Positions 1 through 64,000 of a stretch of DNA of 64,000 bases are shown piece by piece; position 1 is the stretch's first letter, and each line of letters begins with the position of its first letter. Source of the DNA: Mytilus trossulus (Eukaryota); the NCBI RefSeq assembly GCF_036588685.1, contig NC_086380.1:37944001-38008000 (forward strand), in the 5' to 3' direction. Under the pieces are notes generated by a model. That model was not told the DNA's origin. It ran no database searches and saw nothing but the letters and a program-made list of their open reading frames with translations. The position numbers and the translations under genes were made by a program.

Positions 1-32
1 TGACCCTTATGATAGATATTTTATTTCTTAGG

Positions 33-3000
33 ATGTATTGTAAAGCTTCATATACCTTGTATTCCTGCACAGTGATCTTCTTCCTCATGTTCACAATTAA
101 TGAGGCATCAAGTAAGAATCCTTTTACTTAGATTGCATACTTACCGACGGAGTATTGTAATTGTTTGTATTATGAGTGTCGGTAAATTGAACTGTTGAAA
201 ACTGCAATGTGAGAAGTTATTGTTCGATTATTCTACATATCGAAACACTAGCTAATAGAAAATATAAAGTATTAAAAATCAAAATAACTTTACATGGCAA
301 AGCAAATTAATTGCGATACACCTATTGCGTGTAAACTGATAAACGTTTCGTTTCCGACAGTTTCTCCAGAACAATTATCATTACACAATTCATATGTTGA
401 CCTGACATATCATAATTTGTACTTCATTTTGAAATATCAACCTTTTATGAAGCTATAAAATGATCCGAAATACTAGTATTTCAAATATTAAAAACTTTGA
501 ACTCTTATACAACATTCAAGCCTAATAAATGTCTGCTACATTTGTAACACTGTTCATAGTGTTAATACGACATCTTGATAAAAGACGAATGTAGTGTTTA
601 AACAAGGAATGCATATACAATTCCTTGGTTTAGATTGACGGTATACGACAGTAGGTAGCTTACAAGTAGTCGTGTTTACAATGGAGACGCCATAATCGTA
701 CTAGTCAGTTGGATATTTGTTAGAAGAAGACAAACCATTATATTTCAATATTTTATATTCAACACTGTGAAACAGACATACTTTAGGGGGATTTTGTAAC
801 AGGACATCAAATCGGTAATGATACATGAAAACAGAAATAACCTGTTTTCCTCGGTTCAATGATTAGATATCCGATACCATAACAAGGTCAATTGCATATC
901 ACAATGAATGAATACATGGGATATTCACCAAAACACACTTAAAGGTAACTTTCTATGTAATACTATTTCTAGGAAAAGCAATGAATTTGTGAAAAGGGAT
1001 TTAAATGGAATTGACTTTGTTAAACTATCCTTTAACAATATTATTTCTGTATTAAATTGAGCATGTTGAGTTTACACAAAACGGGTTTTCTTTCGTCATT
1101 CTTTGTTAGGTTACACAGAGTATAGGATGTCGTGTTAATTCGAAATCTTTAAAATTGCACTTTTTTGTTTAACGTATTTGCTCAAATGTTTTGTTTAGTA
1201 CTGTTCAACTTCTGATTTAGGATTTGTATTATTTGTTGCTTCGTCTGTAGAATTTAATCCAAGCAATATATTGCTGACGAGTTAATAAAATTAATGAAAA
1301 TCATCAATGTGACCTTAGTTAAGTAATCTTATCATTGACAACCATATCGAATCTTATTGTACGACCGCAAAAATTGATTTTTTTGGGTCGTATATTGGTA
1401 TCACGTTGGCGTCGTCGTCGTCGTCTTCCGAAGACATTTGATTATCGCACTATAACTTAAGTATGGGTGAATAGAAATCTTTGAAATTTATACACAAGGT
1501 TATTGATCGAAAAAGAAAGGTTGGGATTGGTTTTGGGAGTTTTGGTTACAACAGTTTATAAATGAGGGGCCAAAAAGGGCCCAAATAAGCATTTTCTTGG
1601 TTTTCGCACTATAACTTTAGTTTAAGTAAATAGAAATCTATGAAATTTTGACACAATGTTTATGACCACAAAAGGTAGGTAGTGATTGATTTTATGAGTT
1701 TTGGTCCAAACAGTTTAGGAATTAGTGGCCAAAAAAGGGTCAAAATAAATATTATTGTTGGTTTTCGCACAATAACTTTCATATAAGTAAATAGAAATCA
1801 ATGAAATTTAAACACAAAGTTTATGATCACTTTAAGGAAGATTAGGATTGATTTTGGGAGTTGAGGTCCCAACAGTTTAGGAATTAGGGCCAACAAGGGA
1901 CCTAAATAAGCATTTTTCTTGGTTTTTGCACCATAACTTTAGTATAAAATAATAGAAATCTATGAAATTTATACACAAGGTTTATGACCATAAAAAGAAG
2001 GTTGGTAATGATTTTGAGAGTTTTGGTCCCAATAGTTTAGGAATAAGGGGCCCAAAGGGTCCAAAATTAAACTTTGTTTGATTTCTTCAAAAATTGAATA
2101 ATTGGGGTTCTTTGATATGCAGAATCTAACTGTGTATGTAGATTCTTTATTTTTTCCCGTTTTCAAATAGGTCTAATTTAAGGTCCAAATGTCCAAAATT
2201 AAACTAAGTTTGATTTTAACAAAAATTTAATCCAAGCGGTTCTTTGATATGCTGAATCTAAATATGTATTTAGATTTTTGATTATAGGCCCAGTTTTCAA
2301 GTTGGTTTAAATTGGGGTCCAAAATTAATTGTTTGATTTCAACAAAAAATGTACATATGGGGTTCTTTGATACATTATATATGGTTAATCTAACCATGTA
2401 TTTAGATTTTTGATGTTTGGGCCCGGTTATCAAATTGGTCCACATTGAGCTCTAAAGGGTCCAGAATTGAACTTTATTTGATTTCATCAAAAGTTGAATT
2501 CTTGGGGTTCTTTGATATGCTGAATCTAACCATGTATTTTGATTTTGGATATTGGACCATAATAGGTTATGTCTAATTTAAAATTTAAAGTTTTAAGTTT
2601 AAGTTCTTAGACCACATTCATTATGTGTAAGAAACCTGTGTTGTGACAACTGTTTAATCACAATCCAAATTCAGAGCTGTATCAAGCTTAAATGTTGTGT
2701 CCATACTTGCCCCAATGTTCAGGGTTCGACCTCTGTGGTCGTATAAAGCTGCGCCTTGCGGAACATCTGTTTTTTCTCATAACCTGATTTTTTGTGAACA
2801 AGAATTTCTAGCTCTTCGATTTCAGATATTCAAAAATCAGTAACGGTAAACTCTTTCTTAACATATTTATTCATATTTGTAACTTTATCTGTAAGGTTCA
2901 ATCGTGTTACTTTCATACACAGGATTAAAAAGATACTGAAGCGTATATGTCACACAATTACATGTGTGCTCTAAGATATGTTTGTTTTTTATTCTTATCA

Positions 3001-6000
3001 CGGAGCTATTCTAGAGTGCTTGCTTTTAAAACTCAATTTCATTTATACATATTTATTATGTACAAGTTCATATATATAAAATTACCCTTAATTACGTACA
3101 TTGTTCAATATAGAGACACGTCCATTCTCTATCTCTAACTATCTTCAACTCTCTCGCATCTCACACTCACCAACTTTTATTTTCGCAAAGGCCTTTGCTA
3201 CTTTCATGATTTTCTCACACATTAAAACGTCATTCATCTCCAGATCACACAAGTAAAGGGACAGAATCTAAACAAATAGAAATATATATTATTTAGATTA
3301 GCATTAAGGGCTGGTTAAGAATTGCACATCACAAAATATGATTTTTGTCTTTTACTACGAAACTTGCTTTTGTTATGTCGCATCTTTATTCGTGTATAGA
3401 TTCAAATGATGGATAATCCGTGAGTTTAAATATCGTTTAGTCTCTATCCCTTAAATAAATATGTTGGGACTTTTCAAGATTGCCTTAAGGTAAAATAGCA
3501 ACATCCAGACTGCAACAACATTGAAAACAAGAGGTACATGTATCGATCATTTATTAATCGACGTTTTATGAACAAAGTAAGAACTTGCAAACGTTATTTT
3601 ACAGCACATTTCGTAAATTCAGAAGTATACTCAATTGTATAGAATGCCACATTCATCAATAGACATGCAAGCAATAATAAATAATAACATCTAACAATTC
3701 CTTATTTTCAAATTAGTAAAATGGGAAATAAAGTCAAAACCATTAGTAATAGGACTGGAAGCAAAACTTTCGTGTAATGGAAACACATGCCCTGAAAACA
3801 GCAAAACATGGCTAGGTGGAAACAACTACGATCTCCTCTGCTTTGATGATCAGTCAAACAATCCTTCAAAATATGAAATGACATCAAATGGTACAACTTT
3901 TGATCTAACGATAAAAGAACTTAATTTTACCGATCTTAATTGTGTATATACCTGTACCTGTGGATTTCAACAATATACTAATATGTTGACAACTGAAGAA
4001 CTTATATGTAGGTAAACAAAACTTAATTGTAAAAATTTAATATATATATTGTATTTCAATCAAAAGTCGATGATTAGAAAAACATCTGCATAAAAAATAT
4101 AGACATTTATCTAATTGAGCGGCTTTTTCAACACTGACTTTATTTTTGTGCTATATAATACCCGTCAGATTCCTCCTGCAAACAATATAATAAACCAAGC
4201 ACACCAACGAACTACAATGAATGCATACACATACCAAACTTAAAACACAGTCAATAATTGCAATGATAAACAAATGTCTTAAAAGTATACCTGTATATAA
4301 GACAAAAACTTACAACAAAAGAAACGTTCATAGACGGCGTTATCTGTACTGTTTTCATAATTCACGTGTTATTGTTTTTTTGGCAATTAGTAATTTTGAA
4401 ATTATGACGACATAATATGCACATTTTTTTATAAATTCAAAGGAAACTGTTAACTTTATGCTTTTCCTATTATTATTTTCCTAGTGGGAACATCGTGCTA
4501 TTGGCATATTCTAACAGCTCAACTACATGCATACAAAGAATAAAGTTGTTTATTTGTTAGCACATACTTTTGAAATCTAATATATTTGCACATTTAAATG
4601 TTGGACAAATTATTATTTGTACAAAATTTTTCTACAAGCTGTAAGTGTTTTATGAACAGCGGAAAACAAATGGATGATACCAAAACAGTCTTTTGTTTTG
4701 CAAATTTCTGTCATAAAAAATATAACTTGTACAAAAACCCTGTACACGTAATAATTTGTGCAAATTTACATCTTGTACAAAACATAAATATACTGCAAAG
4801 TTGACGTAACACAAAGAAAAACTATTTTTTTTAATAAAATATTAGGTTACATTTTGTCATACTTTTTTGCAATGGTAAATCGTTTAATGTGAAGTATGTT
4901 ATTATTTCTGAAGCACCTTGTACCTTAATAAAAATGGAACAAAGTTCAAAATATAAATTTTCGATTTTCACTTATCTTCGAGCCAAAAAAGGACTGTATT
5001 GCCTTTACTCCCTTAATAACGCTTTTCAGTATTGTTTTTTTTTTTTAACTCAAAGTTTTATTTTCAGACCCACCTACATTACGGGAAAACACTTTAACTA
5101 GGAGAGGCAAGAACATGCACATAGATGTTTTGATTGAAGTGTCCCCCTTACCAAATTGCACTCTACTGTTTGAGGTACATCAAGACACTTACATGTATTG
5201 AGCATTTCGTGCATCATAAAAAGAAGACAAAAATATTTTTGAAATTTATGCAAATATATTTGAACATCACTGCTTAATTACATATAAAATACTGCAGTTG
5301 ACCACATATACGGATATAATTGCGAGCGATAATACAGCTTTTTCTTCTCATGGATTGGGTACAAAATTTAAATCATCATTCCGAAATCAAGTCAGAGGCA
5401 GAACTTTGTATGTCGCATTGCTGAATAAGTTCATAAAATAGAATTACGGTTTCTGCATTAAAAGTTAAAACGATAACTATCATAGATTTTGACTTCAAGT
5501 TATCGTTTTAACTTTTAATACTAGCGCACGGCTTCATTTCAATTAATCAGATACCTGTTTAGGTTGTTTGTATATGTTTCTTCACAATATAAGCTTTTTC
5601 AGGATTTTATAGCGTTTAATATAGTAAAATGTCTTCTCATTTATTCCTTACTCGGTTTCGGTGCATTACATTTGCGTATAAAATCATAACCTTTGACGGC
5701 AGTTTTTCATTGCATTAGCGCTTACACATGTGAATTCCGCTTAATGCAGGTAAATTATCCTATTTTTAATGTAACTATAATTTTTAGTGAGTTTGTTCAG
5801 TGTTATAACGCACAAGCACTTAGTCTGAGAAATATTTAGTCAGATGAAAATGTAAAAACAAAGCCTAACTATAAGTAAACACAAAACGACAAAACTACAT
5901 GGATGTGCTGAGAAAAAAAAACGAGTATAGTATTTAGCATTGAATCATTCCGGGTCGTCTGTAATACAGTGTACTTTAATGATGGTACTTTTACATGGAG

Positions 6001-9000
6001 GAAAAGGGGGATCTTATGAAATATATTTGCATTTATTTGTAGTGCATCGCAATAAAATATTCCCTAATGAAAGTGTTCTCCGTCGATACTGAGAGTGCAT
6101 CCATCATACATTTATAACCCCCTCCACCTAAAAATTCACAATACCTTTTGTTATATTTGTTATGTATCATTGTTATTTTTACATGCGTGCAAATGGAATT
6201 AAAAGCTACTCGCAAATATTAAAACTTTTAATTCCAAAATACGTGCAAATGTCATGCACCCATTTAAAAAGAAAGTATCTCAATCAGAAATCTCAGTTAG
6301 ATATCTCTGTGGGTTTTTTTGTTTGGTTATTATAAATTAAATATTCTGTTTTCTTTATTAATTCTTAATAAATAGTATTTTTTAATTTTTTAGGAACAGG
6401 CTTTGTCAGCAAGTATCCTAACGAAGGAAAAACATTATGAAGGTGGTTTAACACTTTTTGAAGTATCCATACAACACCTTGTTGCGCCAGTTGGAACTCT
6501 CTGTAAAGGAAATCTGACTCTGCTTTGCAAAGTTGAATCTAACGTCTATCCACTAGATCTTCACGACATTGACGTGTGTGCAGGTATGTACATTACAAAC
6601 CGAATCTGATTCCCACAGCGATCTATGTTACGATTCAACATAACATTTAAAAAAAGTGTCTTTGTTGATTATTCTACAATACTCCAAGTAGTAAGTAAAC
6701 AATTTAATAGTATATCCAAGGGACAGTATTCGCTCTGATTCGTGATAATCATTTTAATGAAAAGACCAGCTTATCTAACAAAGATAGATTCCTTTCTTTT
6801 CATTTATTGTTTTGGTTCGCGGCAATCTTTTCAGTTATAGAATTATGTCTTTCCACTCTTTTTCTTTTTTCTTCCGCCTATTTTTTTCATTGTGTGCGCT
6901 TTTTTTTTTAGATTTTTTTTAAACATGTCTCTTCGTTTTTCGTTTATGTTTCATACAGCCTTTACACTTTTGAAACTGACACTGTTAATTAACCGAACAC
7001 TTTTCTTTGTAAGAGTTATCTCCCCTAACACAATCTCCTTCGCAACCGTTAGAGAAAGAAAGAAATTAATTCTTCCAAATTGCTCGCTATATCCTCAGAA
7101 TTATTCCCCCTTATGTATTTGAAATAAGTGATATGAATTTGTAATTTGTAAATCATAAGTGATATAGACCTAGGCTGTCTTGAGGTAATTGGTCCATTAA
7201 AAGAAAAAATAGGTCAAGGTCACGTTAAAAAGTTTTGATTTTGACTTGTTTTCACTTATTATCAGAAGCCGTATGAGATATCGAAATAAATGTTTTACTA
7301 TATTGTTACAAGAGGAACTTTGTAACACATTAATTTTAGCCCCTCTTATACCTAAAACTAGCTGTATGGTGATATAACTCATTATAACTCAGTATAACCT
7401 TGTTTAGTACAGACCAATGGTCTTTTATTTTGAGGTCTTTACTTTATGACCTTGAGATTGAGGTCAAGGTCAAAGATAAAAGTGACTTTTTAGATTTTGA
7501 AATTCGCTTTAATTTCATGTGTAAAGATTATAAAGGCGTGGGACTTTGTGCATAAGGTTGCAAGCCAAATGAGATTGAAAATTCCAACCGGAAACGAATA
7601 TTTGAAAACCGGAGGTAGCTATTTTTTGTATATTTTCTTCATATACAAAATTATAGAACAATTTATATTTGGTATCAGTGTCAAGTAAACAAAATATTGA
7701 TAATTAAAGTGTCATTAGCACATTTATCAACCTGGAAGTAACAAATTATCTCCTTTATTTCAATTGTTATGTGTGATACCATTTATTTTTGAAATCAGCG
7801 TACAATAAGCCATCATTTGGCAATAAAAATGACATTTTAAACAGAATTTAGATATGTTGATATCAAAATATCTTGTTTCGGGTGGAAAGGCCTTCAATTG
7901 CTTTTTAACAATTGGGGTTTAATTTATTTTAATCTGTTGTGCCCTATTCTTTTTTATTTTTATTTTTGGCCTTGAAAATTATAGACTGCATCTGATGACT
8001 TTTGCTGACCTTTGTTTCATTGATAATTATACCAAACCTCTTTATTTGTATACATATATATCTATTAAATATAATTCACAAATTGTTAAGATGATACCGT
8101 ACGTTATACACATCATCTTAAATGAGTGTAACATCAATATCTATTTAGAATACATGACTGGTCAAATTTAATGAAACAATTTAGACGGATACAGTATTGT
8201 TTTCGGACATAATTATACATGTAATATGGTAAACAAGAGTTCTGTTTGTTATTTATGCATACGATTCCGTTTATGTTATGATTACTTATATTTTGAAATA
8301 TCTTGTACTTTAAAAAGAGCGCAAATTCGGAATGAGACAGATTATAAATTTGTTCTTCAAAAGTTCATAATTGTTGACGGCAACCTTTTACCCATATCGT
8401 TTAGTGACCGTGTTCACTTTAACACCGAACATCAAAACCATTTATTTCGATTTACTCTTGTTTTTTTTTTCTAAAATTAACCAGTTGTTCGGCATTTGAA
8501 AAGTCACGACCGGAAGATACAAAAAGATCATAAAAAGTTCACTAAACTGGATTTCACCTGATTTAGTTGTTATGTACTTACATAACAATTAATGTATAGA
8601 CACGTATTATTATGATTAAGCTTTTTTTGGGTCTTTTAGTTTACAATTGTAATTTGCCAACAATTTTTTAAGTGCTGCACCAAAAACACATCATATTGGT
8701 TATAACCCGTTTTCATTTTCTTTGCTGTTTATCACCCATTTTACAAAAGAAACTACCTGGTCCAAGTCAAATTAGCAGCGGAAAGAAATGTTTTACCGTA
8801 ACCTCAAAAAAAAGCAAATACATGTTGGATTCCTGAAAAATATTTACCTCAACATCTTTTTTTATTATTTCAGATGAAGACAGATCTAACTTTGAAATGA
8901 ATGCTATTATGGGTTCAATATCAGGCACCATTTTAGTGATTGTTATCGTGTTTATTTTGTATTTTCTAAAGTTCCGAATTGGTAAGTAATGTAAAACTAA

Positions 9001-10725
9001 AGTATTCGGAATTGTTTGCATTTTGTTTTATGTAAGCTAATTTGACACCAATAGCGACGCTAAGACATAGCAATTTATATCTTCATTTCTGTTTGGAACT
9101 TAAAGTCGTATGAAACTGGTGGAAAACACTGTTCATCCAATTATTGAACTCTCTGTTTGTTATGATGTAAAAATATAGCAGCTACTTAATTGTCGTGTTT
9201 TGATGCCGTTGTTTACCAATTGTCACCTTATAGTAAACAATTAACGAAGAAGCATGAATATTGAGCTCGTGTATAACATGTAAAATTAGATAATAGTTTA
9301 TTTTAATGACAGATCCATACGTACTGCGATCACCGGATTTTTACGAGGAAGGTCACGCTAAGGTCACTTGTATACGGAAAATATGTCGGTGAATTGCTGC
9401 CTGGAAACATTATTAAAAAAAGGAAATTGCTTCTTGATGTGGACAAATAAAAGAATTTTCTTCAGAAAAAAAGACATGTACATAAGTTTTATTATGAAAA
9501 TCATCCATATGCATCATTTTATTTTTGATTTGAGGTTTCATATGACTTTACTATAGCCTCATTACACACGATTTCATTATTTATGTATGTGCTTCTGTTC
9601 CTTTTATTTAGCTTATTATGAATCTGGTCATATTGTGCTCCTAGAAAAATAAAAATGCTGCGTACTCATATATGCGACGACGTCTACAAAAAAAACCCAG
9701 ATGCGATAAAGCGTAATTTTGGCTATGATGTTGCAAAGTAAACATCGACGAGCACCTGCAATTTAATTTATTGCAGACTTAAAATAACGCAGCTTTAATA
9801 ATCATATCATGATAGATGCTTACCATGTGTGCGCTTACAGTGGCGGATCCAGAACTTGTCCTAAGGGGACCCCGATGATTGACCTAAGATGGGAGGGGGG
9901 GGGGGCGCTATAGTCATGCTTCAATGATTCCCTATGTAATCAACCAAACTTTTCCCACGAAAGGCACCCCCCTCCTGGATCCGCCTATGGCTTTACTATT
10001 TAAATTGAATCCGCAATATCTATTTTTAACTTAATTCGTATTTAAGCCTTATCCCAAAAGTAAATTACTTTCCTCTCCGAAATCAAAAATGGAAGTGAAA
10101 TATCATCGTCATTGTTCAAGCTAGTTTAATATTGGTTTGCTCCAGTATTCCTTCGGAAATAACAGACACACAGAATGAGGAGTTTATTGAAGAGCTACAT
10201 ATTGTAGACGAGTTGTATTATAATATTCAAATGGTAGCTCCCTAACTTACAAAGAGTACCAAAAACTATTGGATTTTAGGACACATCTGTTACATAATAT
10301 TCGTCTTACTGATTCAAATACTATAACTCTGGTTTACACGAACAGAAGACTTCATTATAAATATACTACATGTATTGCTGTGTGAGATACGAGATCAGAA
10401 TAATACCGTTATTCATATAATAAATTCGCGAAGACCTATATTGTATTATATCTTGCTTTCTGCTTTTTTTTTTGTATATCTGTCAGAACACTAGAAAAAA
10501 ATGTTGCGTTTATCTGCATTTTTTTCTTAAGACTGTTACCACACAGTGTATGTAATAATATGGAAATAAAAAAATCCGTATGATTTTCTTACAGGAAATT
10601 ACAAGGACAGAAGCCTCCAATTTGAATGCGAACACTCAGAAACTTCCGGTCGGAGGCAGCCCAGTCTGGTTCGGCTGGTAAAAGGCAAAGATCCCACGGG
10701 GGCCACTGATGAAGGGACACCGTGA
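33..10725 (+). CDS. Spliced host gene for a type I membrane protein (signal peptide, Ig-like domain, second Ig-like region, TM helix, short Tyr-containing tail). Exons 33-111, 3717-4007, 5068-5174, 6394-6583, 8874-8981; tail exons uncertain (9313-~9351, 10595-10725)
   Basis: Hand splicing with GT/AG and compatible phases (1,1,0,1,1) gives MYCKASYTLYSCTVIFFLMFTINEAS / IKWEIKSKPLVIGLEAKLSC...KTWLGG...FDLTIKELNFTDLNCVYTCTCGF (Ig C-W-D.N..Y.C pattern) / YPPTLRE...SPLPNCTLLFE / EQAL...LTLLCKVE...DVCA / DEDRSNFEMNAIMGSISGTILVIVIVFILYFLKFRI (TM). The 3' exons have more than one possible phase. Confidence 0.8.
1353..2772 (+). mobile_element. Non-autonomous Helentron-type (HINE/pearl-like) element with internal tandem arrays
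   Basis: 5' TACGACC...GGTCGTA inverted pair, (GTC)n microsatellite at ~1411-1425, four ~160-bp tandem units (1441, 1601, 1761, 1921), a second ~130-bp unit type at ~2060-2560, 3' GTGGTCGTATA sub-TIR, short GC-rich hairpin and T-run. Confidence 0.7.
6845..7925 (+). mobile_element. Second HINE-like non-autonomous family (AACCGGAAGT-containing), intronic copy
   Basis: Starts GTCTTTCCAC and ends GGTGGAAAGGCCTTCAATTG...AACAATTGG; colinear with the copies at 53885-58080. Confidence 0.6.
9838..9989. mobile_element. Small MITE (CAGTGGCGGATCCAG...CTGGATCCGCCTATG)
   Basis: Terminal inverted GGCGGATCCAG/CTGGATCCGCC and internal G/C runs; related degraded copies at ~20495-20648 and ~29414-29554. Confidence 0.65.
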
Positions 10726-11968
10726 AATAAATAGGTCCCGAAACTGGGTTTGGTCCATTATGTAATCAAAACAGTAAATTCACTTTTAATTCAAATGATG
10801 TGACAAATTGTCTAATGAATACAATTTTGATCATAGGAAAAGGACCTTTTTATTACTGACGGTTAGTTCTCAGAAAACACATATTTCTTACTTTATTATT
10901 TCTTAATAAGCACAATATATTGAGGATTGAATCAGATGACACTTTATCAATTTCATCAATATACGATAATGGCCTGTAGAGGAGGTGTGTATCAACATTT
11001 ATCAACCCCAGTAAGGGTTATTCCACAAGGAATATACACCGACTCAATAATTGTTTTTTTTCTTCAGTTAACTGAACACATGCTGAACGAGCAAATTATA
11101 AATTAAAGTAAAATATTAAAACAGATTGTCAGATCACTTCCGGTCTAACGTTAGAAATTTTGTTTTGTCTATAATAAAAATTGACATTTCACCAATGCAC
11201 AACAAAGGTAGGCTATTTTTTGTTAAATGTAGAAAACATTTGAATGGGTCAGTGCATTTCTAATATTGTTTCATACAAAAAAGTGATGCCCATCAATTAA
11301 AATACTGCAAAAAGCTTACCTATCTACAAAAAAACTATTAAAAAGTGCTTGCCTCTTTAACAATCACTATTATGTATAAATACAAAATGTGCTTGTGATT
11401 TTTTTTTTAATATTTGTGTAATCATGAGAATTATAAATGTTATTGATGTTTAAATCAAGTATGTGTATAGATTTGATTTTATAAGTGCAGCCTGATGCAA
11501 TATCCATAATAATTATCACATATAAACATTACAATTACATCTCAATACATAATTTATTAGTTACTGTGTAAGCCAGACTTTAACATGTTTAGTAGAGACA
11601 AACTATATTCATACAATTCATTGGGAGGGGGGGGGGGGGGGGTAGGGGAGCAAAAGGATGGATAAGCTTTATCCCAGATTCCAAAAGTGCACTCCTTTCA
11701 ATTCATTGCTCAAAATGAAAGTCACATATACCACATTTTCATATGTCATATGTTTGCCTTCAATATCACGTTTATACTAAAATTCTGCGCGAAATGACCA
11801 AAGGTTTCCATCAATAACTTTATAACTGTATTATTGGATACAACAGTTGGTACTTTTATTGGTAGATATGGGCGTTTATATTTCCCTTTTACTTATATTT
11901 CAATACATATAGTCGTCCATATGTTTTCCCTGAGATTCACTTCTTTCTTTATTATACTGATAAAATAT

Positions 11969-12136
11969 ATAAATTTATGTGCGGTATGCGTATGAATTTT
12001 CGGATCTATTTTAGTCTATTGTTTAACAATAGAATAAACTAGTTATGCAAATTAGTAAGGTATATAATAGATAGAAAACGGGTTTTTAAGTTTATCGAAG
12101 GCTGGGCGGTGACCACTCGACTTGCAGACAATTTTT
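11969..12136 (+). repeat. Split direct repeat A1 (168 bp; A2 at 16401-16568)
   Basis: ATAAATTTATGTGCGG...CTTGCAGACAATTTTT; no mismatch to A2 seen by eye. Confidence 0.95.
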
Positions 12137-12140
12137 CAAG

Positions 12141-12962
12141 ATGTCCGATTCAGAGCTAGACCTCGATGATAGAGAATTAACCAAGTCTCCTGACAAGTCA
12201 ATTGAAGCTTTACGTTCTGCTGCTGAACCAACAAAGAGAAAAGGTAATTCAGAGCAAGATAGGGCACCTGAAGTTTCAAACGCAGATTTGTTTTCTTTGA
12301 TGACAACTTATTTCAATAATAAACTTTCCGGTATAGAGAAGAATTTCTCAGATACTACAGAGACGTTAGTAAAGAGAGCAAAGAAGGCAGAGAATACCTT
12401 TAAATTTAAGGGGAATCAGTTACAATTTGAGCTTAACTCTGACATTCAAGACAGTATAAGCACGGCAATAGGCTACATTGAGAAGAATCGACCTAAAAAG
12501 GCAGTTAGGGTTTTAGAAGATTCGTCTGTCCAGCTCAAGAAGAGAAATAAATTAATTAGAATCGCGGATAAGTCCGAGGGCGGTTGGAGAACGGTGAATG
12601 AATACCTTTCAGATGAAGTGGCCAGTGACTCGGAAGACGAGAAAAGAATACGCGCCGCAGGTAACAGGGCAGTTGAAAAGATCAAAGCAGAGAAAACAGA
12701 TAAACGCAGCAGTAGAAAGCGTCCGGCAGAAGCATCTGGTTCAACAGCTCAAATGGCACATAATGGTACAGGTGGTTCTGATGCTACATTTCGCCTGCAG
12801 CCCTTTCGAGGGGGCTTGGCCGCCAGCGGCCAAAGTTTCGGCAACCAAAATAGCTTCAAGACCTCAGACGTCTGTTACAACTGTGGCATGCAAGGGCACT
12901 GGGCAAGAGACTGCAGGAAGGGAAAGGCAAGGACAGGACCTTCCAGAGGATCTTCTTCTTAA
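12141..12962 (+). CDS. gag: Gag-like ORF1 with CCHC zinc knuckle
   Basis: 273 aa; C-terminal CYNCGMQGHWARDC; ATG 4 nt after the end of A1. Confidence 0.88.
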   Translation: MSDSELDLDDRELTKSPDKSIEALRSAAEPTKRKGNSEQDRAPEVSNADLFSLMTTYFNNKLSGIEKNFSDTTETLVKRAKKAENTFKFKGNQLQFELNSDIQDSISTAIGYIEKNRPKKAVRVLEDSSVQLKKRNKLIRIADKSEGGWRTVNEYLSDEVASDSEDEKRIRAAGNRAVEKIKAEKTDKRSSRKRPAEASGSTAQMAHNGTGGSDATFRLQPFRGGLAASGQSFGNQNSFKTSDVCYNCGMQGHWARDCRKGKARTGPSRGSSS

Positions 12963-14949
12963 AGATCATAACAGTGACATTTTCAAGGTACAAGATTATG
13001 ATATTGTTGAAACATTTTATGAATATGAAAATTGTAATTCTGATATTTATGTTAAAGGTCGTTTGAAAAAATCTATTAACTTTTGGAAACAAATTAATGC
13101 TTCAGATTTCATTTTGAATGTTATTACAGATGGTTACAAAATTCTTTTGCTTAACGAGCCTGAAGAAATATTCTTAAGAAATAACAAATCAGCATTTGAT
13201 AACAATGAATTTGTCTCGAAAGCTATTTTAGATTTAATGAAAGGGGGCTTGATACGAGAGGTATCGAGTAGACCGCACGTGGTTAATCCTTTGACCGTCT
13301 CGACTGCGAAAAATAAACACAGGTTAATTTTAGATTTACGACATGTAAACAAACAGGTAGTCGATAGCAAGATTAAATTTGAAGATTGGAAAGTAGTTAA
13401 ACAGTATTTATCTTCTAATTGTTTCGGATTCGTTTTTGATAAGAAATCAGGATATCATCATATTGATATTTTTAACGAACATCAGAAATATTTAGGTTTC
13501 TCCTGGAAATTAGGAGGTGTAACAAAGTTTTTCGTTTTTACTGTACTTCCTTTTGGTTTGAAATCTAGCGGATATATCTTTACTAAAGTAGTTAGACCTT
13601 TAGTAAAACATTGGCGAAAGAAAGGAATCAAAGTCGTTGTTTATTTAGATGACGGGTTCGGTTTAGCCGATAATGAAAACACATGTAAAATGCATTCTGA
13701 TATAGTAAAGTCAGATCTTATATCATCGGGGTTCGTACCAAACAGAGATAAATGTCACTGGACACCAACACAAACATTAGAGTGGTTAGGTTTTATATGG
13801 AATTTAGACATATGTAAACTAGATATACCAGATAGAAAAAAGAATGATTTAATTGACTTAGTTAATGTTATACTTAACAGTTCCTGCAAAGTGAAAGTAA
13901 GATTGTTAGCAAAAGCAGCTGGTAAAATCATTTCTTTTACGCCTGCTTTAGGTCACATTACACAGATCATGTCGAGAGGTTTGTTTGAAGTTATAAATTT
14001 AAGACAAGATTGGAACCAATCTATTAATATAAATCATTGTAACGCTTGTATCAGAGATCTGATATTTTGGAGAGATAGCATTTGTAAGTTAGAACCAGTT
14101 TCTTTGTTAGGATTGGATTCTGAATTTTACATATTTACAGATGCAAGCAATACAGGGGCTGCTGGATATATTGATAATCTAAAACAGATTATGCATAAAT
14201 CTTGGTCTGACGATGAGAAATTAAAGAGCTCCACTTGGAGGGAAGTCAAAGCAATAGAGTTGTCTATATTAAGTTTTGCACGTTTGCTTAAACATTGCAC
14301 GGTATCGTTTTATACAGATAATCAAAACGCTGTAACAATAGTTCACAAGGGTAGTAAAGTACCAGAATTACAGTCTTTAGCTTTATCAATATACGATTGT
14401 TGTCGTAAAAATGATATTACTATTTTTGTTAACTGGATTCCAAGGGAACAGAATGAACAAGCAGACATGCTAAGTAGAATTGTCGATATTAACGACTGGC
14501 GTATTTCAGATGAATTTTTCACATTCTTGAATGATTTATGGGGTCCATTTTCAGTGGATAGGTTTGCTAGCTTTGAAAATACGAAATTACAAAAGTTTAA
14601 TTCTTTGTATTGGAACCCAGGTTCTTTATGCGTCGACGCTTTCACGTGCGACTGGTCCGGTGGGAACAACTGGCTAGTACCTCCAGTAACTGAGGTTAGC
14701 AGAGTTATAAATCATTTAGTAAAATGTAAAGCTAAAGGAACTTTGATAGTTCCGAATTGGCCTTCATCGCCATTTTGGCCGTTGATTTTTGACACTGGTC
14801 TAAAATATAGAAAGTACATAATTGATGTGCTTCAGTTCAACGAACCAGAGAGAATTTTCGAATCTGGAAATAATTTGAACTCTGTTTTTGTGAGAGTAGA
14901 TTTCAAAGGATCTGTATTAGCTGTTTTGTTAGACGCTTCATATTGTTAA
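12598..14949 (+). CDS. pol: Pol: reverse transcriptase, RNase H and C-terminal DNA N6-adenine methyltransferase-like domain (overlaps gag; true start uncertain)
   Basis: RT motifs RLILDLR, FD.KSGYHH, VLPFGL, YLDDG, WLG; RNase H FTDAS, SSTWRE, YTDNQN, WIPREQNEQAD; MT-like DRFAS...VDAF..DW...NWLVPP...GTLIVPNWPS.PFWP. Confidence 0.93.
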   Translation: MNTFQMKWPVTRKTRKEYAPQVTGQLKRSKQRKQINAAVESVRQKHLVQQLKWHIMVQVVLMLHFACSPFEGAWPPAAKVSATKIASRPQTSVTTVACKGTGQETAGRERQGQDLPEDLLLKDHNSDIFKVQDYDIVETFYEYENCNSDIYVKGRLKKSINFWKQINASDFILNVITDGYKILLLNEPEEIFLRNNKSAFDNNEFVSKAILDLMKGGLIREVSSRPHVVNPLTVSTAKNKHRLILDLRHVNKQVVDSKIKFEDWKVVKQYLSSNCFGFVFDKKSGYHHIDIFNEHQKYLGFSWKLGGVTKFFVFTVLPFGLKSSGYIFTKVVRPLVKHWRKKGIKVVVYLDDGFGLADNENTCKMHSDIVKSDLISSGFVPNRDKCHWTPTQTLEWLGFIWNLDICKLDIPDRKKNDLIDLVNVILNSSCKVKVRLLAKAAGKIISFTPALGHITQIMSRGLFEVINLRQDWNQSININHCNACIRDLIFWRDSICKLEPVSLLGLDSEFYIFTDASNTGAAGYIDNLKQIMHKSWSDDEKLKSSTWREVKAIELSILSFARLLKHCTVSFYTDNQNAVTIVHKGSKVPELQSLALSIYDCCRKNDITIFVNWIPREQNEQADMLSRIVDINDWRISDEFFTFLNDLWGPFSVDRFASFENTKLQKFNSLYWNPGSLCVDAFTCDWSGGNNWLVPPVTEVSRVINHLVKCKAKGTLIVPNWPSSPFWPLIFDTGLKYRKYIIDVLQFNEPERIFESGNNLNSVFVRVDFKGSVLAVLLDASYC

Positions 14950-15179
14950 TATTAAGTCTTTTTATTTACAGAATTGTTTTTACTATATGAATATTGATGT
15001 AATATGTGTGTGTTGGAAGTCACTGGACGTTATACTCTTTGGTCACTGGACTAAATCTTTTAGTAATACTGTATGGTCACTGGACCTGATTGATATGCTT
15101 TGATTCAGGTAAATATGTTATGTAATAGAATTTTTATCTTTTTACAAAAAGATTGTAATTACTGTATATCTATTTTTAG

Positions 15180-16196
15180 AACATTTTTTCGACTGGATTC
15201 TGGTCACAGTTAAGTTTGGTTAAGCACACAGAACTCAGATTACTTTACTCAAATCTAAATGCAACTGTCTTAGATTCGAGGGCCAAGACAACTGTTACAA
15301 AATATATTGGAGGTTTCAAACGTTTTCTAAAGTGGACACAAAAATACAAAGAGATAACTTCAGTACTTCCGTGTAATAAACTTTATGTGGGTTTATACTT
15401 GCAACATTTGATAGAGTCATCCGAAGGTTTTAGTTCAGTAGATACAGCATTTTATAGTATAAAATGGGCTCATCGTATTGCTGGCGTAACTGATCCATGC
15501 GAATCTGAACTAGTCAAGAGTATACTAGAAGGTGCTAAGAGAATACTATCTCGTCCGAAAAAGAAAAAAGAACCAGTTGACTCGAATTCGATGATTAAAC
15601 TGTTTGATAAATATCAAGATCGTAATTCACTAAAAGAAGTGCGTTTATTGTTAATGTGTTCGTTAATGTATACAGGATTTTTGCGTTTCAATGAGTTATG
15701 CAACATCACAGCTAAAGACATAGTTTTTCATACTTCGCATGTCAACATTTTTATTCGTAAGAGCAAAACAGATTGTTATAGACATGGTAATAATGTTGTC
15801 ATTTCTAGATTAGATAGTTCTTACTGTCCTGTAAAGCTTTTGCAAAGTTATCTAGTTTTAGCTAAGATTGAGAATAATTCTGAATTCTTTATATTTCGTG
15901 CATTGTCTTTTTTAAAGAAAACTAATTCTTTTATATTGAGAAGAAAAAATGTAAAAATTTCGTATACTCGAGCAAGAGAGTTAGTCAAAGAGGCCTTATC
16001 ACAAATCGGTTTGAATGTAAACAAATTTGGTTTACACAGTTTCAGAGCAGGCGGTGCCACAGCGGCCGCTAAACATGATATACCAGATAGACTTTTTAAA
16101 ATACATGGAAGATGGAAATCTGATTTAGCTAAAGATGGTTACGTATCAGATAGTTTAGAAAAACGATTATCAGTTTCTAAGAATTTAGGTTTATAA
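15180..16196 (+). CDS. Tyrosine recombinase (YR); frame opens directly after TTTTTAG at 15173-15179
   Basis: Catalytic residues present: FLRFNE (R), KSKTD (K), HSFRAGGAT (HxxR), HGRW, and DGY (Y). No ATG near the 5' end of the frame. Confidence 0.93.
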   Translation, partial: NIFSTGFWSQLSLVKHTELRLLYSNLNATVLDSRAKTTVTKYIGGFKRFLKWTQKYKEITSVLPCNKLYVGLYLQHLIESSEGFSSVDTAFYSIKWAHRIAGVTDPCESELVKSILEGAKRILSRPKKKKEPVDSNSMIKLFDKYQDRNSLKEVRLLLMCSLMYTGFLRFNELCNITAKDIVFHTSHVNIFIRKSKTDCYRHGNNVVISRLDSSYCPVKLLQSYLVLAKIENNSEFFIFRALSFLKKTNSFILRRKNVKISYTRARELVKEALSQIGLNVNKFGLHSFRAGGATAAAKHDIPDRLFKIHGRWKSDLAKDGYVSDSLEKRLSVSKNLGL

Positions 16197-16226
16197 CATT
16201 TTCACTGACTGCTTTCTTTGTACGTC

Positions 16227-16402
16227 GAAATGGTCACCGTGCCTGTTAGTATCAGAACTATTCTTGTCTTATTTATATACATATATACAATATGAGTTAG
16301 TTAAGAACAGAAATTAGAAGCAGAGTTGTACAAGAAAAATAGAGCAAGTTAGCACATAAATATGTTATGTTCGTTTGAACATCGTGAATTAAGAACATAA
16401 AT
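16227..16402 (+). repeat. Split direct repeat B1 (176 bp; B2 at 16748-16923)
   Basis: GAAATGGTCACCG...AAGAACATAAAT; no mismatch to B2 seen by eye. Confidence 0.95.
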
Positions 16403-17779
16403 AAATTTATGTGCGGTATGCGTATGAATTTTCGGATCTATTTTAGTCTATTGTTTAACAATAGAATAAACTAGTTATGCAAATTAGTAAGGTATATAAT
16501 AGATAGAAAACGGGTTTTTAAGTTTATCGAAGGCTGGGCGGTGACCACTCGACTTGCAGACAATTTTTTTAGTGTATTGTTAAATGTGTATATATAGTAT
16601 ACTGATTTGTAATGTTTATTTTATAGATTTGATATGATGAAGTGTTTACGCAGAGATGTTTAGGACATTATTGTTTGATGAAATGAACTGAAAAGACATT
16701 TATAGAAAATTGATTACTAGTAGATTGTGAATTATGATGAATAAATAGAAATGGTCACCGTGCCTGTTAGTATCAGAACTATTCTTGTCTTATTTATATA
16801 CATATATACAATATGAGTTAGTTAAGAACAGAAATTAGAAGCAGAGTTGTACAAGAAAAATAGAGCAAGTTAGCACATAAATATGTTATGTTCGTTTGAA
16901 CATCGTGAATTAAGAACATAAATGTATTTTAGGGCGTTTCTTTAAACAGTGTGAATGGTAATAGATCTAGAATAGTTACCAGTTTATTGTTACTACTGTT
17001 TATTGTTACTTTTGTTTTTTGTTACTTTTATTTATTGTTACATTAGTTTTTTGCTTTTATTAGCCTTACCTATATTCTTACGAAGCATTTGACGAACTGA
17101 AAAAAACACAAATATATATGATATATATGTATATTGATAAATTACATCAGAAGGCATAACATGTAGATCATCACAGTCGGTAATGGTTTAATTACAAAGA
17201 TTTGTTTATAGATTTTAAAACAAATATTTTGTGCTTCAGAAAAATGCATGACAATTAGGTTAGGCTTATTTTTGTTTCCATTTAATAGAAAAGTACTAAT
17301 TATATGGCAAGTATGCAAGTACAAAAAATGTTCCTTGTTTAGTACCTTCAATATTTTTCTCTACAATATCTTCCATGCATATGTATGCAGCATACTTTTC
17401 ATATACCAAGTATTTATGAATTTTTGAATTAGTTTGTTACTAATATGGTGGAATATGCGTCAGTTTTTCTCAACGTTGCAGTCATTCTTTGAATAAGTAT
17501 TTCTTGTAAGAAAATTTAAAGCCACATCAATTTTTTTTTGATTTTCGGGCTTTTGGCCAGACTATAAAAGAACAAAAATCCATGTTTGCCGATGAACTCC
17601 ACGTTAGAATGTGCCTAACTGCATAACACAAAGCATCCCAACATTTCTCTAGCCTTATATAGCATTAAATGTTTTAAGAATGTCATATTATTATTATAAT
17701 GCAAAATTTAATTGGTGTTGTTTCTAGTTATTTTCTGAGATATCGAAATTTCAGTGACGGTCATGAAGTAGCTAATATT

Positions 17780-17933
17780 AAAAAGAAGATGTGGTATGAT
17801 TGCCAATGAGACAACTCTCCACAAGAGACCAAAATGACTCAGAAATTAACAAATATAGGTCACCGTAGGGCCTCCGACAATGAGCAAAGCCCACACGCAT
17901 AGTCAGCTATAAAAGGCTCCGAAATGACAATGT
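17780..17933 (+). repeat. Abundant SINE-like dispersed repeat (AAGAAGATGTGGTATGATTGCCAATGAGACAAC...)
   Basis: Related copies at ~21660-21775, 24358-24440, 42552-42685, and inverted at ~28350-28490 and 44650-44765. Confidence 0.7.
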
Positions 17934-18222
17934 AATGCTGAGTTCACACGTAATTCGAATTCGATTCGCATTAACTAATTCGAATTCGCATTCGAAACGT
18001 TTAACGTTCTAACGTCAGTTCTAATTCGAATTGGAATACGCATCAAATTCGCTTTACCGTCCTAACGACGTTAACTTTTAATTCGGATTAACAAAAACGT
18101 ATTTCTAATGCGAATTAGGTAATTCGAATTAGTCAATTCGAATTAAAAAAGGAGAGTGTGGGAACGCGATTAGCGTATTCGATTCGCATTCGATTCGAAT
18201 TCAATTAGAATTAAAGTTACGC
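17934..18222. repeat. MITE-like block of palindromic AATTCGAATT/TTCGCATT micro-repeats
   Basis: Begins GCTGAGTTCACACG and contains many TTCGAA/TTCGCA units in both orientations; no clear second TIR. Confidence 0.55.
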
Positions 18223-18551
18223 TTGAAGGGTCAATCTTAGTGATTAATAGTCCAAAATGTTCAAGTGCACCAACACAAAAGGTTAATGAAGGCAAATATA
18301 GGTGCAAGCAACTGAAAGACTTAAGTTGATCTTTTACACAAAAAATACATCGGTTTTAAATATTTCACTTATTCATTTATTTAAATATTTTCTTTAAAAT
18401 TGCCTCTTTGGCCATTCCCATATTTTGTGACATTTCTAGTTCTTGGAAATTCCTGTATATTAACATAGTTCGTGTTTTCCCCATTTCCAAACTTCTTGAA
18501 GCTTGTTAATCCTTCCTATTTTATGATATACTAGTATGTAGCTGTTTTCAC

Positions 18552-20343
18552 TAGAGGTCGGTCATTTAAAGACGTATCAACCGTGTCATATACGTTGACG
18601 TATCCGCATCTGCAGATATATAAAAAAAAACGTATATGATCCCGAGCTTTGGAAATATCGAGTTTTTTGTGGAATATGTAACCCTACTTTTAAAGATATT
18701 CCTGATAGTTGGAACAGTTTATAGGCATGATAGGAGTGAATACGGTAAAAATCGTTTGTTTGTGTATGAACTTGTGCTCACGTAGAACCAAATGATTAAT
18801 TGACAAATAGAGTGATACTCAGTACTGTCTGTTACCTTTTATAATAAAATCGCAAATGAACAATATTTAAAGTTCCTTACATGTATATAAGTAGTACTTT
18901 TGATGTTTTTTTTCTGTGTTTATTCATATAAGATCTTGAAATATTTTTTAACTAGATTATTAAAGGATTGTGTACGAAATTCGTGTACCTGCCAAACATT
19001 GGCGCCATTTTAAGGGCATGTAAAAGTAGTTGATGGAACCCCTTATTTTTTTTTTACAAAACACCACTATCACAAATATTGAAAGTGTATGTTTATTCAT
19101 GTAAGAACTTGAAATATACTATTTTGATCTGAGCGTCACTGATGAGTCTTATGTAGACGAAACGCGCGTCTGGCGTATGAAATTATAATCCTGGTACTTT
19201 TGATAACTATGTTTGATTGTTCCGAAGAGATTCCAATATTTTTTTTTATATGAAGTATGGTCTTATTAATAAGCTCGGGATCACATAATATTGTTTATAT
19301 ATCTGCAGATTCAGATACGTCAACGTATACGATACGTATCAACCGTATCGTAGAGCATTTGCATCAATCAAGTATTTGATGGCGTATCCGTATCGACGTA
19401 TCGTATAACACGTATATGAGGAAAAGATAGATTAAGTAAAGTTGGTCCCGATGAAAATATTATTTAATGCATTAAATTTTAAATCAGATCGGGGTAAAAT
19501 CATTATTTTCGACAAATCTGTTCGATACGTATACGTCGATCCGTGCACGTATCCTGATACGTGAATAATGCAAATGCTCTCGTTAGAGGTCGGTCATTTA
19601 AAAACGTATCAACCGTATCGTAAACGTTGACGTATCTGCATCGAGCTTAAGAACACTTTACGTTCGAAACAATCAAACATTCACTTTCAAAATTTGCAAT
19701 AGTGGTGTTTTGTAAAAATAATGATAATAAGGTCTATCAACTACTTTTACATGCCCTTAAAAAGGGGCCAATGTAGGGCAGGTACACGAATATCGTACAC
19801 AATCCTTTAATATTCTAGTTAAAAAATGTTTCAAGTTCTTCCATGAATAAACATACACAAAAAAATCAAATGTACTACTTATATACATGTAACATTGTAA
19901 GGAACATTGAATATTGTTCATTTGCCGTGTAATCATAAGAGGTAATAGAAACACCAGATGTCTTCAGATGTCATATAAATACATGTACATTTAATAAAAC
20001 AGTACTGAGTATCACTCTATTTGTCAAATAACAATTTGGTTCTACGTGAGCCCAACTTAACACACAAATAAACTATTTTGCCGTATTCACTCCTATCATG
20101 CATGTAAACTGTTCCAACTATCCGGAATATCTTTAAAAGCCGGATTATATGTTCCACAAAAACTCGATATTTCCTAATTATTTTATTATTTTTAGCATTA
20201 GAAATTAATCAGTTGCTCATTTGCATTATTGAAAGTACATAAAATTAAAGCTCGAGATTACATACTGTTTTTTGATAAATCTGCAGATGCGGATACGTCA
20301 ACGTAAACGATACAGTTGATACGTCTTAAATGACCGACCTCTA
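18552..20343. mobile_element. Fold-back of two oppositely oriented hAT-like MITE copies (TAGAGGTCGG ends) around a related 230-bp MITE
   Basis: TAGAGGTCGGTCATTTAA at 18552 and 19584, with its reverse complement ending at 20343; 18651-19090 is the reverse complement of ~19680-20175; central TAGAGCATTTGCAT...ATGCAAATGCTCT at 19351-19580. Confidence 0.8.
19133..19176 (+). ncRNA. Minimal type I hammerhead ribozyme (retrozyme/Penelope-associated)
   Basis: Helix I GCGTCA/TGGCGT; core CTGATGA; helix II GTCT-tatgt-AGAC; GAAA; minimal helix III AC-gcgc-GT; GTC cleavage triplet ending at 19170. Confidence 0.88.
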
Positions 20344-21089
20344 TTACTAGAGATATTTCACATACGTCAACATGACAGTAGCCGAACGATAAAAAAAACC
20401 TCTGAGGTATATTTTGTGATAAAATTAGCAACAAACGGACTTTATCGATGGATGAAGCTATACAAAATGTATCAAGCTATATATCGTACCCACTCAGTGG
20501 CGTATTCCAAAAAAAGGGGGGGGGGTTCCGGGAGTTGGACCTCCTTTTTTGAACGATCAATACATTTGAATGGGGACATGTAGTTGGAACCCCCATCCCT
20601 TTTGTCCTGGGTTAGGACCCCCTTTTTTAAATGGTTGGATACGTCCTGCCGTTCGCATTACACTTATTTTTAGCATACTGAATATTATAATGTTCTAGCT
20701 TTCAGTTCAGGTCCTGATAAAAAATTTTACACATCCATCACAGAAAGAAGTTTTTCAATGAAAGTTTCCGTGTTTTTCGAGGCAGAAATGATTTTGGAAT
20801 GACATTATGCAGGTTTAAAAGAGCTAAAAAAAATCATAGTGGACAGTGGTCATTTCATCTGCAATTTCACTGTTTCAGGTCGTAAAATTATTGCACTGGT
20901 ACAATGCATAACAATGGGGAAAAAAACTGTTCAACAACTTTAACAAGGCGAAAAAGAAAGTCGAATAGTGAAGCCCGTAAACAATACTTTTTTAATCTGA
21001 GCATGCAAATTGAAGATTATGTTATATATTTTACAATAATCACATTCGCAGAACAAAAACATATATTTTGAGAATCCCAGTCACTGTAT

Positions 21090-21272
21090 TAGACTGTTAT
21101 TAAAGTGAGAGGGTTAGCGCTATAGAACCAGGTTTAATCCACCATTTTCTACATTTGAAAATGCCTGTACCAAGTCAGGAATATGACAGTTCTTGTCCAT
21201 TCGTTTTTGATGCGTTTTGTTTTTTGATTTTGCCATGTGATTATGGACTTTCCAAATTTTGTATTTTACTTT
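21090..21272 (+). repeat. Dispersed SINE-like repeat (AAAGTGAGAGGGTTAGCGCTAT...AATCCACCATTTTCTACATTTG)
   Basis: Longer copies at ~24900-25208 and ~42350-42800 (the latter interrupted by the 17780-type repeat); inverted fragment at ~59640-59800. Confidence 0.7.
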
Positions 21273-21528
21273 TCAGTTGACAGTGCTTCCACTAATTCCA
21301 CGTGTTTTCCGGTTGTAGTTAACTCGTAGTAGCCCACTATGCATTGTAGCTCATTGAGTCGATTGGTCAGTTTTTCAAGGCCGTATTGGCCTTGTGTTTG
21401 GGAAATTACTATGAAAATATATTCTGACGTAAAGAAATCTAGAGTTCTCGACCTGTTTAAGATGTTGTGTTTACGTGTACATGGTGTAACATGTTAAAAT
21501 TATTTCAAAATACATTAAAATCTTAATC

Positions 21529-23378
21529 TACGGAAGCCGCTAAGGGCCATTAAAAAAATCATTATGTCAAAATTTCGACATAACATGTCGTTAAACGACA
21601 TCGCTTTGCCGTAATTTCGACATAACATGTCGTAATAACGACATCGCTATAAATATAAAAAGAACATGTATTATGATTGCTAAGAGACTATAAATGACAC
21701 AGAAATTAACAACTATAGGTCATCATAATGCCCTCAATAATTAGAAAAGCCCCCGCATATAGTCAGCTATAAATGAGGGACGAAAGATACCAGAGGGAGA
21801 GTTCCCTTATTAATTTATTATTAGCTCCCTTGGTAAAACGCCAAATTTCATATTTAGTGTATTTCATTGTTTAATAATTTACATGAAGCTTAATAAGTAT
21901 ATATTTGTTAATTGCATAGCTTTTGCTATTTGAATTCATTGGTTAAAGATATTTATTTATATTGTAAAGTTTAATATTTGCATCGTATCAATATCTTTGG
22001 TTACCTTCTTAGGTTACCTTCTGTGAGAAACTTATATATTTTATAGATCCCATTTTAATTAGCACCGACCGTGCAAGGGCTGTCAAGGACGTTAACAACT
22101 TCCATATATATATATAACTTTAGCATGAAACCAGCCGTGGAAGGGTTGATAGCCATTCAAGGTCAAGCGTTAACTGCATGGCTTCTTGGTAAAAAGGGTG
22201 AATTGAAGTATATTGGGCACGATGCCCCTGCAACTTTTGCAAGTTTTATTCGTTTTTTTATATGCTGGTTGATTCTGGACGGTTCTGTTTGTCTCGTGAT
22301 GTCATTTTATCATAAATGACATCAAGCTGTGAAAATCATTTAATAATGTTTACCCTTTAAGTTATTTCAACTAAAATGCAGTAATGTAGGAATAAAAGAT
22401 GGAACGGAAGTACATGTATACGGTTTTCCATAAAAAAAAAATTGTTTAGATGTACAAAACTTTTATCATAGGATGTTTAACTTTCAAGGTGCATATCATC
22501 TGTCATTGTAAAATTTCTATATCTTAATTCAACCCCAATACAAATATATATATCTGACACTCTGCAAGTAAATCGAAAATGTTTAACCTTTGTTAAATTA
22601 GAATAGAATTGTATTTTCCCGGCATATAAGTTGTCGAAATACACCGTCCCCTTCAATTACTTGAACCTTGGATTGAGAATTATTTCCCAAGTCATCTATA
22701 GTGTTAACTTCTGATATATATTTTAAAATATAGTAATCTACTCCTTGATCGTCCGCGAAAATGGCTAATATTCCCGGGTTTTTATTAATTCGATGAAACA
22801 GTTTTCGTCGCTGTTGAGGATTCGTCTTTTAATTACCTCCATTTCATGCACAAGTTTATATGGACGAAAAGTTCTGGCTTCGGTCGTACATGAATTACTT
22901 TCATTACGACAGTTATAAGCTTGAATAGCAGGACAAATCGCGAAGTAAAACATTCCGTGAACTGGTATTTTAAGTCTTTTAATATTGGTGATTGCACCTT
23001 ACTGAAGTGACGACTTTAAATGATCTATTTCGGAGTACTTCCGCAACATAAATTTCAATTCGTATTTTACATTTAGAGAACTGCCTTGGTGTCTCCAATT
23101 GTCTTTGCAAAAGTTGTACGAAGTTCATGTAATGAGCTTTTTCCCCATTTCCCCGTTATTTTGAATAAATCGCTAAAAGCTATAAACGATTAATAAAAAT
23201 TGCAAAATTTAACCTGTGTCGAACCTTTGTCCCCTTAGTGATGTCGTTATTACGACATAGCGATGTCGTTAAACGACATGTTATGTCGAAATTACGACAA
23301 AGCGATGTCTTAATAACGACATGTTATGTCGAAATTACGACATATTTTTTTTTTGAATGGCCCTTAGCGGCTTCCATA
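21529..23378. mobile_element. Non-autonomous TIR DNA transposon, IS3EU-like (TAYGG termini, 6-bp TSD)
   Basis: TACGGAAGCCGCTAAGGGCCATT...AATGGCCCTTAGCGGCTTCCATA; 120-140 bp subterminal CGACAT/ATGTCG repeats; flanks TTAATC / ATAATC (5 of 6 match). Confidence 0.75.
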
Positions 23379-26300
23379 ATAATCAAAGTGTTTGTTTGTT
23401 TTTATAATGTTCCTGCAAAAGATATTTTCTACTGAAAAAAATTATAGCAATAATTTTTCCCATAAAATAAAGTCTGACCCATCCACTATACATACAAAAA
23501 AAAGATCTCGTTCATTCAAATACTTACGCAATAAAATGCTTGCCCCGCCCTTATTTCCACCGGCCCTTCCATGTGATAAATATTGAACGGTCCGTAGCTC
23601 GTAATCATTGAGGTACGACAAGGGTTATTTACCCGAAAACAGTACGTTTTTTTTTTCGATGGAGGCTTATATTTGTCGTGGTTTGTACCGGGGAATAACA
23701 GTATTGTTCGATTAAGGCTTCAATTTGTTTGGGTTATGCATCGCTTCTTCCAATTTTTCAACAAAAAAATCGAAATTAAAACATGACACGTGATTTCGTA
23801 TTAGCTAAACTGGTAAATATAGATGCTTCTTTTCCACTGTCAAAGTCACTCCTACATGAAAATGATTGAAGTAGTTTGGTTATTGAGCTCAATACACGAT
23901 TAGGCCACGTTTACAGAAAGTATTTGTCCGTACATACACATTTTTGAAATTTACTTACGTCAACGAACGATTAAAACGTGATTTAATTGTTTAATAATTG
24001 TTTTACTTTATTTGAGGTGACTTATAGGTCCATTGGGCCGGATGTATTTCTATTTATCATATATTATATGTTTATAATCTGTACATAATTTACACATGTC
24101 ACTATAATAAATAATTTACTTACTTAATATTTACTTACATAGTGGTTATTGTACAATACAGTACTGCTATATTGAGTCTTCGTATAGAATTTGACATATA
24201 CTCTCAGTGGTTAACGTTTAATACAGTAATTTTATTAACAGCTTAAGACCTCTGCTGAACATTCGAAGGTCCTTACAATGTAAAATATCGTTTCATATTG
24301 GCTTCTCGTAGGTTTTCTTTAACTAATCTGTTGGCGCTTTTAACTATAACATATATGAAAAGGAAGATGTGGTAATATTGCCAATGAGACAATTCTCCAT
24401 AAGAGACCAAATGACACAGAAATAAACAGCTACAGGTCAGGCATTTGTCAATATATAAAAATGTAGTTTGCATTTTGCCAGTTTTAAATATAATGATATT
24501 TTAATAATAGCATTATGACTTTCCAAAAATATCGGTATAAATAGATCCTGATTTCCGTGTTAGAAAACTGAGTATTAAATGGTCTAAAATAACTCTTTGT
24601 AATTAGTTATATAATTCTATCTAATCAAGGTTGATAATATAACGTTTGGAAATAGAATGATAAGAAATTATAAACCTTCATGTTCGACCAAACTTCTCTA
24701 ATGATATTTTCTACAATGAAAACAGATTACATAGTCAATCATTGAAGTTTTGTTATAAAGAATAACCAAATGTACAATATGTACGTATATGAACCCAATT
24801 GATTGCCATATGTCCACTTGATTATAACAGACAGCATTAATATTTCAGAATAAGTTTGAAAATAAAAATATTTTCCTATGACTTTTCATGTTCTGTTAAA
24901 TTGTTCCTTTTAAAATTGTTACACGATGATGACTGCTGTACTTTTATTTATTATGTCTGTTTAGTTCACGCATCATTGTAAATATAACGGAATTTGATGG
25001 GACTGTCATCAAAGTGAGAGGGTTAGTGCTATAAAACCAGGTTTAATCCACCATTTTCTACATTTGAAAATGACTATACCAAGAAAGGAATATGACAGTT
25101 CTTGTCCATTCGTTTTTGATGTGTTTTGATTTTTGATTATGCCATGTGATAATGGACTTTTCGATTGGATTTTCCTCTGAGTTCGATATTTTTGTGATTT
25201 TACTTTTTTATATCAAGCCATTATGAACTGGTATAACCACACACGCTTTAAATGTCTAGTGTCAATATTGCATGAAAGACCATTGACATATGGAAAATTC
25301 CCCCCCTTGAATTCTATACTATTGGTCAATATTTTAAATGGAAAATTGAAGCCGTGGTCAACCTCCAATAGCAGGAAATCCTCCAACCAGAATATTTAAC
25401 TCGCAGTATTTCTTTAAATGAATGTCAAATGTACACTAGGTTACGCTATATACTTATATACAGTAGCTATTTAAATTTGAAATCAGAAGTCTATAAAGCA
25501 GGGGGTTTAAGTTTCCATAGCTGAGTAAAATAAAACATTTTGTTTTAGTCCTATACCAAGAACAAATGAAGTACTTATTTATTCATTATGAATAACAAAG
25601 ATACAATAGCCAAGTCAACTTGAGAAAAATATGAGGTCTATTAGAAGGGGGTCAGTTTTTCAGGGATTGTGTGAAAAATATAAAATAGCATAGTTAAACA
25701 TATTCACGGGTGTCATTTGGTTAAACGAGAGAAATGATCGTGAAAGAATATCTTACGGTGGTCAAATATTGCGAGACGATCGTGAAAGCTCTGGATCGTG
25801 AAAAAAAAAGAAAGAAAAAAAAAGATATATGAAAGACATTTAATCGAGAAGACATATGGTTGGTCAATAAATAATCTTATCTAATTAATTACACAGACAA
25901 ATTAAATTCACAATAAAATAAAACTGTCTGTCAAAATGGTTTAACATAATGATCAGTATGTGAGAAAAATCCAGTTTTGAAAGTACATAATGTTTACAAA
26001 ACAAACAAAAAGCAGATTGCTTCTCGACATTTCAATGACATACAAAATGATAACAAACATGATTTTTTCGTAAATTAGAATAAAATCGACTACATTTTTT
26101 CGAATAAGGGCACTCTATTTGAATGAATTAAATGGTTATCATAGTATTTTGTATAAACATAATCTGAAACTTGGTAAAACAAAAATTATTACCCAAATTT
26201 GATTTTCGGATCGTGAAAGATCACGTACCGCTTTTTGAAGATCGTGAAAAGGATCGTGAAAGATCTGATGCTACGAAGACGTTCAAATTATTCTTCAATT

Positions 26301-26582
26301 ATATGATAATTAATAAATGTTATTGGTATGGAGAGAAACAAAATTGGCTAAGATCCTCGATAACTTAAAGCATTTCAAAATATTAATATTATATACCTGG
26401 GCCCAGTTGTTCAAAAGTGTCGTTAGGCTAACGATGTCGTTAAAGTGTCGTTAACGTGTCGTTATAATTTAACGATAATGTTAAGTGTTGTTCAAAAATA
26501 TTATCGTGAACTTTTGTGTTAAAACCTCGCTAACTTTAATCACTTATTTACCCATGATTAAATGCTAACGACTGCGTTAAAC

Positions 26583-29500
26583 ATGGCTGGCCTAGCATTG
26601 TTCAATGTTCCACCACAAAGAAGACCACAACATTTTCGCAATAGGGATGGCTTTTCTTTAGAGTTTAGTGATGAGGAGTTAAGGGCAAGATACAGATTCA
26701 GCCGACAAAGTATTATGGTTATCTCGGACCTTGTAAGAGATGACTTACAGAGAGGGACACACAGAAACCATGCACTCACTGTGGAACAGCAAGTCATGGT
26801 TACCCCAAGATTTTTGGCCAGTGGAAGTTTTCTTCAAGTTGTTGGAGACACACTTGGTAAGAATTTAATTGGTTTTATAATTATATTTGTATCCATTCAG
26901 TTATTTGTTTTTAGTGTTGATAATATATTATCGAATTTACCGTCAATATCTTTGTTGCCAATTTCTTATTAAGTCATCATGGTTTTAATAAATAAAAAAT
27001 CTCCTTTTAAAGGGTTGGACAAAGGCACAGTGTCAAGAGTTGTACAGGACACTACGGCTGCATTGTGTAAGAGGCAGAACGAGTTCGTTAAATGGCCAAG
27101 AAGCGACGTAGAAAAAAACAAGATAAAGGCTGGGAATTACAGAATTGGAGGGTTTCCCAATGTTATTGGAGCCATTGATGGGACGCACATACGTATCCAG
27201 GCACCTACCACTGATGAGGCATCCTATGTCAACAGAAAAGGGTACCACAGCATCAATGTGCAGGCTGTGTGTGATGCAGATGGTATGTTTACAAAAGTGT
27301 AATGTCCCTTACAGCAAAAAAAAAAAATTAAAGGGAAGCAAGTCAACTAGTTCCTTGCAAAACTCGTACCTTGACAGCTCGTACATAATTTGAACCATTG
27401 CATACCTGAACCATTCAAAATACAGGATATATGCATAAAAACCAGTGCTGGTATATTGATAATAGTTTTCATGTGTTCAAAAGAATTTGCAATTCTATAG
27501 CATATTTTAAAAGTGGGACTGTCTCTTAACTAAGTTGCAGATGTGTTTTTGATCCATGACAATTCAAGATAAATAGATGGAGTTATTCCTCTTTGTACTG
27601 GCTCTCTCCAAACAAGTACTTTTTTTTATATATTCATGTTTCCCTATTTGTTCTTAATCATATTTAATTAGTAGCAATCTTGAAAGTTAGATTGCATGTG
27701 TTGTTTGTTGGGATATTGTATGAACTTTATAATTTCGAAAAGAAAACATGTCCTATTTTTTTGGTTTAACTAAATTTGCTAGTTGAGAATTTCATGTGAT
27801 CTATAAAGAATTCGCTATTTTCACTGTTCTCTTTTACAGGAAAATTTACAAATATTAACACACCATGGCCAGGAAATGCACATGATGCACACATCTTTAG
27901 AACTTCACAGGTAAATCAAATCTTCCTTCCATTCATTTTTTATTGTTATCGTTCACTATAAATTTATGCACAATCTTTAATAAAAAAATAATGTGTCTTG
28001 AACAAGTTAAAAATTTAATGTGTCTTTACAAGTTGAAAAATTAGTGCTGATGAATTATTTTTAATCAGTTATGCCTTTTGGAAAAAAAAAGGATTAAATA
28101 TGGAATATTGCCACATTTATAAGGGCCCTTAATTATGTGTACAAATATTGCCAGATTGTTATGAAGTTTATATTGTACATTTTATGATCAACACTTTTGA
28201 TGCGTTTCAAAATCTGAGTAATTAATTTTTAAAAGAGTTTTAGAACAATTATTTATATTGGTAATGACATTTCATTATTTGAATCCTTAAATTAAGAGAC
28301 ATATAAATTGTTTTATTTATTGCCCTTGTATCTTAAATAGATAACATATAGGCAATGTATAGAATATTCTATATGGGATTTTCTCACTGTTGAAGGCCGT
28401 GAAGAGACCTGTAGATGTTAATCTCTGTGTTATTTTGGTCTCTTGTAGAGAGTTGTCTCATTGGAATTCATACCACATCCTCCTTTTTTTTTTTTATATA
28501 TTCACTATTCTTTAAATATTTTTATTTCTATCATTCATAAATTTACAAAACAATTTGTCCAGTGGAAACATGATTGTGTTTTACATATTCTAATTTCATT
28601 GTTTAGGTATGTACACACATGGAAAGGACACCTAATTGGGAAAGTGGCATCTTACTTGGGGATAGTGGATATTCATGCCGCCCATTCATCATGACGCATT
28701 ATGCCCGTCCTGCAAATGAAGACCAAACAAGGTTTAACAAGCATCATGCAAGAACAAGATGTGTAATAGAAAGGACATTTGGGAGATGGAAAAGGCGTTT
28801 TCATGTACTTCATACAGAGGTATTAATCTAATTTAAAAAATATTAAAGTTAGGGAACAAGTATTTAAGGCAGCAACGATTTGATTTTCTGGGAGGGAGGG
28901 GGGCTTTGGGGGAGTAGCTATGGTTTTTTTTGGGGAAAAAAAAAGTTTGTTTCCTGTTTTTAGAGAAAAAAATAATTTGTTTTTGACCCTGAGAAAAAAA
29001 AAAGTTTGTTAAACCCTCAGCTGCCACTATATGTAATGCTAACATTGAATGAAAAAAAAGTGCTTTCGACTTGTCGCCAAAAAAAATAGGTTGTTCTTCC
29101 CCAAAGGCGAAAAAAAAAGTTGGCAGAGAAAAAAAGCAACATAACCCCCCCCCCCCTCCCAGAAAATCAAATGATTGCTGTCTAACTACTGGATGGACGG
29201 AGAAGTGGTAAAGATTTTTTTTACTTAAAAAAAAAAGCAGGTTTATGAAAGCCCTTTATGACTTAACATGTTCAATTCTAAATAAAGAATAATTTGATTC
29301 ATTATACAGTGTCAAAAAAATAAGAACTGAAATTTCAACAAAAAAATGCATGTATATAATTAGATGATATGAGTGCCAAGAAGACAACTCTGCAAACATG
29401 TCACAATGTATAACATAGGCTGATTTAAAAATTGGGCCCTTTTCTGGAAAAAAAATGGATGATTGTATACCAAATCACTGAAGCGTGACCACTCTTAGGG

Positions 29501-30010
29501 AGTAAGTGGACTCCCCCCCCCCACCCCTTCTGAAAATTTCTAGATCTGCCACTGTATAGAAAGTTAAGAATGTTGGTCAATTATTCGTCCTTCAAGACAG
29601 AGCCTTGTACAAAAGTAAACAGCAAGCTGTTAAGGGCCCAAAATTCTTATCTATAGAAAATTAAAAAAAAAATTAATAACAACAACACTCGACAAACATG
29701 AAACAAAATGCTCAACAAAGATTATGGAAGAGTTTTAATAAGACTACTAATGTCATAAGTTCATATTTTTTTTAATAAATTTTAATATTTTTTTTTTACT
29801 TTTATTTTATAGATTTGTATGAAACCTGAAAAGGCATGTAGTATTATCATGGCGTGTGCCATTCTGCACAATATAGCTTTGTGGATGAATGAGCCTGACC
29901 TGCCAGAAGATCAAGAAGAGGAGATGCCTAATGTAGACGCAGTGTACAACGGGGCCAATGATGGAAGGAGAATTAGGGATCACATCACTCAGATGTACTT
30001 CACCAATTAA
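26583..30010 (+). CDS. Harbinger DDE transposase (HARBI1-like), 5 exons: 26583-26856, 27013-27282, 27840-27910, 28607-28819, 29813-30010; 341 aa
   Basis: GT/AG joins give an open 1026-nt frame with RYRF, GAIDGTH (D), NRKGYHSINVQ, WPGNAHD, GDSGY (D), IERTFG (E), KRRF, ACAILHN. Confidence 0.92.
28868..29182. mobile_element. MITE in transposase intron 4 (Kolobok-like)
   Basis: TTAA-GGCAGCAACGATTTGATTTTCTGGGAG ... CTCCCAGAAAATCAAATGATTGCTGTC-TAA; an isolated end of the same family lies at ~31045-31083. Confidence 0.65.
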
Positions 30011-30643
30011 ATTCACACATTAAATTCTTAATTACCTTTCCACATTATTTTGTTTCTCTTTATTTTTCTAGAGGTAGAAGTTATGCCTCCCACATAAATT
30101 GTATGTACAGACACTTTAGGTTGGCGAAGTTTCAATCTGTCTTATGACTTTTGTCATCGACCTCTATTTCATGGTTCAGCGATGGCAGTTAAGTTTTTTT
30201 GTCTATCATGTGAAATTCTCAATCATTATTTATAGGTAAGACAGTATTTGGTCTATTGAATTATTGCTAGGTTTCATATCAATAAGTAAAATTGAGAATT
30301 AAAAAGGGGAAAAAGAGACAACAACCCGACAATACTAAAACATGGTTCACCTGACCTTACCTAGGAATAAAACATATACCGTATAGTCATTTATTCAGTT
30401 TTTGTGATATTTGTAGTTACAACTGTATCTTCAAGACTTTCTGCATAAATTGAATGTTAATTAGCATCAGAAATCACTTGATCCTATCAGTGTGAGCACT
30501 ACTGTTTATAATTGTGTTACCAGTGGAAAACAAAAAAATCAACCAGACAAAGAGTCAACATATTTATATATATAATATATATTTAAGATAAACAAAACAA
30601 AAAGAGAACAACAGGTAAACATTAGAAATAGAATCTTTATATT

Positions 30644-33600
30644 CTACTGCTCCAAGAAAGACAGCAACCCTGTAGTAAGATTGTCATCAAGCTTGCTGTG
30701 AAGTCTTTCATATAACTGAATTTGGAGGTTGGTTTTAATCAGTTTTCTCTCCAAAACTTGACACTGCAGACTGTATACATCATCAGCTGTCTTCTTCTTG
30801 GGTTTCTTTTGTGGTGGCTCCTGTTCATCAGGTCTAGAAAACAAGGAGATGAAACATAAAATAGTATTCACCAGCAGGGCTATAAAAAGCGACACTTTTC
30901 TAACAAGCAGGACATAAAAAGGGACCCTGTGTAACCAGCAGGGCATGCAAAAGCAACCCTGTTTTGAGATACACTCCTACCGCTTTAGCTAGGAAGGAAA
31001 TACCCCCACCCCAGATCTGTTTGTTTGTACAGAAAAAAACCATACCCCCCCCCCCCCCGAAAATCAAATGGTTGCTGCCTTAAAACTTGAAACGATTGAT
31101 GCTTTATGTCAAGGACCACTTTTCCTTTTATGTTGGAGTGCCTTGTGGTTATTGTGAATATGTTTTATGTACGATTGGGCGAGATATAACAACAATTCTT
31201 CATAAATAGATGATCTATAGAACCAACAATGAGGTCAGTTTAACCAATATTTTCATAGGAGACTAAACATTTTAGGATAAACACATATTATTCTTAAACA
31301 TTATATGCTATAAAGGATTAATGCTGGTACAAATAAGATAATATAAAAATGGCACATAGATGAAGAATAGACAAAAACAAAACAAAAACCATATTTACTT
31401 AAATGCCACTATATATTAATTTTTGGAAATTAGTATGGTGTTCATTATCACTGAACTAGTATATATTTGTTTATGGGCCAACTGATTAACGCCTCCGGGT
31501 GCGGGAATTTCTGGCTTCATTGAAGACATGTTGGTGACCTTCTGTTGTTGTGTTTTTCTATGGTCGGGTTGATGTCTCTTTGACACATTCCCCATTTCCA
31601 TTCTCATTTTCATTACTTAGAGTTTACAGTATACCTAACAGTCAGGTCAGTCCTGTTCTGTACCACCTCATGAACAACTGTTACTGGGGCTGCTGCAGGA
31701 ATTGAGGCATCACTGATGGCATTAAAATTAAAGTCCAGGCGATTTCTCCATACGTCCTCCATCTCCTCATTCACGGTACTGGACTGCACATCCACACTGG
31801 ACTGTGATGTGTGTTGTAATTGGTCTGAAATAGTTATATGTACTCATTAGAACAAACTACATAAGTCTTAAAATCATTTATTCAATTTTATTTGTTCAGT
31901 CTTATTTTTTTTTAATTCCCACTATTTTTTCAACTCTTAAAATTGTATTTTATTGTAAGCAAAAGCCAGCTTTTAATCTAACATAGTTTCAACAAGTACA
32001 CAGTGTTTAAATCAAAGATATTTGTATCAGTATCACCGTGATCGTAAAATAAAATCTTGATGGTCTGGATGTTGTTTTTTTTATTTTAGAATTGTCTAGG
32101 TCATTTTCTTGTTCTTGATATTTACACAATTTTTTGTCAATTTTTGTCTTTAATTTTTTCCCCATTATTTTGCATTCTGAAAAAAACACACCAATTTATG
32201 CCCTATTTCTAGTATCTATAAACATATATATGGGCATTCAAAAAGGAGAATTTGGTAGACGAGGACAAAATATGAATATTTTATCATGGTAAGATATGTA
32301 GGTGTTTAGAGGTGACAGAATTTAAAGAAAAGACTTTTTTTCTCTTAAAATAGTTGTACCTTTGTGTCCTGAATGATGGATTATGAAGGATATAGTGCTA
32401 TGCATCATAGATGGAATGTCAGAACTGACTGATAAATTGAAAATGTCTTTGTGTTTCAAGCTGAGATATGAGTTTAATTCATCTCTCTCTTCCTCAGAGA
32501 CGCCTTTAGTTTTGTCAACATAATCATCCAACTTTTGGCAATGATTTTAATGGCTGGTAATTCTGAAGATATTCTTCAATTTGACCCTTCATCTCTTTTG
32601 CTTTTTTTACTAAGGAGGAGGGCCTAACTGAAGGAAATATTACATATTTACTTCATTTGAGAAACTGTTTTTATGCAAAAAGTAGTAAACTTAAAAATAG
32701 GCACTTAAATGCTCTGATTATACTTATTTTTCCAAAGTAGGGCGAACGGACTCGATGAACGAACAGACACGGGGCGAACATATTATTAGGGCGAACTATC
32801 CCGATACCGAAATTAACAGGAATAAGGGGGATAAAAGGAGATGGGTTATCTTAACCGGAGAATGTTTAAAGAAACGCATTTCATGATGAGCAAGAAATAA
32901 TTTAATACATAAAAGCTAAATTCACGATTGAATGTCATATTAGAGAACTCACAAATTGATGCATATCAAATACAAAAAAAAAACGTCGTACAAAATTTAT
33001 CCTTAAACACCCCCATAAATATTTTGCGATGACATAAGCGGCTTGTGTTCGGCGCCAAGGACAGCCAAGTTGCAGATAGAATCATGAATTGTAAACAAAT
33101 AAGCTACATAAGGTGAGATTTTGACACAAACTGCAGAGCATTTAGCTTATAGGAATGATTCAAGAAAGCACACAAGACTGTCATTGAAAATGTCACAGTT
33201 TACAACTCAATATTGTAACGATAAAAATGCATCTATTTTTATTTCGAAGGTCAGGGTCAAAATTTGGGATTCCCCCTGTTGTATATTTGTAAACATTGCA
33301 GACGATAAATAGCCTTTTGATTAAAATGTGTCTTGTAAATTTCGGAATGAAAAGACTGTTTTAAAAGCATTATTACAGTAATTTAAAAAAAAATTAAACA
33401 TATATTACCTTCTGGTCCCTCAATGACAGTTTCCTGACCACCGGGAATCCCGAGGAAAGAGGCAGTGTCATTCATGCAATTTATAATATTCTCCTCTGCT
33501 TGGGAAGGCTGGGTTGGAGGAGGACCACCACCAGTTTGTGTTCTTTCCTTCTGCACTAGGGTAAATTTTTGCTTAGCCCCACGGGTCAGGTTTCTCCAGC

Positions 33601-33826
33601 GGTTTCGAACCTCTGTCTCTGTCCTGAGACACACCCCCAATGCATTCACTTTGGATGTTATTTCCGTCCACATTTCCTGTTTTTTGGCATTGGTAACCTC
33701 TGGGGAATGCTTCCCCTGGAGTAATTCTAGATGTGTTGTAGCCAGCTCACTTATTAAATTACTCTCAACTGCTGTGAAGTTTAGTTTTCTTTCTCTTGAA
33801 GTTTTTGCAGACACATTCGCAGCCAT
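30644..33826 (-). CDS. Harbinger Myb/SANT-like DNA-binding protein (NAIF1/MSANTD-like); exons 33826-33409, 31824-31635, 30833-30644 (265 aa), plus a possible frameshifted exon 32627-32360
   Basis: RKLNFT..E...K.EMW.EI...VNA....RT..EVR.RWRNL...TGGGP trihelix motif; splice phases 1 and 2 join in frame; basic KKPKKK and a C-terminal coiled-coil-like segment. Confidence 0.88.
31430..31612 (+). repeat. SINE-like fragment in a Myb gene intron
   Basis: GCCTCCGGGTGCGGGAATTTC...GACACATTCCCCATTTCCATTCTC; related inverted fragments at ~30286-30332 and ~41245-41295. Confidence 0.55.
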
Positions 33827-34514
33827 GTTGATTAATACAGGAAGTTTAATTTTACAAAGAATTGTGGGAATTTTATTTTTTTAATCACATCGTTAAATTT
33901 TAACACTGCGTTAACTAACATTGTCGTTAACATTTTTTGAACAACAATCTTTAACGCATTGATTAGTTAGCGACTGCGTTAAGATTTAACGACTCGTTAG
34001 GCTTAATCATCGTTAAATTTAACGACACTTTTGAACAACTGGGCCCTGTATGCTAATAGCACCACGGTATATGGTTTATAGTGTACATGTCTGTCTGCAT
34101 GTTTCATATATGACGTCAATTGTAATTGATATATCAAATGATAGTAAGATTTCTAAGTCTGGCTGTTGATCAGGGTTCATATATACTTTCGACCTTATGT
34201 TCCGAATTGATTGGCCAAACATTACTTTTACGTTTGTCATTTGTAAGGTACTGTAGGATCGGGAACGTCTATATTGGTGTACATGATGTTTGTAGAGATA
34301 TGTATGGCAGGGTTCATCTGACCTTGACTCTTTTTATGAAACATTGACAACCTTACGTGTATTTTACAATTCTAGTAAAAACCTACGGACGTCCAACATA
34401 TATGCTATCATAAGTAAAGCAGACGAAACATTTCAGCGTTTGCGCTCTGGTATTCTTTAGTCTGAAGTATATAGTTATCTCATTGGAAATCAATCCACAT
34501 CTGCTATGATTGCT

Positions 34515-35820
34515 TGGTCTTCCAAGAGCTACACGAAACCTTTTTCTAAATCATTAACATCTATTCAATCAGCAATCAAAGCCGGGCTTCAACGTTATTG
34601 TGAAACGGCCTATTCTAGTGGTGGCGTGAATCAGATGTGGATATTAAAATTTCCAACGATTTTTTAGAGTACATACAATCTAACTCTCTTTCATCTTGCA
34701 ATAGTATTAAAACATTTGACTGTTCTACACTTTACACAAGTATTCCACATTCTAAACTCAAAAACAAATTCAAAGAGATGGTATTGCTTTGTTTCATACA
34801 AAAAAATGGCCAACGTAAATACACGTATCTTCTTTGTAAATGTTAACTCTGATTCAAACAAAAATTCTCTGAATCCGATATTATCAAGATGCTTGATATA
34901 TTGATTGACAACATATTTCCTAAGTTAGAAGACGTGTTTTTAACAGACTGTTGTCATTCCAATGGGAACCCTATGCTTGTCGACTTGTTTCTATATTATT
35001 ATAAAGCTGACTTCATACAGGAACTTCTTAGGAAGAAATATAAGAAGTTAGTAATATCTTTTAACGTTACTTTCTGTTATATAGATAATGTTCTGTAACA
35101 AAATAATTCAAATTCTTTGTGACTATGTTGAACGCATTTATCCAATCGAACTAGAGGTAAAGGATACAACAGATAGAGTTAAGTCGGCCTCATAGCTTGA
35201 CCTACATGTAGAAATTGTCAATGAGGGTCGGTTAAAAACAACCCTTTACGACAAAAGAGTTGATTTCAGCTTTTCAATTGTGAACTTTCCATTCCTAAAT
35301 ATATGTAGCAACATTCCAGCAGCACCTGCATACGGGGTATATATTTCCCAATTGATACGATATTCCTATGCTTATAATTCTTTTCATGATTTTCTTGATA
35401 GAGGGTAACTGCTCACAAGGAAGCTATTAAACCAAGAGTTCCAAATTGTGAAGTTGAAATCATCCCTTCGTAAATTTTACGGACGCCATCACGAGTTGGT
35501 TGGCCATTATGGAATAACCGTTTCATAGATGATATCGGATATATTCCTTACGTCGTAATTACAATCCCCATCCGTTTCATGAATTGTCTATCGAATTAAA
35601 CTATTTATCGGATTTGTTATAACATGAGCAACACGACTGGTGCCACATGTGGAGCAGGATCTGCTTACCCTTCCGGAGCACCTAGGATCACCCGCAGTTT
35701 TTTGGTGGGGTTCTTGTTGCTCAATTTTAGTTTTATATTTTGTGTCATGTGAACTATTGTTTGTTTGTTTGTCTTTTTGTCAGTTTATTTTTGATTTATG
35801 AGTTTGACTGTCCCTCTTTC
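34515..35820 (+). pseudogene. Decayed, 5'-truncated Penelope-like retroelement (RT 3' half plus 3' UTR)
   Basis: Frameshifted RT motifs: SIKTFDCSTLYTSIPH, IPMG, LVDLFLYYY, TFCYIDNVL (YIDD-like), IYPIELEVKDTT, LYDKRVDFSFSIVNFPFL, NIPAAPAYGVYISQLIRY. The 3' UTR recurs at 62312-62490 (-) and ~63880-63990. Confidence 0.85.
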
Positions 35821-37806
35821 GAATATAAAGATACATAGCACTTAAAAAAAGTACTGTTAAACAAAATGCTAATTATCGTTTACTCTCAAATTGTTCATGA
35901 AAGATCCTGGTTTTTCTATAAGTTTTTGGTTGATGGATAACATTTTGGTTTAACGTTGCATACCCATATCATTGAGTAAATAGTGGCAGTCTGCCTGAAA
36001 TGAAGTAGACCGATTTTCAGATCTGATCTTTTCACACTGATTTAGACACGTTTTTAGTTCGTTTTTTTTTTAACTTTCGAGGTTAAATATTGAATTAATT
36101 TTTTTTTAACTTTAATGTTCATTCTTATCAAAATAGTTGCCTGCTTTGTTACAGGCATATCAAATGGTAAAAGAAATATTGATTTATTATTACTAGTATT
36201 AAGTCTGGTCACGCATTATCTTTCACGATCATAATAATGCATTGCCTGATCTTTCACGATCAAGTTTGATGAAAATTCAACAAAATTTAAGGTTTTCATA
36301 AACAAATAAACGCTTTTAATGGAAGAGCACACTTTATCAGATACACCAAAGATTTAATTTCAAATATATCATGATATATTGAAATATGAACATTAGGGGA
36401 CAACCATTTGATATTCTAGGGGGGGGGGGGCATTAGGATTTTGAAAATAAAAAACTCAGCCTTGATCATCAAAACAATAAAGGGTTTGTTCTGTGGTAAT
36501 TTGAAAATAAATGACCTGACTTGCAATGTATTGAAAATAAATAGCTCAGCAGGTCTAATCGAAAGTATGAGATGGCACCAGATTCTTCATAAATTCATCC
36601 TTTTTCAAAAACAAATCGGGAAACACTTCCAAATCTTTATAATAAAAACATTAACACTATCCAAATATAATTGAAATGTTTGAAAATTGTCTTCATCTAG
36701 CTTAAGGTATATTGTTTCAGAAACACGTACCTTACTTTTATTACAGGGCCGTTACTGCATTTAGGCAAATGCCTCATGTAGGAAATTTCAAAACCTAACG
36801 CTCATCTCCAGATCAAATTGTGTTCACCATGACTGCTTTACAAGAAACGAGGTTATGTTCCCCCTCAGACGTAGTCTTTGATTTTTCTGGATCAATGTTT
36901 CTTATTTATTTGTCTTTTGTTCATTGATTGCCTATCTATATACTGAGAGGGGTTGCATTCATTTTAAATTTGTTATTAACTTGAACATGAGTTTTGAAAA
37001 GAAACAGCAGCCACAGACTTAACTTTGTGAATGACATTTTTGCTTTATCTTGCATATTGGTCTTTTGATGTTGTCCCTAGAAACTTAAGGCTTACACTGA
37101 ATCTATACATTTTGCTTTGAGACCAAAATATTGTAAAAATATTATTAAAACAGAACTTGCATTTTAAGATTAAGGAAGGATCTGGGGAACACCAGAAAGT
37201 ATGATTGTGTACACTGTTCTATAGCTTCTTGTGCCTTCAGCAGTTGCAAAACCCTTCAAAAATTTTGGCCTCGCTCCGCTCGGCAAACAAACTGTTTTTC
37301 AATACATTTAAAAGAGCCTAATACTAACAAACTTTAACACTGTGTATGTATGCAATACATGTATATACGGTGGGGAATACATAGGGTTCATTTCTGCAAA
37401 GGATGAGGATTCATTCTGATAAAATGGTACATAAATATAGTTGTGAAAATAAAAATATGTCCCTTGCTTTAATGGCTTATAGGTCCAAATAGCGTGTTTT
37501 TTTTAAATTGATTCCAATGACATGCATTGCGCTTTTGTGTTTTTTTCATAAAGTACTGCATATTTTCTTTTGTCATTGCACAGTAATGTTGAGGAAGTTG
37601 AACCATTTTGACAGACATATTTATTTGTTCGGATAAGATCCGCATTTTGCAAATTAAGCGATTATGTTTACATATTCTGAACTAGAATTTACATTCAATG
37701 TCTTTCACGATCCGGTACCAGAGCTTTCACGATCGTGTCCAAATACTTGACCTCAGTTAAATTTCTTTCACGATCATTTCTCTCGTTGAACCGAATGACA
37801 TCGTTG

Positions 37807-39510
37807 ATATTTGTTTCTACTTATTAAATTGCTCAATCCACAAATATTTGGTACACATTTAAGCAATGACAAACTGCATTCGTCAAAATTTAAAACTGTA
37901 GTATGGCATTTTGTCAGATTTATCAAATAATAACATTAAAGGTTTTCCGAAAACATCGGTATAAATATAACCTTGAAATGATTTCCATGTAATTAGACTG
38001 AGGGTTAACTGGTCTATAAATAACTCGTTGTCATAAGTTATATCTAGATAAAAAGTATAACGTTCGGAAAAATGTCACAACGATTTATATTATAATGACA
38101 TGTGGCGGTAGAACAATCAGATATTATATATTCATGTTCGACCATCAATGTACACACTTGAGCAGTAGCACACTGCATGTGTTAATATTTAAAACTCTTG
38201 TGCGGCATTTTGCCATATTAATTAACTATTATAGTTTAATAATAACGCTATAGGTTTTCCGAAAACACCGTTATAAATAGATCCTTGTAATGTCATCAAT
38301 AACTTAGGTAACGTTGGACATTTTACAAGCTTTATCAATTTGTTTTGGGAACATTATAGTTAAATTATATAACTAAAATTTAGATTTTCCGAAAATATCG
38401 ATTTCGAAAGATAATTTGTAATGGATTTCGTATGAGGATACGGTTTAAAGGGTTTAAGGTTTGTTTTTTTTTGGTTTTATGATTCTATTCAATCGAGGTC
38501 AAAAGTTACGGAGGTGGAAATAAAGACCCTGCCTCTTATCAACCTAAATCGTCTTCTGTGAAATACAGAAATATTGATGGGAACTTTGAAATTGAAATTG
38601 AAATTGAAATGTATCACAAGCATACAAATAAATCTGAAGTATTTATAATAAGTATGCATACAAAATACTTTCCTACGCACTGAACAAGTTTTAAAAACAA
38701 TCCATTTAGAATTCGTATAACCACACACGCTTTAGAATATTTATTTTGTCAGTATTGCATGACAGACCAGTGACATATGGACAATCCCCCCCTGATTTTT
38801 TTAGTATGGGTAATTTTACATATGGAAAAATCAAACCAGTGGTCAACCTTCCATTGCAGGAAATCCTTCAACCAGAAAATTTAACTCCCTTTATTTCTTT
38901 CAATGAATGCTAACTGTACACTAGGTTACGCTATAAATGTATATAAAGTAGATTGAATAGCTATGAAAATGTTGTTCAAGCTTCCATAGATGAGTATAAC
39001 AAAACAAAATTTCTGTTATTCCTACCAAATACTAATAATATCATTATGAAAAACAAATATTGAACATCTAACAATTTGAAAAAATCTGAGGTCTAATTTG
39101 AGGGGGATAAGTTTTTTAAGAATTGTGTGAATAAGGTAAAACATAGTTAAAACATATTTTTTACTACTTATTATCCACAATTTTTGGTACACACTTGAAC
39201 AATGACACACTGCATTCGTCAATATTCAAAACTGTAGTGTGGCATTTTGCCAGATTTATCAACTATTATAGTTTCATAATAACGCTATAGGTTTTCCGAA
39301 AACATCGGTATAAATAAATCCTTGTAATGGTTGCCTTAACTGGCCTATAAATAACTCTTTGTTATAAGTATATCGTTTGGAGAAATATCACAACGGTTTA
39401 TAGTATAATGATATGTGGCGGTAGAATTATAAGAAATGATATCTTCATGTTCGATCAAACTTCTCTAATGATATTTTCTGTAATGAAAACAGGTCACAAA
39501 GTCAGTAACC
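37807..39510 (+). repeat. Local tandem/segmental duplication of the sequence flanking the 12-kb element
   Basis: 38715-39155 matches 25232-25704; 39155-39505 matches 37807-38145 and ~24460-24740; the motif TTCCGAAAACATCGGTATAAATA recurs at ~24520, 37945, 38257 and 39294. Confidence 0.8.
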
Positions 39511-42500
39511 AGTTAGCAACCTTCAAAATCATTGCACGCTGAAAAAACTTATGACACGAATTCATTGATATATAGATGTTTGTGTATTAATTGTCTTTAA
39601 TATAATAGAAAAAATTATTTCTAGGAAGTAAATTTTACGTTTAAGAACGGTCAAAGTGAAGGACGATAATTTATCTGAAAGTCATTTCATATATAATAAA
39701 AATCATATTTCATCCCAATAATTTTTAAATTGATGTTAAAACTTGAAACTTTCAAACTTTAATATGGTCTGTTTAAAATTTTGAGAGACTGTGCAGATGT
39801 TTTCGATCTTGATTATCATCTTCAAAATTAAGTGCCGAATTTTGTCATGATATTTCGCAAAATAAATTTGATCTTTCTATTTGATTTGGTTCAATAACTT
39901 GGTATTTTGTAACTTTCCAATTTCGTCAAATTCTTTAAATCATGTATCTTTGCTTTGTAAATGAAGTTCTTCCTAAATATTATGTGTTATGATAAATTTT
40001 AGTTCAAACTTGTGTATCGGTTCTTTTGTTGACTATTTAAATCACATGCAGAGAGCGCAATTGTTTTACCTTCTCATGTTAAAAGATGCCCTGTACAATA
40101 CGGTATCTTTGGATATACTGTAAAAGATGTACACGAAATTTAGAAAATCCTGAATACGGACACGTACAACGACAGTCATAATTGTAAAATAAATTGATTT
40201 TCCTATGATTAGCAAATAAAATTGGCCATGTGTAATCTGTTATCTTCAACTCGTTAACTCGGATTTTTTTTTATACTGGACACCCTAGACCTACTTATCG
40301 TGATTGAATAGATCGACATTGTTTTGACACAGGTACAAAATTGAATGACAGTAGATTTGTCAATAGCATTTTTCGATAGTTTAAACATATTCTATTGTTC
40401 AAAATGACAAATGAATTCGACACAAGTTTTACAACTTAGGTACGCCTTCTCCAGGTCGATGTGTAAATCAATGAAAACCATGCAAAATCAAACCTACCTA
40501 TGTACGTACTTGTATCTATATTTAAATCATAAATGGATTATTAAAGGAATTGGTAGTGTTCGAAATTAAGTAGCATGGTAAGACAGCTTTGACATTATAA
40601 AACTTTGATAATATAATGTACGCAGTTAAGTAAAAATCATTAAATGTCTCTGTACACAAATAAGCAGTTATAAAGCCAATTGGTCAATAGTTCAATATTT
40701 ACAAAATATTTAAATATACGCCATACCTTTTGTCGTAATTTGCAATATGTATAACATGTAAAATATTTTTTTAATTTTTTTAAAAAATCTATTTTATTTA
40801 AGCATATAAGCAAAGAATGTTGTAATTTAAAACTGTAATTTTGAAATTCTAACAAATTTATTATTGCAAAGTTCATTGTTGCAAATGCACGTCCGTTTTA
40901 GGAATACTTAGATCGAAAATATTAAAGCACTATCTTCCATTTAGTCGCTTATGAAGCACAAGAAAAGGACAGGAAAAAGTATATGCCAATGCAAGTAATA
41001 TTCTGTAAAACAAGGGAATATACTGTAGTTCTTTTTTTTCGTTTTTATCGATCCTTAATTTATTAAGTTTATTCGGCGGATATTTTATATCTTCTGCAAA
41101 TGATCTCAGCCCATAGAATTTTTCACGAACATACAATCATTTCAAAGCGTAAACAAATCTATAAACGGAAATTATTTACCCTGATCGGCTAAATTCGTGA
41201 AACAAAAAGACAACCATGAGTATGTATTATATAAATTATATAAATTTAGAAAAGGGAAAAGGAAATGTATCAAGATAACAACCCGACCCAATAGTAGAAA
41301 AAAAACCAACCAACAATGATTTTTCAATACGGTGAACATAAATTTAAATCAAATTGTTAAAGAATTTAAACTCTTTAAACATTGTGTGTACAATTTGTCG
41401 GACATGCTGTACTAAAATGTTCACCTGCAAAAATTATGATTTCTAATCCCAAGAAAACTAAAAATTATATTCAGCTGTATATCAATTATATATACTGGTA
41501 GTAACCCCCTCCTCCGTTTTTAAAACCTCTGTATCTAATATATTACTATTTCACTTTAAAAAAATGTATTACCAGAACATGTAAATGAACGTACGTAACA
41601 TATAAACATAGTTGAAATGAAAGTTCATGATCCCTGTTCTACATGCTATTGACGTCATACCAATATTATTTACAAGTAATAACGGAACCACATTGTGTCA
41701 CTAATTTAGCGAATGCAAACAGTATGGTTCACAGCAATTTGTTGAATTTTTATTTTAAAAGATTAGTGTTTAATTTAAAAGTACCTGTATAATGAACATA
41801 ACATTCTTATTATTTGTATTGACACGATCAAAGAAAGATGACCATTTTCTTAATTTTCTTAAATGTTTAAATATGACATATTACACTGAAATATCCGAGT
41901 CTTGCTCCTGGTACACAGTTATTACCTTTAACTTTAAGTGTCTAAACATATAGTCTCTAGTCTGAACAATATCTAATTGCACACTTTTATTCATACACCT
42001 TCTTCAGTTATTTGTATATGTATGCATACAATTATGAGAAGTTAGATGGATTAAATTCCATTTATTTTCAAAAGAAATACTCTAACATGTCTAAATAGAT
42101 ACAAATCAAGGATTTTTAAAAGGGGTCCAAAGGCCACAAACTAGGCAAAATTGAGTGGGACATGAAAACAGGATATGCAATAACCAAATATGTACCTCCA
42201 CTGCTATGAAATAGTTGTGCTTCCTAACTGAATAGACATTCAAAAAATTAAGGAAATTATAAAAGAATTTGACAAAGTTTCATGACAAGACAATTATTAT
42301 CATAGACAATATGTCAATTGTAGCATTCAATTTCAGCTAACACAATTTTTCCTTTAAAATTCCCTAACAATGTTGACTGCTGTATATTCGACATTATTAA
42401 CTATAATGTTTGTTTGTTACGTTCACGCAATAACGTTTTCAATATAATGGAATTTAATGCGACTGTCATACTAGTGAAAGGTTTAACTGGTTATAAAACC

Positions 42501-43109
42501 AGGTTCGATACACCATTTTCTACATTAGAAAATCTCTGTACAAAGTCAATATAAAAAAGAAGATGTGGTATGATTGCCAATGAGACAACTGTCCACATGA
42601 GACCAAAATGACACAGACATTAACAACTATAGGTCACCGTACGGCCGTCAACAATGAACAAAGCCCAAACAGCATAGTCAGCAATATGACAGTTGATATT
42701 CATTCGTTTGATATGTGTGAGCTATTGATTTTGCCATGTTGTTAGGAACTTTCCGTTTGAATTTTCCCCGGAGTTCAGTATTTTTGTGATTTTACTTCTT
42801 TCTAATACAATAGAAGCATGTATTTACAGCAATTGGACAGTCATTCAAAATTTCAAGGATTCAAAATTTATTACAACCAATCAAAGTTTTAACTAAATTG
42901 TCAATCGACAGAACAAGGTGTAATAAGATAAATATTTATAGTGTTATCTCTTAGATTCTTATGCAATGCATGAAGAATGTCAAAACCTTTCTTATAACCT
43001 ATTGATTAAAAACAAACGTATGGTTATAAAACATCATAATACAAATAAAAACAAACATCCTTGAAAGAAAATGATGTATGTGTTATTTCAAACTCAACAC
43101 TCGTCTTAA

Positions 43110-43382
43110 GGTGGTACCCAACACTTTTGCTAAAATTGATTTGGCTCGTTTAATTTTCATAAAATTTTAACAATGTATTCACTTTGACCCTTTAACAAAA
43201 ACATAAAAATTTCAAAAACATTGAACCAACCGTTTTGTCAGAAAAATTACACTGGTTATATAGCAGTTTGACAAACACCAATTTTGATCATTGAGACGCT
43301 TAATATTCCCTTTACAACACAACGTAATTAAAACGTTTAGCTGATTTTACAGAGTTATCTCCCTGTAGTGTTAGGTACCACC
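43110..43382. mobile_element. Kolobok-like MITE with TTAA target duplication
   Basis: TTAA-GGTGGTACCCAACACT ... AGTGTTAGGTACCACC-TTAA. Confidence 0.85.
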
Positions 43383-43871
43383 TTAAGCATAACCAAATAT
43401 CCAATTATTCATTTATCTTTTACATTTTAGTTTAATTGATCTGCAAACTGAGAAACTTAAGTTTGTTTCAATCTTTAAAAATAAAAAGACAGATTCAACC
43501 ACATGGGTTAACTAATACCATATAGATTTCCAAGGCCAAAACCTTACAGCAGCATGTACGTATTTAATTTTTTTATCATGGATAACAACAAATATGCATG
43601 ACATTGTTAATTCAACTGCAAATCTGTTTCGTTCATTTTTTTTATCGAAATAAATATATTGGATATACAGTGATTTACAGTATAAAACTAAGAGTAAAAA
43701 GGGATGGCTTAAACTTTATAAATGTCCTGTTATTATTTATAATTTGTTTAAAAACTAAGGATTTCTTATCCAAGGAATAGATAACCTTAGCGGTATTTGG
43801 CACAAATTTTTGGAATTTGGAGTCTGCAATGCTCTCCAACTTTGTACTTGTTTGGCTTTATTTTGATCTGA

Positions 43872-43915
43872 GCGTCACTGATGAGTCTTATGTAGACGAA
43901 AGGCGCGTCTGGTGT
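43872..43915 (+). ncRNA. Hammerhead ribozyme copy (helix III mutated) within a retrozyme fragment at ~43730-43948
   Basis: GCGTCA CTGATGA GTCT tatgt AGAC GAAA ggcgc GTC TGGTGT; two substitutions relative to the 19133 copy. Confidence 0.8.
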
Positions 43916-45825
43916 ACTAAATTATAATGCTGGTATATTTGATAACTTTTGGCATATGATTACTGTGTACTAATTGATATTTTGGTTTTAGATACATTAC
44001 GTTTTTCTTAGTTGATATTGACTTTGAAATAACTATCTTTAAATAAGAATACTGTTAAATCTGTACTTTGTGTCCCTTTTGTTTTGACTGATGTATAAAT
44101 ACCCTGCCATATCCGTTTTTTTTTTAGATGTTTTAGCTTTGCATTGATCTGATGAGTGAAGCCCATTTAACTGATTTTGGTAGATTGTTCATACGTTGTA
44201 CTGATAAATCCGGAACGGTTTAAGGGAAGGTTGTCGTATTCAAACTTGTCTCAACTTGCCAAATTATTTATGAACCTGTCGAAAGTCAGGAACCTGTAGA
44301 TGACTAGATGTCATATGTTCATGTTTTTTATATTTATTTTTGTTATGAAGTATGCCATTAGGTTCTTAATTGAAATGTTTCATATTTTTCATATCGGCTC
44401 ATTTCAAAGATATGATTTATTTTTATCTCATTAATTAATGTCATATAGTTGCGTTAAGTTGGTTTTACCAACTCCATTTGAATTTTGTTGAATTGTTGTC
44501 TTATAAGTAATCATACCACAGCTCTCTATTTTATTTATTCTTCTTTTCGTTAATTATATAGTCAACATTATGCCGTTATGTTTGTCATTTGAATTATTTC
44601 ACTTTGAAATTTTCTTGTCGCGGCCTTTACAAACTGTCCTTAATAATGTATTATTTTTCAATGTTGAAGGCCTTATGGTGACATGTTAATGTCTTCTTCT
44701 TCATCATTGAAACTCTGATGGATAACGTGTCATTTTTTATCATACCACAACTCCTTAACTTTATATTAAAGGCTAATTTTGTTATGACGATACCATAATA
44801 TAATTATTCAAGAAATAATTGATGCAAGCTATACTTTATTGTAGTTTTCACATGGGTAGGGATTTTATTCGTGATTATTTTTGCCCGAGCTATAGTGAAT
44901 ATAATGACTACCCATTTTAAAATTTCAATAAAGTATAGCTTGCAACAATTATTTCGATTCTGATTAGGACAATTAAGGTGATTTATATGTCCTATTTGTA
45001 TAAGTGTATAGCGTTTGTGTAGGCTCTTCCATGAACTTCCTTCTTTTGTTTGTGAACAAACAAACGACTAGCAATGTGATTTTTCACACATAACACATTA
45101 CAGTCATCTTTAAAGAGTTAAGAAGTGTTTTAAGTTAATAATTTTTTTTAAATGCACGCCAATTTGAAAAAAAATCATTATTCTGCAGTAGTCAATATAC
45201 GCATGTGCAAAAAAAATTTATTGGATTTAGAGGTTATAGTTATGCACAAAGCAAAAGAAGCGCGTCATATTAGAATTTTTAATAACATTTGCAATTACGA
45301 AAAACATTAAATGTAACAGAAGCGGATATCCAGTTGAAATAAAAAAAGAAATACAAATATGCAAGTGTTATAAAAAATAGTTGTTTATTAATGTTTAAAT
45401 TGTTTTATAAATGTTTAAAAAAGGTGTAATTTAAATTAAAATTTCTGTGTATTTGTTTTTTCATCTTACATATTTAGTCATGCTCAAGTTATAGTATTGA
45501 GGTATTCTACGATTAACCTCCACACGCTATGTATATCAGTGCATGTTTGACGATCTATATTTCGTTTGAAAATATATAATATATAAACGAAATTTTTCAT
45601 AAGCTGTGCTCCTCATTTTGGCAAGGAAATTACCGATACAAACCAGTCTGTTTCATATCTCCTCTTTAATTGAGAAATGGACAATGATAATGTGAGACGA
45701 AAGAAATTAAGTTGTTTAATAAATAAATGTTTTACTTGATCGTTCTTGAATATCTAGGTCTAATATGATCACGGATATGTTCAAATTGGTGGAACAACTA
45801 TCTAAAACGGTATAATGGTACAGAG

Positions 45826-46486
45826 ATGTCGTTGTCGTCCGAAACATTTGGTTTCCAGATAGTAAACATGGTAAATAGAGTGTGAGTGTATGGATCTACC
45901 TGAAATTTACAAGGAGGTTCCGTACCAAAAGAAGTAGTTGTTGGTCCATTTTGGTGAATGGGATGTTATTGGTCTAATTGTTTAGGAATTTATCTGGACA
46001 AATACTTCAGTATAAATGAAAGGATCATTATAAAACTAACGACAAGGTTTCATATCTTAAAAGGACAGTGGTGGTTGATCTAAGGGCATTTGACCCAAAC
46101 TGTTTTGGAATTAGCATGATTAGGGGAAAGCAAAATCAAAGATTTTCTGGTTAACGGACAATAACTTGAGTATCAGTCTATAAATCCATTTTTTCCCCTC
46201 AAGGTTCCCATTTTAAAACGATTTTTGGGGTTACAATTTTAAACGTTTTGGAAGTAGGGGCCAAACACAATATTTTTCTAATACTTTGTACAAATTATTT
46301 ATTGAGGAATTTAAATGGTGTATAATTAAAAATCTTGACTTTTTTTAATATGTTAGATCAAATTTCAAATTGTTTATTTTTTTAACTACATTATTTCTGT
46401 GTCATTAACCTATGCTGTGTCAAATATGTAATCTCGATCCAAATGCAGAGCTGTATCAAGCTTATATGTTATGTCCATACTTGTCT
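45826..46486 (+). mobile_element. Degraded copy of the 1353-2772 HINE-like family
   Basis: GTCGTTGTCGTCCGAAACATTTGG start, about three decayed core units, and an ATCCAAATGCAGAGCTGTATCAAGCTT...TGTCCATACTTG end shared with ~2662-2710. Confidence 0.65.
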
Positions 46487-47837
46487 AAAATTAACAAAAA
46501 CGACAAATGAGTAGTAGGAAACACAATCGACGCCACAAATGAGGCGGCATTTCTTCTTCTTTGGCTTTTACAATTACAGAAATTTGTAAAGGGCTACCTT
46601 AATCAAAAGGAGATAAAAAAAAACACCTTGTGGTTTATACAATAGTCGAAGTTGAAGTTTTCATTTAATAACATAAGAAATGTATACCAAATTAAATCAG
46701 ATGTAATCATGATGCAATTGATGTAACCATTAAAGTAACGTAATGTTACCAGATACTTTAAGAAATGATTTAATAGTTAATTTAAGTTAATCGTACAAAT
46801 AACAATGTATAATAATCAATTACTTTGAAAGTAATCAGACCAATGGTTGCACATATATTAAGTATATCTTATGACATCTTCAAGACATAAAAAGATTATT
46901 TTAGACCCTCTGGGTTTTTAGAAATTCATGATTTCGATAAAATATGTCCCCACCCTTTTTTCATTCACCGCTTTTCTTGGTCATACTAGTAAAAAGTAAC
47001 CAAATTTGCAAGACCATGAATAATTTGTTTAAATTTATAGGTTGTTTGTTCCCCTCTTATTTTTGCATTTAAAACTTTTCCAATTTCTTCCGGAATATGA
47101 TTTCAATATTATTTCAATAATCAACATCTGATATGTTGACATATTTAACATCTCTTATGCAAACACATTTTGAACACAACAATTTTTTGAAAATCTCTAT
47201 TCTACCTAAGTGGCCTAGTATTTATTTACCTTGCCAACGCACAGGTTAAAAATAAATCCCTGTAGTAATGGTTTTACCAAGTATTTTCGATAAAGTTTTT
47301 AAATAAATCTCAGTAATTGTTTTACCAAGTATTTTCCAAATAGGTTTTTAAAATAAACCTTTAAAATAGATATGATTAATATCTATGTATAACGAACATA
47401 TTAAGGTCACATTTAAACTATCGTGTACTGAAATCATAATTGTCACAGTAACAACAATAAAAAATAAAATGAAGAAATAAAATTCATTTACTTTTTTCTA
47501 GTTAACCCGATTTCTCATGTTTTCACTCTCAAATAGGATTATATATTGCCAAATGATATAACAGTTTTAATAAAAATATTGAATACTAAGCAGAATAAGT
47601 ATTTTATTTTAGTTTTTTTTCAATTGCAGTGTTACTTGTCAGATGTCAGAAAGTTTATTCATTATTTTTACACATATGCTGCATAGTAACTTCATTTTAA
47701 ATAGCGCATGGATAGATTTCAACAGTATTTTTATATGTCTAACGGATTGACGAAAGATTTGGCAAAACATATAAGAATTCATAGAATTGACTTTTAACTA
47801 AAATATATTCGAAACATTTAAAATATTGACCATAACA

Positions 47838-48031
47838 TGCATACTGACTATCTTCTTCACTTTATTACTAAACATATTATCGTGAAGGAAACAAAAGTTC
47901 TAAGGTGTATATTTGTATTGCATAAGCCACATTCATGTATAAAGTAACAACAACAAAAGAATGACGTTACAATAAAAGTTCCTTACCGACGTCCGCAGGA
48001 CGTCACGTTAAAGTTCGTGGGTTTCTCAACA
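47838..48031 (-). repeat. Probable 3' LTR of the BEL/Pao element
   Basis: On the minus strand GCGGCCCCGGAGAA (PPT-like) is followed by TGTTGAG...AATAAA...TATGCA. The distal end is uncertain because no 5' LTR is available for comparison. Confidence 0.6.
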
Positions 48032-48207
48032 TTCTCCGGGGCCGCAGAAAGTGTCTCAAATATACGGAATAAATTAAATGAATTGTTCTAGAACTGAATG
48101 AACATTTACGAATAAATGAAATGAAATATTTCTTTTAAAATTAATGTCTCATATAAATTAAATAATTTAAATTTACTGTCACTTCACTTGAATATAATTA
48201 AAAAATT

Positions 48208-51200
48208 TCACTTTAAACACACTCTGATTTTCTCTACGGCATCTGTCTTGGCTCTTCGCTGATATCTTTGCGTCTGTGTAGTAATTGAGTCGGATTCACA
48301 AATCTCCAAAGGATATAACTTGACAATTGGTCTGTTTAGTTTAGAGTTAGATGTTCGGACCGTCGCAGATCGCACAAGGTTATCGTTTCCGTATGTAAGT
48401 TCTTCAATTACACCGAGTTTCCACGTCGTACGTGGAGAATTATCATCATATATCTGGACTACATCTCCTTGTTTTACACTTTGATTGTTATTTCCAGACA
48501 CTCGGTGAAATTCACGTAAGGAGGTCAAATACTCGTGTTTCCATCTTGCTAAAAATTGTTCAATAAGACGGAATCTCCTTTTCGCTTGATCATTCATAGT
48601 TTCGTGATTGGTTGTTAAATCGGCACTATAACTGTCTGTTTCATCTGTATATAACGGATACGGGAAAGATTTAATTTGTCTTCCATACAATAGATGCGAC
48701 AGGGTAAGCGGCTCTGGATCGGCAATGTCCGACGATATATAGGTAAGCGGTCTATTGTTAAGGCTAGCTTCAATTTCCACCACTAATGTCTGTAACAGAG
48801 GTAAATCTATACATGCGCGTCCAAGAATCTTTTTTAGACAATTTTTAGTTAGTCCAACCAGTCTTTCCCAAAATCCTCCGTACCATGGAGCACGTTTTGG
48901 TATGAATTTCCATGTGGTTCCAAATTGGCACAATTTGTCATGTAAAGATTTAGAGTCCGTTAACTTTCGTATTTCCTCCGCGGCGGCAACAAATGTTGTA
49001 GCATTGTCCGATATCATAACTCTTGGTATCGATTTCCTGCTTATGAATCTACGAAAAGCTAGCATGAACGATTTTTCAGTCATATCTGGAACTATTTCAA
49101 GATGAATAGCTCGAGTATTGGCACATGTAAACAAACATATATACACTTTTCGAAGTAGTCCATCGTCTCCTTTCATGTTAAGCGCACCACTGAAATCGAC
49201 GCCTGATATAGTAAATGGTTCTTCGGACGATAATCTATCTTTTGGTAGAGGTGGAGGATCTGGTGCTTTGTATGCAACTCCTGTTACTTTTCTACAACTT
49301 ACGCATTTTCGAATTACGCATCCAACTTCTTGTCGTGCTGAAGGTATCCAATATTTTTGCCTCAAATAAGTTACGGTAGCTCCTATGCCGGAATGTAAAT
49401 TTTCAATGTGAATATCATTTATAAGCAGTTTTGTTAATCTATGCTTTGTTGGTATTAAATACGGGAATTTTGCATTCTCTGGAAGTGGTGCGTTATTAAT
49501 GCGTCCACCACATCGTATTAATCAGTCTTTGTCCAGATATAAACGTAATTGACGTATCAAACTATGCGTTGACTTTGAACATAAGCTTTCAAAAACATCA
49601 CTGTATCTTTCGTGTTGCACAGCTTCAATTAACTTAATTGTTGCATTATGTATATCATTTGGTGTTAGATATTTTGTAGTCAGTCTTCTAGTATTATGAG
49701 CTGTATTACGGCAGTTATCTATGAATTTCTGTACGTAACCTAAAATACGCGCGTTTTTTTTGAATGAATGGTATCTATCAACGTTGATTATGTTCAATAC
49801 GTTGTTCTTTGTCCGTATAATGTCATCTTGCGTTTCTTGATTCTCATAGTCCTTACAAGTTGTGGTCATCTCTTTATTGTCGATTTGAAATTCATTCGGC
49901 CATTGTCTCTCGTTTGTTAACCAGTCCGGACCATGCATCCATAGTTTGTTATTTTTCAATTGTTCATACGATAAACCACGTGATAATAAATCAGCAGGGT
50001 TGTGTTCTGTAGGGCAATATTTCCAGCTATGTTCACATGTGAGCTCTTTGATTTCAATAACTCTGTTTGCTATAAAGGTTTTAAGTTGCTTCCTTGAAGA
50101 TATCCACTGTAAAATAATTTGACTGTCGCTCCATAATACACACTTTTTAACGATCCGTAAACTTGACATTATATGTGAAGTTAACCGTCCTCCGACTAAT
50201 GCTGCCATAAGTTCAAGTTGTGGTATAGTTAACTTTTTCAAAGGTGCCACTCTATTTTTAGCCATGACAAAGTTAGACTCTTCCCCTTTTACTAAGTACG
50301 CAAAAGCGCCGTACGCTACTGCGCTTGCATCGGTAAATACATGTAAGGTAGGTTCATCGGTAGTGTCCATATTTTCAAAGTAACGTCTCGAAAACTCAAT
50401 CTCGGTGCATTTTTTTAAGTCTTGATCGATAGAATACCACTGCGGTCTAATTTCACCAGGTATTTGTTCGTCCCACCCTAGTTTTTGTGTCCATAAATCC
50501 TGCAATAGTATTTTGCTACGCACTGTAACTGGGCTTAGAATTCCAAGTGGGTCGTAGATTTTTGACGATCTTCTTAGTATTTCTCGTTTCGTGATTTGAT
50601 TTTCTGGTAGCATAGACAATGGTTTGAATCCAAAACTAACACGGTCATCTTTGGTGTTCCATCGTAATCCTAAAACTTTAATACATTTATCTCCATCGTT
50701 AACGTTTTAAGATGTAGCCAAATCGTTAAGTGCTGTACAATTCGATGCCCATGAACGTAAGTTGAATCCACCTTTGGTCATCAGTGTTCTTGACTCTTCA
50801 TAAAACTTCAATAGTTCAGTTGTGTTGTCGAAGCCTGCAATTATGTTGTCTACGTATAATCCATCTATGAGTGTTTCAGATGTATGACTAGACTGTTCAC
50901 GTAAATGCTTTAATAAGGTCGCATTCAATATAAAAGGTGAACACGTTGCGCCGAATAGGATAGCTTTAAAGCGGTAAGTAATCAACTGTGATGTAGGGTC
51001 TGTTGAGTCCTTTAGCCAGAAAAATCTCGTCATATCTCTGTCTTTCTCGTCTAGTGTGATTTGAAGAAACGCCTTCTCTATATCGGTAACAACAGCATAT
51101 CTATTCTCTCTAAATCGCATCAAAAGTGTTGATATGTCATTTAAGATCGGGGGTTCTTTTCGCAAACAATCATTTAGACTAGGCGTGTCTTGTGACCATA
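48208..51200 (-). pseudogene. pol: 5'-truncated BEL/Pao LTR retrotransposon pol (RT, RNase H, integrase, C-terminal domain) with two in-frame stops
   Basis: SLNDCL, DIEKAFLQI, ILFGATCSPF, LYVDN; YDPLG, LHVFTDAS, TIPQLEL, WSDSQI, NPADLLSRG; integrase H..H/C..C, GVDF, SDNATTF, APWYGGFWERLV. The three ORFs are in one frame, separated only by stops at 50707-50709 and 49522-49524. Confidence 0.93.
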
Positions 51201-53106
51201 TCGATATAGGAGAATCCATAATGAACAAGCCAAATGATTCGTTAAATGAGACACAATACCCTATAAAAAACCTGATTTGAGGTAAATGACGACATTTTCA
51301 AAGGTATTTTATTTTGAACTATGTTCCCTGATGGGAAGCATTAACTAGAGAGGAAATGCATTGAATTAAAATGAGATTTTAAAATATTCAAATACTTCAG
51401 GTAAATATCTTAAAACATTTAAAAAAGTATTGTTTGCACAAATAAATCTTGTGTAACAGTTAAACTAACTAAGGTTTGTTTTTGTTTAATGGCAGAAAAA
51501 ATGACGTGCGACCAATGGAAGTGTCCAGGGTTTCAATTGAGACCAATTCAAGAAACTCAATAGTAAAATAATGGCGATGAAAATATTGATTGGATGAATG
51601 ATGAACATAAGAAATGGTAATCAATTCTTTAAATGTTCTACATAGACAAATGATAGATAGACCTTTGCATGTTAAAATTTCCTAAAACAAACATTTTTCT
51701 ACAGCTAAATTTGCGAGTGAACTGACACGGATTCAGTAGCATATTAATCTATTGTAATAAAAATTCATAATTTCTAATAAAATTTGTAGATTTAGCTTAC
51801 AAAGTCCTTATATTTGTATAAAGTAAAATTCGTTTAAAGTGAAAAATTGTTTTAACGTTAAATAAGCTACAATTAAAAATTGGTTGCTAGTCTCTCTCTG
51901 TGATTAATATTGGATAACTCTGGTTGATTTCCCAATCAATCTATCATGGAGGGGAGATATTTAATTCCATTCACATTTATAGTTCTTTTCAAAAATGATG
52001 AACTGTTTTTTTTTTATATTGGTATGTTATCATTTAAAACGTTTCAAATTTATGAAAGAATATTCATACATCAATGTTTTTGATTAACAATAACATGAAA
52101 AACAAAAACTGATATCTATTGAATTGATACATTTTGTGAGTATTCAAAAATTATATCACAAATCTAAACTTAATTATAAAATAATGAACCTGTTAAAGGG
52201 AGACAATACTTGCATAACTTTTTCGAATCGGCACATAATACAAAGGAATGTCACTCTTGCATACAATGGCACATCAATATAATTAATTAACTGTGCATTC
52301 GGGCTCCAACTTCAATGATGATTCTGAATTATAGATATAACCAAAAGTTGTTAATCTATAGGATAGTGAAATTATTGAAAACTAACCCACTGTAAAAATA
52401 GTTTTCAAAACTTCCTCCAAAAAATGAACAAGCCACTTGACTTTCATAGCTCATAATTATTGTTTTTACACAATATTTTAATACAGTAGTTAAATATTAT
52501 TTGCTTCTCAAAGTGTTAGACGCAATAAAAACCGTATGCTTGCATAATTTTACCCAAATACAGATTTAATTAAGTCCTGAACATTTCGACATTTCTTTGT
52601 TTATTTTTATCAAAACCGGTTTTACACAAATCACAAGTACAAATCCGACTAAAAACCAATATCCCGATATCTTTGGGTAAATTTGCTACCGGGATTGCTT
52701 TTGTCACGTGTTTTTTCAATAATCGTGAATAATGCGATATAAATGGCGTGTCTACATTTAAAAAAAAAAAAGATATTTTTTCTATTAAGTAGGTTGTCTG
52801 TTAAAATATTTTGAATAGTTTTAAGACAGGTCGTCTCGATATCCGCACATGTATTATTAGTCTTCTTTATCTATATAAATTCAATGTTTACATCGGTATA
52901 AGGTCTGTTTAAATTTGCTTAGTATCTTAATTCTTAAAGTGTTAATCATTTCTGCATATTGTAACGCTCCGAGATTGTTACGAATGTGAATCTTTGGTGA
53001 AGGAAGTAATGATAAACAACTGATTGTAGATAATATATTGTATTATCTATGTTTAAGCAATACAACAAATACAGTGGTTCATAAACAAAGAACGATAATA
53101 ATTATA

Positions 53107-53552
53107 GGTGTAATACCACCATTGATTTCCCCTATTAGTCTTTGTTAAATTTGCACTTTTCAAAAAATTGTGCAGAATTTTATCTTTGTTTCAAATAAAA
53201 AAATACCTGGCATGAGTAAAGTTTTATCCTGTCCAGTTCTATAGAAAAATTTTCACATAACATTTCATTGCATATAAAAAAGTAACCATCATTGGAAGTT
53301 AACCAATCAAATTTCTCCCCTTATTCTATCTGTGTACAAGGTTTAGTCACCATGTTACCTCAAGATTACAAAAATTTGTATAGAAATCACAAATAAAAAA
53401 TAATGGTGTTTTGAAATACCCAAGACATATGTTTATGACACAGAAATAGTTTTACTGCAATCAAATGTAGGATTAATTACCTACAACGGTCAAATTCAAG
53501 GGAATATTTTTTTAGACCTACTTTCGTATACAACCGGATGTGACGTGACACC
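53107..53552. mobile_element. Possible MITE with short TIRs in a TATA site
   Basis: ATTATAGGTGT at 53101 and ACACCTATAAT at 53548 are inverted. Confidence 0.45.
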
Positions 53553-53884
53553 TATAATACATGTATAGAATAAGTAATGCAGCAAGATGCATTCTTTGCA
53601 CACAGTTTAATAAAATAATTCTCTGAGCTCAGGTGCAATAAAATCAACGGCATGCTAATTTGCTGATCATTGGTGCAGGAAAAGTTATTTTGGACACAGC
53701 TTTCCCATCCTCAGCATACTCGATGCATGGTTAGGGATCTACACGAGCAAACAGTTCGACGGAATTTTGATATTTTTAATTATCCAGTCTAATAAATATT
53801 CAAACTAGCTAAAATTAAATCATAGATTTGCTCTTTTTCAGATATTTCGTGCATCATATCAGAACAACAGCAATTCAAGGATTT

Positions 53885-56800
53885 AATTAGGTCTTTCCGC
53901 TTTTCTGTGAAAAGACCTATTGTATTTGTTCTGATTATTATTATCATTAGGTCTTTCCAGTTTTCGATGGAAAGACCTATTGTATATGGCCAAGTTTTAT
54001 TCTCGCGATAAAATTTTGTTTCGCAATATGTAGCTAAGACATTTCTTATTATACAGTTTATTCGGTTTTTATTTTCACTCATTCTATACCAAATACTTTT
54101 CTTTGTGATAGTTATTTCCTCACACATTGTTTTTCTTGTGACCACATCTCCTCCGTAATCGTAAAAGAAAGTGACAAATTTAATTAGTAAAATTATTCGT
54201 TATATCCTTTGCATAATTTCTACCGAAGCAAAATGAACGCTCCATATAAGAATTATTTCCCCGTATGCATTTGATAAAAGTGATATGCATTTATATCTTG
54301 TAAAGCATAAGTGACATAGACTTTTAAAAGATCTTATGGTTTGAGGTCCTTGGTCCAAAAAATAAAAATTAGGTCAAGGTCATATTCTAAATTTTGAATT
54401 TGGCTTATTTTCACTCATTTCCTAATAAAACGTACAAAATATCAACAAAATATTTTTACTAAATTGTTAGTTGCGACATGTTGTTATACGTAAATTTTGA
54501 ATGCAGGGATACGTTGAACGTAAAAGGGAATTTTTTCCCCTCTTGTATTTGAAAAGACGCTTATTGTCATATGACTCATTAACCAAATATAGTCAAGACC
54601 TATTGTCTTTTGATTTTATGTACTTGGTTTATGACCTTGACATCTCAAGGTCAAAACTTAATTTGATGTACTAGATATTCACCTTTGCTTTTACTGTATA
54701 TGTGTACATTATAAAGCCAGAAGACCTTTTTCAACAGGTTTCAAACCATTCAATCTTGTAAAAAAAACGGAAGTGACCTTGTGAAGACCGGAAGTATCTA
54801 TTTTATATGTATTTTATTATTATAAAAGTATTTAGATCCATAAGTAAAGCCTGGCATGAGACCAGTACTGACGCACTCGGCTCTCTTTTCACATACAATG
54901 CTAGTCAGCGGCATAAATGCACTAGACGCATATCATTACTCTGTGGTTTTCACCACCAGCACACAGGCTTTACTGATGGAGATCGGGGAGCAACAACATG
55001 CAGTGTGTAGGTCCATCGGCGTGTGGATATGCCCTATCACCCATTAACCTTGTCCTAGCTATGGGTGAATAGCCAGTCAGATGGGGGTTGAGCACAAGAC
55101 TAACTATCTCGTCTCATAAAAAAACTCTAGTTACGGAAACCAGACCAGTAAAAGTATTATGAACCAATATTTTTGGAATCAGTGTCAAGTTTATATTCAG
55201 ATAGTATCACAAGTAACATTTTTCAAAGCAGAAGTAACAAATTAACTCCCTTATTTAAATAATGTCGTATAGACACCATTTGTTTTTGGAATCAGCATAC
55301 AATCAGCTACTATTGACCATTGAAATGACATTTTAAACCTAATTTTACTATTTTCATATTAAAATTCATGGTTTTTGGTGGGAAGAACTTCAATTATTCT
55401 CTGAACAATTGGTTTTTTATTAGGTCTTTCCACTTAAAATGGATTAGTATTAATTCCTTTCTTAGACTGATAAATATACATTTTATTCAAAGTCTCATGT
55501 TAACAAGACCGGAAACGGAAGTAGATTACTGCGCCGATCCGGAAATTCAAAAACGCGACAAAAAATTGAACGATTTTGAGTCTATTAGTGCAATGAAAAA
55601 TTCGGGAAATTTTTCCGATTTTCTTTTTTATTGAATTTTTTACTGTAATAGGGGACTTCGTCCCCTTATCATTTTCTTCTGGTAAAGTTTGATCTCACGT
55701 AACATTTTTGTTATGCAATATTTCGCTAATATATTTCTTATTTAGTATCACACAGTTTATGCGCTTTTTATTTTCACCTGTTCTGAGCGGAACAGTTAAA
55801 ACCCGAAAGTGACCTTGTGTAAGCCGGCAGTAGCCATTTGTTGTACTGTACTGCAACCAGATATTTTAAGAAACAGTTTCAAGTAAATATAAATTCAATC
55901 AAGATCGGAAGTAACATTTTTCAAACCGGAAGTAACAAATTATCTCCCTTATTTAAAAAATGTAGTATAGAAACTACATTTTTTTTTAATCAGCGTACAA
56001 TAAGCTATCATTTGGCGATTGGAATGACATTTTAGACCTAATTTTACTATTTTTATTTTAAAATACCGGGTTTTTGGTGGAATGACCTTTAATTATTATT
56101 ATTAACATATTCTTCCGCCTAATTTTGTTCTCACGTAAACTGTTTGTCTCCCAAGATGTCCCTTAGATAATTCTTATTTAGTATCATATAGTTTATGCGT
56201 TTTTTTTTATTTTCACCCATTCTTAGCTGAACAATTTTCTTTGTCGGAGTTATCTTCCTGAACAATGTTTTCCTTGTGACAGCATCTACTCCGTAAGCGT
56301 AAAAGAAAGCGACACATTTATTTTATAAAATTGCTCGTTATATCCTCTCATGATGTTTCCAGTTTTGACAGAAGCGATATAAACACTCAATATGAGAGTT
56401 ACAAAAAATGTACTTTCCCTTATCCTTGCGGTATAAATGATATGCATTTCTATCTTGTAAACCATAAGTAATAGAGACCTTGGATCTTTTGATTTGAGGT
56501 CCTTGATCCAAAAAAACAACTGTTCAAGGTCAAAGATCAAAGTCATATTCTTAATTTTGATTTTGGCTTATATTCAGTTACTTCCAAAAACCATACAAGA
56601 TATAAACAAAATACTTTCAATAAATTGTAAGTTGCAACATGTCGTAACACATTAATTTTGGTTGAAAGGGTCCGTTGACCGTAAAAGGGAGTTTCTCCCT
56701 TTTTACATTTAAAATAACATGTATGATGGTATAACTCAGTTACCAAGTATAATAAAGACATAGGGTTATATGATTAAAGGTCTTTGGAGAATGAGCTTTA

Positions 56801-58080
56801 AATTGAGCTCTAGGTCTATGTTAAATAAGATGTTCTAGATTTTGACCTTTGCCTTAACTTCATATAAACACGATTAGGCCATTAACACTTTTTTTAGTAG
56901 GTTGCAATTAATATAACCTTGAAAAGCCAACCGGAGGTGAACTATTGTTAACTGGAAATAGCTTTGTTTTGTACTTATTTGATGTAAATTATATTGAACA
57001 ATATATGTTTGGAATTAGTGTCAAGAAAACTATCAAATGAAACCGGAAGGGATATTTTTCAAACCGGAAGTAACAATTTATCTCTCCCTTATTTAGAAAA
57101 AGATGTATTGATACCTTCAAAGCTATGTTTCAAACTGAATTTTTATAGTTCTATATCAAAATTGATCTTCATGGGTTGAAAGACCTGCAAATGTTCTCTA
57201 AACAATTGGTTTTTAATTATTTTTTTTTCTTCCTCTAAATTTTGTTGTCGCTTAAAATTTTTGTTTTGCAATATTTCTCTAAAATATTTCTTATATAGTA
57301 TCATACAGATTATTCACTTTTTATTATTTTTGTCCTTTCTTAGCCAAACAATTTTCTTTGTAAGAGTTATCTCCCTTTTAACTGTTAATCATGTATCTTT
57401 TTCGTACAAAATTCTTTTTTTTAGTTGTTCGTTACATCCTCAGGAATTTTTAGCCAATTTGGATCGAAGCAAGTCTAACTTTATTTAATAAATTTGTCCG
57501 TTTTTTTTAACTCATTAACTCATCATCTTTAATCGTATAACCCTGGAACATTTGTTTTTCAATCCCTAGGTCCTGAGTTATAAAATGAGGTCAAAGTCAA
57601 AGTTCAAAGTCAAGATCTAAATTTTGACTTTTATTTTTTTTGGCGTTTTTTTCAGACACGTTTAAAGATATATAAATAAGAGAACAATTGCAAAATCTTT
57701 GCTTTATTGTAATGAAGATTTGTTACGTTTTGTCGGAAACAATCCAATGGCATCTTTTAGAAGTTCTTCTCCCTGAACTGTTTTATTCTAAGGTTAATTG
57801 ATTATTACTTCAACTTAGTTCATTATAAAGCAATATGAACTTTTACAAAAGGTAAAGTGACATATGACCTTGAAATATGACAACCGGAAGTGACCTTGAG
57901 AAAACAAGAAGTAGGCATAGTTGCTGTTATTTCATGACAAAGTAATTGGAATTCAATTATTTTGTAATTTAATTACATTAACATATCACTCAAGTCTAGA
58001 AATGACTTGATCATCAAGAAGTGGCCTTTTTTTAATCAGTGTGAAAGAAGCTATGACACAAGACAGAAGAGACATTTCTA
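53885..58080 (+). repeat. Cluster of 4 or more head-to-tail diverged copies of the 6845-type HINE-like element
   Basis: 5' hairpin AGGTCTTTCC...GAAAGACCT twice (53889, 53948); 3' ends GGTGG(G)AAGA.CT..AATT at ~55377, 56075, 57173; units restart at ~55665, 56105, 57220; shared AACCGGAAGT and CAAGGTCA motifs. Confidence 0.7.
54855..55145 (+). mobile_element. Possible RTE-type LINE 5'-UTR fragment inserted in the HINE copy
   Basis: GC-richer block absent from sister copies; ends GGGGGTTGAGCACAAGACTAAC...AAAAAA...GTTACGGAAAC, resembling RTE 5' leaders (recalled similarity, not searched). Confidence 0.4.
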
Positions 58081-59838
58081 TTCATATAACGTCACCATAA
58101 GCATGATAAGTACCGTAGCTATAATAACACTTCCGGTTAACCGCCCAACAGCAAGACATGCACCTCACTGTAAATTTTATATGTAAGTTAACTTTGTCCC
58201 GATAAGAGTTTAAGCTGTAGATAATTAAAACTATTACTATGTGGTAAAAGTGTCTCAGTGTTGTCTTTTGTGACACATGATAAATATTTATATAGATAAA
58301 AATTGCCAAATATTCAGATTTCTAATTTATCATTACCTACGCTAGATTTAGGATTAGGCATTAAATTACAAATAATGTCTTCACACTGACTATCAGTTAT
58401 CGCTTTAAAAAAGTACAAGCTATAATCTTAAAAAGTTAATTATCATTTATCGATTGCATAGTACGCTATCGAGCATAAGCTTTCAAGGATTGACATAGAG
58501 CAGTATTCTTAAAGTTATTGCTCAATAAATCGTAGCCTTTCTTTAGAAAAGATTGACTGTCTTCCACCACCTTGTATCGTAAAATACCAAGAAACAATTG
58601 GCCTAGATAGAGAGAAAATTGCAATTCCTTTGTAAATTATTTTTAGATTTGACAAATGAAGAGTTTGTTTTTTGAGCACACTATCGGAGCTGCCTGTATC
58701 TTTTAATATTTTGTTTTGAACTGCTTTAGTTTAGTTTTCCGGTTATTACCCAAAAAGTGGACTATTTATAATCAAATCAAAATTTGACTACTTTGTATAA
58801 TATCTAGCTTTTAAATTTAACCCTCTACCACATACATTTACTTTTTTTGTAAAGCATGATATTAAATACCTTTTGAACAACATAATTCTAAAGATTCTAA
58901 TTAAGACCCATTCTCCAAAATCAAATCTACATTAAGAACCATTCAAGTATATTTAAACTAACACATTTCATCATGTATCATCTCAACATATTTATTTTTT
59001 AATGCCTAGTATGCATTTTCTGTCTTCATATCGTATAAAGGGATATTTTACCACGCAGTGCCCAGGCAAGTACATCACGAGTCGAAGTCTATAAAAAAAA
59101 GTTATACATTTCGTGCATTGGACTATAATGAATGCTTATGATCGGTTTAAAGGTATATAAAATTTGACAAGGGACATCATGGATAGTCTACGACATTTCA
59201 TTTTACATCATTAAATACTATTGAATAAATATCACATGGAATAAACGACCACCTACACATAACAGTTAACCTTGTATACTTAATATATCCTCATTTAAAC
59301 TATTAAAACACAACCAGTGACTATACAGTAAGTTAATTTAGGATTAAAGCATTACAGGTAATAAATTTTAATGATGCCCCATCCCAAATATGAATTTTTT
59401 TATTGTGTAACTAACAACTAACAGACGACATATTCAGTGAGGATATGATTATTTTAACTTTATGCATCTTATGACACGTTAATTTGATTGGCTTACAGCA
59501 ATCTCGTGTCATTTTAATTGACCTTCATTTCAAAATGATGACACGAGATATCACAATAAAGGTCAGAGATAAATTAACGAAATCCATAATAGAAATCGTG
59601 TTTGTATGGTCTTTGTCTTTCAATAAATGTTATTGTAAGTAAAATGACAAAAATACTGAACTCCGAGGAAACTCAAAACTCAAAACGGAAAGTGCCTAAT
59701 CAAACGGCAAAATCAAAAACTCAAAACACACCAAACGAATGAATAACAACTGTCATAATCCAGAGGGGCACATGCATTTTCTTATGTAAAAAATGTTGGG
59801 TTGAATGAATATTATATATATGAATACATGTATATATA

Positions 59839-60215
59839 AAATTTTAATCCTGGTATATATGATGAGTTTACTTGCAACCACTGGGTCGATGTCACTGCTG
59901 ATAGAGATTTATTTCCCCGAGGGTATCACCAGCCCAGTAGTTGTCGCACTTTTGTGTTGACTTGATTTATCATTGATATGTTCATAATTATAAATTATTA
60001 AAAAACTAAGGCTTGTCTACCTCAGGGATAGATTACTTTAGCTGTATTTGGCAAAACTTTTAGGAATTTTTGGCCCTCAATGCTCTTCAACCTCGTACTC
60101 TATTTGGTATTTTCAACAATTTTTGATTCGAGCAACACTGATGGCTCTTTTGTAGAAGAAATGCGTCTGGCGTTAATATGAAATTTTAATCCTGGTATGT
60201 ATGATGAGTTTACTT
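59839..60215 (+). mobile_element. One full retrozyme-like monomer (342-bp period) with a degenerate hammerhead at ~60132-60173
   Basis: 35-bp direct repeat AAATTTTAATCCTGGTATRTATGATGAGTTTACTT at 59839 and 60181; the interior is homologous to 43740-43945; the core is decayed to CTGATGG...GAAATGCGTC TGGCGT. Confidence 0.75.
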
Positions 60216-60429
60216 CATCCTGGTTTAATAGCTAAACACGTTTCTCACTTGACTGACAGTCGCATCAAACAGTGAATGCTTCATTTAGTAGTTTTATAGA
60301 GTTGTTAAAACGTTGATCGTGCGCAAATTATTATGATGAATAGCATCTTCTTGCCGAATGTACATCGGTCAACGAGGCATTTTTTAAAATGTATTGGTTC
60401 AAACATTTATGGTTCAAAAAGATTAAATT

Positions 60430-62195
60430 TCAGAATGAAACTAATATCCTCATAAGAAAATGAAATATCTGTTATTAACACTGAATAATAATTTTATGAA
60501 TGATATAATATCAAATACCCATTTTTCTCTTATGTTTCAGTTTTGTTGTTCAGCAAGCTGATAAACTTGCCGATTTTGATATAAAAATGCTAGTGCAAGC
60601 TACTAATGTACAAACACAATTACTTTTGCTAAAGATAGCGTATAGACACACACAAATCTTCAGTAATAGACCTCAACGTGAAGATATTTGGAAACAGCAA
60701 GATTTTCCGTAACATTTAAAACAGAAAAGCATTGCTGTCTAGCTGATTACCTACAAATGTATGTATTAACCAACATTTATTATCTTGTTTATGCGTGATT
60801 TTATTGATACTTATTGCGAGTTAACAACAGAACTTCCAAGTTATGAACATTATGCACACAAGTATTATTTCTGCATAAGATAGGTTCAAAGTATCTCTTT
60901 TCGTTTAGACTACGTTGGTTTTTTTTGTTAAATAACCCCGTGAACACAATTTTTATTTGTATTTTCTAAAAGTGGATTATCAGAACAACATGTATCTTTT
61001 ACTAATATATCTTTAATTTCAATGCTGATTTTTTTTTCAAACACAATAGGAGTTTCTATGCATAATGTGTGCAGATATATGTAAAATATTTAGCTTAGAA
61101 AAAAAAGCGAACCAAACATTTTATTATATGATTGTTTTGCGGTCATGTTAAGTTAAATATTAACACTCTCAAATACCCCAATACAGCATAAGGCAAAGTA
61201 CAAAAAAAATGAAACAACGCTTTATACATTTTGTGAGTTTCAAGCAGTTTTCTGGATAACCATTTATATTGGAAAGCCGAACATTTAAATGCCTAAATTG
61301 ATAAGAATAATTGGTTTGAGCGCGAATGAGACAACCCGCAATCTAAGTTACAAGGTATAAAAGGACAACAATATAGGTCAAAGTACGGCCTTTAACACAG
61401 GATAGTGACTCATAACTTAGTGCAAGTATCATGCTGAACAACGTTATAAGTTATTCACCCTAAGCATATGATGATTAACATTGATGAATTCTATCAAACA
61501 ATCTGTCTGTATTGTGTTAGAACAATCAATTATTCAAATAATCATATTAATGAACATTTGGATAAATAAAATATAAAAAGAAAACGTCTGTAATCTTTGT
61601 ATTGATATTTTAGATAAGCCACGAGATAAAATACATGCAAAATCATCGGAAATACTAAATTCACGAAAACATTTGTGATTATTCAAAAAGATCACATGTC
61701 ATAATGAAACTAATATCTTCCAACATAGTAGAAATATGTGCTTTTTTATGATTTAACACATCCAACTTAAGCCAGCTGTTATATTTTTAGTGTTCTCTTA
61801 TATTTCAGTTTTGTTTTTGAGCAGACTGAGAAATTTGCAGTTGTTTATTAAAAAATACTGGTGCATGCGACGAATATAAAACTTCTTTGGATTTGTTTAT
61901 TTTCGTTTGTACCGCTTTGCGGGGAATGAGGAAAACTTATACTTTCATTGATATTTAATTTCTAGGATTTCCGAACACTGCATTCAATTGTTATGGACAT
62001 TTGTCATTCGTTGACCATTTAATTTCGGGGTTAACTTGTACCAACGAAACAACGAAAATTAGTATAAATTACAGCATCTAAACAAGAATCTCAAGTAAGG
62101 GACCGCCACGTGGTGAGATTTGGAAACAGCAAAATATTACCTAAAAACAACTAGGCATTGCTGGCTAACGCCTTACCTACAAATATATGTATTAG
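60430..62195 (+). repeat. Diverged local duplication (60430-60780 vs 61700-62195)
   Basis: Shared blocks AATGAAACTAATATC, TCTCTTATRTTTCAGTTTTGTT, ATTTGGAAACAGCAA and GCATTGCTG...TTACCTACAAATRTATGTATTA in the same order. Confidence 0.7.
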
Positions 62196-64000
62196 AAATG
62201 TAAGTAGCATATATTTTTATTCGAAATTATTCATTATTCCAGAGACCTGCATATGATTTTTCCTGTTCCCCTATCAGTTTTGTTTTACGTGAAACTCCTG
62301 TTCACTGAACGAGGGGCGAAAGATACCAGAGGAACAGTCAAACTCATAAATAGAAAATAAACTGAAAACGCCGTGGCTAAAAATGAAAAAAAGACAAACA
62401 GACAAAGAACAGTACACATACAACAGCATAAAAACAAACGACTGAGTAACACGAATCCCACCAAAACTGGGGGTGATCTCAGGTGCTCCTATAATAAAAC
62501 CCATATTGATGTAAATTTATGAAGGAAATATATGTACATGTAATATGTTTTCTCAACATTTCTATATTTTTTTTATCTTATATATATGTTGGTAAGTATG
62601 ACTCATTCTGTATTGAAATTATTTTTTTCTTATTCAGGTGTGCCATACATGTATGTACAGAGTATTGTTTCAGCATTTTTTTTTCTTTGCTATTTTTTGC
62701 TATTGAAGGAAAATCCTGTAAGTATTTCGAAAATTTCATTATGTAGGGATCGGATAGTACTTTTTATGGATGATATATGATTTATATTTAGGTATAACAT
62801 TATTGGCTGAAAGTTATATCCTATTGTTTGGGATGTTTTTGTTTTTGTGTATAATGCTATTTTAGCATGTTAATAAGTTTGATATCTCACGTTGTCTTAC
62901 TACTGACGCCTGTATCATTTCAAGTTACACGTTGACAATTTAACATAGAAGCCTTAATAGTAGAACAGTGCTGTCCACTTTGCAATAGCAGATGCAATAT
63001 TATTACATTATATCATTATATATCCATTTGTTATTAAGTTGTCTATACTAAGATGGATACATGAATTGCATTTATTCATGATGTGGGGATGTTCTTTTAA
63101 CATACAGTAGATATCTAAAAGACAAACACGATTATTGTTCGTATATGTTTGTTCCGACGAAAAACGAAAGTACAATCGATAAAATGAAATACAAACTTTT
63201 ACATTTCCATTCTAAATTTTACACCACGCTTAGCAAAAATAAATAAGAATCTAAAATGCAAATACACCAAGGATGATCGAAATGCCGCAGTATGATATTC
63301 ATGTCTTCCCAACTACTAACCTTCTTGTGTAGTGCGAATTCGGTTATAAGACTCATTCGATTATGCCAGTATTTACGAGAATAGGATTCCGTGATAAAGA
63401 GGAGAATAGAATTTTACAAATCCTATTCATTATGTTAGTTTTCTTTTCCCGAGTTGTTTTTACTAAACACCCATAATAGGATTATTTTTGTATCCCTTGG
63501 TATTGATTGCATGTATCTTTTGTACATTTTGTGTGCCTTTCTTGTCTGTCTTTTTTTTCAAACAATCAAAACACACCGGCGTCATCAAAATGTAGATTGG
63601 TGATATCGTGCTTTATTTCAAGACCTAATTATTAGCAGACTTCACGGTTCAGCTAACAAACAGGCTAACCAAAGATATTACCTTTGCCTACACACTCAAT
63701 TAACGTTGCCTACACACTCAATGAAATTGGCTATTAACCACCTGAGTTCACTCGTGCATGAACTCAATATCCCAATCGAACCGATCTTACTATAATCACT
63801 TTAATAAACAAAACACGTGGTGTTAACTATAAACAAACAACATTTTACATGTTCGATTTTAAACAACTTTGATAAATACATTTTGTGTTTTGTGTGCTAT
63901 TGCTTTTCTGTTTTGCCTTTTTTACTTTTTTAGCCAGTTATTTTTGATTTATGAGTAAGATTGTCCTCCTAGTATATTTCGCCCCTCTTTGTCAGGCAAG

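Follow-up and report, generated by a model that had tools for sequence, protein, structure and literature searches.

Complementary arms in the split direct repeats of a PAT-like retrotransposon and their possible part in reverse transcription

An intact PAT-like tyrosine-recombinase retrotransposon at positions 11969-16923 of the stretch of DNA analysed here (64 kb, hereafter the window; the host genome is ~1.3 Gb) carries short complementary arms in its two kinds of direct repeat, such that the start of each B repeat can pair with a segment close to the end of each A repeat. Comparison across 28 families indicates that this A/B arm pairing is real and under selection, and that it seems not to have been described before although the element group is known; the role proposed for it is hypothetical. 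In the literature searched, much of it available in part, we met no account of split-repeat elements that describes complementarity between A and B; an earlier mention may exist in the first papers on PAT, kangaroo and TOC1 or in those of Goodwin and Poulter and of Poulter and Butler (2015).

Results

The element has the layout A1-gag-pol-YR-B1-A2-B2, with all parts on the forward strand. Its left end is formed by the A1 repeat (11969-12136; 168 nt, identical to A2 at 16401-16568) and its right end by the B2 repeat (16748-16923; identical to the 176-nt B1 at 16227-16402), while a unique spacer of 179 nt (16569-16747) lies between A2 and B2. The coding part comprises a gag ORF with a CCHC zinc knuckle (12141-12962; PF00098, E 9e-7), a pol frame with reverse transcriptase, RNase H and a Dam-like methyltransferase (12598-14949; RVT_1 3e-18, RNase H 5e-4) and a tyrosine recombinase frame (15180-16196; PF00589, E 5e-10). 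The Dam-like hit (E 1.6e-4) falls under the curated cut-off, and three relatives gave 0.047, 0.0046 and 5.9e-7. PAT-like traits present in the element are the split direct repeats (A1...B1-A2-B2), a methyltransferase-like domain after RNase H, the Gag zinc knuckle, a recombinase on the same strand and internal repeats downstream of the recombinase. Placed by description, the element agrees in these respects with Pat1-like elements of the echinoderm form, as set out in passages of PMC4157794. In a quick tree of reverse transcriptase and RNase H, which contained no reference PAT sequences and came with a long-branch warning, the 28 families formed one group (98), separate from elements that carry inverted terminal repeats together with an internal complementary region (ITR/ICR) and from hydrolase-bearing elements.

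Several further observations concern this element and its surroundings. At 15019-15086, in the interval separating pol from the recombinase, there are three short GTCACTGGAC repeats, one mismatch off the arm core described below. One contig of run X4 omits the entire pol frame (12986-14971) at GT..AG ends, joining the end of gag to the region upstream of the recombinase. Solo A-spacer-B units, which are expected from recombination between A1 and A2, occur elsewhere in the genome (G000 C65:3247777, C2:22732968, C11:2968969 and others). Nested long inverted repeats at 18576-19949 of the window are MITE-like, and another group of recombinase elements (L115 and L116, 7730-8220) has a spacer with a poly(A) run before the second repeat.

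Arm a, defined by the core copies and the predicted pairing, lies at 12099-12128 in A1, which is the 5' end of the predicted RNA, and at 16531-16560 in A2; arm b comprises the first ~18 nt of B1 and, in B2, lies at the predicted poly(A) site. The original prediction had matched the B1 start (16224-16244) with the A end (16531-16553 and 12099-12121), and we verified these strings at their positions, with the correction that the arm in A does not sit at the very end of the repeat, being 15-37 nt before it. Exact copies of the shared 9-nt core number four in the whole 64-kb window, and each of A1, B1, A2 and B2 has one of them. As had also been proposed, extension of the pairing by GTC is restricted to B1, since B2 has ATA at the corresponding place. 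The confirmed helix is longer than first described, because pairs between 16219-16222 and 16555-16558 are added to those between 16224-16228 and 16549-16553 and between 16231-16240 and 16538-16547 (pair probability 0.93-1.0); the pair probability of the GCCT/AGGC part is just ~0.48. Pairing and flank tests show that the flank found at B1 only (16212-16226), a pyrimidine tract at 16212-16220 followed by GTC, lengthens the helix, and with flanks the duplex reaches -36.3 kcal/mol for B1 compared to -24.2 for B2. Relative to shuffled sequences, the element's duplex had z -2.7 (2/200 as good) and the fold of the B1-A2 segment z -3.8 (0/100 as good), and a Watson-Crick aligner gave p 0.01 for the arms. 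Both arms were unchanged in all five close copies examined. A search of 11500-17500 against Rfam gave no match to any known structured RNA or ribozyme family, with one chance-level hit (E 3.4). The hammerhead core has a required pairing that is lacking at the GAAA beside the stem, and a hammerhead ribozyme was rejected as a candidate.

We assessed the pairing in other elements of this genome. A recombinase search gave 150 matches, 60 of which were fetched; including the window element, 46 of 61 loci had clean A and B repeats, and these were grouped at <80% recombinase identity into 28 families, two of them represented by sister copies with better-defined edges. From clade to clade the arm cores differ entirely, but within a family the B start still pairs with the A end. 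When partners were permuted, own pairs exceeded cross-family pairs in duplex energy (z 10.3) and Watson-Crick score (z 9.9; p <=1e-5 for both), while the direct-orientation control had z 0.0. A stricter aligner gave z 12 and ranked the own partner best in 15/28 families, and the own score exceeded that of other clades in all eight tree groups, with the smallest margin in L090/L094/L099. The p values overstate independence because families share ancestry, and the cross-family background is also raised because related families share arms. Taken singly, 19/28 families had an own-pair duplex z below -2 relative to shuffles, with nine falling short, and 18/28 reached p <=0.05 with the Watson-Crick aligner, with ten missing it; L090 and L099 are among the weakly pairing families. 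RNAalifold recovered the helix unaided in the five-family clade of this element, with 5/16 pairs changed on both sides, which is indicative as it comes from five sequences; in a second clade the aligned A ends were misaligned. The condition set beforehand for rejecting the proposal, a lack of conservation or an equal match in shuffled controls, did not hold: the complementarity proposed for this one element is kept in divergent relatives with its letters changed, and surpasses that of shuffled and cross-family controls (z about 10 for own against cross).

Sequence outside the repeats distinguishes between the possible partners. The 12 nt upstream of B1 add family-specific pairing (p 2e-5) and those upstream of B2 add none (p 0.72), while the A2 flank contributes weakly (p 0.011) and the 10-nt A1 flank nothing. 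At least eight of the expected end-to-end pairs formed in B1-A2 folds of 25/28 families, a raw count without shuffle control. Two families have an extra helix of 20-22 bp that joins the unique sequence before B1 to the start of the spacer and is possible only for B1 with A2; its score was reached by 2/28 own pairs and 0/756 cross pairs, and the overall B1-spacer signal is driven by these two families, the medians being equal. Closure of B1 and A2 into a loop, one of the two structures originally suggested, is supported by the own-pair tests, the B1-specific flank pairing, the B1-A2 folds and the extra helix of these two families. The other, in which the 5' end of the transcript pairs with B, found its support in different families. 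In one well-supported clade of six families, the end of the spacer adjoining B2 is complementary to the opening codons of gag just past A1 in 6/6, with changed letters (p <=0.045 in each; z 3.4 over 28 families, with z 0.2, 0.0 and -1.0 in three controls), and such a helix is possible only between the 5' and 3' ends of the RNA. This A1-B2-only helix is clear in that one clade and present in 7/28 families in total, and is strong where the B1-A2 helix is weakest. In the window element, GGACAT in the spacer (16663-16668) is a possible partner of the gag start (p 0.16 alone).

Signals around the arms suggest where the RNA begins and ends. A TATA-like box (12061-12067) and an initiator-like motif ending in ATCGA (12087-12098) mark a transcription start in A1 predicted from sequence, and AATAAA lies at 16740-16745 in the spacer. 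We found A(A/T)TAAA within 30 nt upstream of B2 in 24/28 families and upstream of B1 in none, while a pyrimidine tract, identified with a hand-tuned pattern, precedes B1 in 28/28 and B2 in none. The initiator-like motif lies upstream of arm a in 26/28 families, with a TATA-like box ~30 nt 5' of it in 12 of these 26, and the arm begins 4-28 nt downstream of the motif, at which the start is predicted. Because a poly(A) signal precedes B2 and the initiator-like motif lies in A, the arms are placed at the predicted RNA ends. The RNA is predicted to run from just upstream of arm a in A1 to about arm b in B2, an extent that fits DIRS-1, whose RNA omits most of both repeats according to the accessible text of PMC7192593. 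Assembled contigs, none of which is on record as RNA, showed no RNA start, poly(A) site or cDNA end: loose poly(A) ends were absent at B2, and contig starts at 12107 are assembly forks. As markers of RNA ends, the differences between B1 and B2 and between A1 and A2 were too few, and none was common to sister copies. A tRNA primer site was considered and provisionally set aside, as TGG occurs within the first 12 nt of B in only 9/28 families; a search for tRNAs in the genome gave one array, of Lys and Met genes.

The junction between B1 and A2 is an end-to-end copy of the element ends and likely the recombinase site. It is spanned by a conserved hairpin (16352-16414) that bulges slightly at the crossover, while the base of this junction structure is closed by the arms. 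Among split-repeat families, the hairpin had z below -2 in 19/27 (L096 was dropped due to a gap at the junction) and own against cross z -7.2, and was missing in the L073 and L084 clades. The A start recurs in inverted form within B, so that cDNA, while single-stranded, could fold to give the recombinase a double-stranded site. Other recombinase elements found by the family search served as a comparison set of DIRS1-like elements (e.g. L107) and Ngaro-like elements. Folding of five DIRS1-like ICRs gave in every case a single long rod, bulged at the junction and with a top similar to the split-repeat junction hairpin. The link to the internal complementary region of DIRS1 that had been drawn from the window element holds structurally, in that B1-A2 folds like the ICR rod in reverse orientation.

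Elements from outside this genome were drawn from 80 metagenome loci, in which many repeats were collapsed; 44 loci were long enough and eight had a B repeat, three were near-identical to families of this genome, and 23 other families were left. A blind window test on these gave z 4.9, which fell to 2.5 without L150, a contig with an unrelated long inverted repeat, and a loose aligner gave z 2.3. Two contigs (L157, L167) have clear arms and a third (L177) a long B1-specific helix (-34.2 compared to -17.9 for B2), while in L191 B2 pairs better than B1 (-25.0 compared to -15.8). Pairing of this kind is not universal among split-repeat elements. In the Ngaro-like sample (40 stretches, 21 with clean repeats, 15 families), pairing between B start and A end was absent (z -0.7 and 0.3), so that the claim stands for the 28 PAT-like families and not for these 15.

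Discussion

Our preferred reading, which we hold by a narrow balance of probability, is that the four arms make up an RNA scaffold on which reverse transcription of the PAT-like retrotransposon starts and changes templates. Pairing of the outer arms, A1-B2, would turn the RNA into a closed ring, whereas that of the inner arms, B1-A2, would close the internal end-to-end junction copy as a stem topped by a second hairpin. By analogy with CYC5/CYC3 in Ty1, the ring would set the start site of cDNA beside the site of the A1-to-A2 jump, and the stronger B1-A2 stem would stop the inner arms from competing. The least certain step is that, much as in Tf1, the 5' arm itself may be cut and then serve at the B2 edge as the primer.

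A more specific account, self-priming in the strict sense, is tentative. Arm a would pair with arm b at the 3' end of the RNA and undergo cleavage at the B2 edge, with the inner arms hidden by B1-A2 pairing. On this account the split direct repeats would be degenerate inverted repeats, and one inversion of the internal cassette between its arms would produce the DIRS1 ITR/ICR layout. For DIRS-1, the available text of PMC7192593 gives no known primer and cites a proposed 3' hairpin in that role. Strict self-priming does not easily explain why the sequence that B2 retains is that of B1 and not the complement of arm a.

The pairing could instead act in minus-strand cDNA, which we consider rather unlikely. 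The 3' end of the cDNA would fold back on the B1 copy, and a short direct repeat would let a capped 5' fragment of the RNA shift to the B1 edge and prime the plus strand, by analogy with the ITRs in the DIRS-1 model and with h3E/hM/h5E in hepadnaviruses. DIRS-1 cDNA is single-stranded and there is a precedent in HBV, according to the accessible parts of PMC7192593 and PMC8632529, respectively. The sharp B edge and the B1-only pyrimidine tract in 28/28 families (hand-tuned pattern) are also consistent with such a shift, as is a motif of 4-8 nt at the predicted RNA start (12094-12098) that recurs at the B1 edge (16225-16229; TCGA) and covaries across clades (z 6.2, 26 families). Against this, the direct repeat has only 4-8 nt and about five clade-level changes, the B edge lies inside it, and the B2 control of the motif test was also at p 0.017. 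Wobbles lean to the sense strand as well: interior mismatches flanked by three pairs on each side comprise seven G-U and no A-C on that strand (p 0.016 when even odds are assumed, 0.051 relative to cross-family pairs), and the count is likewise 7 to 0 for five DIRS1-like ICRs on their own sense strand. With two-pair flanks the count was 12 to 5 and not significant, and the total over all wobbles (46 G-U, 24 A-C on the sense strand) equalled a composition-matched null (p 0.67). The gap in folding energy between plus and minus strands, which is confounded by base composition, matched that of shuffles. The wobble pattern leans weakly to RNA as the pairing strand.

It is improbable, and somewhat more so, that the helices govern the fate of the RNA, namely gag translation versus packaging or formation of the 3' end, and not DNA synthesis. 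The A1-B2-only helix does cover the first gag codons in 6/6 families of one clade, and arm b lies at the predicted cleavage site, but this account leaves unexplained both the helix straddling the exact B edge and the match to the DIRS1 ICR rod.

We give little credence to the match being a functionless relic of an inverted repeat, or a by-product of one arm having served the polymerase as template for the other. In favour of this, true inverted repeats are present in DIRS1-like relatives and some families pair poorly (L090, L099), but it is in the families with poor pairing that the alternative A1-B2 helix occurs. Moreover, the arms are unrelated between clades and yet paired inside each family, the helices are bulged and include wobble pairs, and the pairing extends into unique flanks and coding sequence. 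That the recombinase or a transcription factor binds the arms as inverted sites in the DNA is very unlikely, as pairing and not sequence is conserved across families and ~150-170 nt separate the arms from the crossover, where there is a conserved hairpin of its own, despite a near-palindrome within the core and the rough symmetry of the arms about the junction.

The arms offer exact positions for mutation and compensation, which would make the priming step of these elements testable. They also bear on a puzzle stated in passages of PMC4157794, in which the transition from split direct to inverted repeats is complex and its intermediates have not been seen. Hidden inverted arms already flank the internal cassette, such that one inversion would do most of the change from direct to inverted repeats.

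Comparison with known systems

PAT-like and Pat1-like elements, as described in excerpts of PMC4157794, PMC3266345 and PMC6681497, share the order A1-B1-A2-B2 with B1-A2 after the recombinase, the zinc knuckle, reverse transcriptase and RNase H, and the methyltransferase-like domain; these excerpts describe direct repeats only, with no mention of A/B complementarity. Ngaro elements (available text of PMC9210276, PMC3783388 and PMC8547959) have the same repeat order but no methyltransferase and often a hydrolase ORF, whereas the window element has the Dam-like hit and no ORF of at least 80 aa downstream of the recombinase, in contrast to L113. B repeats of Ngaro-like elements (L202-L240) begin with TGG in 13/13 families, after L230 and L231 were dropped for bad edges, and this start resembles a primer-binding site for a CCA end. 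The same 13 families have a C-rich run after A2, and between their pre-B1 sequence and the spacer there is weak pairing (z 2.5, compared to 1.7 in the direct control). A CCCACCC-like run directly after the internal junction copy is found in 13/13 Ngaro-like families, in the DIRS1-like elements viewed and in 8/28 PAT-like families (L050, L053, L057, L101-L109, L113, L202-L240).

Long-range pairing between 5' and 3' ends that includes the gag start is also found in Ty1, where CYC5/CYC3 pairing is required for reverse transcription; Ty1 differs in having a tRNA primer, LTRs and two arms in place of four (passages of PMC3592414). In the self-priming elements Tf1 and Tj1, the RNA contains a site complementary to its own 5' end, as is predicted for this element; in Tf1 the site is just past the 5' LTR (PMC4600332, in part); here the site would be the 3' end of the RNA and the cleavage is hypothetical.

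DIRS1-like elements have inverted terminal repeats and an ICR complementary to both termini, whereas the window element has no inverted repeat of at least 25 nt by self-BLAST, only short imperfect arms, and its B1-A2 is a direct copy of the element ends. Each arm of the rod is here interrupted by 100-150 nt of promoter or AT-rich sequence. Both have a four-copy core with two copies per orientation, which in this element is the 9-10 bp core of A1, B1, A2 and B2, and a core of at least 10 nt is conserved in both ITRs and both ICRs of DIRS1-like elements according to the accessible text of PMC3266345. The arms are likely the counterpart of that short core, with the internal cassette in the opposite orientation. 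Since reversing B1-A2 between its arms yields the DIRS1 arrangement, we infer that the two cores are homologous and that a single inversion could lead from one layout to the other.
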